From Auanema rhodensis (taxonomy: Eukaryota > Animalia > Nematoda), in assembly GCA_964057225.1 (NCBI GenBank), contig OZ059894.1, positions 14,570,001-14,634,000 on the forward strand: DNA of 64,000 nt, written 5' to 3'. Position numbers and translations under genes: made by a program. Every line of letters starts with the position of its first letter. The stretch's first letter is position 1. The notes under the pieces were generated by a model. It was not told the origin of the DNA. It did no database searches and saw nothing but the letters and a program-made list of their open reading frames with translations. Below are positions 1 to 64,000 of the stretch, one piece after another.

Positions 1-23
1 GAATTGAACCTATGTTGATTGAA

Positions 24-2275
24 TTAATATATTTCTTGTAAATCGTGCAATCTTTCCATCATTTCTTGCTCTTGTGCTCGTTGGTACTGTAAGATTTTAG
101 AATATCATTTGATTTCGTATGAATTTTATAGCAAATGATAGAAAAAGCCAGTAATAAGGACGTACCTTGCTTAAGAAATTAGAGTCTTGAATAGCATAGT
201 AATTGGTTTCACCATATGGGAAACGTTGATCTTCCACTTGATTCCATAATCGAATTCGAAGAAGGAGACCTTAAAAAGAAACGACATTAAAGGTAAAACG
301 TATAGAGGTTCGAAGAACAAAGATATGTCACAACCTGTAAGGACACCTCCAATGACAGCTGTGACGAATGCCAAACTCATTCCAGTTAGTTGATACAAGG
401 CTTGTGACTTATTATCACGATCACCTTTCATAGGACCACCCATATAGTAAGGATAGATATGATATAATCTTCAATCATTTTGATGAATTTTTCTTTCAAA
501 ATATAAAAAAAAAACCTACGTTTTACCGTAACTTTCAGCTTCGTAGAAATAGGCTATGACTATACTTAGTAGCTGAAAACTAAAACATACACTAAGCTAT
601 CGAAACAAAATGTTTTCAAGCTTTTAATATTTTTGAAAATGAACAATGTAAATAAATGTTTGTAAAACTCACACCCGATAGTATGCCTGGGATTCCATGC
701 AGATTATGAACTCCACATGTATCATATAGCTTAAATCGTTTTTCAAGTAGTGGCTATAATGAAAACATCAATTAAACATTCCAAAAACAAGAACACGAAC
801 TGTAAGATAGACGTGACCAATTACAGATACACTGCTTCCGATGATTCCTATACCGACAGCGTGAGATGGGTATAGTACTGCATTTGCAGCCGAGCCTGGG
901 GCAAATCTGTTGATAGGTATATCACTTAGCAAAGCCTACCAATAGCAACTCCTCCAGCCAAAGTTGAGCTTTGAATATGAATCATATTAAATCGACCAAG
1001 GTTGTCAGCAAATGATGAAATCAAAAAAGTTGTTACTGTTCCTGATGCCATGGCCAAGTATGTGTTCATAATTGCACGATGACGGGCATCTTCTGAAACC
1101 GGACATGTTCATAGAAACATTTAAAAACGTAAACGTCGTGTAAAAAATGAAAAAAAAAATGTTTTGAAACATGCCTGGCTCTTGAATCGAAGCATTGAAG
1201 GAAGGGAAAAAAACCCATAGAAGCAGAGTTCCTATAGTAATGTTAGATGTTATGATTCGACAAGTTTTAGAGTCTTACCTATCATGGAGAAAAGGTCTGA
1301 ATGCTTGATGGATCCTTCATCATTCATTTCCATAACATTTTTCTTATGGCCCACGATAGCTGCAGCTAAACCGAAATATGCTCCAAACATATGTCCAACT
1401 AAAGATCTGCCACCATCGTTAATCTTTAAAAAACATAATAATAATTGCCAAATTTCAGCTTCAATTTTCAAACGTATACAAATAAAACTTACATGCATAT
1501 AGTTAAATAGAATATGTTCAACAAGCACATTCAAAGCAGTTTCAATGAAAGCCAATAATAAAAATTGAGATGGAGTCATTTTTCCTAATAACACTCCCAT
1601 AGTTATGAGGACAACAGCACACGAACTATCGGCGGACATCATTCTTGAAAATAAAAAAAATCAGAACAAAAGGAAAATGCTATTAAGTTAAGTGAAACAT
1701 TGTTGAACTTTATTCGAACTTACTCGGGAACTCCAAGAGTGAAAATGCCAATTTCTTGAAATTGCTTAGAAAGAAATCCTCTCATAATTAAAGCCCATTG
1801 AATGACAAAAGCTGACAACAGCAAATTTACAGAAACGGCTGCAAACCCATATCGCTAAGATGGAGAGAATTAAAGTTAAATTGATTACAAACATCGAAAA
1901 TTCGAAAAATTAAAAAAATACCTTTAGGAAAGCCATTAAGAATCCAAAACCGACAAAAATCATCAAATGGACATCCTGGAACACTGGAGAAGTTTGGTTA
2001 CAACATTATCGTTTGTTCGAATTTCTAATTTTTTTTCATCTTTACGTAATTAAGAATAGTAAATTTTTGCAAGAAATTAGAAAACTTATAATGTAAATTT
2101 AAAATTTCAAACGATATACATGAAACTTACATGGATAATCAGTATTACTGTAAATCCTTTTGCTGTCATCCAGAGGATCTATGTAACGACAAAAAAAAGA
2201 AAATAAAATAATGAAGACAGCTTGAAAAAGCATTGCCAAAAGCGGAAACTGCCGTCTATTCATAAGTTCCCACAT
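24..2275 (-). CDS. rhr-2: Rh-type ammonium/CO2 transporter (Amt/Rh family), multi-exon, complete
   Basis: Spliced translation starts [68 protein letters not shown] and contains [35 protein letters not shown] and [13 protein letters not shown]. It ends [20 protein letters not shown] (TAA at 26-24). Both termini match C. elegans RHR-2 as I recall it. A TTTTAG acceptor lies just upstream of the ATG. Confidence 0.93.
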
Positions 2276-3144
2276 TTCTTTCTAAAATAGAAAAAGAAGC
2301 TAAGCATTCACGCTATCATTAAGTAAATAATCGTTTGAATTGATAAAAAAATGGATGAAAATAACACAAATTAGTAAAAGTAAAAATACGAATAGATTAA
2401 TTTAAGGTTGATATTCTTTGATAAAAGTTGTAGGAGTAAAACAACTGGAACAATAGACATAACAGGAAACCATGCGGATGACATTGAGATTGCGGTGTGG
2501 CCAGAAGAGTCTCTCCAGTCATGTCACCTGTCTATCTTAGAAAAAAAGAACAGGTTCCATCATCGTTCAACTGTTGTCTTTCTAGCAGTTAACATGATAA
2601 CTACAACAGAATGAACCAAAATATTAAAATTTTAGGGCAAAATAACATTTTTTTTTAAAATTATGATTTCACCAAAAGAACGCAGTATACAGAAGCCATT
2701 ATCAAAATTCAAAAAATGATGAAAAAGGTCATTTTGCAAAGTTAAGCGGGAATCAAATCTGTAAGACGTAACAGAAAAAGAGAAACAGAATTCAGATAGA
2801 ATGTTACAAAGAGAGTATTGATTTGAGATGACATTCAAAATGAGAAAAACCATGACTATGAGTTAATCAAAGGAGTCGTCTACATTCAAATGTGACATCC
2901 TTACTCAACGATATGATCAACTTATGCGTTATCTGATGGCCCACCTCTATCTTCATCATTATATATTTTCCCAAAAATGGTTACATTGAAAGTAATTCTT
3001 CATTGTAGCAGACATGGTTAATACAAAGTAATAAATAGGAAAACAAAACTGAATTACTTTGAGAACACAAAAAAAGTACAACATACCGGTATTTTCGAAC
3101 ACTAAACTTAGATAAATTCATGAACGATCACAAAACATATCAAA

Positions 3145-5571
3145 CTATTGTTGAGAGCTGTTAGACACTTTACTCCACTCCATTTCGCAAATCATTTTTA
3201 AGCATTCCATTTCTCTAGAAGATAATCCGAGATCTCTTAAAATGCTTCATTAGCTCATGGAAAAAAACTTTGAAAGCTTACTTAAGATGAGCTCCAAACT
3301 CGTTATAAATATGAATTAATGCGGACTGTAGAGTTAGGTTTAGTTTATGAACTCCTTCAACTGACATCCCATCATTTGGAATAGTCTAAAAATTTGTTTT
3401 AAAACTATCAGCAGAATGCAACACTACCGCGCGAGCTCTGAAGTATTTATCGATAGTTTGAATGAGAGAACACAAGCTTCGAATGATTATATTCAAGTCC
3501 TTCAAAACCATTCCAAACCTATCCTCAGTGTATGACTTGACAACAAGCATGAAGAACCCTGTAAAAAACAACCATGTTAGTATACAAAACAAACAAAGAA
3601 ATACAAAACTAACCTTCAACAGCTAATGTACTCAACTGAAGATTGTAATCGGGAATGAGAGGTACATCATGCTCAATATTCCATCTAAATTTGATTATAA
3701 TTATTTTCGTTTTATAAATAGGTGAATACTTCTTGGATTTGAATACCGAAGGCTTAGCGATAGCAGGTCTAAGAGCAACTCTGTGACGTTGACGAACAGC
3801 AGAAGAATATACTGTATGATAAATAGTTATATACTTCAATTTTTCTAGAAACTCACATTGCTTTCTAGCTTTCATTGGCATCAGTAACATTTCCCGATCA
3901 ATGCCATCTTCATCCTCATTATCATCGAATGATCCAGCATAACGAGATAGAGCAACCTCGATTTCGGATTTGGCTTCTTCCAAAACTCGCATACAAGCAG
4001 CTGATAGGGCTCCCCAATTTCTTGGATGCCCTCCTGGCTGACTAAGGGAAAATACCTCAAGACGTCTCTTGGAATCATTCCAAGCAATTCTACGTAAATC
4101 GAAGAAAGCGAACAACTGAAACAAAACTTTATATCAGACAAAGTAAAAGAGAAACAAACCTTCAGAAGCTTATGCTGAGATTCAATAACATTGATTAAGT
4201 TTCTGGTTTGTTCGGGAGTTGGACTGTTTACCGCATATGCCGGTGGCAATGGGAAAGTGATTGGCTTAAATTATAAAATATATTCTTACATTTCAGGTAT
4301 TATCTCACCTGAAGAACCACAGACTTCACAATTCTAGTCAACGCTTTACCAATCATGATATGAAAAACAGTAATAACCAGTAAGGTTTGGTATAAAGTAG
4401 GATGGAAAAAAACGAGCCAAGAAGAAAACCCAAAAACGAAAGGCCCTGAAAACAGATCTTAAACTTAAACCCAATTTCAAAATATAATACCTAATACAAA
4501 ACCTAAAATAAGAGAAGCTATGATAGTCTTGGAAGCAGACTTCAAAGATTGTACCAAAACAGTTTCTCCACGGAAACCAAACATAGAGCTCATGGAATTG
4601 AAAAAACTCATCTACAATGAGAATTCATTAACATAAGCCTATAGCTCAACTACAACCTGCACAGCATTTCCGAGAAAGAGCAGTTGATAATCGCCTCTTA
4701 AAACAGTACCAATAGCAGCAATGGATACAGACATATATACAATCATAAACATCATGCTAAAATTACATTAAAATTTCTGAAAAATAATAGAAACCAAAAT
4801 ACCCAGAGCTCATCATTGTAATACTTCGAATAAATAAGAAGGATATGAAATAATTTACTGATAAAGTAAGAGAACAAGCCATCCAGGTTTCATATTTTAA
4901 AGGTGAAAGTTTCTCCTCTTGATCCACTGAAAATATATATTAGGGAAAAATAACAAGTGAAAATCAAACCTTTGTAGAAATATCGAAGAAATATGTTAGA
5001 ATAAACAAAATAAACAAAACCGGACAAAAAAAGGAGAAAATAAGACGAAGTAGAAGTAAAAGACGATGTCAAATCTTAAAATTAAATCAAAAATTAAGAA
5101 AATAAAGCACTGTCTTACCTAATATAGAACCGATAGGTGATAATATGTTAATCTTACATAAGAGAAAACAAAGAAAAAAAGCGAAAGACGCTACAGCTGA
5201 GAAAAATATTGAACCTCGCAACCTTCTCTTGTCAATCTTAAATAGTCATATAAGTTTTCATCTAAAGATTATACTAAACCTCTGAGTTAAACCAATCTGA
5301 GATTTGATCATAAATTGTGGTAGCTTTAGCTGCTTGAATCGAACTGTTTAGTAATACTCTAGGAGAAGTAGCAGCGAGAGATCTAGTTGGAGTAAAAGAT
5401 CGGGAAGGGCTTTTATTTTGTTCTTCAACACGAAAGCCTCTTAAAAAAAGTAAATTCAGGAATTGAAAAATAATTAAAGGTAAGAACTTACATAACAGGA
5501 GAGGATGGATAACCTGTATCAGTTGCATCCAAATACATATCGCCTCCAGGAGACGAAAATTCCGTAAACAT
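3145..5571 (-). CDS. npp-22: Transmembrane nucleoporin NDC1, multi-exon
   Basis: NDC1 signature FDLRRIAWNDSKRRLEVFSLSQPGGHPRNW, plus EDRFGMVLKDL, PPAYAVNSPTPEQTR and TIYDQISDWF. ATG at 5571 follows a TTATAG acceptor (second in-frame ATG at 5538). Stop TAG at 3147-3145 after CLKMICEMEWSKVSNSSQQ. Confidence 0.93.
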
Positions 5572-6145
5572 TCTATAATAATTAACGATAATATTACATA
5601 GCATATGATACATAGTACTAATGCACGGAATTTCTCAGAAAATGAAGAAAATGTAACTACAAATTATTATATAGTATAGTTATAATAAAAATAATTCAAA
5701 TATTCCATTTTAAATTTTTCGCTAACATTCGAAAATCCCACTTCGCCTTCCTGTAAAGTGATAGCATCGTTGGAAAAAAATCAGAACAGTTCTAAAAATG
5801 TCTCAAGGCGCCATAAATTGCAAGTAGAATAGTTCAAAAGGTTCATCTTGTAAAATACACTTAATACTGCGTGTTCCACGATAGATCAGCGATTTGATTG
5901 ATCAGTCACTGTATGAATTGATCATTTTGTGCAAAGTAATTGAAATGTCTCAAGTATTTGAGACATATATAGAATTTAGTCCCTTGGATTATTAATACTG
6001 GATATTTCTTATGAAGGAAGTGAAAGAAAAGATTACTATTATTACTATTACTTAAAGCTTCATGTCTTGAAACAAAGAAAGCAAGTATGCTCGACTGCAC
6101 TTATTGAACCCGAGAAATCTTTTCTTTGAGTTCTTAGTATCCTTA
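5572..6145. promoter_or_regulatory. Probable bidirectional promoter between divergent npp-22 and the PLAT gene
   Basis: Head-to-head ATGs about 575 bp apart. Inferred from geometry only. Confidence 0.45.
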
Positions 6146-6891
6146 ATGTGGTGGACACCGTTGGCCTTTCTTCATATTCTAGTTTTTATCCTTTGTTGTT
6201 CAGCTCAAAACAGCACAGGCTTAAATGGTTGGTTTTATTTGAAACTTTATATATATAATAGACGACAGTAACATTATTTCAGATGGTCAAATTTGGGATG
6301 TGGTTATAAAAACATGTGATATCAAAGGCTCAGGGACAGACGCATCTGTTTATTTGAAAATTTTCTACGAAGCGAATCACGATTCAGAAACTTTTCTTTT
6401 AGATAATGTTAACAGGTTAGTTTATTATTTTTAAAGCTTTATACTTATTTTTTTCCAATAGAAATGATTTCGAAAAAGGAGCAACTGATCACTTTAAATT
6501 ATTTTTTAAACAAAGCGATATAGTGAACTTGGGATTATTTTGGTGGCCGGGATTCAGTTTTAACCAGTCGTGGTGTGTCAAATGGGTTAGTCTTAAATAG
6601 TACAATATCCAGTACTATATACTTGAATTGGTGCAAATGAATAAATATTTTTTTCCAGATTTTATTATTAAATTCTAATACTGAGACATGTTATGAGGGG
6701 ATTTTTGATAAGTGGATTTTACACTACCGGTTTGTTTCATGTTTATTATACTAACTATATTATCAAAATGTTGTTTTAGTGATCCGCCATCATACGCTAC
6801 CCAATTTCATCGTTTGCGATTTGCGGATTGTGTTTATCCGGCTCCACTAGGAACTCCTAGAAGATCATTTCTAAGATATAATGCCGAATGA
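6146..6891 (+). CDS. Secreted single-domain PLAT/LH2 protein, 173 aa, 5 exons (6146-6227, 6283-6415, 6462-6585, 6659-6729, 6780-6891)
   Basis: GT-AG joins give one open frame: signal peptide MWWTPLAFLHILVFILCCSA, then the PLAT motif WDVVIKTCDIKGSGTDASVYLKIF...LDNVNRNDFEKGATDHF...SWCVKWI...FDKWI. TGA at 6889-6891. Absent from the ORF track because the exons are short. Confidence 0.85.
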
Positions 6892-7845
6892 TTTCTCTAT
6901 TTATTTCTGCCAAATGTCATCAGATCCTATTGGTTGGGATTGAGCATGAGGAATGACGGAAGATAAACTGATCGTTTTACTGCTGTCAGTTCATGCTCAT
7001 CTGCCCTTACATTTTTTTCTAAATTTGATCATCTGACATTTAACTTCGATGCCAAAATGGCTGTCTTTACAAATTATCACAATTCTTTCCGCGTCTCTTT
7101 CTTTATTTTAGGAAATTGTACCTACATCAATTTTTTAGAATGCTACCAAACCTGCTATGTTAATTCTGACAGCAATTGTTAACATTAGGTTTATCACAGC
7201 AAAATTGCAGATTTTCATTCAGTTCTTTAGTGTTTCCTATCTAATAAATATACATTTTCTATTGTTTTTTTTACTTTTACTTCAGAAGAACAATCAACGT
7301 CTCACACTTAACACGCCCATTGAAACCTGGGTCTGAGAAATGAGTCCTATACGTTACATAAAATGTTCTAATACTATACTATACTATATATAATATTTTT
7401 TGATCAACCTTTTAAACTATCACACTAATATAATGAGGATCCCAGAGAATATTGCTCATCATCTTATTGATCAACAATCTTCAAATCTTGCATTTTTGTT
7501 CTGAATAGTTTTGTTATCTTATCACATTTTCTGGTTTGCACGTGTAATCGTTTTATAAATTCTTAAAAAGTCTTATAATACTGGAATTTTTAAAGGAGAC
7601 ATATATAAGATGTTTGTATTATCCTTTAGCTCTTGTTCTCGACTTTGTCTTCAATCATTAACGACAAAAAACTTTTAAATTTCTTTGTTTTCTTCGAAAG
7701 CTCAGCTTCTCAGGTGGTTAGGATTTTAATGTGTGACGTTATAATTCTTTTTTCCCGAGTTTGTAATGAGACACATGGCCTACTGATAATATAGTTTCAA
7801 ATTGAATTTTTGCTATCTTCTTTTTGAAAATTTCAGTTTTTACAG

Positions 7846-10800
7846 ATGCTACTACGCATAGTGGGGCTTTTCCTATTCCTGGGTTTTATAGGACTTATTC
7901 AACCTCAAATACAGTCTGTCCAAGTATGTGACTCTACTAACTCTAATAACTCGTATGCCTTAAGAGGATTTTTCAAAATAAATATTTTATTCAATTAAAG
8001 ATTTATATATTGCTATGGACGATTATTGGAAGCTGTTAATCAACATCAATTATTCAATGATTCTAAAACATTCGTTGATATGCCAATGGTTTTGAATCCT
8101 GGTAAGCATTTCTACCTTCTATTTCACAGAAAATACTTTTAAAAGTTAATCAAACTAATTCTCAGATGAAACACAACGGCTGTTTAATGATCGTTTTGGA
8201 TCAATTCCAGTGGATCAAATTGATAAAACTGAGTTGAAATCTTTTGTTTACAAGTATTTCATGTATGTTTTACAACATACACTCGTTATTCTTTACACTT
8301 TTTAAAAATTTTTTAAATAGAATAACATAAAGTTTTTGAACAGGCCAGCTGGAAGCGAGTTATTGAACTGTACTCCATCTGACTGGAAAGCTACTCCATC
8401 GTTGTTGATGAAGATCAACGACCCTGAGCTTCGCAATTGGGCTGTAGAACTGAACAATATTTGGAAAACGCTATGTAAAACGGTATTAAAACTATTCTTC
8501 AAAAACTTTTACATGAAGTTTTGAGAAGAGACTTTGATAATGAAACAAGATTTTTTGCTTTGAAAAATGGCAGATTCTTTTCCATTTACGAAATGTTCTT
8601 TGATTCATCTAGAATTTCAATGATAAAATAATAATTTTCTTTTTTGAAGATTAATCCGGAAATCGAAAAACACAGTTCGCGTTATTCACTTATCTATGTT
8701 CCAAATAACTTTATTGTACCAGGTGGACGGTTTCGTGAATTCTATTACTGGGATGCTTATTGGATTATAAAAGTAAACGAATATATTATATAAAAAATTA
8801 AAAATATATTGTTTTGAAGGGATTACTTATATGTGATATGACTGAAACAGCTAAACATATGATCGACAATTTTGCAACTTTGGTTGAAAGGTAGGAAATA
8901 ATATGAATTTAAAAAAAAATGTTTTTAAAGATATGGCTTTGTTCCAAATGGCGGACGTGTATACTACTTGAAACGATCTCAACCACCTCTTCTTTCTGGA
9001 ATGGTTTATGAATATTTTCAAGCAACTCAGGACTTAGAATTCATCAAAAAGATGATTCCAGTATTAGAAACTGAAATTAATTTCTGGAATAATCATCGAA
9101 TGGTAAGAAATTTATAAAATACACTGACGTTCAAAATACTTTGTACTTTACGATCGAAATAATACTACAAGATTTCTAATTAATTATCATCTAATGATGC
9201 TATTATCAAAGATGTAATAGGTTTAGAGATGAAATTGTAAATTTTTAAAAGATTCATGTTAAAATTGACGTAAGAACACTTATGAACTTGATATCGTGAA
9301 AGCCACATGTTTCGATCGAAGTGCGTTTTAAATTTTTTTTGCTGACGTTGCCACTAATCACGCGCGCATAACAAAGTGATCAATTTGTTTTTTCTTTTTT
9401 TTTTATTAAACATGTAAAATAATAATAATTTGGAAAAATAATTTATTCATTTAGATAAATATAACGAAAGAAGATTATACATATTCTGTATATCAATATC
9501 GAACGGAAAGTAATGTACCAAGACCTGAATCATATCGCGAAGATACGTTGAAATCAAAGAATTTACCAAATCCAGAACAATTCTATACAGTATGTTTAAA
9601 TTAAAATATTATAAATATCAAAATATTTAAAACAAATTGAATTTTAACATCGTTTTGTTGCATTTTTATGAAAATTATTACATATATGACGGTGTGATAA
9701 AAAAAATTTAAATCTAAAACTGGTTTATACTCTACCTGAATTTTTTTTAAATTTTCAAATTTTATAAGAAATATCTATGAAATTGTTGTATAATTTATAA
9801 TAAAGATATATAATGATAGATGCTTAGGATATAGCATCAGCTGCTGAATCTGGAATGGATTTCTCCACTCGTTGGTTTGCTGACAAAGAATCCATTTATC
9901 AAATCGAAACATCAAATGTTTGAATAATGATAATTCGTATATATTTGAAAATTATTTTAGGTTATACCTGTTGATTTGAATGCTTTTATGTGCTGGAATT
10001 TTGATATTTTAGAGTTTTTAACAGAAAAAATAGGTGATAATGCGTTATCAGTGAAATCTTTGATCATTAATATTTCAGGTGATTTTGAAAAAGCAGAGAA
10101 ATATCGTAATATGAGAGCTGAATTCCGACAAGTTTTAAATAGTATTTTCTATAATGAAACAGCTGGAACATGGTATATAGTTACAAATTAATAAAAAAAA
10201 AACAATTTTTTAATCTTATAGGTATGATTATAACTTAAGAACAAAGTCACACAATGTTGATTTCTATCCAACTATGACAACACCGTTATTCACAGAATGT
10301 TATAACACTTTAGATCAAAAAAAATCTGAGAAATTATTCAGTGTCATGCAGGTTTTTAATTTTTAAAAATTGGCTGCAACTTGATTACATTACTTTTAGA
10401 ATATGGGAGTTTTCAATTATCCATCTGGAATTCCAACTTCTATGAAGCAACAAAGTTCAGAGCAATGGGATTTTCCAAATGGTTGGAGTCCTTTAAACCA
10501 TATGGTTATTGAAGGTTTAAGAAAAAGTGCGAATCCTCAAATGCAGGATCAAGTAAGTGTTTATGAAGTTGATAACAAACTTATCATTTAATCTTTATAG
10601 ATTATAATCTTTTTTTTTAAAGCTTAAAGCTTATTTTTAAACTTTCTCACAAATATTTCTTTTTGTTAAATTTTATGTTTCAGGGATTTTTATTAGCTAA
10701 AAAATGGGTTCTAGGAAACTACAATGTTTGGAAAGAAACAAAACATATGTATGAAAAGGTGTTTATTATTTTTTACATTTTTATAAAAATATTTTTTATA

Positions 10801-11143
10801 AATTTATTCAACAAAATTTATTTTAGTATAACGTTATTGGATCATATCCTAAGCCTGGACAGGGAGGTGAATATGAAGTTCAGGTTTGAATATTGTTTTA
10901 AATTTGTTGATAATATTCTAAGTTTAGGATGGATTTGGATGGACAAATGGAGTAATTTTGGATCTTTTATCAACTTATGCTGATCGTCTTCAACTATCTC
11001 CTCAAGATGTATCAACTTCAACTATTTCAAATTCAATTACACGTTCTACACGTTCAATTAATCCATCAATTACAACAAGTATTAGTACTAGCTTATCAGT
11101 ATCATTCATTTTGGTGATTTCTTCAATTTTTCTTTTTTTTTAA
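7846..11143 (+). CDS. tre-3: Trehalase (GH37) with signal peptide and Ser/Thr-rich, hydrophobic GPI-type C-terminus
   Basis: Signature motifs DSKTFVD, PGGRFREFYYWDAYW, NGGRVYYLKRSQPP, RPESYRED, ASAAESGMDFSTRW, QWDFPNGWSPLNHM and GFGWTNGVILDLL. N-terminus VCDSTNSNNSFIYC. The paralog name rests on the recalled N-terminus and adjacency to ceh-32 and is less certain than the family call. Confidence 0.9.
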
Positions 11144-12876
11144 TTAAAATATTTCAAATTTTGAAACGATTTTTGAAACGAAGAACATATAATCAACTTT
11201 AAAATCTGATATTGTTTTGTTTTATTTCACTTTTATCATCCAAAATCATTAGCTTTAACTTTCGTTTTTAACATAAAAAAGTGAATATGAGAATACATAT
11301 TTATACTTTTACATCTATCTATCTATATACATTTGCTCAAACTGTATGTAAAGTTGTCTTGATGACATATTCTATTGTATATAATCTACGTTTCCATGTT
11401 TTTCTTATTCTTATTATTTAAAAATGAAATTTTGTATATTGTCACATATAGCAAATATATTTCTCCCGTTTTCAACAGCTTTTTTTTATTTTCAATATAT
11501 TTTATGAAATACAATTGTGCGATGATGTGACGACAACGACAACGGCATCTCATTGAAATTCAGGAGCTGCATGATGAGGCTATCTGGTCGTTGTTGAGAA
11601 AATGCTGTGAGCGAGCAGGCAAATAAGAAGTTGTGATGAGGATTGAAAAAGAGTTTAGCATTGTAGATTAGTAAGCATTTGAAGAAGAGAGGCAGATGAA
11701 GAGTGAAAGAAGTGGGAAAAAGATGGTTGGATGGGCGGAAGATGAGGCAAATGAAGATGAGATAGAAGAAGAAGTAGTATGGCAGATTCGAGAAGAGAAT
11801 TGGAGATTGGTGAATAATAATGAACAATCATATATTCTAAACGGCTATTGGATTTGAATTGCCGATGAGCTTTTGCTCACGTAAAGAAGGTTCTCATCCA
11901 ATGAGATGAAGTAGTGTTGATTGAATACGGTAGATATATCAATTGAATTGAGCCCTGCTTCCTTCTTGTCTCCCAACTCTTCAAGAAGATATTTGGAAGC
12001 AACAAGCTCTCATTCTCATAAATATAAATCTCGACAACGACTACTGCCTTATATCCATAATATGTATACGGTAGCTGCGACTTAAAGATGTCTATGATTC
12101 GGCTATTACCATAGATTGTATTAAAATTCTAACAACATCATCTTCTATGTTGGTTGTGTTGTCATCATAATCATCGTCATCATCAACACATCTATTATCT
12201 TCTGAAAGAATAATGGACTGATTCTGAACGTAATGAGAATATAGGGAAACTGGGAGAGAGAGGGAGAGCGTGTTTATAAGTTAACGGGTGAGAGAGACAA
12301 AAGAGACAAAACAAGGCTAGAGAGGGAAAGGGGTATTCACGTCATAAGAAGACGAAATCAGAAAAGAAGAATAAGAAACAGAAGAATCGTTCGTGCGTGT
12401 CTACTATTTACCGCGAGCTCTGACGTTGAAGATGATGACGATGATGTCTCTTTTCTTATTTTCAGTGTCTTTTCTTTTCATAAATTGGCTATTAGAATTA
12501 GTTTAGTTTGTAATCATTGCTAATAAGACAAGGTGGACGATAATCATTATGTAGTAGTGCATTTCCTTCTTCAAGGACAGAAAAACGATAATGGACAGTA
12601 GATGATTGGACCTATATGAGGAAAAAAAGAAGTTAAAGAGACAGAAAATAAGGAAAAACAGAGAAAAAAGACAATAAAGAAAAATATAGAGAGAGAATGA
12701 GATAGAGGGTGAGAAAACGAGAACAAGGTGAAGGTATAGAAGTTAAAAGAATAATTGAACTATTACTCTAATCTCTCAATATGGTAAAGAATCTTTAGGT
12801 GCCTAATGGATTGTAACCAACCAAGAATCATCTCAACTACCCCAAACTCAATGGAATAAAGACATTTTACCGTTGT

Positions 12877-12921
12877 CATCATCATCATCATCATCATCAT
12901 TACCATTACCATTACCATCAT
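12877..12921. repeat. (CAT)n / (CATTAC)n microsatellite
   Basis: tcatcatcatcatcatcatcatcattaccattaccattaccatcat seen directly. Confidence 0.85.
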
Positions 12922-14478
12922 CCGTCTCCTTCTTCATTTTCTATTTTCCAACTTAAAATAGTACCGTAATCGAAGGCTGATTGTATGGTATACTACATGT
13001 ATGTATTGTGTCATTTGAAGAAAACGGGTGAGGTAGTTGAAATTCTCTCAATTCTTGTCTCTAAATGGTTGACAACAAATGAAAAAGAAGACGATGAAGA
13101 CAACATTTGCGACAGAGAAGTATCTTTCAATGTCAAGTAGCTATCAGCCATAATAGCATAGGAATCCATCAAATACATTGAGTAAGCCAGACATTAAAAG
13201 AGAATCAAATAGACTAAACGTGAGTCTATATCGACAATTTCCTCCTTTTTGTCTTCTTGTTCTTGTCTTTTGAGACAAAATACATCAGAAGTCTTTAACG
13301 ATCTCCGACGGAAACATCTTCATGAGTACATAACGATCTGAGGATAAGGACTCAATTCTTTGATGGAGCCAATGATTTCCGGGCAAAGCTCATGGTCTGT
13401 CTTGGTGTTCGGATACTGTAACACCGTCATCTGGGAAACGTTGAAACGTTGAAAGCGACAGAGATTGCTGTTTCTTGTTATTAATTAAAGGGCTAATCTA
13501 TATGAAAAAAAGCCGATTACAATATGGTTAGCTGTTTCTTTAGCAACATGTCTTGTTATTTGTGTAAATGCAGCTCATGCTGTTCATGCTCATTATGCTC
13601 TTCTTAGGTTATGTACTGCTCACGATGAGCGTATGTGACCTGTTGGTATGCTGCTGTATGCAACAGGTGGTAAGGCATGCTGGCTACTCGTTGTCGCTGA
13701 ATGGATTAAAAAAGGATTGATCTAAAGGTTATTCAAGACTAATTACATGAATGTTATCGTTATGAATCTACATGTTTAACGACATCATCATGTCTCCCCT
13801 TGTTAGCATATCCAACTGATTTAGACTCATCAACACATCAGATCTCATTGTCTTGAGACTATTTATGGATTAGTGACAGTGTCTGACTTGTTAGCACTAC
13901 CGGATATTGAAGCTGGTGATGGTTATCTATACATGTGGAACAAGAGCAATTGTTGACTTTCCAGCTGCTTTCCTATCAAAAATGAAATGATCCCTAGATA
14001 GATAGATACATAGATAGCCATATATGCAATACTTTTATCATCTGTTTCAACTAATCTTCTTCGATTTTAAGAGAAGAAATACAAGAGTTTGAGAGGAAGA
14101 AGTGATGATGAGAAGAAAGATAAAACTTAGAAATACAAGACTAAGCTTAAACAACAAACTATCATCAGTTGTATCAATCTTTTGAATATATTTGTTTAGT
14201 AGATTAAGGTATAGTTGCAATCTTTAACAGAGAGTGAAGTTGGTCCCTTGTTCGATTGAAGAGTCATTCTAAGTGGTTATCGCAGTCTATTGGCAGCTTA
14301 TCCGATTCGGCTTCTTTACATCACAACCAGAAGTACATAATGATTTGACAAAGGAAAAAGAGATGATATATAGGCAACGAGGATACAAGTTAAGAGATGC
14401 TTTAATGAAAAGAGAAGGAATCATTTCTAAAAGAAAGTATATTGAAGAAGACATATTTGGAGAGGTGAAGAGAATATA

Positions 14479-14479
<1 letters not shown>

Positions 14480-14512
<33 letters not shown>

Positions 14513-14548
14513 AGAGGGAGAGAGAAAGAGAAAATAAGATAGAGAGAG
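14480..14548. repeat. Imperfect (GA)n microsatellite
   Basis: gagagaaagagagagagagagagagagaaagagagagggag seen directly. Confidence 0.85.
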
Positions 14549-17500
14549 GCTATGATGAGGTTATGGTATCGCTATAGCTAAAGACAGTCAGGTGGGAGCA
14601 TGATAAGTAGAATTGTTGAAAGAAGTATCATCGATGTGAAGAGACTCATTAAGAGGTCATCTTGTTCTTCTTCTTCATCTCAACGCTTCTTCTATAGTCA
14701 TCTATTATGAAACGTCAAGTATGTCTCTTCATACCATCACATTCACTAGCATGTTCCCGCTCTTTAAGGAATCTATTGACGTAACAACACCATTTCCGAT
14801 AATATGTATACTATATGTAATAGTTAGTGGAGCTATTTCCTATTGTTAAATTGCCGTTCATTTGTTTTTGTGTCATATTGTATAAGTTCAAGAAGGTGAA
14901 GATGTAGAAAAACATTGAATGACAGCACAAAGGTGAAAGTCAAAGTGTTACCGCAAAAAGAAATGACATCCATGCTTGTCTCCACTTATTCTTCTATGAT
15001 TTCTTCCCCCCGCTCTCCCCTCATTTGGATATATTCCATTGAAATGTCTTTACTTAATTCATGTGTCATCACACGCCGGACAGGAAACATCACTTGATCC
15101 AGAATACTGATAGCCTCAATCCGATGACAGCCGGTATGGAGGACGAATCCATGTGAGAGATAGACTCTCTGACCTTAGTGTGTCACGATTAGGTGACTAA
15201 CTTGAGTAACATCATCATTCTTTTCTAATCATTGTCTGGGAAATTATTTTACAAAACGGTTAGATGAATAGATAACAAGTTAATAGAATTGAGTAACGAA
15301 AGAAAATATTACATAACAACCGTTCACTATCTAAAAAATGGAAAAAAAATTTTTTTTCCACGTCCCTCTCACGTCACGTAACATCACGTCAAGCTCACGT
15401 GGTAAACTACGTAATCATATTACTTTAATTCAATTCGAAATACAAGGCAAACAAATATCAAGAGTGGTTGCAAGAAACACGTTCCTCTTTCTCAGTTCAA
15501 AAATTAAAATAATATTGTTTTTGAAGTAATGCACTCCTTGACACTTCTGCAAACCCGTCCGTCCCTCAACAGTGAATAGCCATCTACAATGTGGTTGAAC
15601 ACGGCGATGAACAAGCTCATTGGCCTCTCATACATGAACAGCCGTTTTAGAGCTTCAGAATTTATGCATCTGAAGCTCTAATGAATAAATTAAGTTGTCG
15701 TTAGCCTTCTGTTCATGCAGTGTTTTATAGTAGTAACAGGAGTGTGAAAGAGAGTGTGTGTTAGAGAGCAAGGTGCTACTTGCACATCCTTCAATCACTA
15801 CTCAGTGCTGACCTAAAACACTCTGTTGCCTATAAGCTAGCTGGTAATAGCTTGTCTTTTGTGAAAACTAAAAGATGTATATATATATTGAATATGTGCC
15901 AAATACAAAGTACCCTTCTAATTCTTTTCAATTACCAATTATGGAGATGTGCGAATTACAACTGGCATCAATTGAATTAGCATAAATCTCTGCTGTTACC
16001 ACAACTAACACATCCAATCCTCCTTTCTTCTTCATCATCGTTTCCATCTTCGTCTTCTTATTCTTTAACAAAAGCATAAGTAAGAGACAGAAGAAGTGAC
16101 TGGTAAGTATAAAAGATGAACAACAGAGACTAGAATTTCCTCTTCTTTCCAACTCTTCACATCCATCCACCCAATAGGCCTAAATCAGGATGAAAATGGC
16201 AAATCAGAAGCTGTCTTATGGCTAATTGATGTGCACATGTTATTAAAAGCTTTATAAGTCTTGATGCTTATTCAATTCATCTCCATTGTTGTGTCTCTTA
16301 ACCACTCAAAAAATATTTTACTATATACTTATCTATAAGAAGCTCTCATTTTTGCAAAAATTTCAGTTAAAACTACGTAAATAGTTGTCGCAATAACAGG
16401 CAATAAATGCAAAACTGTAAATAAGTTATGAAGCTGAATCATACTCTAAAGTTACCAAACATCAAAAAATCTAAAGCAAGTCGAGTAGTGAAAACCTCCT
16501 CGTTCAACCTAATACTCGTCTGGTCGCTGCTTGAACAATGAATTGTTAGGATCTGATGTTTCCGAGAATGCATGGTTTGCCGTTCAACTCCATCGTCAAA
16601 CTATAATCTTATTGAAGAAAAAAAAAACGTAAAATGTGTGTTTCCCTCCACCTCCTCCTACACTCTTCTGATTTCCTTATTCTATATTCAAGTCCACCAC
16701 TTCATAATATAATGCTTTTGATAGTTGATGAAGGAGAAAAAATACAAGTTTTTCTTTACGTTTACGGATTATCCTTATTTGCCACCTGTTATACAGGCAT
16801 ATATCTTGTATGCAAATAGTCTTAAGTCATCCAAAAAGATATTGTAGATATCAGATATACATTCGATACGTTCGTATTACTTAAGTCAACTGGTTTGGGT
16901 CAAGAAGCATAAAAGATCGTACAGGAAGTTGATGTAGATATAGAGATTGATCTGTTCACGATCATAGCTCATTTAGCTTAAACATTGGCTAAGCTTATAT
17001 GGACGGACTAAACCTCCGTTATATTTCCTCTTCCTATCTACTCGTCTGTTCTTTCTCTCTTTGTCTTTTGCAGAAGACTATCCCTAAGCTTCCGTTTCAG
17101 AGTTTTGCTCATATTGCTGTTCGTTCATCACCTTCCCTAAAGCTCTGTTACGGCTCATTTGAAATGTAATTTTGGTGCTCTCTACCTATTCCGCCGTCAC
17201 ATTCAATATGTCCAGCCATCGTAGTCTTTCACTGAATGAACTAACCCCTCATCTCTTTACTCATTTGCTGATCATCGTCTGAAAAGCAATAGTATAACCT
17301 GTGCTATTAGTTAATAGAATTGAATGAAGAGAGCAGAAGGCAATTGGATAGGACACTAGTTAGTCAGCAAAGCGACAAATAGATAGAAAGAGAGCGAGAA
17401 GAGAAAGAATCTAATTGATGTTCCGACCAGGTACATGTGCTACGCATATATAGATCTTTGTATAAAAAAGGTGTAGGAATAGAGATATATTAGAGAAAAA

Positions 17501-18860
17501 GGAGAGTCTGAGAGAAATACAAAGAGAGACAATCCATAAACATTTACAAATAATTAGTGGTAATCATTTAAAAAGGTTTTTCAATACATGTCTTTCTATT
17601 ATGACACTTTGGAGAACAACCTATACCAAACCACCCCCCTCTTTTCATATAACCTCCCTTCGCTCTCTATCTTCTTATATTATTTTCCCTCACTTTCTCC
17701 AGTTCTTAATTCCTATTGGAATGATAATGATCAGAATCAGTGCTGAAGCTATAGAGCTATGTAATCAACAAGTTATCAACGTTACTGCTCAGCTATTAGT
17801 ATTCGTTCTCACAAGGCAGATTGAGCAAAGCTACTACCGTTTCCAAGACATCTTGCTTATCTATGGTTTGGAGACATCTCCAAGTTTCAATGCGAATGTT
17901 TTCAACCGAAAATTAGACGGCAATAGAGTTTAGCTTATCCTTATGCCGGAAAAGAGACATCGTAATCTTGATTTGGTAAGAAAACGTGAGAGAACTTTCT
18001 CATGAACAACTTAGATTTAATATACGATGCCCGGAGGCTAGATATATCCCTCCTTTCATATAGTATGTCTTATTAATTCAGCTATAACAAAGTAATAGTA
18101 ATGGACAATCGTCTTGGTCTTAGGGGTCGTGAGCTGCAAAAGGTTTCTTCACAGCTGGTAGGATTGCTTGAACTCGAGTGTCCGTGATTGGATATACTCT
18201 TTGAAAAGACTAAAACGTTCTCGACTCAGCAGGTAGTCATTGAGGGGTAGTTTCACATGAATAAGACGACAATTATCTACGGTAAGTCAGCTAGAAAAGA
18301 CATATTTCGTGAACAATGAGCAGCATAAGTGAAGGTAATCCAGCGACCTCTATTACATGACTTTCTGGCCTCTGATTCTATTATCTGTTGTACAAGACAT
18401 AAATACATATACTTAGATTTTCTAATAAAAGAAGTATTTATACCCTAAATGGATGATTGAAACATATAGAAAACAGAAGAAAACATAATACCGTATGCTT
18501 TTCTCTAATTGCACCTTGATCATCTTCTATTTCATACCTATCTTCTTTAATTTCAATCTCTCTCTCTCTCTCTCCCTCTCTCTTTATCTATCTTTCTCTC
18601 TCTATAATTTTTACACTCAAACTATCCTTTTCTATTTCTTCTTATGTTTTCTTTATTGATAGAACCGTTCTAAAACGTGTTTTGTTGTCATTTGGCAACG
18701 CTGCGTCCCGTAAGATAGTAAGCTATTAGCAGTGATCACATCCAATTTCGGGAGGAAAATCTTACAGACATCTTATTTACCTCTTCAACATCCCTACACT
18801 TACTTGAAAATACTAATATACATACACATTCTCATAATACACCTACCTCTTCTTTCACTA

Positions 18861-18877
18861 TCTCTCTTTCTCTTTCC

Positions 18878-18932
<55 letters not shown>
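18861..18932. repeat. (CT)n microsatellite
   Basis: Long tctctctc run; source of the spurious SLSLSL/RERERE ORFs. Confidence 0.95.
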
Positions 18933-18937
<5 letters not shown>

Positions 18938-21701
18938 CGCTTTCTATACCTACTAACCAACTTATATTCCCAGTATTTTCTATTGTGCAATCTTCGTGAC
19001 ACTGCTCTTTCCACCCCTCTAACTAGAAATAACACTCAATCAATTGGATTTTTTGTTCCGAAAGATGTTGAGCAGCAGAGCACACCACAGAGAGTAGCAA
19101 ACGATTAGATTGTTTTGTTTTCAGTTGAATCATTTCATCTCGAATACTACCATAAGCATCTGCCCGCCTTTCATGGCGTGTGAGAGTGTCAAACGAAATC
19201 CTGCCAGCTTCCCCTCTAACCTCCCATCATCCGCCATATCTTCTTCTTCTCGTCCTTCTGTATCTCCTCTACATAGAGCTAATCGGAGGTTCGTTCAGTT
19301 TTTATCCTAGAAAAAGCGAGCCTATCGAAGATATGCATGATAGTAGATGTTCATCTGTCTATAGTACATAAGGAAATCCATCGACCTGTATCTCTCTTTC
19401 ATCTCCCAGTCTGTTTCTATCATATTCTCTTTGCCTATAGCCTATAAAGTCCCATCTAAATCCGGAGGTTAACTAACGAATATTTTTAGTTAATCTACCA
19501 TAACCATATAGTATATATAGCTGATCTATGTATGCGTATATACACATGTATTAGCTTCAAACTTTCAGCTTTTTGGAATCAACACATCATTTCTCGTTCA
19601 TTACTCTCGACTAAACACACACAAAATGCTTCGAAAGTGACTCGAGCCAGCTTTTCTTTTCGACTATCGCCGTCCTTTCCGATAATAACTTTCATCTCTT
19701 TCATCTTTCTTCCTTTACAAATGCTCTTGTTGCTCTCCTCTCTCGATAGCTTCTCTCTCTATTTTCTCTTCATCTGCAGCATTTCAACTTTTTTCTTTTC
19801 ACTTCTTGTCATTGTTAACTATACGTATCAAAACAATATGCTTCTTTTTCTTTTTCCTCTTCGCCATCTTCTTCTTTCATTTTCTTTTTACCGCGCTATT
19901 CTCCCCCCCCCCCTCCTCGTAACCATCTACCACTCAGCCAAATTACACAAAGCAGGTTGATACTACGGTAATGGATACCGTATCTCTATTTCAACAATTT
20001 ATTTTCAATTTTCCAATCTTTTACTTCAAAAACTTTCATAACAAAGAGAGAAATATCAAATCAATATTTTTATTCTTATATAAAAGTCTCAAAAGAACTG
20101 GAAAAGAACGGTGAATCGGTTAATTGTTTTTGTGAGCTGATAGCGTTGACGACGATAGCCTTCTCATGGTAATCTTAATGTGGATTAGTTTCTGTATCAT
20201 TGGTCGTCAGGCGGTATCCGGTAGCAGTCAAGCTAACAGGATTACGGTGGTCAAGGTTCTTCACAACTGGCCTTCTGTGTTTCTTCTTCTTCTACTTCTT
20301 GATCGTCATGTTCTGCGTCTATCATAATCGACGCTGTTGTCGTCGTTGTCATCAATTCTATCGTCTACATGGTGTTAGTTGTGTAGCCAATGGAGTAGTT
20401 TCATCGTTGTCATCATCTTCACTAGTACGTATTCCACTGCACTGAACACTCATTTGTCTCAATTTTTCTTATTTCTATTGTGTTCTATGTCGTTTATTTT
20501 CTTGTTCAACTTGAGATAAGGTTCAAAGAGGCAATGTTCATAGCAGTTTCAAGTCGAAACTCAACTCTTTCGCGCCACACCTTCTTACTATAGCTTTAAT
20601 TCTTTGAACCCTTTGTTGAGGCTTTTTAAGGGAAAAAAATTCGCGGAAATAGCATAGGCAAACTACTAGATGATTCTCCTAGTACTTGTCCTTACATTGG
20701 TCTCGTGCTTACTTATTGACCTTAAATGACTGTGTATTAGCTATCAAATAGCTTGTATATTTCAAGTGATTGACGAGTATGTGGTTACGGTATACTTGAA
20801 CAAGGTATTAAAGATATATATTCATTTACTCACCTATCACCTTATCTAGTCTTGTGAAAACATTTCAAAGATGATGAAGGAATGTCCAAGCTTCTTAGTT
20901 CCTTATCCCATTTCCAATGTGCTTCCTCAACTATTATATTTCTAGTCTTATTTTAGTAATTTGAGAGCATCTTACAATGTCAAACTTACGTGTGTCTTAA
21001 AGTTACAAAACAGACACCATTCCTTTTTGTCAAGACACCTTCATCACCATCAGCATCATTACCTGATCTAGGAACACCGGGCCTCAAGATAAGCTTACCG
21101 GCTACTCAGCTGTATACAAAATGATTATCCTGATTATTATGTAGTTGTTGTTTGTCCAAGACGTCATATGTTACGTCATCCAATCTAAGCTCATCGCTTA
21201 GGTTGCCAAAACATAGCAATGGCAGTAGCACAAAGATTTGTCGCTCCCGAAATTGGAGACGAAATCGGATAAGATGGAGCCATGTCGAAACCGGATACAG
21301 TTAAGGTCACATTTGCTCTTTCTTGATCCAGCATTCTAACAATTCATCTGTGCCATGTATTAGATAACTTGTTAGTTTTAGGATTTTACTACTCTTCTGG
21401 AAGTAAGTCATCAAAACATGAAGAGAGACTGAAAGGAAATTAGAGAGAGAGAAGCAAAGAGAGAGAGAGAGAGAGTTAAGATAGAAAGAGAAGGCTATCT
21501 TTGAACTAACATCAATATGGTAGACATTCTCATCATATTTCCAGCTTTTAATCTTTCTTGTTAGAATGCTGTAAATGGTTTAGTGTTACGAATGAAAAAG
21601 CATTTCATTCATGTGAATTGACGATTACAAAGAGCATAGTAATCTCAATACAGATATGTTAGTATTATATAGTTGAGTTACGTAGTAAATTGAGTAAAGA
21701 C

Positions 21702-21703
<2 letters not shown>

Positions 21704-21760
<57 letters not shown>
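21704..21760. repeat. (GA)n microsatellite
   Basis: Perfect agagag run of about 57 nt. Confidence 0.95.
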
Positions 21761-21769
<9 letters not shown>

Positions 21770-24700
21770 AGCACAACATCATGTAAATAATAGAAAATTC
21801 TTATATATATAAGATTATAATCTTGTATTGTTCTTCATATATATTTGTATAGTCATTAAGGTAATATATATGAATATAATGATTCCATTCTTCAACTTCA
21901 TCTCCATCTCTTCTTTCTTAAGGCTCTAATAAACAGTTAATGTTTTTCACTCACGTTGCGCAACCTGCTTGACACGGTATGTTCTAATAGCGACTAATCG
22001 ACATGGTACAGCGATTATCCATGTATGATGAGAGCACTCGAAAAGTAAACAGAAGCCAATCCTTCTATGACATCTCTTCGTCTTCTTTTTCTTTTTTTGT
22101 TTTCTCGCTATCCTCAACTATGCTTCTCGATAATAGGTAGTAGTAGATAGATGATGCTGATCATTTTAAGGTCGGGAATTGAGTAAACAGATTGATGTAC
22201 TATAAACGAGTACTACAACTACTTCTGTTTTCTCACCTTGCTTGTATAATATGAAGAATCTCCGTTGGATACATGTCATCTTAAGGAGTTTCAAGAGGAA
22301 CAGAAGTCTTCTTAAACATCTTCTTTATATGATTGTTTAAGCATTTCCTTATTTAGTGTTCAATGCCATTACTAGGTGTCTTGAAACCTGAATGGATTAT
22401 TGAGAAAGAAAGATAGAGAGAAGAATGTCATTCACTTATCTATCTAGCTCTAATATCTATTTAGATTTAAGACTTTTCTATCTTTTAGACCAATTGTCTC
22501 TGTTATATTGGCTTCAGATCATGCCTCATTAGTCTATCGAAAAGAGTTTATTTACTGATGATCCTGAAAGAATGGAAAATACGACATCTAATGAATTCCG
22601 TAGAGACATCGAAATGGTCGTCATCCTTGTCATCGTCAACTCATCGATGATAGTTTCCTTTTTAGTCCATTTAGGGTAAACGAGCCCTTTACTAATCAAT
22701 GATGAAAGCCAACTTAACTATCTAGACGAATATGAACAATGTACATGTCTAACACACTCATACATAACAACCAATATCTTTCATGGATACGTTAACGACT
22801 ACTATAGATACCGTATCATCGACAGCCTAATCCTTTAGGGATGACGATGGTGATGATAATGATGATCGTGGCCGTTTTCATCACGTAGAGGGGGACTGTT
22901 ACCGGATCATCAGAATCCGAATACACGGCCATAGTGACTATACTATAAACTGATTATGATGAATCTCTATACCGTCTACAGCTCATCGATATATCGTATA
23001 CAACCAATTAGTTCAAAATCAAAGATATCCTTCAGTTATATCGTTTAATTATCTTTTGTTTTGATCTTCTACTTGTACAACCACAGGTTGTGTTAGGTCT
23101 ATGCCAGATTGAAGGTGTGAACAAGATGCCATCAGGCGTTTATCCAGCTCGTGCCATAGCCACCACATGCCTTCATGACCTATGGTTCCGTCACATATCT
23201 TCTATAGTTGACCTTCGATAGTTATCTCCTTTCATTCATTCTTAGTTGTTATTTAACAAAATAGAAGCAACATCATCATGTTTTTCTAAGTGAAGTATGA
23301 TATACGGTAATGGAATGTATTGAAAAGAAATTTTGGTCGAAAATGGAAGATGGTATCGCATAAAGTGAATCAGTTCTCATTGACGATGAAAATGAATACA
23401 TTGATGGAATAGGAACTGTGAGAGTCAAAAAGAAGAAGAAGAAGAGGGCAATACCGAAAAAAAAGTAAAAAACTTGAAGACAAAGAGCTTTTTTGCTTTT
23501 TTTTTCGTTTTTTCTGTGAGTTGAAGTAGAGCATACTGATTCCTTCTAGACATATTGCTTGTGTAACTGATCAATGTGAGAAGAGAGGAAGGAAAACAAA
23601 TCATGAAAAGCTAACCACCTTGTCTCAACACCTTGTTCTTTGCTTCTATCTCTTTCTCTCTCCTCTCATTGACTCAAATTTTCTTTCTGATATTCTATGC
23701 TTTCTCGTATTCTTTAGATACACATCGACATCATCTTCATCATTGCCGGTCTACCCTTCCCCCCTCTTCGACACACTACCCATTTCTTCATCTCTTTTCT
23801 ACAGTAATCCAATAAAAGAAATAGTAGCGACAGAAGACGAAGTTCTGTTTCGTTAAGTGCTATCTTCTGATGGTTAACGCTTGTGTATATGTATGTACAT
23901 GTATGTGAGGAAGAGGCAGAATAGAAGACAGTCACATAGGGACAACATAAGAAGAAGGAGGAGAAGAGTCGTCCAGCTAATTTGTTGATTGTCTTCCCTT
24001 TTCGTTGTAGTCATTATCATCGTCGATTTCTTTCGACATCCGTAAATGCTGTATGTGTATGCGTGTCTATATGGTGTCGTATGGTGCTGATGTCAAATGA
24101 CAACATAACTAACGATGAAAGTGACGACAACCATCAGCATTACCCTACAATGACAGCGTGAACAACGACGACGCCGATGAGGATAACTGACGTATTAGAC
24201 GATTAATGAAGAGGAGAGGACGATTCAGCAAGAAGCTTTTCGTGTCTTTTGTCTTTATTTGACTCCTTGATGCTCAAACTCCTGACCTATCGCCGTATTC
24301 GACATCAAAAACTCTATTGAAAATCTATTTTCAACGTCTCCTTTTCTTCGTTTAACTCGCTTGTTTTCTGTGTAGCAGAGTTTCTTTCACATAGCTTAAT
24401 TCCCCCCACTATTCCCACGAAAACTATATCGAAACATGAATTTTATCTTTTCTCTCTTCTTCCCAAAGAAACGAATAATTCTTTGGTTTTTGCAAGTTTT
24501 CTTCATCGCTCATGGTAGTGAGAATCATCAACTGCTGTAGTAGTAACATCAAAGCTTTTTCTACCACTTATCAAGCTGTCTCCTGACCCTCAACTCTCAT
24601 TTCTTCTATTGTAAAGTGTTGTCTTAAGATTTCTTCTTATTATGGCATCCAATTCTTTCACTTCTTTACAATCTGTTTTCTCCTCTATTTTCACAACGGG

Positions 24701-25879
24701 TTTCAACCAGTACTCCTTCTATCTAGCTGGATTTTAAGAATAGCTGGGAGAAAGAGAAAGAGAGCTCAATAAATGAAATATATTTCAAAGATTTCAATAA
24801 CTAATCTCTGTCGTTCTTCAGTTCCTCTTTTCCAATTTCATATAACTTATCGTTCATTCTTCAACATTTTGAGTTTTGTTTCTAGTCGCAAATGTTTTTT
24901 CTCTCTCACTTAACATACTATAATCATAATAATATAGAAATAAGATGGCAAGTTAACACAAGAGAAGAGAGAAAGAGAAACAAAGAACGAAAGAGAGAGG
25001 AAGAGAAAAAGAGAAAGAATAGAATAAGAGGGTAAAGTGATTGAATATAGTTTTTTCTCTTTAAATACGATCTTTACATTTGTTTGTAAATTTCTTTTCC
25101 TCAGATGATGAGTTAGTAAAATGTTTGCCAAGATACTACTCCCTCCCCATCTCAGCTCACCATTTTCACCTTTCTACATCTATTACTTCACTATATGTTT
25201 CCATTTCTCTTTTCAATTAGCTATCAATATTTTCTTTTTTTTTCACCTTTAATCTAATGATTAAAAGTATTATTTGATTTCTTTATAAGACTAATGTACA
25301 ATCTCGTTTTCAGCGATTTTTTTTTATTTAAAAAAGGCGTTCCTACAATCTAAATTTTTTTTCTCTCTCTCTCTCTCTCCCTCTCTCTTCTTTCTTCAGT
25401 TTTAAACTGCTCAACTGCTTTTTCTCTTTCTACTTGTTTCTTTTACATTCGCACTTTTCGTTTCCGTTTTCCATCTATGTAATACTTATATTCATTTCTT
25501 GTCTTTCGTAATCTTTTCCTCATATTTCTTTTCTATTTCATCTTTTTATATTTATAAATCATCATGTAATATCTTCTTCGATGTATCTATATCGATGTGA
25601 ACGTGACTATTTTTCTTCCGAAAGATATCCATATGTATACTTCATAATCAAATCATATCCTTACTCTAAGATATGCTTTCTCATATGCAGCACTTACATT
25701 TCTCTTTTCCGGCTTGTTATCTTCTTCCGTTTTCTTCGTCTGCTCTTCTTATGATCATCATCATCATGTTTCAAAAATCTCTAATACACATATTTTCTTT
25801 TCAGATTCTACCTTCAGCAATAGTTTTGAACTCAAATCTCTCATTCTATTCTTGTTTGACTGCCAATAAGCCTTTCTCC

Positions 25880-25975
25880 CGGTCCCGAAGCGTGCAGCCG
25901 CAGCTCGGTTACCGCAAGTGGGCGTGGCCTCAAACGGCGAACCAATCAGCGCAGACTCCGCCCCCCTATCATTCG
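25880..25975 (+). promoter_or_regulatory. GC-rich proximal promoter candidate of ceh-32 (GC boxes, CCAAT box, Inr-like)
   Basis: Local GC island in AT-rich DNA: GGGCGTGGC (25920-25928), CCAAT in AACCAATCAG (CCAAT 25942-25946), CTCCGCCCCCC (25956-25966) and TCATTC (25969-25974), 50-100 nt before the ATG. Confidence 0.6.
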
Positions 25976-26024
25976 ACCTCATAGTACCGGATCATAGTGT
26001 CTTGAATACGGTTGTCAAACCAAG

Positions 26025-29000
26025 ATGAACCCTGCTCAGAGTAGCATGGGTCTGTTTAGCCCGGAATGGCAAAAGCTTCTGATGCAGTTAGCACTGCAAG
26101 GAGGCTTTGGTCCCCAGCTACAGGCCCTGCAAGCCTTTCAATCTCAGGCTACTCCAACACCTGTACAAGCACCTACAAGCCTGTTTCCATCTATTCCAAC
26201 TAGTATACCAACAGTTAATCCATCGTCACCTACTACTTCTAATCTTTCCACAGATCAGGTAAGACTTAAATATTTTTTTTTGTTGTAATTCTCGATTCTT
26301 GAAATGATTTCCTCTCTATTTTTTTTTGTTCATTTCCTCATTTTGGCTGAAGTTCTAAAAGAAATTCTAATTATATTTATCTATCTATTTATCTATATAT
26401 AGTAATATATTTTAATTATTCTTATATAATTTAGTAATATTTTGATTAATAAAAGAAAAAAAGTTTTAAAATCAAAGTAAATGTTAATAAGATCCATTGC
26501 ATTTCATGACTCATTTGAGAATTGTTGTGAAATTTATTTTATTTTACCTTTAACTACTATATTTAACTCTCATCATACAATGTATTTAACCTTTTCGAAT
26601 TGTTTCATCTATACCAACTATACCATTTCACAAAACTTTTACCAAAGTCATTGTCGCACCGACTCTTTTAACTTGAATCTTCTGAATATTGTCATCAATT
26701 TCATAAATAATAGCCGATTCTTTTGATTAGAGAAAGATAGATCATCACATCAAATCAAATAAAAATAATGCGAAAAGGAGACTTTCCTTTCCTTATAGAA
26801 CTTTCGTAATGCATTTCATGTTCATTGATCCTTCTTCCCTCCTCTAATATCCTTTTAGTCAACTCTCTTTACCAATTTCAGGACAAAAGTTTTGAGAAGC
26901 AAAACAAGCTATGTGTCAAAAAAAGCTTTTAAAACGAACATTTTGATATCGGCTTACTTACATATAAGTTGAATAACCTTATAGCATTTCTTAGCCTTAT
27001 ATCTAACATAAAGCCATACAAACAGGTTTTAGCTCTCTATTATGTAATTCATTGAGACTTTTCTAATCTGGCGACATAAGAAGCAATTATAACTTTGGCA
27101 TTTGCATTACGTCCAATATATTATTGAAAATTTTCCACGAAAATTTAGATTTTTCGCTACCAAGTTTCAACATGCTTTTCATAAATTATGAATATTACTA
27201 GAAACGTTTAAAGTTTATAAAGTTTCTTTGAAAAAGTCTTAGCATACTCTATACATTTCTATTCTACCTTCTCTTAGAAAGAATGGCTTCTCAGCCTCCC
27301 TTTCAATCTCTCTTTCTAAATTTCAAGTGTAAAATCTGTGAAAAAAAAGACATAAAGACACCCTATAAGGTACAACATGCTTGACAGACAAAATACAATT
27401 TATTGAAATCTCTTTGTGTGCTGTAAATTGTCTCTTGACGGCTTTGTGTTGAAATGGAGAAAGACTCAGAACGGATACATCATCTCTATTGCGATCCTTC
27501 TCTGATTTGCTTCATATACGTCTTTTGCAAGCTCATTTCCCTCGTTTACGAACAGACAATGATAGCACTTTTCCTCTTTCCCGTTCTAACAAAGATGAAA
27601 GCGATAAATTATATCATCAGACATCCGTTTAAGGAATAGAGAGACTTCGAAAGTCTTTTGTTAGCCACGATACGTCATCAGAGCTTCTCTTTCAACTATC
27701 TTCTCTTCCTCCCTTTCTTCCTTTCTCTTTGAAATTTATTTACTATATATTTGACTTCCGATTTTTCTAGATTATCAAAACCTGTGAGCGCTTAGAGGAA
27801 GCAGGAGAAATTGATCAGTTGGCACGCTTTCTTTGGAGCTTGCCTCCTACACAAGCACAAGAGGTACATATTGAACACTGGAGCATATGCATTTCTATTT
27901 ATTTCTATTCAGGTAGCCACAAATGAAATTGTATTGCGATGCCGTGCTCTTGTCTGCTTCCATATGGGAAATTTCCGAGAATTGTATAGCATTCTCGAGA
28001 ATCATAAGTTTAGTATCTCCAACCATCAAAAGCTGCAAGCTATGTGGATGGAAGCTCATTATCAGGAAGCTGAAAAGCTTCGTGGACGGTAAGCACTTGA
28101 TCATCTTTCTTGAATTGAGGGGTGGGACAGAATGCGAGTCGCTGGTATATGCTTCACTACAAAATATGATCACATGTTAGTGTAGAAGCATAGATAAGTC
28201 GTCTTGAATTTGAAAATTTAACGAACATATGGCATTATGATGTCTACCAAATTGAGTGAATAATAGTAATCACATAATTGGAGAAAGATCGAAGAAACTA
28301 GAGATGAACAGAAGGCTACTGCTGAAAGCACCTCTCTTATAGTTAATAATTAGCAGACATTAGCAATCAAAGACAAGTAGAATAGAGAATAGAACGATAC
28401 ACAACTATTTCTCTATCTCTCTTGTATTTACATTCTATCTCTCCTTTTCTTATTCATGTTTTCTCTGTTAACTGACAGATTTTTTTTCATCTGCTCATCT
28501 AAACTGTTTGGCCATACAAGCAGCAGTCGAATCATAATACAATACAAAATTATTAAATCATTTAATTGTATAATAGACAACAATAGAAAGAATATCTTAC
28601 AATCTGTATACTTATAATTAAGATTTTTACTAAATTTTTTGGTTTTTTAGACCTCTCGGACCAGTGGATAAATACAGAGTTCGTAAGAAGTACCCTATGC
28701 CAAGAACTATCTGGGATGGAGAACAGAAGACTCACTGCTTTAAGGTAAATATCAATCATATCATCGATATGATCATTCTCATCCTTCTCTCTGTTTTAGG
28801 AAAGAACTCGTACCCTGTTAAGAGAATGGTATCTCAAAGATCCCTATCCAAATCCGAGCAAGAAGAAAGAACTAGCTACTGCTACTGGTCTAACAGCAAT
28901 GCAAGTTGGAAACTGGTTCAAGAATAGACGACAAAGAGACAGAGCAGCAGCTGCCAAGAACAAGTGAGCTTTCTCAATATTTCATTATCTTCAAAAGAAG

Positions 29001-29987
29001 ATTAGATTTTGGATAACTACAAGTGAAAACAAATGATTTCCGTCATACCTTTTTCCGTTTTTTTTAAATTCAAATAAAAAAAACTTTGAAACTAAAAGAG
29101 ATAGTAGATGAGACATTTGACATTTTCCGAAAAAAAAGCTAATGTCAACTATCTATAGTTACTAAAGTTGATTTGTAACTTCAATGACCTTATTGAATGA
29201 ACTAATGGCTTATGACATGATTACTACAACAGTATGTGTGATATTATGTCACAATGACTCAATTTAAACTTTAAAAACACACTTATTCGCTCTCTTTTAA
29301 CAGCATTTTCTCTTTCTTTCATAAGCTTTTTAGAGCGAATGTGTAATAATAATATATAATCTTAACAATCATCGTATAGTAATTTCTAAATTGTGTTATT
29401 AAACTATTTCTTTATTTTCAGACAAAATGTTATTGGCGTAGAACTAAGTAGACGACCAGATGGTTCAGATGATTCAGATGACGATCTCAATGAATTTGAA
29501 GACAGTATGACTGATTCTCCTTCACCCGAACAGACAAATGTAAGAATCAAACAACTTCTCATATATAGATGTAACCATTATGTTTCTTCAGGACTTGTCT
29601 AAACGAGGTGCTAACAACTCAACGAATAATCTCTTGGCCTCCAACTTCGGTGGAATCAATCCCTTCTTCATGTTCAATCCGGCTTTGCTCATGCAGCAAT
29701 TGTCACAATTCCCCTTGCAAACACCACCTGCTCCCCGCAAAGGCATTCTATCCATCGATGAAATTCTGAATCTGAAGCCAAAGATGTCTGAGGAAACGCC
29801 TCACCTTTCTCCATCCAGCTCCTCACATCATGAGGATTCATCATCTCCAACCCGGGAAGACAGTTCCAGTGGTCGCGAGATATGTAGTGAACCGTCTTCT
29901 CCTCAGAAGCTTTTGGAAGAACTAACGAAGAGAGAAGAAGATACAGCTAGTCCACCCCCCACTACGGCTATCACAGAATCAGCTTAA
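26025..29987 (+). CDS. ceh-32: Six3/6 (Optix)-class SIX homeodomain transcription factor, 7 exons (26025-26258, 27771-27863, 27913-28088, 28651-28744, 28800-28963, 29422-29539, 29592-29987)
   Basis: SIX domain [25 protein letters not shown]...[39 protein letters not shown], the Six3/6-diagnostic QKTH tetrapeptide, and homeodomain [56 protein letters not shown]. All introns GT-AG. Confidence 0.96.
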
Positions 29988-32900
29988 ACTCCTTGCCCAC
30001 TGATTCTTTCTTCCTCTTACTTTTCATTTTAAATTTTGTTCTGGTTCTTCCTTGTACATGATGATAACTACTTTTTCCTCTCTCCTATCCACATTCTCTA
30101 TCTCTTTCTATCTCTCTCTCACTCTCTCTCTCTCTCTCTTTTTCTCTCATTATATTTGTACAACCGTAATTCCTTTTCTCGCTCTCTCTTTCTCTGGAAA
30201 ATCAAAGCAAGTTAGTAGAAATAATGTATAATTTATATGTATAAGTGATTCAATTGTGTGCATAGTTCGGTGTCGTGTACTCATTTTTCTTGAACAAGTT
30301 CTGTCCATAACAGCTTTATCTTTGTAACATTTGTTCGAAATCCATCCATCAGACGTGTCTATACATCTCGTCTGGGACAGAGCTTGTAATCTGCTTAGCA
30401 AAACCAAATCAGGTGGATGATAGCTGATTCGCCCCGAAGAGCATAGCTGGTCGATATGCGGTTGTTTGAATGTTCTAACAGTTCATTCAATCTGTGTTTC
30501 TTCAGACTTTTTTTTCTTAACGACTTTTTAGAAGGACCTCACGTTTTTCTCTTCTTTCGGCGAATAAACAGCTATCGTTCCGTAGTTGTATCCATAATGT
30601 ATTCATGATCATCCTTTCCAATCACTTTATTCTTGAAAATTCCGTTTTGTTTTATTCTGAACGTATACAGTACAGTACCTTCCACCTCACCTCATTTTTC
30701 AACTTTTTGTTTGAACTATGTAATTTATTCCATTTTTTTTCAATGTCTCTTAAATCTATATATATAATATATACTTTATTGTGGTTTGAAAACAACATAG
30801 AACTCATTTTTCTCAATTTAATTCATACAGCCAATAAAATATTTTCTTAGTTTTCAACGTATTTTTTTTCTTTTGTATATATAATAATAAGTTAGAACAT
30901 AAATATACATACATAACATTGAAACATGTATATGATGATGCTGCTGCTGTTGATGATGATGTTGATGAAGATGATGATGAGCAGCATGGTGACAATCATA
31001 ATAAGATCAAATAGATTAGTAATTCAAACTATTTTCTTTAAAACTATCGAATATTTTAAAAACATATATGAATGTGCTTCTTCAGGCTCATTATAACATC
31101 AAGCTTTACACACATAACATCCTCAACAGCATTTGCTTTACGTAATTTTACGACAAAAAAAGCAATTCAAGGACTGAAATATGAAGATCAAGTGAGGATA
31201 GTACATCATGCTTCAACAGAGAGAAGTTGATTTTTAATCTACAAAACTCCAATTGAAATAGCTGTATAACTGTAGATTGCTAGCTAATATCTTGCTGCTC
31301 TTTGTATTAGTTCAATGTTGTATTCACTTCATCGTTTGTCGTTCGTACATACATCTGTATGTATGATCGTCATCATCATCACACGTATACACAAAGCTTA
31401 TCCTCAAGTACATATTGTCTATCTATCAGCTGTATTCTTCGCCGAATAATCAGTTTTTCCTATAGTGTTGTCCTAGGATTCTTGTTATCATTACATAACA
31501 TTGTCTCTCTTATCCTCATCTTCTCATTCTCACCTCTTCTCTTCTCATTTGACTTCATCTCTCAACGTCTATTTATTCTCTTTCAGACTACGGTATGTCA
31601 CATAAAACAAGGGCCGATTCGTTTCGACACTCGGCTCGCTGCCTATTTCAATTACGGATATTAGCTACGAGGAGCAACGAGAGTGATTGGGAGAAGGGTT
31701 GAATGATGGTTCGCAAAGCAGATAGATAGTGGTTGTGTGTGGCTAGAGACAAGACTATCTAGTAGATGTCAGAGTAGAAATAGATTGTTAGAGAAGGAGG
31801 AAAGAAGAGAAATGAGAATAGAAGAAGCTCCGCTTTCATAGCAAACAAACATACCGTAGCAAGCCAATGAGTCTGTCACTCTCAGTGTATCGTTCTCTCG
31901 TAATTCTCTTCTCACCCTTTCTCTCTCATTTCTGCTTCTCTATCTTACTTCTCCATTAACCGACACATTATGAGAGTATGACATGTACATGTGTATTTCC
32001 AATTGTAAATATCCAATAACAGGCTAATTTGTCTAATTTAGGAAATGACTATCAAGGCTCTATCGTTTTCTTTTTTTCTCTCAATTTTCTGTTGAATCTA
32101 TGATTAAAACCTCCTGTTCTTTTCTCTTGTCGCTTCACCTCAAAGACAATTCTGATGAGAGCGACTACGAATAATGACGGACAGGTGCTGATTTTAATCA
32201 AAACTTGTGTCTGGATGTGTATGTACGTGTCGCTTATACATGTGTTGTATGTGTGTTTTCCTCTCTTCTTATTTGGTCAATTTCGTTTATTCTTTGATAG
32301 AATAATCACCAAATGTAGAAAACTAGTGGACAGATTAATGAGGAAACTTGATAGAAATGATGATGAGAGGGGCGAGCAAGTGACAGTTCAACTGTAAAGA
32401 GCTCAAATTTTATTGATAAAGTTGTTTTCAATCTGTAATAAATGTTATAACTGGCAAGAATCTTTGAAGTTTCTAGACCTATACCACTCTACATAGCCCA
32501 ATTTGGATACAAAAACCAATAAATTAGTTATATTAGCTTAGAATAGAAAAGCAATATATTAGGCGGTCAAGTGATTATCTAAGCATACATATTTCATTCA
32601 TAAACTTAAATACTAGAGCATTAGTTGAAGATAGTTAAGTGTTGATTGACCGACTGCCAGTAGTGTGCTCTGCAGCAGTTTTCTCTCGTATTTTCTCCCT
32701 AAATCTCATATTTCTCTCAATCTCTCATATATGTACAATCGTTCGAAGTGTTTGTATTTTCCTGAACATTTGGCACTATGCTCAGGCTGCCACTTTTACA
32801 TCTGTGATGATATAGATGTACTAATTGACATGACTGCTCAGTGGGATACCGCTGTTAGACACCACCTCTTAGCCTTTCTAGGATACTGTAATTGACCCCC

Positions 32901-32989
32901 ATGTGCTCGATTAGAATAGACAATGGAGCTGTGTCAAACGGGTATTTAGCGCATGCTTATCCCTCTAGGATAGATGATACAGTACATTA

Positions 32990-32992
<3 letters not shown>

Positions 32993-33040
<48 letters not shown>
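32993..33040. repeat. (GA)n microsatellite
   Basis: Perfect agagag run. Confidence 0.95.
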
Positions 33041-33044
<4 letters not shown>

Positions 33045-36000
33045 TGCAAGAAAGAGAGATAAGAGAAACAAGAGGTGCGAGAGCTAGACTGTGAAATAGA
33101 AAATGGTGGAGGGAGAGTGAAGCGACTCGAAATCTGTAGAGGGTGTGAAACTGGAAGTGCGAACCAACAACCAATTTCACACCTTTATACATTTGCCGTG
33201 TTCGAGGCTGCTCATCTCTCTATAGGCATCCAAGCATCTTTTGGCTAAAACAACCACACACTTTAGTCATTTACCTATTCAAGGGAATGACATTTCAAAT
33301 GAAGGATAGAACAACGAAATTACACTTACTGATGAAATCACCTCCGAATCATAAATTCAAAACGATTTCTATTTGGTTTAAGGGTCTGTAATCAGTTTTT
33401 CTCCGATTTGTTAGCTCCTCGATGACTTGACCATTATTAGCTACCGTATATAGCAAGGACGATCTTAATGGAAAAGCATTATTTTCCAAGGATGATTTGG
33501 AATGAAGACAGTACGGAAAGATCACTCTCTTGTATTTTGACTATTTTCTTTTCTTTATACGTTATTACATCAGTTCATTTTGCTATCTTTCAGTATATAA
33601 TGTGAGAGGTAGAAGAACTGAAAAGGTGAAATGTCACGAGGGGACAAGAAGAAGGAAGGGGTTAGATAATAAGATAGATGAGAATCTTGATTACTTTTAA
33701 TGAAAATAATGATGTTAAAGAATATACTTGAGATCTATTCATATACTGTATAGATAGATAAATATTTTCTTGCTATGGACATATGTTTGTGTACGTGTTA
33801 GATGAAGAAGGGATTCGTGTCAGGCTTGCGCACAAACTGCAACTTCGACGGTGAAGATGAAGCCAAAGACGATAATTGTCAAGAAGAAAGAACAAAAAGA
33901 AGCAACATAGAACGAAATATGAAAAGAGAAGCGCGAGAAAGTTTGATATAGAGTGAACCAACAGAGAGAGCGATACAATCAGATAGAAGCAATGGATCTA
34001 CCGTAATCGAATTCTCAAAACATGCGATACGTTATCACAAGCTGTCTTTTCGTTTCTCTTCTACATCATCCTTTCCTTGTCTCTTTATTCGTTTTTTTGC
34101 TTCTTCACATATTCTATCTTACACACACACTTACACATACACTCTCTTAATTTTTTTCTCTCTATCTATCTGTGTACAAGGATAGCTGGCTCGGCTTCCT
34201 TTTTCTCTTTTGCGTCCTTTTGTCAAATCAACCACTCGACTGGTCTCAGTCCTGTTGCTGTTGTGTCTATGAGTATAGACAATGGAAAATGGAATAAGAA
34301 AATGAAAAATTAAGGGAACCCATCTTTACCTAGTTTTTCTCATTTTATTCAATTCTAAATTGTTTCTTTAACCTATTTATATCATAAAACCTGTGTACAT
34401 ATACCTCCTACATAAGAACTTATTTCTTCCCTAAGTTACTAACAACTAACCAATAACGATGAATTGATTTATATAGATTCTCACTACTTCTATCTAATTT
34501 CATAAATTCATTTGATTACTATATGTTGGGTGGCTAACCATTTAAATCATTACTATACTGTCCACTCGGTAAATCTACACCAGATAATGAATGGGTTACC
34601 CGGATGACAATACCAAAAGTCAAAAAAAAAAGTGGGGGAGGTCCAATGAAACTTTGGATTATTAATCTGCCTTGCCTCACATCAATAATCAAAGTGTGGA
34701 CAGGATGTTGGCGATGATTATGATGACAATGTGTTAGTACATGCTATCTGACGTCTATCACATTTTCTCTTCACATTACACATTTCTCTCATTCTATCTC
34801 TCTCTCTCTCTTTGTACTGTCTATTAGACAACCATATAATTACTGTAATTGAGTGAGAGATATACTATATCCTATCTAACTTTGTATATCCTATATACAT
34901 ACATATAGTATATCCATTTAGATATATTAAATTGGAAACAAATTGACACATTTCCTCTCTTTGATTCTCATTCAGTATGTTCCTATTATCAGGACATATC
35001 TGGTATAATACATGTCTATACTATAAACGATGCATTTTTACCTCAAAGGGATAATGGAGAGAAGAAGATTAAGAATAATGGATGAATACGATTTTCCACA
35101 ACAATTTGCTTTATTTTCAAAGTATGGACTAGGATTTGTTAGAAAAGTCAGTAAAATGGTATTAATCTCTACAATCTAGCTGAGCTATGGTGTAAAATCT
35201 ATATCACGTTTTGCAAGCTGTAACATATAGACAGATTCTAAGGTTAATCGCATCTCAGATGTGTTATTCTTCTTATAATCATAGATGATACGATAAGAAA
35301 AGTGCATAACTTATGTTCTTGAATGGATGTTTCTCATTAAGTGATGCGTAAAAATTAAAAAATCAGCCACAGATAGACAGATAAGTATCTTGTGGTATGT
35401 TAAATAGCACCTGATAGAATAGAAGATAAAATCTATTACATGAGAGGTAAGACATATTGACAACTGGCACTAATACCATTTGATAAGGTAATGCCTAAGA
35501 GTATTAAAAGGTCATCCTAGTGTTTAATCTGGTTAAAGGATAATAACCTTTACATAACTTTCTGCTATATTTGGGACCATATGTTTGAAGACAAAAAATA
35601 CAATGAGTTACATCTCACTAAGAGGGATCTATGTTATTTTGCTCATTTTCTCTCTCTCTTTCTCTCATTTTCACTATCACTCTCTTTTTATTTAAAATAT
35701 TAGATGTCGGCAAATTTATTATAATCATAGAGTACATGAAAAGGTGTGCAGCTCAAATCTTCACAGTAATTGTATTAGTATTGCGTGGAGCATATGTTCA
35801 TCAGCTCGTTTGTATATTGACCTTTAAGTAGAAAGGGCTTTCGCTTACAATCTGTTCTAATTAGTTATAATGAAATAAGTTAAATAAATACATGATGATA
35901 TAATCATAATACAACAGATGTTTTTATTTTTTTCTCTTTGCAAATAAGGCATCACATTTCATTGCATATGACTATTGCCTATCATGCAATTTTTTTCTTT

Positions 36001-36602
36001 TATGTCATTTGAAGGTTAATTTGAGTGATTCATCTATTACTTATTTGAATATCAGCAACTTTGTGCAACACTCACGTGAATAACATACGTGAATTGGCTA
36101 TTTTTATTTTAGCAATGACATAGTTGTGATACGGTTGATGGAACTGTGCGGGTAACACAATAATTATTTTTCTCATCTTTTTGTCATCATCAAAGGAAGC
36201 CATCAGCTTAAACATTCCTAAATCCATATTCAATGCTTGCCTCATAATTATTTTGTAAATGCCAGTTCGGGTAATCTGGTCACTGTGTTGTTTCAACACA
36301 TTAAGGGCACAATTTAGGGATTGACACTGACTTCTTGTGGAGCTGCATGCACATTAGCGGCTTCTTGCCTTTGAGGATTAACCCGCAAAAAGTCATGTCT
36401 TTTAGTGCATCCAATATGCTCCTCTTTCCTCTAATTATAACGGAAAACCCGCGGAGCTAGATTACTCCTAAAATACAGTATGTCGTAAGTGAAAGTAAGT
36501 ATTCCGATGAAAAATGCATAGAAAGGGGTCTAAGATATTACATTTAATGTTATAACAAAGTAACAATTCAACAATGACAAGTGTAACAACGATAACAATT
36601 AA

Positions 36603-38801
36603 TTAAGCTTTCTCTATTTGTGTAGAAGTTTGGAATCCAGCTTGAACTGAATTTACTGAACCCTTAGCTTTAGCACGAGGTCCCCAATTTTTTCCCTAAA
36701 ACCACATAAGTATGAGGAAACATGTAAATAAAATGTTATACCTTATTAACTTGGAACCTAATCATTTGATCATTCTTAATTTGAGAAGTTGCAAATGGAT
36801 GTAAGTTGAAGTTTACAGTATGGCTGAAACCAAACAATATGAAAAAAAAAACTTTTTCAATAAAAACAAACGTGATTTCTTTTTCTAAAATTTTACGTCC
36901 TGGAGCTTTCTCATCCAGTTTAGCATTATTCACATTACCTTGAGATGCCTAAAATAGAAAACTACTCTTTGGAGGCAAACTTTAAGATAAATACCACAGT
37001 TCGAATAATATCCCACAAAAATGCAGGTGGAGCATTAGTTTTAAGTGCTCTTGGGTTACAGTGGGAACCAGAGACCTAAATAAAACTGTTGATGATTATA
37101 AAAATAAAACCAAAACCATATAGCCGGCATTTAAAATAGCAGATTTAACATTGATAGCCTTTGGAACACAACATTTCACTACATTGGCTAGTTGATCGTG
37201 TTCATAATAAAGAGGCACATTGATTTCCTGAAAATAGTACCAATGAAGAAAACATATTTTTTCAAAAATGTATACTTCAGCGACGTTACTTAGAACACCG
37301 AGAAGTCTATTGTGAGTTCCTAAACGTTCCTCTTCGGGGGTATTATGAAGTCTATAAATGGAAATATGATTTGAAATCTCCGATCAACACTAACCCTTCG
37401 AGCATTCCAGATACAAATTCTTTATTATGGATAGGTCCAGTGTAAATTGGTCCAGCTTGATGAACTGAATGACCACAGTGGACACACTTGCTGTCGGGTC
37501 CTGTAAAAAGATGAATAATATTCGAGAGCAAAACAGCAAAAGCTATACCCATTAAATTCTGCTTGAAGATAGCAGTTGAGAACTTCACACTATTTCCCTC
37601 TTCAATCTTTCGAAGTGTTGGAATAACTTCCAAAGAATGACAACCAGAGCAAGCATATATATTTCCTACTTTTCTACAAAGCAAAAAACCTAATAAAGGC
37701 GAAGTAGAAATAAAACTTACGTTCCACTATCTTTAGCTTGCTTGGCACCAGTGTGGACACGGACGAAAACTCTGACATAAAAATCTATTGAAATAGCAAC
37801 CAAAGGTTCAATATAGCGAGAATAACGATTAGCATGAGAATCAATTGATCGTATTAGAATGCGTAAAGCCTGGAAATCATAAAACTAATCACAAAGAAAA
37901 TAAAATAAATAGATACCATCTCGTGACAACATTTTAATCTCACAGTAACAGCATCATATTTGTTATAGCAAGCTTCGGGAGTATTTCCACAAAGAACTGC
38001 CATATCAGTACAAGTTACCATAAGAAGTCCTGAAATTTTAAAATAAGGCCAAGAAAAAAGTAAAATTACATACCTTTATCGGCTACACATTGAACAGCAG
38101 AATCTAGAAATACAGATGCTGAACCATAGGGATCCAAGTCAACAGCATGAAAACGCTTATCAATATTTCGATGGCCCATCATAGTCATGCTGAAAATGTA
38201 TATAACAATGTTGAAATTCAAGAATAAATGTTACATAGCATCTCCAAAATAAGCCTTCACTTTGTCTTCAACACCATTTAATTTTATATTTTCCTTGATA
38301 GATTCGACAGCATTTTCAGAAAAATCGTTTGCCAAAATATATTCAATATTGGGCACCTAAATATAAATCTCAGTACACATTATATATGAATTTAAAACCT
38401 CCTGAGAGAAGCGCATAGCACGTAGACCTGTTGCAGATAAAGCATCCAATATTCTTATAGAACCATCCTACAAAAATAACGTTTTTTTCTTTAATGAAGA
38501 AGAAAATTGACCTCATTATCAATAGTTACACGTTTTTTCTTCGGTTCTGGCTCAGCTTCAGTAATTGTCGTTCCGGAATTCTTTTTTTCAATAGCAGCTA
38601 ACCTTTCTTGTACAAATCGCCGCAAAACACAGACACTGAAGTAATATTTTATAATATATACATATGTATTGCTGCTTACGTTAAATCTCTATTGAACTCT
38701 TGGACAGGATTATAAAATACAGGCCCATGAAAACCAATTTTGGCTTTACCTTCAGTGACGATATTGAATTCTGAGGATTCAGTGTTTGATTCTCCGCTCA
38801 T
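36603..38801 (-). CDS. trm-1: tRNA (guanine26-N2,N2)-dimethyltransferase TRM1, multi-exon
   Basis: Motifs [108 protein letters not shown] and [10 protein letters not shown]. Stop TAA at 36605-36603. Confidence 0.96.
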
Positions 38802-39564
38802 TCTGCTCTTCTAAAAAATTTATATTTATTCCAGTCGAGATAAATCAAATTACTGAGTTATAACGTAATCTACGCAAAAGCCTACCACCACTACTTGGGG
38901 TAGCTATCCTCAATACGGAGTTCAATACGCCCTAAAACTCGATGTTTAACACATTGGGTAGAATTTAAAATCATGCGTTTCAAAAAACACAAAGAAATTA
39001 TATATAATTTATTTCATATAGTTACTTAGTATAGCTTTCATTAACATTAGATACAGTTAAAGATATATAATCTACAATTTCAAGATATTTAAGTTTTATT
39101 CATGTTTTAAATGTCGTCGTTTGATTAGAAAGACGCGCAGACACGCAATTTTACACACAAAGTGTGTTATAACTTTCAGTTGTTCAATGCTTTGATATTA
39201 GCATGTTCTGAACTTCAAACTTAAAAAAAAATAGAAAATACAATTGCAGCTATATATAGTTTTCAAAACAATTTGCATTATATTGATTCCGTAAATACCA
39301 GCTTGGACTGAATCGAATACTTCTTCACCTTTGGCCAATAACAAAAATGTTCATGAAAAGTTCTGGTTGTAGTCATGATGTGGATGAACATAAATATATA
39401 AAACATTTATTTAATTCTTATCCGATCAACCGGATTAGTTAGGTGATGTAGTTAACAGTAAAAACTACAGCTGATCCAACAATCTCAATCCATAATAATT
39501 TAATTTTTTAATTTTCCGTTTTTGCACAAGGGCAATTATTATTACCTCATTTTACAAAATTTGC

Positions 39565-42500
39565 TGGGCTTGGTATGAACCCCTTTTCCGGAAAATGGAG
39601 AGGCCCTAGCCAAATCTAAGTCAGATATTCAGATTCTACAGATTTCAATATCCAAGTTCTCTATATTCGTTTTTGAATAAAATCCATGATCGAGGAGAAA
39701 ATCGAGGATTCACCGGTCACATCGTGTACACAGCCTGAACTTTTTTGTGAACAATCTTGTGGATGGGCTTGGTATGAACCCCTTTTCCGGAAAATGGAGA
39801 GGCCCTAGCCAAATCTAAGTCAGATATTCAGATTCTACAGATTTCAATATCCAAGTTCTCTATATTCGTTTTTGAATAAAATCCATGATCGAGGAGAAAA
39901 ACGGGGAATCACCGGTCACATCGTGTACACAGCCTGAACTTTTTTGTGAACAATCTTGTGGATGGGCTTGGTATGAACCCCTTTTCCGGAAAATGGAGAG
40001 GCCCTAGCCAAATCTAAGTCAGATATTCAGATTCTACAGATTTCAATATCCAAGTTCTCTATATTCGTTTTTGAATAAAATCCATGATCGAGGAGAAAAA
40101 CGGGGAATCACCGGTCACATCGTGTACACAGCCTGAACTTTTTTGTGAACAATCTTGTGGATGGGCTTGGTATGAACCCCTTTTCCGGAAAATGGAGAGG
40201 CCCTAGCCAAATCTAAGTCAGATATTCAGATTCTACAGATTTCAATATCCAAGTTCTCTATATTCGTTTTTGAATAAAATCCATGATCGAGGAGAAAAAC
40301 GGGGAATCACCGGTCACATCGTGTACACAGCCTGAACTTTTTTGTGAACAATCTTGTGGATGGGCTTGGTATGAACCCCTTTTCCGGAAAATGGAGAGGC
40401 CCTAGCCAAATCTAAGTCAGATATTCAGATTCTACAGATTTCAATATCCAAGTTCTCTATATTCGTTTTTGAATAAAATCCATGATCGAGGAGAAAAACG
40501 GGGAATCACCGGTCACATCGTGTACACAGCCTGAACTTTTTTGTGAACAATCTTGTGGATGGGCTTGGTATGATCCCCTTTTCCGGAAAATGGAGAGGCC
40601 CTAGCCAAATCTAAGTCAGATATTCAGATTCTACAGATTTCAATATCCAAGTTCTCTATATTCGTTTTTGAATAAAATCCATGATCGAGGAGAAAAACGG
40701 GGAATCACCGGTCACATCGTGTACACAGCCTGAACTTTTTTGTGAACAATCTTGTGGATGGGCTTGGTATGAACCCCTTTTCCGGAAAATGGAGAGGCCC
40801 TAGCCAAATCTAAGTCAGATATTCAGATTCTACAGATTTCAATATCCAAGTTCTCTATATTCGTTTTTGAATAAAATCCATGATCGAGGAGAAAAACGGG
40901 GAATCACCGGTCACATCGTGTACACAGCCTGAACTTTTTTGTGAACAATCTTGTGGATGGGCTTGGTATGAACCCCTTTTCCGGAAAATGGAGAGGCCCT
41001 AGCCAAATCTAAGTCAGATATTCAGATTCTACAGATTTCAATATCCAAGTTCTCTATATTCGTTTTTGAATAAAATCCATGATCGAGGAGAAAAACGGGG
41101 AATCACCGGTCACATCGTGTACACAGCCTGAACTTTTTTGTGAACAATCTTGTGGATGGGCTTGGTATGAACCCCTTTTCCGGAAAATGGAGAGGCCCTA
41201 GCCAAATCTAAGTCAGATATTCAGATTCTACAGATTTCAATATCCAAGTTCTCTATATTCGTTTTTGAATAAAATCCATGATCGAGGAGAAAAACGGGGA
41301 ATCACCGGTCACATCGTGTACACAGCCTGAACTTTTTTGTGAACAATCTTGTGGATGGGCTTGGTATGATCCCCTTTTCCGGAAAATGGAGAGGCCCTAG
41401 CCAAATCTAAGTCAGATATTCAGATTCTACAGATTTCAATATCCAAGTTCTCTATATTCGTTTTTGAATAAAATCCATGATCGAGGAGAAAATCGAGGAT
41501 TCACCGGTCACATCGTGTACACAGCCTGAACTTTTTTGTGAACAATCTTGTGGATGGGCTTGGTATGAACCCCTTTTCCGGAAAATGGAGAGGCCCTAGC
41601 CAAATCTAAGTCAGATATTCAGATTCTACAGATTTCAATATCCAAGTTCTGTATATTCTTATTTGAATAAAATCCATGATCGAGGAGAAAAACGGGGAAT
41701 CACCGGTCACATCGTGTACACAGCCTGAACTTTTTTGTGAACAATCTTGTGGATGGGCTTGGTATGAACCCCTTTTCCGGAAAATGGAGAGGCCCTAGCC
41801 AAATCTAAGTCAGATATTCAGATTCTACAGATTTCAATATCCAAGTTCTCTATATTCTTATTTGAATAAAATCCATGATCGAGGAGAAAAACGGGGAATC
41901 ACCGGTCACATCGTGTACACAGCCTGAACTTTTTTGTGAACAATCTTGTGGATGGGCTTGGTATGAACCCCTTTTCCGGAAAATGGAGAGGCCCTAGCCA
42001 AATCTAAGTCAGATATTCAGATTCTACAGATTTCAATATCCAAGTTCTCTATATTCGTTTTTGAATAAAATCCATGATCGAGGAGAAAAACGGGGAATCA
42101 CCGGTCACATCGTGTACACAGCCTGAACTTTTTTGTGAACAATCTTGTGGATGGGCTTGGTATGATCCCCTTTTCCGGAAAATGGAGAGGCCCTAGCCAA
42201 ATCTAAGTCAGATATTCAGATTCTACAGATTTCAATATCCAAGTTCTCTATATTCGTTTTTGAATAAAATCCATGATCGAGGAGAAAAACGGGGAATCAC
42301 CGGTCACATCGTGTACACAGCCTGAACTTTTTTGTGAACAATCTTGTGGATGGGCTTGATATGAACCCCTTTTCCGGAAAATGGAGAGGCCCTAGCCAAA
42401 TCTAAGTCAGATATTCAGATTCTACAGATTTCAATATCCAAGTTCTCTATATTCGTTTTTGAATAAAATCCATGATCGAGGAGAAAAACGGGGAATCACC

Positions 42501-45500
42501 GGTCACATCGTGTACACAGCCTGAACTTTTTTGTGAACAATCTTGTGGATGGGCTTGGTATGATCCCCTTTTCCGGAAAATGGAGAGGCCCTAGCCAAAT
42601 CTAAGTCAGATATTCAGATTCTACAGATTTCAATATCCAAGTTCTCTATATTCGTTTTTTAAATAAAATCCATGATCGAGGAGAAAATCGAGGATTCACC
42701 GGTCACATCGTGTACACAGCCTGAACTTTTTTGTGAACAATCTTGTGGATGGGCTTGGTATGAACCCCTTTTCCGGAAAATGGAGAGGCCCTAGCCAAAT
42801 CTAAGTCAGATATTCAGATTCTACAGATTTTAATATCCAAGTTCTCTATATTCGTTTTTGAATAAAATCCATGATCGAGGAGAAAAACGGGGAATCACCG
42901 GTCACATCGTGTACACAGCCTGAACTTTTTTGTGAACAATCTTGTGGATGGGCTTGGTATGATCCCCTTTTCCGGAAAATGGAGAGGCCCTAGCCAAATC
43001 TAAGTCAGATATTCAGATTCTACAGATTTCAATATCCAAGTTCTCTATATTCGTTTTTGAATAAAATCCATGATCGAGGAGAAAATCGAGGATTCACCGG
43101 TCACATCGTGTACACAGCCTGAACTTTTTTGTGAACAATCTTGTGGATGGGCTTGGTATGAACCCCTTTTCCGGAAAATGGAGAGGCCCTAGCCAAATCT
43201 AAGTCAGATATTCAGATTCTACAGATTTCAATATCCAAGTTCTGTATATTCTTATTTGAATAAAATCCATGATCGAGGAGAAAAACGGGGAATCACCGGT
43301 CACATCGTGTACACAGCCTGAACTTTTTTGTGAACAATCTTGTGGATGGGCTTGGTATGAACCCCTTTTCCGGAAAATGGAGAGGCCCTAGCCAAATCTA
43401 AGTCAGATATTCAGATTCTACAGATTTCAATATCCAAGTTCTCTATATTCTTATTTGAATAAAATCCATGATCGAGGAGAAAAACGGGGAATCACCGGTC
43501 ACATCGTGTACACAGCCTGAACTTTTTTGTGAACAATCTTGTGGATGGGCTTGGTATGAACCCCTTTTCCGGAAAATGGAGAGGCCCTAGCCAAATCTAA
43601 GTCAGATATTCAGATTCTACAGATTTCAATATCCAAGTTCTCTATATTCGTTTTTGAATAAAATCCATGATCGAGGAGAAAAACGGGGAATCACCGGTCA
43701 CATCGTGTACACAGCCTGAACTTTTTTGTGAACAATCTTGTGGATGGGCTTGGTATGATCCCCTTTTCCGGAAAATGGAGAGGCCCTAGCCAAATCTAAG
43801 TCAGATATTCAGATTCTACAGATTTCAATATCCAAGTTCTCTATATTCTTATTTGAATAAAATCCATGATCGAGGAGAAAAACGGGGAATCACCGGTCAC
43901 ATCGTGTACACAGCCTGAACTTTTTTGTGAACAATCTTGTGGATGGGCTTGGTATGAACCCCTTTTCCGGAAAATGGAGAGGCCCTAGCCAAATCTAAGT
44001 CAGATATTCAGATTCTACAGATTTCAATATCCAAGTTCTCTATATTCGTTTTTGAATAAAATCCATGATCGAGGAGAAAAACGGGGAATCACCGGTCACA
44101 TCGTGTACACAGCCTGAACTTTTTTGTGAACAATCTTGTGGATGGGCTTGGTATGATCCCCTTTTCCGGAAAATGGAGAGGCCCTAGCCAAATCTAAGTC
44201 AGATATTCAGATTCTACAGATTTCAATATCCAAGTTCTCTATATTCGTTTTTGAATAAAATCCATGATCGAGGAGAAAAACGGGGAATCACCGGTCACAT
44301 CGTGTACACAGCCTGAACTTTTTTGTGAACAATCTTGTGGATGGGCTTGGTATGAACCCCTTTTCCGGAAAATGGAGAGGCCCTAGCCAAATCTAAGTCA
44401 GATATTCAGATTCTACAGATTTCAATATCCAAGTTCTCTATATTCGTTTTTGAATAAAATCCATGATCGAGGAGAAAAACGGGGAATCACCGGTCACATC
44501 GTGTACACAGCCTGAACTTTTTTGTGAACAATCTTGTGGATGGGCTTGGTATGATCCCCTTTTCCGGAAAATGGAGAGGCCCTAGCCAAATCTAAGTCAG
44601 ATATTCAGATTCTACAGATTTCAATATCCAAGTTCTCTATATTCGTTTTTTAAATAAAATCCATGATCGAGGAGAAAATCGAGGATTCACCGGTCACATC
44701 GTGTACACAGCCTGAACTTTTTTGTGAACAATCTTGTGGATGGGCTTGGTATGAACCCCTTTTCCGGAAAATGGAGAGGCCCTAGCCAAATCTAAGTCAG
44801 ATATTCAGATTCTACAGATTTTAATATCCAAGTTCTCTATATTCGTTTTTGAATAAAATCCATGATCGAGGAGAAAAACGGGGAATCACCGGTCACATCG
44901 TGTACACAGCCTGAACTTTTTTGTGAACAATCTTGTGGATGGGCTTGGTATGAACCCCTTTTCCGGAAAATGGAGAGGCCCTAGCCAAATCTAAGTCAGA
45001 TATTCAGATTCTACAGATTTCAATATCCAAGTTCTCTATATTCGTTTTTGAATAAAATCCATGATCGAGGAGAAAAACGGGGAATCACCGGTCACATCGT
45101 GTACACAGCCTGAACTTTTTTGTGAACAATCTTGTGGATGGGCTTGGTATGATCCCCTTTTCCGGAAAATGGAGAGGCCCTAGCCAAATCTAAGTCAGAT
45201 ATTCAGATTCTACAGATTTCAATATCCAAGTTCTCTATATTCGTTTTTTAAATAAAATCCATGATCGAGGGTCACCGGTCACATCGTGTACACAGCCTGA
45301 ACTTTTTTGTGAACAATCTTGTGGATGGGCTTGGTATGAACCCCTTTTCCGGAAAATGGAGAGGCCCTAGCCAAATCTAAGTCAGATATTCAGATTCTAC
45401 AGATTTCAATATCCAAGTTCTCTATATTCGTTTTTGAATAAAATCCATGATCGAGGAGAAAATCGAGGATTCACCGGTCACATCGTGTACACAGCCTGAA

Positions 45501-46504
45501 CTTTTTTGTGAACAATCTTGTGGATGGGCTTGGTATGAACCCCTTTTCCGGAAAATGGAGAGGCCCTAGCCAAATCTAAGTCAGATATTCAGATTCTACA
45601 GATTTCAATATCCAAGTTCTCTATATTCGTTTTTGAATAAAATCCATGATCGAGGAGAAAATCGAGGATTCACCGGTCACATCGTGTACACAGCCTGAAC
45701 TTTTTTGTGAACAATCTTGTGGATGGGCTTGGTATGAACCCCTTTTCCGGAAAATGGAGAGGCCCTAGCCAAATCTAAGTCAGATATTCAGATTCTACAG
45801 ATTTCAATATCCAAGTTCTCTATATTCGTTTTTGAATAAAATCCATGATCGAGGAGAAAATCGAGGATTCACCGGTCACATCGTGTACACAGCCTGAACT
45901 TTTTTGTGAACAATCTTGTGGATGGGCTTGGTATGAACCCCTTTTCCGGAAAATGGAGAGGCCCTAGCCAAATCTAAGTCAGATATTCAGATTCTACAGA
46001 TTTCAATATCCAAGTTCTCTATATTCGTTTTTGAATAAAATCCATGATCGAGGAGAAAATCGAGGATTCACCGGTCACATCGTGTACACAGCCTGAACTT
46101 TTTTGTGAACAATCTTGTGGATGGGCTTGGTATGAACCCCTTTTCCGGAAAATGGAGAGGCCCTAGCCAAATCTAAGTCAGATATTCAGATTCTACAGAT
46201 TTCAATATCCAAGTTCTCTATATTCGTTTTTGAATAAAATCCATGATCGAGGAGAAAATCGAGGATTCACCGGTCACATCGTGTACACAGCCTGAACTTT
46301 TTTGTGAACAATCTTGTGGATGGGCTTGGTATGAACCCCTTTTCCGGAAAATGGAGAGGCCCTAGCCAAATCTAAGTCAGATATTCAGATTCTACAGATT
46401 TCAATATCCAAGTTCTCTATATTCGTTTTTGAATAAAACCCATGATCGAGGAGAAAATCGAGGATTCACCGGTCACATCGTGTACACAGCCTGAACTTTT
46501 TTGT
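39565..46504 (+). repeat. 199-bp tandem satellite array, about 35 near-identical copies
   Basis: Monomer gggcttggtatgaaccccttttccggaaaatggagaggccctagccaaatctaagtcagatattcagattctacag...cagcctgaacttttttgtgaacaatcttgtggat recurs every 199 nt (e.g. 40561, 40760). Few diagnostic variants. Confidence 0.98.
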
Positions 46505-47322
46505 AATTTTTTTCTTGTTTTCTGTATATAAACAATTTCAAAAAAAAATTGACAGTCTCAGCGGCCGTTGCCAAGAGTTTAGTGTTATACTATGCTTTAG
46601 AAATTGCTCATACTATATATATCTTTTTTTAAATTTTAAATTCCTGTTACATTACTGGTCTGTGATTATTTGAAAAATTCATATTTGCTTTTAAAGAGAT
46701 TTATTTATACTATCAATATAATAATGAAATTTAATAAAAGTTTTTTTCATACTGCTAATTTTTACAAACAAATTTAAAATATTGAGCGAAGTTTGGTCCA
46801 TTTCACAATTAAAAATCTCAAAACACGGTTGTGTTCCATTTTACTTTTCTAATTCAGATTAATAATCTTAAATTAAATGTTTCAGTGCTTAGTTGACTAA
46901 TGAAGTCGGAAAAAGTTAAATAAAATGAAAAATAAAAGAAATTCAAATAATTAAAAGTAAGTTAACTAAATAAACTTCTATTTAATATAAATAAGCTTAT
47001 ATATTATTTTATAAAATAAATTAATTAAATATTTGAACCGAATTCATGATTATCAGTGGAGCGCAACTCTAAAATGTATTATTCTCTGGTATGGTTTTAA
47101 AGAAAAAATATGATTAACAATAATAAATTCAGTATTATCCACCTCAAATATATGAAATCAAATCCGTAGAACCTGAAAAACTGATCAAACTTCGAAAATA
47201 CTGTCGAATTTAGGAGATATAACGCCTTGAACATAGCCCTTATAGTAAGACTTTATTGCATTGAAGTTTATATCATATGTCCAATTTTTATTTTATCATA
47301 TAGTTACCAATTATATATAAAT

Positions 47323-47395
47323 GTGGTCAATAGTCGAAAGGATAAGATGACAGACTGACAATCAAACAGTCCAAGATCGAATCCCCTAGGCTACT
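47323..47395 (+). pseudogene. Degenerate tRNA-like sequence (tRNA pseudogene or SINE-type Pol III head)
   Basis: 73 nt: GTGGTC...GGCTAC acceptor pairing, A-box TAGTCGAAAGG, D-stem GTC/GAT, CT-GAC-AA anticodon loop, B-box-like AGATCGAATCC. The anticodon and T stems pair poorly, so it is not a functional tRNA. Confidence 0.45.
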
Positions 47396-47431
47396 GAACA
47401 GAATATAAGGTAAGACAAAGATTATAGAACT

Positions 47432-48772
47432 ATGAGCCCGAGGACTAGGAGCCGGTGAGGAGGAGCGCGAGGACCAGGAGCCCGAGGACTAGGAGCCGGT
47501 GAGGAGGAGCGCGAGGACCAGGAGCCCGAGGACAAGGAGCCGGTGAGGAGGAGCTCGAGGACCAGGAGCCCGAGGACCAGGAGCGGGAGGACAAGGAGAG
47601 GGAGGACAAGGAGCGCGAGGACAAGGAGCCCGAGGACTAGGGGCCGGTGAGGAGGAGCGCGAGTATCAGGAGCCCGAGGAGCAGGAGGAAGAGGCTAGAA
47701 CCAGGAGCCGATAAGGAGGAGCCCGAGGACCAGAAGCCCGAGGAGCAGGACGAGGAGGAGACCAGAACCAGAGCCGATGAGGAGGAGCCCGAGGAGCAGG
47801 AGCAGAGGAGGTCCAGGATGAGGATTCCGAGGAGCAGGAGAATTGAGCTTGAGGGAAGCCTTTTGCCGTCCTGGAGCCCGAGGAGGAGGAGCCGATGAAG
47901 AGAAGCCCGCAACCAGGAGCCTGAGGAGAAGCCCGCAACCAGGAGCCCGAGGAGCAGGACGAGGAGGAGACCAGAACCAGAGCCGATGAGGAGGAGCCCG
48001 AGGAGCAGGAGCAGAGGAGGTCCAGGATGAGATTTCCGAGGAGCAGGAGAATTGAGCTTGAGGGAAGCCTTTTGCCGTCCTGGAGCCCGAGGAGGAGGAG
48101 CCGATGAGGAGAAGCCCGCAACCAGGAGCCCAGAACCAGAAGGACCCAAACCAGGAGGCCGATGCGGAGGCCGAGGACCAGGAGCCCAGGATGAGGATTC
48201 TGAGGAACAGGAGCCGAGGACCAGGAGCCCGAGGAGGAGGAGGCCGATGACCAGGAGCCCAGAACCAGGAGGCCGATGAGGAGGCCGAGGAACAGGAGTC
48301 GAGGACCAGGAGCTCAGGATGAGGATTCTGAGGAATAGGAGAATTGAGCTTGAGGGAAGTCTTTTGCCTTCCTGGAGCCCGAGGAGGAGTAGCCCACAAC
48401 CACGAGTCCAGAACCAGGAACCCGAGGACCAGGAGCCCAGAACCAGAAGGACCCAAACCAGGAGGCCGATGCGGAGGCCGAGGACCAGGAGCCCAGGATG
48501 AGGATTCTGAGAAACAGGAGCCGAGGACCAGGAGCCCGAGGAGGAGGAGGCCGATGACCAGGAGCGCAGAACCAGGAGGCCGATGAGGAGGCCGAGGAAC
48601 AGGAGTCGAGGACCAGGAGCTCAGGATGAGGATTCTGAGGAATAGGAGAATTGAGCTTGAGGGAAGTCTTTTGCCTTCCTGGAGCCCGAGGAGGAGTAGC
48701 CCACAACCACGAGTCTAGAACTAGGAACCCGAGGACCAGGAGCCCAGAACCAGAAGCCCGAGGACCAGGAGA
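47432..48772 (+). repeat. GC-rich, purine-skewed complex minisatellite (15-bp GAGCCCGAGGACCAG-type units with 209-bp and 307-bp duplications)
   Basis: The + strand is very T-poor. Duplication offsets 47741/47950 (209 bp) and 48141/48448 (307 bp). Module GGAGAATTGAGCTTGAGGGAAG occurs four times. Confidence 0.92.
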
Positions 48773-48778
48773 TAAAAA

Positions 48779-49410
48779 TAATCTAAGGTTGGGTATTCAG
48801 ATGTGTAGAATCTGAATTTTCAAGTGAGATTTCGCTGGGACTTCTTTTGTTTCCGGAAAAGGGGTTTATCTCCACCCCATCCACAAGATTTGTTTACAAA
48901 AAAGTTCAGCCTGTAGTCACGTTGTGTCCGGTGAATGTCCGTTTTTCTCAAAGATCATCAACTATAATCAAATAAGAATAATCTAAGGTTGGGTATTCAG
49001 ATGTGTAGAATCTGAATAACCTAGTGAGATTTTGCTGGGACTTCTTCTGTTTCCGGTTCACCGGTCCGATCGTGTAGGCAGCCTGAACTTTTTTATAAAC
49101 ATTCTTGTGGTTGGGCTCGGTATAAACCTAATTTCTGGAAAACAGAGAAGTCCTAGCCAAATCTAAGTCAGATATTCAGATTCTACAGATTTCAATATCC
49201 AAGTTCTGTATATTCGTTTTTGAATAAAATTCATGATCGAGGAGAAAAATGGGCATTCAACGGTCCGATCGTGGGTTTATGTCGAGCCCACCCACAGGAA
49301 TGTTCATGAAAAGTTCAGGTTGTAGTCATGTTGTGTCCTGTGATTCTCGATATTGTTCGCTGATCAGCAAGAATATTCACTATTCGTAACTTGGGTATTC
49401 AGAATCTAAA
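48779..49410. repeat. Diverged copies of the 199-bp monomer in alternating orientation (inverted ~48779-49055, forward ~49058-49273, inverted ~49274-49410)
   Basis: ccggaaaaggggtttatc, catccacaagatttg and aaaaaagttcagcctgt are reverse complements of monomer segments. 49152-49250 is almost identical to the forward monomer. Confidence 0.9.
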
Positions 49411-49555
49411 TTTCGTTAATTGTGAATGAATTGAGAGTATAAGAGATTAAAGAGTACTAGAGAAATAAGGTACATATAATATATTATGAATCCGGAATAT
49501 TAATTATATAAAGTTTATTTTCTAATTCAAATAATATTTTTGTATATTTAATATA

Positions 49556-51799
49556 TTAATGAGCATAATGATCTTCAAAAACAAAGTTAAAAGGTGTGTT
49601 AACATAAAAGTTATAATATAACACTACAATTAAAATAAATAAAAAAGGGAGAATTATTCTAGAAAAACGATCAACTATTGATATTGAGTTCTCAGCTAAA
49701 CCAAATGGATCTGTCTTTCTACCCTATAAGTTGAATTTTTGAAAAAAATTAAAAATATAATAAAGACTAACATGACTTAACATCCAATAGTATAGCCTCC
49801 AACCTATGTTTTCATGTTGAAATTCTTCTAAATTAGGATGTTCATCAATTTGAATTGGGTTTGAATTTTCAGGTGTTAGAACTTTTCTTAAACTTCTAAA
49901 AGTTTTGAATTAAAATGTATCTATAAACTATGTATATATAGTTAACCTTTCGGCTCGTCTAGTTCTCTGTATCATTGAATGACGTCCACCATCTCTTCTA
50001 CTCTTCAATTAGTTTTTTAATTTAAAAGTTTATAATAAAACTTACAAACGGATCATCAGCTGCTGTTATTAACCGCTTTCCTAACGTTCTTGGTCTATTA
50101 TAGTGTCGACTACTGAAATATGATATTGATTTGATTTAAAAGAGTTAGCAATAACCTTAGGATGGCTTTCTTGGGTATACTTCGTATAAGTTGTCTCATT
50201 CGTTCTCGTTCAGCTGCTTGAATTTCTGGATCGCCCGTATTAAACTTGGTATAGTAATGCACAACAGTAAATTCGAGCATACAAATAGATAGAGTAGTAT
50301 AACATATCCATATATAAACATCCAAGGCTGTTGGAAAATCAACCTTAAACGACATTTGAATGGGAACGACGACAACATTTAACACTGACTTTCGGTGAAT
50401 CTTTCTTGCTGTCAATGGCGATCAAAACAAGAGTCAAAACAGATGTGGCTCCTAGAATTCAATGTTTTGATGTTTATATTCACATTTCAATAAAATAGTT
50501 TACCCATGCCAAGTCTTTCTCCGGAGGATTCACGATTTGTCCAGAACATAACCCAGCACATTAAAACAATCAATGTACAAGGAACATAGAAATTCATTAG
50601 AAAATAACCAAAATGTCGATCGAAATAGAATCTTGCTTCCAACACTGAGTAAGGCACTGAACAAAAAAATTTTAATTCTTCAAAACAAGTCCTCTTTTAC
50701 AGTCTCGGGAAACATTGCGAGCATCATAAGTTTCAAAACCTGTCACAGAAAACTGAGGAAGATCCGCCACAGCTTCATAATCCATCTGTAATTTAGTATA
50801 AAAATCTAAATTATATGAAAGATTTAGGATACTTGAACTCCTTTATCAGTTCCCATACTTTTCCATGAATATATAAGTTCATTAGAGCTATAGGCATATG
50901 AACCTATAAGTAGTCGACAAGCCTGTAAAAAACTTCAAAGTTATTGAAAACTCATACGAGCAACCTGTCGATCTAATGGATATCTCATCATTGCCATAGC
51001 ACATTTACCTGAGCATTTTAACATAAAAATAGAGAAAAATAAAGAAAAGAAACCTCGTATAGTAATTCGACTTGAATAGAGTACAGTGCCATCAGAAAAA
51101 AGTCGAACAAGTCGATTACTATTCGTTACCGAATGAACATATGAACGAGCTCCATTCCAAAAATACTAAAAATACAAAAATAATAAAGAAAACAAGACAA
51201 CTACGAACTGTATCTGGCTTCCATATTCGATCAAGCATTGTCATACTCAAAGATAATTGTTGATTTGGCTTTGTACTATTGAATCGAAGCCTCTCATCTG
51301 TCCAAGTTTGACGAAAATAACAATTGAACTCAAAAGTCTAAAATAGATAATGTGATGATGTAATGAATGTTTTCTCTACATCAGTCATTTCAGAAACTGG
51401 GCCCATAGTTCTAACGAAGATATCAATGAAAACAATTGTTGGCTTAGCCCCTAAATAAAAGGAAAAACTAAGAAAAAATCATGAATTTTCAGAACAAACT
51501 ATTAAATTCTGGACGAAAATGACGATCATAATCTTCTAATACAGAATTCAACAGAAATGTTACATTCTTAGTTAGTTCAGTACTTCTGAAATAAAATAAA
51601 AATAATAAAAATATATATGCAAACAAATAAAAAACCTTTTAACAATCTTCTTTCGAGGAGATGTTTCATTTAAAACATTTTTTCGGTAAATAGCATTTTC
51701 AATTCGAAATGATTGAGGTAATTGATATGGATTATTATTATTATTTGAATGAATAGATTGAAATAAAATAAATAATAATAATAATATTAAATATAACAT
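49556..51799 (-). CDS. lgc-36: Cys-loop ligand-gated ion channel subunit, GABA-A/GRD-like
   Basis: Signal peptide; DYDRHFRP; IFVRTMGPVSE; YFRQTWTDERLRF; IWKPDTYFWNG; Cys loop CAMAMMRYPLDRQAC; M1 GYFLMNFYVPCTLIVLMCWVMFW; M2; M3 PKVDFPTALDVYIWICY...EFTVVHYYTK (GRD-like); M4 NSISIVDRFSRIILP; TAA at 49558-49556. The family is certain; the symbol is my best recollection. Confidence 0.88.
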
Positions 51800-53581
51800 G
51801 AAAGATGTTTAAAATATCACAGAATATTGTGAATCTTATACTATTTATAACATAAATATAGAAAAGGCTATAACATTCTGCGTTGAAATCATAACCTCAA
51901 GGGAGTTTTGAAAAAGAATGTGATGAAAGGAACACATAATCAGCTATAACATTCTCTTGGGATTTTCCTTCTTTTGCATCTTATACGTCATTGACTATCT
52001 TTTAGTTTTTTTTCCACAAATATCAATATATTATTTCTAAATAACTTTTAAAAATTATGTTAATACGGTATAAAAATATTATTATTTTAAAAATTTGAAT
52101 CAATAAAAACTAAAAATATTGTTTTTCAATTTATCTTCAGATTTATATGTTATAGTATATTATAATTTATATTCTTTTTTTTAATAAATATAATGCTAAT
52201 TATTATTTTTATTATTATGAATATAATATTATATTGTTATAACTCAAATTGTCTTTGGATAATATAATGAATACAGTCCTGTACAATGAACGTCGGACAC
52301 TCTAATTTTTTTCTTTGAAGCTTCAGAAAATCCATCCAAACCACAACATTCAATAAATTTTGATTAGAATTTGTTGTAGTTTCTGTGAAAAGATATGAGG
52401 GTTTCTAATGAGTGTCTCACTTTCATAGCATACGATTTAGTTATGAAAGTTTATTAAAGTTACTATTTTTACAGAAAGATTTTAAAATATATTATATATT
52501 TACTTGAAAATATTCAATTTACAATATAAATATAATTTGGATAATTTAATATATAAAAGCTGAAGTAATTCCTTATTTCTTCGGTGGATATGTATTCCAA
52601 ATTAGAAATTGAAATCTGTATATTTACAAAAGTATCAAATTTCTTATCCTTTGTAATATTACTTCATATTTTTTGAAAATAGGAGATTACGTTCAATTAA
52701 TTTCATTTTCTTAATTTTTAATAAATAATTTCTTTCAGTATTTTTGAAAAATTGAACAGTTTACCAAAATAAAGAAATAATTAGTTTTTCTTTATAAAAT
52801 ATATTTTTTAAATTATTTAAAAGATATTTATATTAATATATTATATTCAAAACTTTATTTTAAAATTTTTTAACAATTCCCGCCACAAAATATAATATTA
52901 TATATTCAAAAATTACTGTAGATTTCACGTCAAAATTCAAGCATCCATCTACACGTCATGAACATTATCTTCTTTATCACTTTTTATTTTCTAATTATCA
53001 CATATGATATGGATATATTACATTCTAAGCATCTTCAGCATACATTCAGTTTTAGATAATATTTCACAATATTGCGACACAATCACATAACCATGTAACA
53101 GGTTTTTCTTGTCAAAATATTTTTTTATCACATATTTTCATAGAACTATGAAATAAACTTGACAGAGTATATGTTTGATTATAATATATCTCAACTTATA
53201 TTATAAACATAAATAATAATATAAGAAATAATTTTTGATTTTTTATTTTAAAAAAAGAAAAAATAATCGAAAATATTGATAAAATGTATCTATGTACATA
53301 GTATAAACTACATATATGACGTTTGATTAGTATTCTTTATCATAATTTTTCTTTTTTTTCCTAAATTTCTTTATTTTATCATGTATATTTATACATTATT
53401 ATATGACTAATTATATAGATAAATCATAAAATGTAACCATATAAGTATATTATTTATCTTTTGGTTCATGGAGATCATTTTCAACACACAAAAATTATAT
53501 TAAAATAATGTTTTTATTTAATTTATGACAAATAAAATGATTATAATACCTATATTCTATAAAAATTTATTCGTTTTTCTA

Positions 53582-56500
53582 TTAATTACACCATGTTGGA
53601 TCATCTTTGCATTTCAATTTCAACCATGTTCCAAGTATATAATCTTCTTTGGTATAAGGCTGGAAACATATTAAACAAACACAATGATAATAGTTCATTT
53701 TCATTTACCAAAGATTTTTCATTATTGAATTGAACTCTCATCATTTGTCTTCTGTTCAAATGTTCAGAATATGTAGATCTTAGTAATGTTGATATGTCTT
53801 CCGTCATACAGTGTCCACAAAGTTTGCATAACTAAACCAGGATTTCAAAATTTAAAAATAAAAATCAGCAGATATCAAACATGCGACCTTAAACGTTGAA
53901 GCACTTGAAGCATGCTCTAACGTTTATAATTAAAACTTTAAAGTTGAAACTCACAACATCGTTGTCACAATCACTGCAAGATCCATCTGTACATTCTGTC
54001 ATGATAACTCTTAAATCTCTCTCATTTTCTAATGAATTTTCATGATATTGTCTTTCTCTATAAGAATTACTATTCTTATTTGAAATTCAAGTCTCAATAT
54101 AGCAGTACCTTAATGCTGTTACTGATTCTTTGTTCAGCCTGTTACCTAATCCCACTAGTGATAGAACATTCAGTATTACTTGTTCATACAAGAATTTTTG
54201 TTCCTTGAAATGGCCAGAAGATAAATTTGGTGACATATTTGCCTGAAATTAGATGGAAATTCCAAGTTTTCATATTTTAATACCAACTTCCATTAAATAT
54301 ACATTTAACTCATCATCTACTATAAAGTCAAAACGACTTAATTCGAAAAATTTGGATGGAATATTATTTGTTTCCATCTGATTGATCATATCTGGTTGTC
54401 TTCGTTGAAACACCTTTAAATAGAATAATGTTTGGAATCTAGTGAAATGTTTTCAACTTCAGCAATAATAGATCCAACTTGCTGCCATATTGTCATTGGA
54501 TTTAATCCTTTTTTCAAGAGATATGTATCAAACGATTGTCTCCAACCCATTTTATGATCAACAAAATATTCTCTAAGAGATTCAATCTAAAGAATTTATG
54601 AATATTAGATCTGACAGCTAAATATTAATATGAGAATTACCTCCCATATTGGAGTGTAATCATCTCCAACTACATATTTATCAATATTGGACGGATCGAA
54701 TGGCTCATAATCCTGTGGACAAAATCTAAAAAATTATTAAAACTTTTAAAACTTTTTTTCTATACCTCAATAGAGCATCTCCAGCAAAAACATATACTTT
54801 TAAAGGTTTAATTGAAGTAATTACAGTATAAACTCCAATATCAAACTTTCTGAAAACAAGTGAAAACTTAACAACTTTCTCGAAACTTTAATTTTTTTTC
54901 ATCTAAATGATGCTTTTACAATCCCTCTCCAACTATTTCAAGTATAAAAGTTTATCAAATTGACAGATCGTACTTGAATTTTGAAATGAAATTATTCAAA
55001 TCATCTAGACCTCGATTGAATTTTTTTTTCAAAAATTTGTGAATAGTAAATTTTTTGCAGATATATATATAATAGATTAATGTACTTTGATCAATATATA
55101 TATATATATAATATATATTTGATTTTAGATATTATTCAATAAAGTACAAAAGTGAGGATACTGGAAAAAACTCGAAAACCAAAATCTGAGTCAGAAAATC
55201 AAAAAAAAAATACAAACCTGCCATCAATAAGAAATGGATTTTCAATGTAACGTTGAATAAATGAATTTGGTCGATTGAGATTCAATTGTTCTAAACTTGC
55301 AATCTTTATATTTCTGAAAAATGAAAAGAAAAGTCTTTCCCAAGAACAGAAAAAAATGTTAAAATAGGAGATGATGAATAAGTCTGTACAACAAACCTAT
55401 GAGTATTGTCTTTTTGAACCCATAAATAGTCCATATGTTCTTTAGCAAAATTCAAAAATGGTTCCTTTTCATGTGGCAATTGAAAAGCTTGTGGAACTCC
55501 TGTACTTAGGCCACAGGTGGCTAGTGCAACCTATATTAATGAAAATTTTGAAACAAAAACTATGACGTCAAACAGACTTTGCTAGTATAGTATCCAGATC
55601 CAGGAACATGATTAATGATTTGTGAAGATGTAGCATTCATAATATGTTTCATATACTCAGGTTTTGTTAATGAATAATCATGAATCCACATAACATCCCA
55701 TTCAACATTATCTTTTTGTGGTCCTGTTATAACCTGAAGATTTTCATAATATATAGTATGATTCTGAATTTTTTAATGAATTTTATCTGATTCAAGAATT
55801 TAAGTATTAATTTTCATCTAGATAACATTTTATTTTATTATTATCTTTCTTTATTTGTAATTTATGCTAATTTTTAGTCAAAATCTAACACGTAAAAACG
55901 TGTAAATTATTTTGAATATTGCAGCAAAACATATGCGGTTGTTCAAAATATGGGAAACAATGAAGAGAGTGTGAATGTGAAGAATTTTTTTTTCTGAGCT
56001 ATGCTAAATCATAATTGTTTTTACTACTTGTTTTGCTATTCATTTGATAATCTATCTAACTATCTACCTATCTATCTATCTAATTCTTTCAATCTTTTTT
56101 CTTTTTCTTCCCTAGACATCTCCTTTCTCAATCATAGTATATGTTTGATTCATTACATACTTCTACAAGGTGAACTATGAGCGAGTTAAGGGTCATCAAC
56201 GTTTGCCATTCGGGACAGGGCTAGATTGATGAGGAGCTATTCGATATTTCTGAGAGTCGGATGAGCCTTTTTACCATGTTTCAACGTAGATGCAGCTGAT
56301 GAGACTACAGACAAAAAAATAGGTCAAGAAACACACACACACACACACATATACACATACGTTATCATATGAATATAAAACAACATATGTATGTTACTAA
56401 TAGTTTTGTACTATTTTATGAATATTTTTCATATACAGCTTGTTTATAATTAGTAAAATATTATGTGTTAGATTATATTTTAAATTTTAAAACAATCTGT

Positions 56501-59500
56501 TTTTCATCTGTTTTGTTTTCATTATTATTTTAAAAAATTAGAAAAAGGATATCTGATGAGATGTTGAACAATTTGAGGGACGTTAGATCATAATCGACGT
56601 GTGACTAGACTAGGACGCATAACCCAGACAGTATTTCAAATTGTAAAATTCAAATGTAAGAAACAAGTTCATTCATTTGTCAGTTCTGGTCACTACAATG
56701 AAAACATTAAGTATCATTCTTACCATATGTTGACGAAACTTTAACTTGATTTCCGGGGTGGGGATGGAAACATAAATAGGTTTTTATGCGTTGATACTTC
56801 CAATTCAAATTGACCGTACTCAAAATGGAAATTATAGATGTCTTATAATAGCTATTTAACTGTTTTTCTTAAACTTTTCACATCAATTTGCTTTCATGCA
56901 TATACAAATAGACAGTAATCATGCAATATTGTATAACAAAGTCTTTCCTGATGACATTACTTGAAAGTACTGTCCCGTTGTTCTCATTACAACAATTCTG
57001 AACATATGCTACACAGACGACATCATACAGCGAAATACTCCTGTGATGTCGTCTTCTGGCTTTCGCCTGAACTTCATTCCCAACACTTGCCACATTATTC
57101 CTCACCCCCCTTGTAAACTTTACTTCCGTTTATATATTTTTCCTTCTCTTCCATCATCTTCATCATCCTATTAGGACCTTGTTTATACAGAACCCGAGCA
57201 GTTCTGATGGAAGAAAGCACATGGTTTCAGACACCTGTAAGCAAACACAAGCAAATATTATAAATACAGATGACCCATTCATAGTAGAAACTGTTATAAA
57301 TCTCAAATGAAATATAATCAGCAACAGTCTTTATCATTCGTAAATTCTATATTTCAACAGTTCAAAACTGTATATGCACTTTGAGAGCATTATCAGCAGA
57401 TTACAATCGCGTTATGTTGTCATTCGAATACAAATTTCAATTTTCATATACTTAAATAGATACTCTGATGTTGTGCATTTCCTAGACTTTAGCGTGAAGA
57501 TTATGCCGTCATATTTTGATAATGCTATAATCATCTGTTGTTTTTCCTTTCGCAATTCGCAACATTTCAGCCATGAGCTAACGGGTAAAATAAGCAGAGG
57601 AGCAAGTTGCAAAGAGAAATTGAAAAGCAAAGACAACAAAACGAAAATCAGTCCATTTTCCGTTTTTTTTTGCTCTCTTGAGTGCTTCCTAAACGCACAT
57701 TGCACTTTCATAGCGCATAGAGGATAGCAAATAGACATAACCAATAGATGAGCCAAGAATCCACGTGTTTTGAACGACAATGACTATATATAGATTGTCT
57801 TTAATCTTCTTGTTTCATAAAATTTTGAATTTAGTATGCAATCTACTGTGCTCTTTCCCTTGATTTGAAAATAATTATGACACTAACACGCAATGAAGTC
57901 ATTTCAACGTCATCCAAGTAACAAACATGTAGTCAAATATCTTGATTGTTAGTTCAAGTTTGCGAGATTCCCTTTGTCACTTTTTCTGATAATTTGTTGA
58001 GTACGCAACTCAGTTTTCATCCATCCAACCCCATAATAAAAAACGAAAAGAGAGAGATGAAAAAATCGAAGAAAGTTGCAATTTTTTGAAAAGAAGAAGG
58101 AAAATACGAAAGGCGAATGAAAATAACCGCTGTTGGATTTGATTGATATCTGTGATATCGCCAAAGATCAAAAATGAGATTCAATTTGTTCGTTTGAATG
58201 TAATATGAGAATCGAAAATCAACCTTGCCATTGCCAAAAACGGTCAAGTTCCCGAGTTCTGTGACTTTTCGAATATGGGAAAAATATATATCTTGTACAG
58301 ACAATTTCAACAACCTGAAACGAAAGTCATACATGGGTGTCATAAATCGTGAACCTTGGCACAGTTGGATGCCCAAAATCAAGAGACCACCCTGAAGACC
58401 CAAACATTTTGCATATAGAATAGCATTTACGACGTCTTCAACTGCTTCTATGTACCTACTATTTCTTCTTTCCCTTCTATTTCCTCTTTGCATCGTTTTC
58501 ATTCTCCCGTCTCTTTATCTTTCTACTGAGGCCACCCGGAGGACGATGATGATGGAATAACGTTTGAAAACATGATGAATTGCTGACGGACAAGCATAGT
58601 GACAACGGCGGCGACACTCAAGAAGTATGAGGTGGAAAATAGAAAGCAGAAGTCGCTACACATGGTCTGAGTCGTATTGTCTAGATTTCTGAGGCAATTC
58701 ATCTATAGCCGCCTTTTCTGTTTCCTAGACCGTCCTCTGAGTTATGAAGACTAGACCGGAGAAGGAGAGAGAGAGACGAGCAAGAAAGATGAAATAGAAA
58801 CATGTAGAGATGAAGAAAAGATAAGATCAGCTAATCGTCGTCCACATCGCTGTCTCTACAACAACTATTCACACCTGCCAGGTAGATAGCGGCCCTTTGA
58901 TTATCGAAAATTTGCAACAACTACGACCGGAAGACTTGCAGTAACTTTTTAGATGAAAAGAAAACGACAATGGAGTAATAACAGTCCAAAGATTCGAATG
59001 AACTAATCGATCTAGATAGAATAAAATATTGTCATAACGATCAAGATTGCTTAGTTTCTTTTTCAAGTAGATAATTTTGATGTCAATGCGTATAGATGAC
59101 TAACCTATTATCATTGAAACTCAATACAGACATGTATAATCCCAAATATCTTCTTTACATATTTTATTTAACATATAATGTCAATGAATGTGATATATGC
59201 ATGCCAATTCAATAATCAGATGTCAATTTTTACAACAAAGTGCAGCATCACACTCCACAGGAACAATGTACTATCTATGTTAAATCGCAATGTTTTAATT
59301 TTCTGTTCATAGGCAACTGTTTCCATACAATACATCACTATGCTTGAAACAGACTTATGGCTGTTAAAGATAAGCCAGAACGAGAGAAATTCCGAACGTT
59401 TTAAAGATTGATCCCTTTGAATCAATTCTCTTGGATTTAGTTCCTCAAGTGCATGCCTTACGAATAGCATGTTGCAATTCAAGTTAGTGTAGGCGGATGA

Positions 59501-60425
59501 ATTTGATTGGGCAGCACGGGCTCGTAAAAGTTGCAACAACGACAACACACGGTAATTAATAATCGTCTTTATCTCCTATCTTTCTCTTATTGTCTCTAAT
59601 TCTCTTGCTCTCTTCATTCTATATTTTTCTTGTCCCTCGTCTTTATCTACAAATCTCAATTCTATCATAACCATATGCGTATGTAAAACATTCACAACAA
59701 AACATGCATACAGAGTTCGCACAATTTTTTTTAAATCGAAAATTAAGAAAACAAGATTTTCCCCAGATATATCTTCATTGCTGCGCATTGCAATGTCAAC
59801 TATAGAATAGCCTTTTCACGTATTTCACGTGAATGCAAGGCGTTCATTTAGAGTTTCGAACGCACGGAGTGACCGGTTGCACAATGAACAAACAAATGTT
59901 GGTTTTTTAGCGTTTTCTCAGATATTCGTGATAACAAGTAAATACATAGTCTAGTTGAAAAAGACCTTTTTATCTTTCTTATAACAGCTTTTACGTTAAC
60001 AGTTTGGCAACTAACCTTATAACCCATCATTTGAAAAACTTCGACAATATGTAACATATAAGTCGTGAGAGGCTATAATAATTATTCATTTGTGATGAAA
60101 ATAGATGAAAGTTGGTTTAAAAAATATTGAAATACCTCATCCCCATGACCATCAATCCATGCTACACGACTGTTAAGGTTACTAACACTAACCGTTTTGG
60201 AACTTGATTGTTTACTTAATAATAATTATTATTATTACCATTATATTATATTATAATGATCATATAAAAACAAATGATAAATTTATTTATATTACCGAAC
60301 CTTATCATTAAAGATAAATCATCTTGCAGTTGTTTAAGCTCTTGAATATTTATAGAAATTGATATTAAACCTATGACCAGAAGTAGATTAAACACCGTCG
60401 ATCCAATTTGAGCAAAGAATGGCAT
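53582..60425 (-). CDS. ttll-15: Tubulin-tyrosine-ligase-like protein with N-terminal signal anchor; intron 3 is 4.3 kb (55734-60015)
   Basis: Exons 60425-60301, 60214-60136 and 60072-60016, then 55733 onward: WDVMWIHDYS, INHVPGSGYYTSK, WVQKDNTHRNIKI, FIQRYIENPFLIDGRKFDIGVY, YVVGDDYTPIWE, RFDFIVDDELNVYLMEANMSPNLSSGHF, CKLCGHCM. Terminal exon PYTKEDYILGTWLKLKCKDDPTWCN* (TAA 53584-53582). Matches recalled C. elegans TTLL-15 end to end. Confidence 0.92.
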
Positions 60426-62830
60426 CAATTCCACGTATTAACGTCAACAAATTAATACACACTTAAGCGAAGAAGGAAAATGTTTATCACAGACTACGGA
60501 AGAAATGATGAAAAGGATATCATTGATCAATTTGTTTCATTAAATCAATGAAATCATCAACTAGTTTTCTTCGTCTTTTTTTTTGTAATAACACCTCCAC
60601 ACTGTTAAATGATTTTGCCGTTCAAATCAAAGCATAATCATAACATTAAATCTAGTATGTTTCTTCTTATTTCTGAAAACCAGAAGCAAATTTGGCAGAA
60701 AACAATTTATCAGCTGTTTACCAGAGAAAGTTTTTGTTACAAAACATCTGAATTATCAAAATATTCTTTGTTCGTGTAAAATGTTCATCATGTGAATATG
60801 TTTGTTCTATGTGCTACTGTATAAATTGCATAAAAAAACAGAACAATAGTGAATCAACAACTTTTTTTCAACTTTTTCAGTAAAGTATTCACCATATAAG
60901 GCACTGAATATAAAACACTAATCTGTTTACATATATTGGACATCTATAAGAACAACTACAGTCAAATAATCGAAAGTGAGAAAGTTATTAGAGCTCTTCA
61001 ATTCGTTTTACAAAGAGCATAAACAACAAAAATAATTTTTGTAAAACGAATTATAGAGTTCTCATGAATGTCATGTATATTTTGGACGATATTTACACAT
61101 GAGATGGCAAGTTGTGAGGGTTCACAGTTTACCGTTGACCAAGTTTTTCCAAAAAAGATCTAGGTTTAACCGTATAAAGATCAACGACAATCTATGAAAC
61201 ACAGCGCGTGTAATTACCACAAAACCTACAAACACTATGAATTTAAAGAAATTGAAAAAGAATGAAAAGATGAGTGTGCGAAGATACCAGCTCTGGATTG
61301 GACTATACAAAGACTCATATTGGGTCAACGTAACAAACTATATGTGATAAAGAGAAAGAATCTATGTAATTGGGGATTGAATAGAGAAACAAATCCACAG
61401 ATCAAAAAATGTGAAGTGAACGATATCCGAAAAGCGATACGAAATTCACACGGAAATGAGGCACGTCATGGTGAAAAATTTGGAAAGCCGCTCTGTACCT
61501 CGATTAAAAACTAAACAAAAGTACAGGATATATTACACATCTAAAAGACAACTAACGGTGTTCTGCATCAATTTGAGAAAAACACTAGGTAAAATATGGA
61601 TTAGAAGCAAAAGAGAGAACGGTAAAGAGAAAGTGTAGCAACGCATATATATATATATAGACAGAACGACAGAGAATAGAGGGGATTGTGTGGCTAAAAA
61701 CAGAAGAAGGTGAGAGCCCTTTTGAGTCCAACAGAACTAATTAGGCTGAAAAATATACAAAAAATACAATATATTCTGTCACTAGGTGAGCGAACGGCGG
61801 ACATCGCCACAACATGGTTGAACATAAAGGATGATATAGCTACGCGATGATTGGGGAGTACCCCTTGGGGGTCTACTGAGAACAGCAATGTGGTAAACAT
61901 GAAGAAGCTACTATATCTGTCACTCATACATATATGTATATATTTGTTCTCAACTTGAGAAAACTTAATAAACTGCACACAAAAGAGAAGTTGCCAAAAT
62001 GTGGGTAAGGAGCAAATTCATCAACGGCATCAGACCAAAAAGGATAGTAAATGGAATATGAATGAGGGCCATTTTTTGAGAGAAAGAGTGTGAACTTCGT
62101 CAGACTTGAAGGGAAATCGGATATGTGTGATATTGAGCTATGCTAACTATAATATATGATCAAGAAAGGAAATGATGATGATGAGGAACATACATGCAGA
62201 CTATATAGAAATATATCAAGACTATGTAAATTTAAGACGACTGCACGATGATTGAACCATTCAGCTTAGATATGAAAGGAAAGTTGGAAGAGTTTCAGAA
62301 GAATCAAAAGAATCTAATCAGTTATTAAGAAATGATGATGAGGGAACAGGTCAAGCAGAATTACCTCCTCCATCTTTCCTAGGCAATAAACATCGAAATC
62401 AGCTAATGCATGAGATTGACTACAGTTGAAAGCAAATGTGTAGGAAAATAAAACCATATTAAATACTGATAAGGCAAATTGTAGAAAAACACAAACAAAA
62501 AGCTGTATATTGAAATGAAAGTGGTTATCGTGGGTTGAAGTTTGGTTGGGTAGATAAGACGACCGAGAGTGTTCGACTAGTCACTAGGACAGACAGAGAG
62601 GGAGTATTACAGTTTTTGCGGCTTATCACCATTCGCAATAAGATATCTAAGACTGAGGTGTGTTCGGGGTACGGCAGTCCGTTTGAGGTATGAGATACTG
62701 AGGAAGAAAGAAACCATCAGATTCGGATGTGATGAAGAGAAGGTAGATAGATTTGAGGAAGACAAACCACAACTTGATGTTGAAGGACAGCCAAACAAAA
62801 CAAAAACGTGGTAGTACATGATTGCATGTC

Positions 62831-63714
62831 CTATGCACACCATGGTTCTCGTATACTTCCTAAGGTTTCCAATAGCCTGTGGAGATTATCGTCGTCACTT
62901 CTGGAGTTTGGAGCTCGCGACCGCGGTGATCCTGCATCAGAGCTGCGCTCACTAGTACTGGCTGATGAATAATCCGATTTGTCCGAATTGTCGGGTAAAC
63001 CCCAAATTGATTGTTTGGAATAATCTTCTACCTGAAACACCACGATGAAGCATAAATAATAGATAACAAAACTTACAAAAACGGGTTTTTCGCTTAGTTG
63101 TGTTGTGTATATAGCTGCAGGCCAAATGGGCTCATCTCTTTTGTTGAAAGATCCGAAATGACCAGGTAGTGGTTCCTCGTTAGAGAAGCCGTTACGATTC
63201 AAATTTCCGAGGTCATTCGAATTTCGGTTAGGAGTGACATTGGTGTTGTTACATAACTTCATCGTAGCCATCATCTGCTGATTCGACATGGTGGAACGGT
63301 ATTGAGGGAATTGAGCAACATGGACTGGCTGAGTGTTCATAGGTGGCATTGAATTATTAGCAAACTCATAGGCTTCAGAGAGTCGAGCTTCTTGAGCACA
63401 TGAACCCCAGATGCGATCGGATAAAAACAGCTGAAAGAGTGATCATAAATATTTATAGTAAGGTGCTTCAATATTTAGATAATTTGAATACTACTATGCT
63501 TACCGGGTTAGCATTTCGTTGGTTGGTGTTATACATCCAAGGAGACTGCTGCTTTTGAGCATTATGCATAGCCTAAAACAATAACTTATATCAGATGTAA
63601 ATCAAATAAAAGTCATACGTGACTATTGTAAATCTTATGCTGTGCTCTATGCATGATTCCATCATTTCGTTCACGACGATGATCAGGACTTGCGACATAG
63701 AAGGTGTAGGATTT
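62831..63714 (-). CDS. Uncharacterised, largely disordered N/Q/S-rich protein with repeated Trp motifs; 5' end uncertain (exons 63714-63619, 63572-63503, 63430-63077, 63031-62831)
   Basis: Four exons join in phase 0 through GT-AG introns into one frame ending NLHRLLETLGSIREPWCA*. No recognisable domain. Upstream exon(s) may lie at about 63961-63981 or beyond the window. Confidence 0.7.
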
Positions 63715-64000
63715 CTAAAAAAACATCCATTAATTTAGATTACTCCCTCATTGAAAATGTTTTAAATTGCTTGTTTCAATTCTATTCTGCTAAATATCTG
63801 CAGATATAAGAGGAAGGCAGCAGAAACGGAAGCTTGACGCAAACGGTCATTAATCAATCGAAAGAAAAGATGTCGCTATCGGCAGTCGGAACAACCGGTA
63901 TTTTGTTACAATGGTGAGTCGAAAAGCTTGATAAGCATGTCTCGACAATAAACAGTCGTACATCCATTTCAAGATGCCACATATAGATTGCAAAGTAAGA

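What the first reader, a model, noticed from the sequence alone, without database searches (positions are those of the whole stretch)
38802..38931. Hidden AUG-less upstream exon of trm-1 encoding a mitochondrial-presequence-like peptide
Seen (- strand): TTTTAG acceptor ending 38932, a 78-nt stop-free exon (38931-38854), a 43-nt GT-AG intron of typical size (38853-38811), then AAG AGC AGA ATG in frame with TRM1. The extension reads GVLNSVLRIATPSSGGRLLRRLRYNSKSR-M: Arg/Ser/Leu-rich, no acidic residues, no AUG. A near-cognate TTG is at 38925-38923. Knowledge: yeast Trm1 and human TRMT1 are dual nuclear/mitochondrial through N-terminal extensions, and non-AUG initiation makes mitochondrial isoforms of yeast ALA1 and GRS1. 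Inference: trans-splicing at 38932 versus 38811, plus UUG initiation, switches TRM-1 between mitochondrial and nuclear forms. The nearest upstream ATG exon I tried (~39048-39027) joins out of frame.
Basis: partly seen in the sequence, partly recalled or inferred. Interest (0 to 1): 0.7.

Follow-up and report, generated by a model that had tools for sequence, protein, structure and literature searches.

The report
Hidden AUG-less leader exon on TRM-1
A nematode tRNA methyltransferase gene (TRM-1) has a real, spliced upstream exon that stays in frame without any AUG and reads like a mitochondrial import signal. Similar leaders turn up in most other nematodes checked, so a mitochondrial form started at a non-AUG codon is likely but not shown.

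Summary
RNA contigs from four runs of one study all join 38810 to 38854, so the 43-nt intron 38853-38811 is really spliced. The 78-nt exon 38931-38854 therefore belongs to the main TRM-1 mRNA.

The contigs stop 7-8 nt past the TTTTAG acceptor. This fits an SL1 leader added at 38932, but I could not read the letters. No in-frame AUG is possible: a TAG sits at 38934-38932, and SL1 carries an in-frame TAA.

The 29-codon leader is stop-free, has no Asp or Glu, and has 7 Arg/Lys (composition shuffles, P about 0.001). Its GC is 0.45, against 0.26 in the 300 nt upstream.

The main new evidence is comparative. In-frame, basic leaders with few or no acidic residues lie before the canonical Met in Auanema, strongylids, Pristionchus, Caenorhabditis and ascarids, with an AUG only in some gene models. 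The 5' intron always lies a multiple of 3 nt before the ATG. Mesorhabditis is a counter-example, and sequence-level conservation is weak.

Translation from UUG (38925-38923) and mitochondrial import remain inferred. The proposed switch by alternative trans-splicing at 38811 has no support. Verdict: a probable new member of a known kind, a non-AUG mitochondrial extension. Confidence about 0.55.

The parts
38932..38937 (-). TTTTAG acceptor at the 5' edge of the leader exon. It is probably an SL1 trans-splice site. Its TAG (38934-38932) is an in-frame stop if the RNA is left unspliced.
   Evidence: GC drops from 0.449 in the exon to 0.260 in the 300 nt upstream. RNA contigs end at 38939 or 38938, and one has 2 unlaid letters. 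The genome sequence 38939-38932 matches the last 8 nt of SL1 at 7 of 8 positions. SL1 genes are abundant in this genome.
38854..38931 (-). Leader exon of 78 nt: 26 in-frame codons with no stop, no ATG, no Asp or Glu, and 5 Arg.
   Evidence: It is present in RNA contigs of 4 runs.
38923..38925 (-). In-frame TTG at codon 3 of the exon, with G at -3. It is the candidate near-cognate start. A TTG lies at the same codon in the Auanema leader.
   Evidence: Its use as a start codon is inferred, not shown.
38811..38853 (-). 43-nt GT-AG intron inside the leader, in phase 0 and 9 nt before the ATG.
   Evidence: The joint 38810->38854 is present in all 4 runs. The length is typical of this gene's introns, which are 41-48 nt.
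38802..38810 (-). Last 9 nt of the leader (AAG AGC AGA = Lys Ser Arg), at the start of exon 2.
38799..38801 (-). Canonical ATG of TRM-1. It aligns with the annotated start of the Auanema orthologue.
   Evidence: 82% identity, residues 1-519 against 1-517 of P0073.
36603..38801 (-). TRM-1 coding region: 15 coding exons, 521 aa, tRNA (guanine26-N2)-dimethyltransferase. It is the only TRM1 locus in the genome.

Best explanation
The stretch 38931-38854 is a genuine 5' exon of the single TRM-1 gene, which encodes the tRNA m2,2G26 methyltransferase. It is joined to the ATG exon by removal of a 43-nt intron. The mRNA most likely begins with SL1 added at the 38932 acceptor.

The resulting 87-nt leader is in frame with the ATG and has no AUG. 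It encodes an Arg/Leu/Ser-rich peptide free of acidic residues.

The most likely mechanism has three steps:
1. A minority of scanning ribosomes start at a near-cognate codon in the leader. The best candidate is UUG 38925-38923.
2. This makes a form about 27 residues longer, whose extension acts as a mitochondrial presequence.
3. Most ribosomes scan on to AUG 38801 and make the nuclear/cytosolic form.

One mRNA would then serve both compartments, as in yeast ALA1, GRS1 and TRZ1.

Shown: the exon, the intron, the frame, the absence of AUG, the composition, and the recurrence in relatives. Inferred: the SL1 5' end, initiation at UUG, and import into mitochondria.
For: 1. Splicing. The joint 38810->38854 is in the RNA contigs of all 4 runs.

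2. No AUG is possible. The leader has no ATG; an in-frame TAG lies at 38934-38932; SL1 read in this frame contains TAA.

3. Composition. There are 0 stops, 0 D/E and 7 K/R in 29 codons, with a shuffle P of about 0.001. The other frames have 3 and 4 stops. Exon GC is 0.449, against 0.380 for coding exons, 0.243 for introns and 0.260 upstream.

4. Recurrence in lineages whose leader DNA no longer aligns:
- Auanema (82% identical protein) has the same exon-intron-ATG anatomy by prediction. Its 28 codons are open and free of D/E, with TTG at codon 3.
- Transcript contigs of a strongylid carry a 24-codon basic, acid-free leader without AUG.
- P. pacificus and P. entomophagus have an ..VRRLLTG.. leader without AUG in the exon.
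- Ancylostoma and Cooperia and three Caenorhabditis species fit too. The Caenorhabditis leaders share an ILRK motif with synonymous codon changes.
- Across 10 leaders, stops total 1 in frame 0 against 14 and 11 in the other frames (counted by hand).

5. Gene models in Cylicocyclus, Necator, C. auriculariae, Ascaris and Parascaris carry basic, mostly acid-free extensions that start with AUG. Crustacean, insect and mollusc TRMT1 have the same layout with AUGs: presequence-like extension, then Met, then an acidic N-terminus.

6. The distance from the 5' intron to the ATG is a multiple of 3 in every case: 9, 9, 15, 15, 12, 18 and 21, plus 3 in Auanema where I chose the acceptor.

7. The genome has a single TRM1 locus. 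Trm1/TRMT1 serves both nuclear-encoded and mitochondrial tRNAs in yeast and human, and human TRMT1 has an N-terminal mitochondrial signal (PMC10275265, PMC11139479, PMC4033218).
Against: - There is no direct evidence of translation or import.
- No presequence predictor was available, so 'presequence-like' rests on composition only.
- The leader peptides of this genome and Auanema do not align better than shuffled peptides (P = 0.12).
- The Pristionchus pair has 10 differences spread evenly over codon positions (2, 4, 4). This does not look like purifying selection on a protein (counted by hand).
- The Mesorhabditis leader is acidic and has AUGs.
- Several relatives' splice sites are my predictions. 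Annotated extensions are biased towards open frames.
- Near-cognate codons are common, so finding a TTG means little.
- I found no evidence on whether nematode mitochondrial tRNAs carry m2,2G26.
Confidence: 0.55

Rival explanations
1. The exon is an ordinary untranslated 5' UTR exon. Its open frame and basic composition come from chance plus its higher GC. Any conservation reflects RNA-level roles such as splicing or translation control.
For: - Own and Auanema leader peptides are not significantly alike.
- The Pristionchus leader exon is 87% identical at the DNA level, with changes spread evenly over codon positions, as for a conserved non-coding element.
- In Pristionchus the +1 frame is also open and Arg-rich.
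- Mesorhabditis does not fit the pattern.
- 5' UTRs avoid AUGs in any case.
Against: - Frame 0 carries 1 stop against 14 and 11 in the other frames over 10 leaders.
- D/E is absent or nearly absent in frame 0 only in most of the leaders.
- The intron-to-ATG spacing is always a multiple of 3.
- The Caenorhabditis ILRK motif is kept through synonymous changes.
- The same layout with AUGs is found in ascarids, some strongylids and arthropods.
Confidence: 0.3
2. Trans-splicing at 38932 gives the long mitochondrial mRNA. Trans-splicing directly at the 38811 acceptor gives a short mRNA that can only make the nuclear form.
For: The 38811 acceptor (TTTTTTAG) would be a good trans-splice site, and SL1 genes are very abundant. 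Contigs drop rare variants, so a minor SL1-38810 form cannot be excluded.
Against: In three runs a single contig crosses the cis-spliced joint without a break at 38810, and no loose end is reported there. The switch is not required, because leaky scanning explains two products from one mRNA.
Confidence: 0.1
3. An AUG-bearing exon still further upstream is cis-spliced to 38931 in a form not seen here, so the extension starts at a normal AUG.
For: Gene models in Cylicocyclus, Necator, C. auriculariae and ascarids place an AUG in a further exon.
Against: Contigs of three runs end 7-10 nt past the acceptor rather than running on into another exon. Those nucleotides fit the SL1 tail or the genome. 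No contig covers 39025-39226. The only further contig piece, at about 39227-39283, is a partial match with long unmatched ends, probably a chance match.
Confidence: 0.05

Closest known systems
Yeast ALA1, GRS1 and TRZ1: mitochondrial isoforms made from upstream near-cognate codons (PMC6582344, and references listed in PMC8887476)
   Same: A single gene for a tRNA-handling enzyme needed in two compartments. It has an in-frame leader without AUG that encodes a presequence, followed by the canonical AUG for the main form. Leaky scanning is the proposed logic.
   Different: Here nothing is tested experimentally. The leader is split by an intron and probably follows a trans-spliced SL1. The organism is a nematode.
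Yeast Trm1 and human TRMT1 dual nuclear/mitochondrial targeting (PMC10275265, PMC4033218, PMC11139479)
   Same: It is the same enzyme family. One gene serves nuclear-encoded and mitochondrial tRNAs through an N-terminal signal.
   Different: From my own knowledge, the yeast and human extensions start at AUG. The nematode leader here has none.
Crustacean, insect and mollusc TRMT1 gene models with and without a presequence-like N-terminus
   Same: A basic, acid-free extension sits directly before a second Met and an acidic N-terminus, for example ..RGGRR-MATETQ in a crab model.
   Different: Those extensions begin with AUG and are annotated as coding.
C. elegans TRM-1 (ZC376.5), listed as a tRNA m2,2G26 enzyme in PMC4033218
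   Same: Orthologue. Relatives in the genus show a predicted in-frame basic leader exon 15 nt before the ATG.
   Different: I could not fetch the C. elegans locus. I found no paper describing a mitochondrial form or a non-AUG start for it.

Membership tests
TRM1/TRMT1 tRNA (guanine26-N2)-dimethyltransferase | The TRM domain (Pfam PF02005) across the protein. | tested here: met
   Five exons hit PF02005 above the cut-off. The genome scan finds the domain only at this locus.
TRM1/TRMT1 tRNA (guanine26-N2)-dimethyltransferase | Full-length orthology to named nematode TRM-1 proteins. | tested here: met
   Local BLAST of the spliced model gives 82% identity to Auanema P0073 and 73% to Haemonchus P0069, both end to end.
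Non-AUG-initiated mitochondrial N-terminal extension | The leader on the mature mRNA is in frame, stop-free and without AUG. | tested here: met
Non-AUG-initiated mitochondrial N-terminal extension | A near-cognate codon in usable context upstream of the presequence. | tested here: met
   TTG at 38925-38923 with G at -3, and further TTG/ATA codons in frame. This is a weak criterion, because such codons are common.
Non-AUG-initiated mitochondrial N-terminal extension | The extension is predicted as a mitochondrial presequence. | tested here: inconclusive
   Only composition was tested: 7 K/R, 0 D/E, an amphipathic RLLRRL stretch, and a hydrophobic moment of 0.79 over 11 residues. No TargetP or MitoFates was available.
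Non-AUG-initiated mitochondrial N-terminal extension | Frame and character of the extension are kept in relatives. | tested here: met
   Kept in 10 leaders from 4-5 lineages. Exception: Mesorhabditis. Sequence identity itself is not significant.
Non-AUG-initiated mitochondrial N-terminal extension | The extension is translated, and import depends on it. | not testable with these tools
   Needs ribosome profiling, proteomics or reporter fusions.
SL1 trans-spliced nematode mRNA | The genome encodes SL1 RNA with a donor site and an Sm site. | tested here: met
   More than 3,600 matches to the 22-nt SL1 allowing up to 2 mismatches; every match listed is exact. They lie in 252-bp arrays, followed by GTA and AATTTTGG. 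Rfam SL1 scores reach 62 bits, below the gathering score of 75.
SL1 trans-spliced nematode mRNA | SL1 sequence is joined to the acceptor in transcripts. | tested here: inconclusive
   Contigs reach 38939 or 38938, and one has 2 more unlaid letters. This is the pattern expected for an SL1 tail, but the letters were not shown.

The most novel reading that the evidence does not exclude
Across rhabditid, strongylid, diplogastrid and perhaps ascarid nematodes, TRM-1 keeps a mitochondrial presequence that has lost its AUG in many lineages and is started at near-cognate codons just behind the spliced leader. Genome annotations would then file a conserved coding exon as 5' UTR. Other dual-compartment nematode enzymes may hide similar mitochondrial forms.
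Probability: 0.45. Interest if true: 0.65.

Novelty: new member of a known kind. Interest (0 to 1): 0.5.

Why it matters
Annotated nematode TRM-1 proteins begin with an acidic N-terminus and no import signal, whereas yeast and human Trm1/TRMT1 act in mitochondria as well as the nucleus.

A translated leader without AUG would explain how a single nematode gene reaches mitochondria. It would add a trans-spliced animal example to a mechanism known mainly from yeast, plants and mammals. It would also show that gene models which insist on AUG starts miss conserved coding exons.

The idea is directly testable in C. elegans, Pristionchus or Auanema.

Tried and rejected
- The run search found only four runs of one study, all kept as contigs. 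Starts, strand and SL letters could therefore not be read.
- A contig piece at about 39227-39283 also matches near 36847, with 255-nt unmatched ends. I took it for a low-complexity chance match, not an upstream exon.
- The exon-based search of protein representatives found no entry for this organism's own protein. Its transcript contigs could therefore not be fetched by exact look-up.
- C. briggsae P0084 has no gene on record.
- The bacterial-type promoter and terminator scan is not meaningful here.
- Literature searches found nothing on nematode trm-1 isoforms, non-AUG starts in nematode tRNA enzymes, or m2,2G in nematode mitochondrial tRNAs.
- Earlier notes of this scan held nothing on this theme.
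- I rejected the idea that SL1 itself supplies a start. In this frame SL1 reads through a TAA, and it has no AUG.

Full report
**What is in the sequence.** Read on the minus strand, the window shows TTTTAG ending at 38932. A 78-nt stretch follows (38931-38854), with no stop in frame 0 and no ATG in any frame. Then come GT at 38853, AG at 38811 (43 nt), the nine bases AAG AGC AGA, and the ATG at 38801. TTG is the third codon of the stretch (38925-38923). The downstream exons hit Pfam TRM PF02005.

**RNA evidence.** One run search gave four runs of a single study, kept as assembled contigs. Laid on 36500-39500, they show 15 joints with GT..AG ends on the minus strand, so they are RNA. All four carry the joint 38810->38854.
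- The 43-nt intron is therefore real, and the upstream exon is part of the main mRNA.
- The gene has 15 coding exons separated by 14 introns of 41-48 nt, plus the leader exon and its 43-nt intron. It encodes 521 aa from the ATG.
- The contigs extend 86, 86, 85 and 62 nt beyond the joint, that is to 38939, 38939, 38938 and 38915.
- One record has 88 letters there, of which 86 were laid.

**The 5' end.** The genome is a nematode's. It holds more than 3,600 matches to the 22-nt SL1 (up to 2 mismatches allowed; every match listed is exact), in 252-bp arrays, each followed by a GT donor and an Sm-like site.
- The last eight bases of SL1 (AGTTTGAG) match the genome at 38939-38932 (AGTTTTAG) in 7 of 8 positions, and the next base does not match.
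- An SL1 tail would therefore be laid exactly to 38939 with the rest left loose, which is what one search shows.
- GC also falls from 0.449 in the exon to 0.260 in the 300 nt upstream.
- I take SL1 addition at 38932 as the likelier reading, about two in three. A transcription start near 38940 is the alternative. The letters themselves were not shown.
- Either way no in-frame AUG can precede the leader. TAG lies in frame at 38934-38932, and SL1 read in this frame contains TAA.

**Is the leader more than chance?**
- In frame 0 the 29 codons have no stop, no Asp or Glu, and 7 Arg/Lys. The other frames have 3 and 4 stops and several acidic residues.
- Shuffles of the leader give 0.13 for an open frame, 0.008 for open with no acidic residue, and 0.001 when at least 7 basic residues are also required.
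- Taken alone this is suggestive, not decisive.

**Relatives.** An exon-by-exon search, a profile search and local comparison place the protein next to Auanema sp. JU1783 (82% identity), then strongylids (about 73%).
- **Auanema.** Its locus has the same anatomy by prediction: acceptor, 81-nt exon, 41-nt intron, AAA, ATG. The 28 in-frame codons are open and acid-free, with TTG again at codon 3. The other frames have 3 and 2 stops.
- **Strongylid transcripts.** Contigs of one species (L015-L021) carry a 24-codon basic, acid-free leader without AUG. It ends ..ARLARA before the Met and has in-frame AUU CUG.
- **Pristionchus.** P. pacificus and P. entomophagus share a leader exon, an intron 9 nt before the ATG (the same place as here) and an ..VRRLLTG.. 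peptide, with no AUG in the exon. The P. entomophagus model is annotated as 5'-partial for that reason.
- **Ancylostoma and Cooperia.** Both have short basic in-frame leaders from the nearest acceptor.
- **Caenorhabditis.** C. remanei, C. brenneri and C. auriculariae have a predicted leader exon 15, 15 and 12 nt before the ATG. Its in-frame peptide shares I-L-[RK]-K, with codon changes of the synonymous kind such as CGT/CGA, CTA/TTA and CCT/CCG.
- **Gene models with an AUG.** Models in Cylicocyclus, Necator, C. auriculariae, Ascaris and Parascaris place an AUG further upstream and translate basic, mostly acid-free extensions.
- **Outside nematodes.** Many arthropod and mollusc TRMT1 models have a basic, acid-free extension. 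In several it sits directly before a second Met.

**Two summary counts.**
- Over ten nematode leaders, stops total 1 in frame 0 against 14 and 11 in the other frames. The single one lies upstream of the basic part. This count is by hand. If stops fell evenly among frames the chance would be about 4e-4, but the species are not independent.
- The 5' intron lies 9, 9, 15, 15, 12, 18 and 21 nt before the ATG, and 3 in Auanema where I chose between two AGs. All are multiples of 3. That is expected if insertions and deletions in the leader are constrained to keep a reading frame.

**What speaks against a coding leader.**
- The leader peptides of this genome and Auanema align no better than shuffled peptides (P = 0.12).
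- The two Pristionchus leader exons differ at 10 of 78 positions, spread 2, 4 and 4 over codon positions. The intron is unalignable. This looks like DNA-level rather than protein-level constraint.
- The Mesorhabditis leader is acidic and has AUGs.
- Splice sites in Auanema, P. pacificus and Caenorhabditis are my predictions.
- Annotated extensions are open by construction.
- No presequence predictor, ribosome profiling or proteome was available.
- I found no evidence on whether nematode mitochondrial tRNAs carry m2,2G26.

**Mechanism proposed.** One mRNA gives two products. A minority of scanning ribosomes start at a near-cognate codon in the leader, most likely UUG 38925-38923, which would lie 29-31 nt from the 5' end if SL1 is added. 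The extra 27 or so residues would act as a presequence. The rest start at AUG 38801.
- This is the logic shown for yeast ALA1, GRS1 and TRZ1 (PMC6582344).
- It fits the known need for Trm1/TRMT1 in both compartments (PMC10275265, PMC4033218, PMC11139479).
- It also fits the single TRM1 locus in this genome.
Single contigs cross 38810 in three runs. It cannot be excluded from contigs alone.

**Comparison and novelty.** The kind is known: a non-AUG N-terminal extension giving a mitochondrial isoform. I found no report of it for nematode TRM-1. I file it as a probable new member of a known kind. Confidence that the leader is translated and targets mitochondria is about 0.55. Confidence in the exon, the intron and the AUG-less frame is about 0.95.

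Noticed in passing
window 39565-46504: A 199-bp satellite, 34.9 copies at 98% identity, starts about 630 bp upstream of the TRM-1 leader exon. At least the first two units carry a 40-aa ATG ORF on the + strand.
   Followed up: partly
window 47434-48756: Purine-rich minisatellites built on GAGCCCGAGGACCAG-like units, with periods of 15, 44, 64, 209 and 307.
   Followed up: no
G000 contig C3, about 6.74-7.10 Mb and 14.13 Mb (loci L001-L010): More than 3,600 matches to the 22-nt SL1 (up to 2 mismatches allowed; the listed ones are exact), in tandem arrays of 252-bp units and, at 14.13 Mb, 341-bp units. This is far more than the roughly hundred copies I recall for C. elegans.
   Followed up: partly
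window 37500-37547 (minus strand): This 48-nt TRM-1 intron is in frame and stop-free. The mechanical ORF 37352-37684 reads straight through it, so retention would insert 16 residues.
   Followed up: no
window 36847 and 39227-39283: One contig in each of runs X2 and X3 matches both places only in part, with 255-nt unmatched ends. It is probably a T-rich chance match from another transcript.
   Followed up: no
L014 compared with L015-L021 (strongylid transcript contigs): One contig has a different, longer 5' part that joins the others 23-24 nt before the ATG. This suggests an alternative first exon in that species. Two contigs begin with template-switch adapter sequence, which marks true cDNA 5' ends.
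   Followed up: no
L028 1100-1260 (Mesorhabditis spiculigera): The TRM-1 leader here is acidic and holds two extra in-frame AUGs, unlike the other nematodes examined.
   Followed up: partly
L011 3706-3805 (Ancylostoma caninum): A run of N is flanked by a duplicated copy of the TRM-1 5' end, about 300 bp upstream of the annotated start. It is probably an assembly artefact.
   Followed up: no
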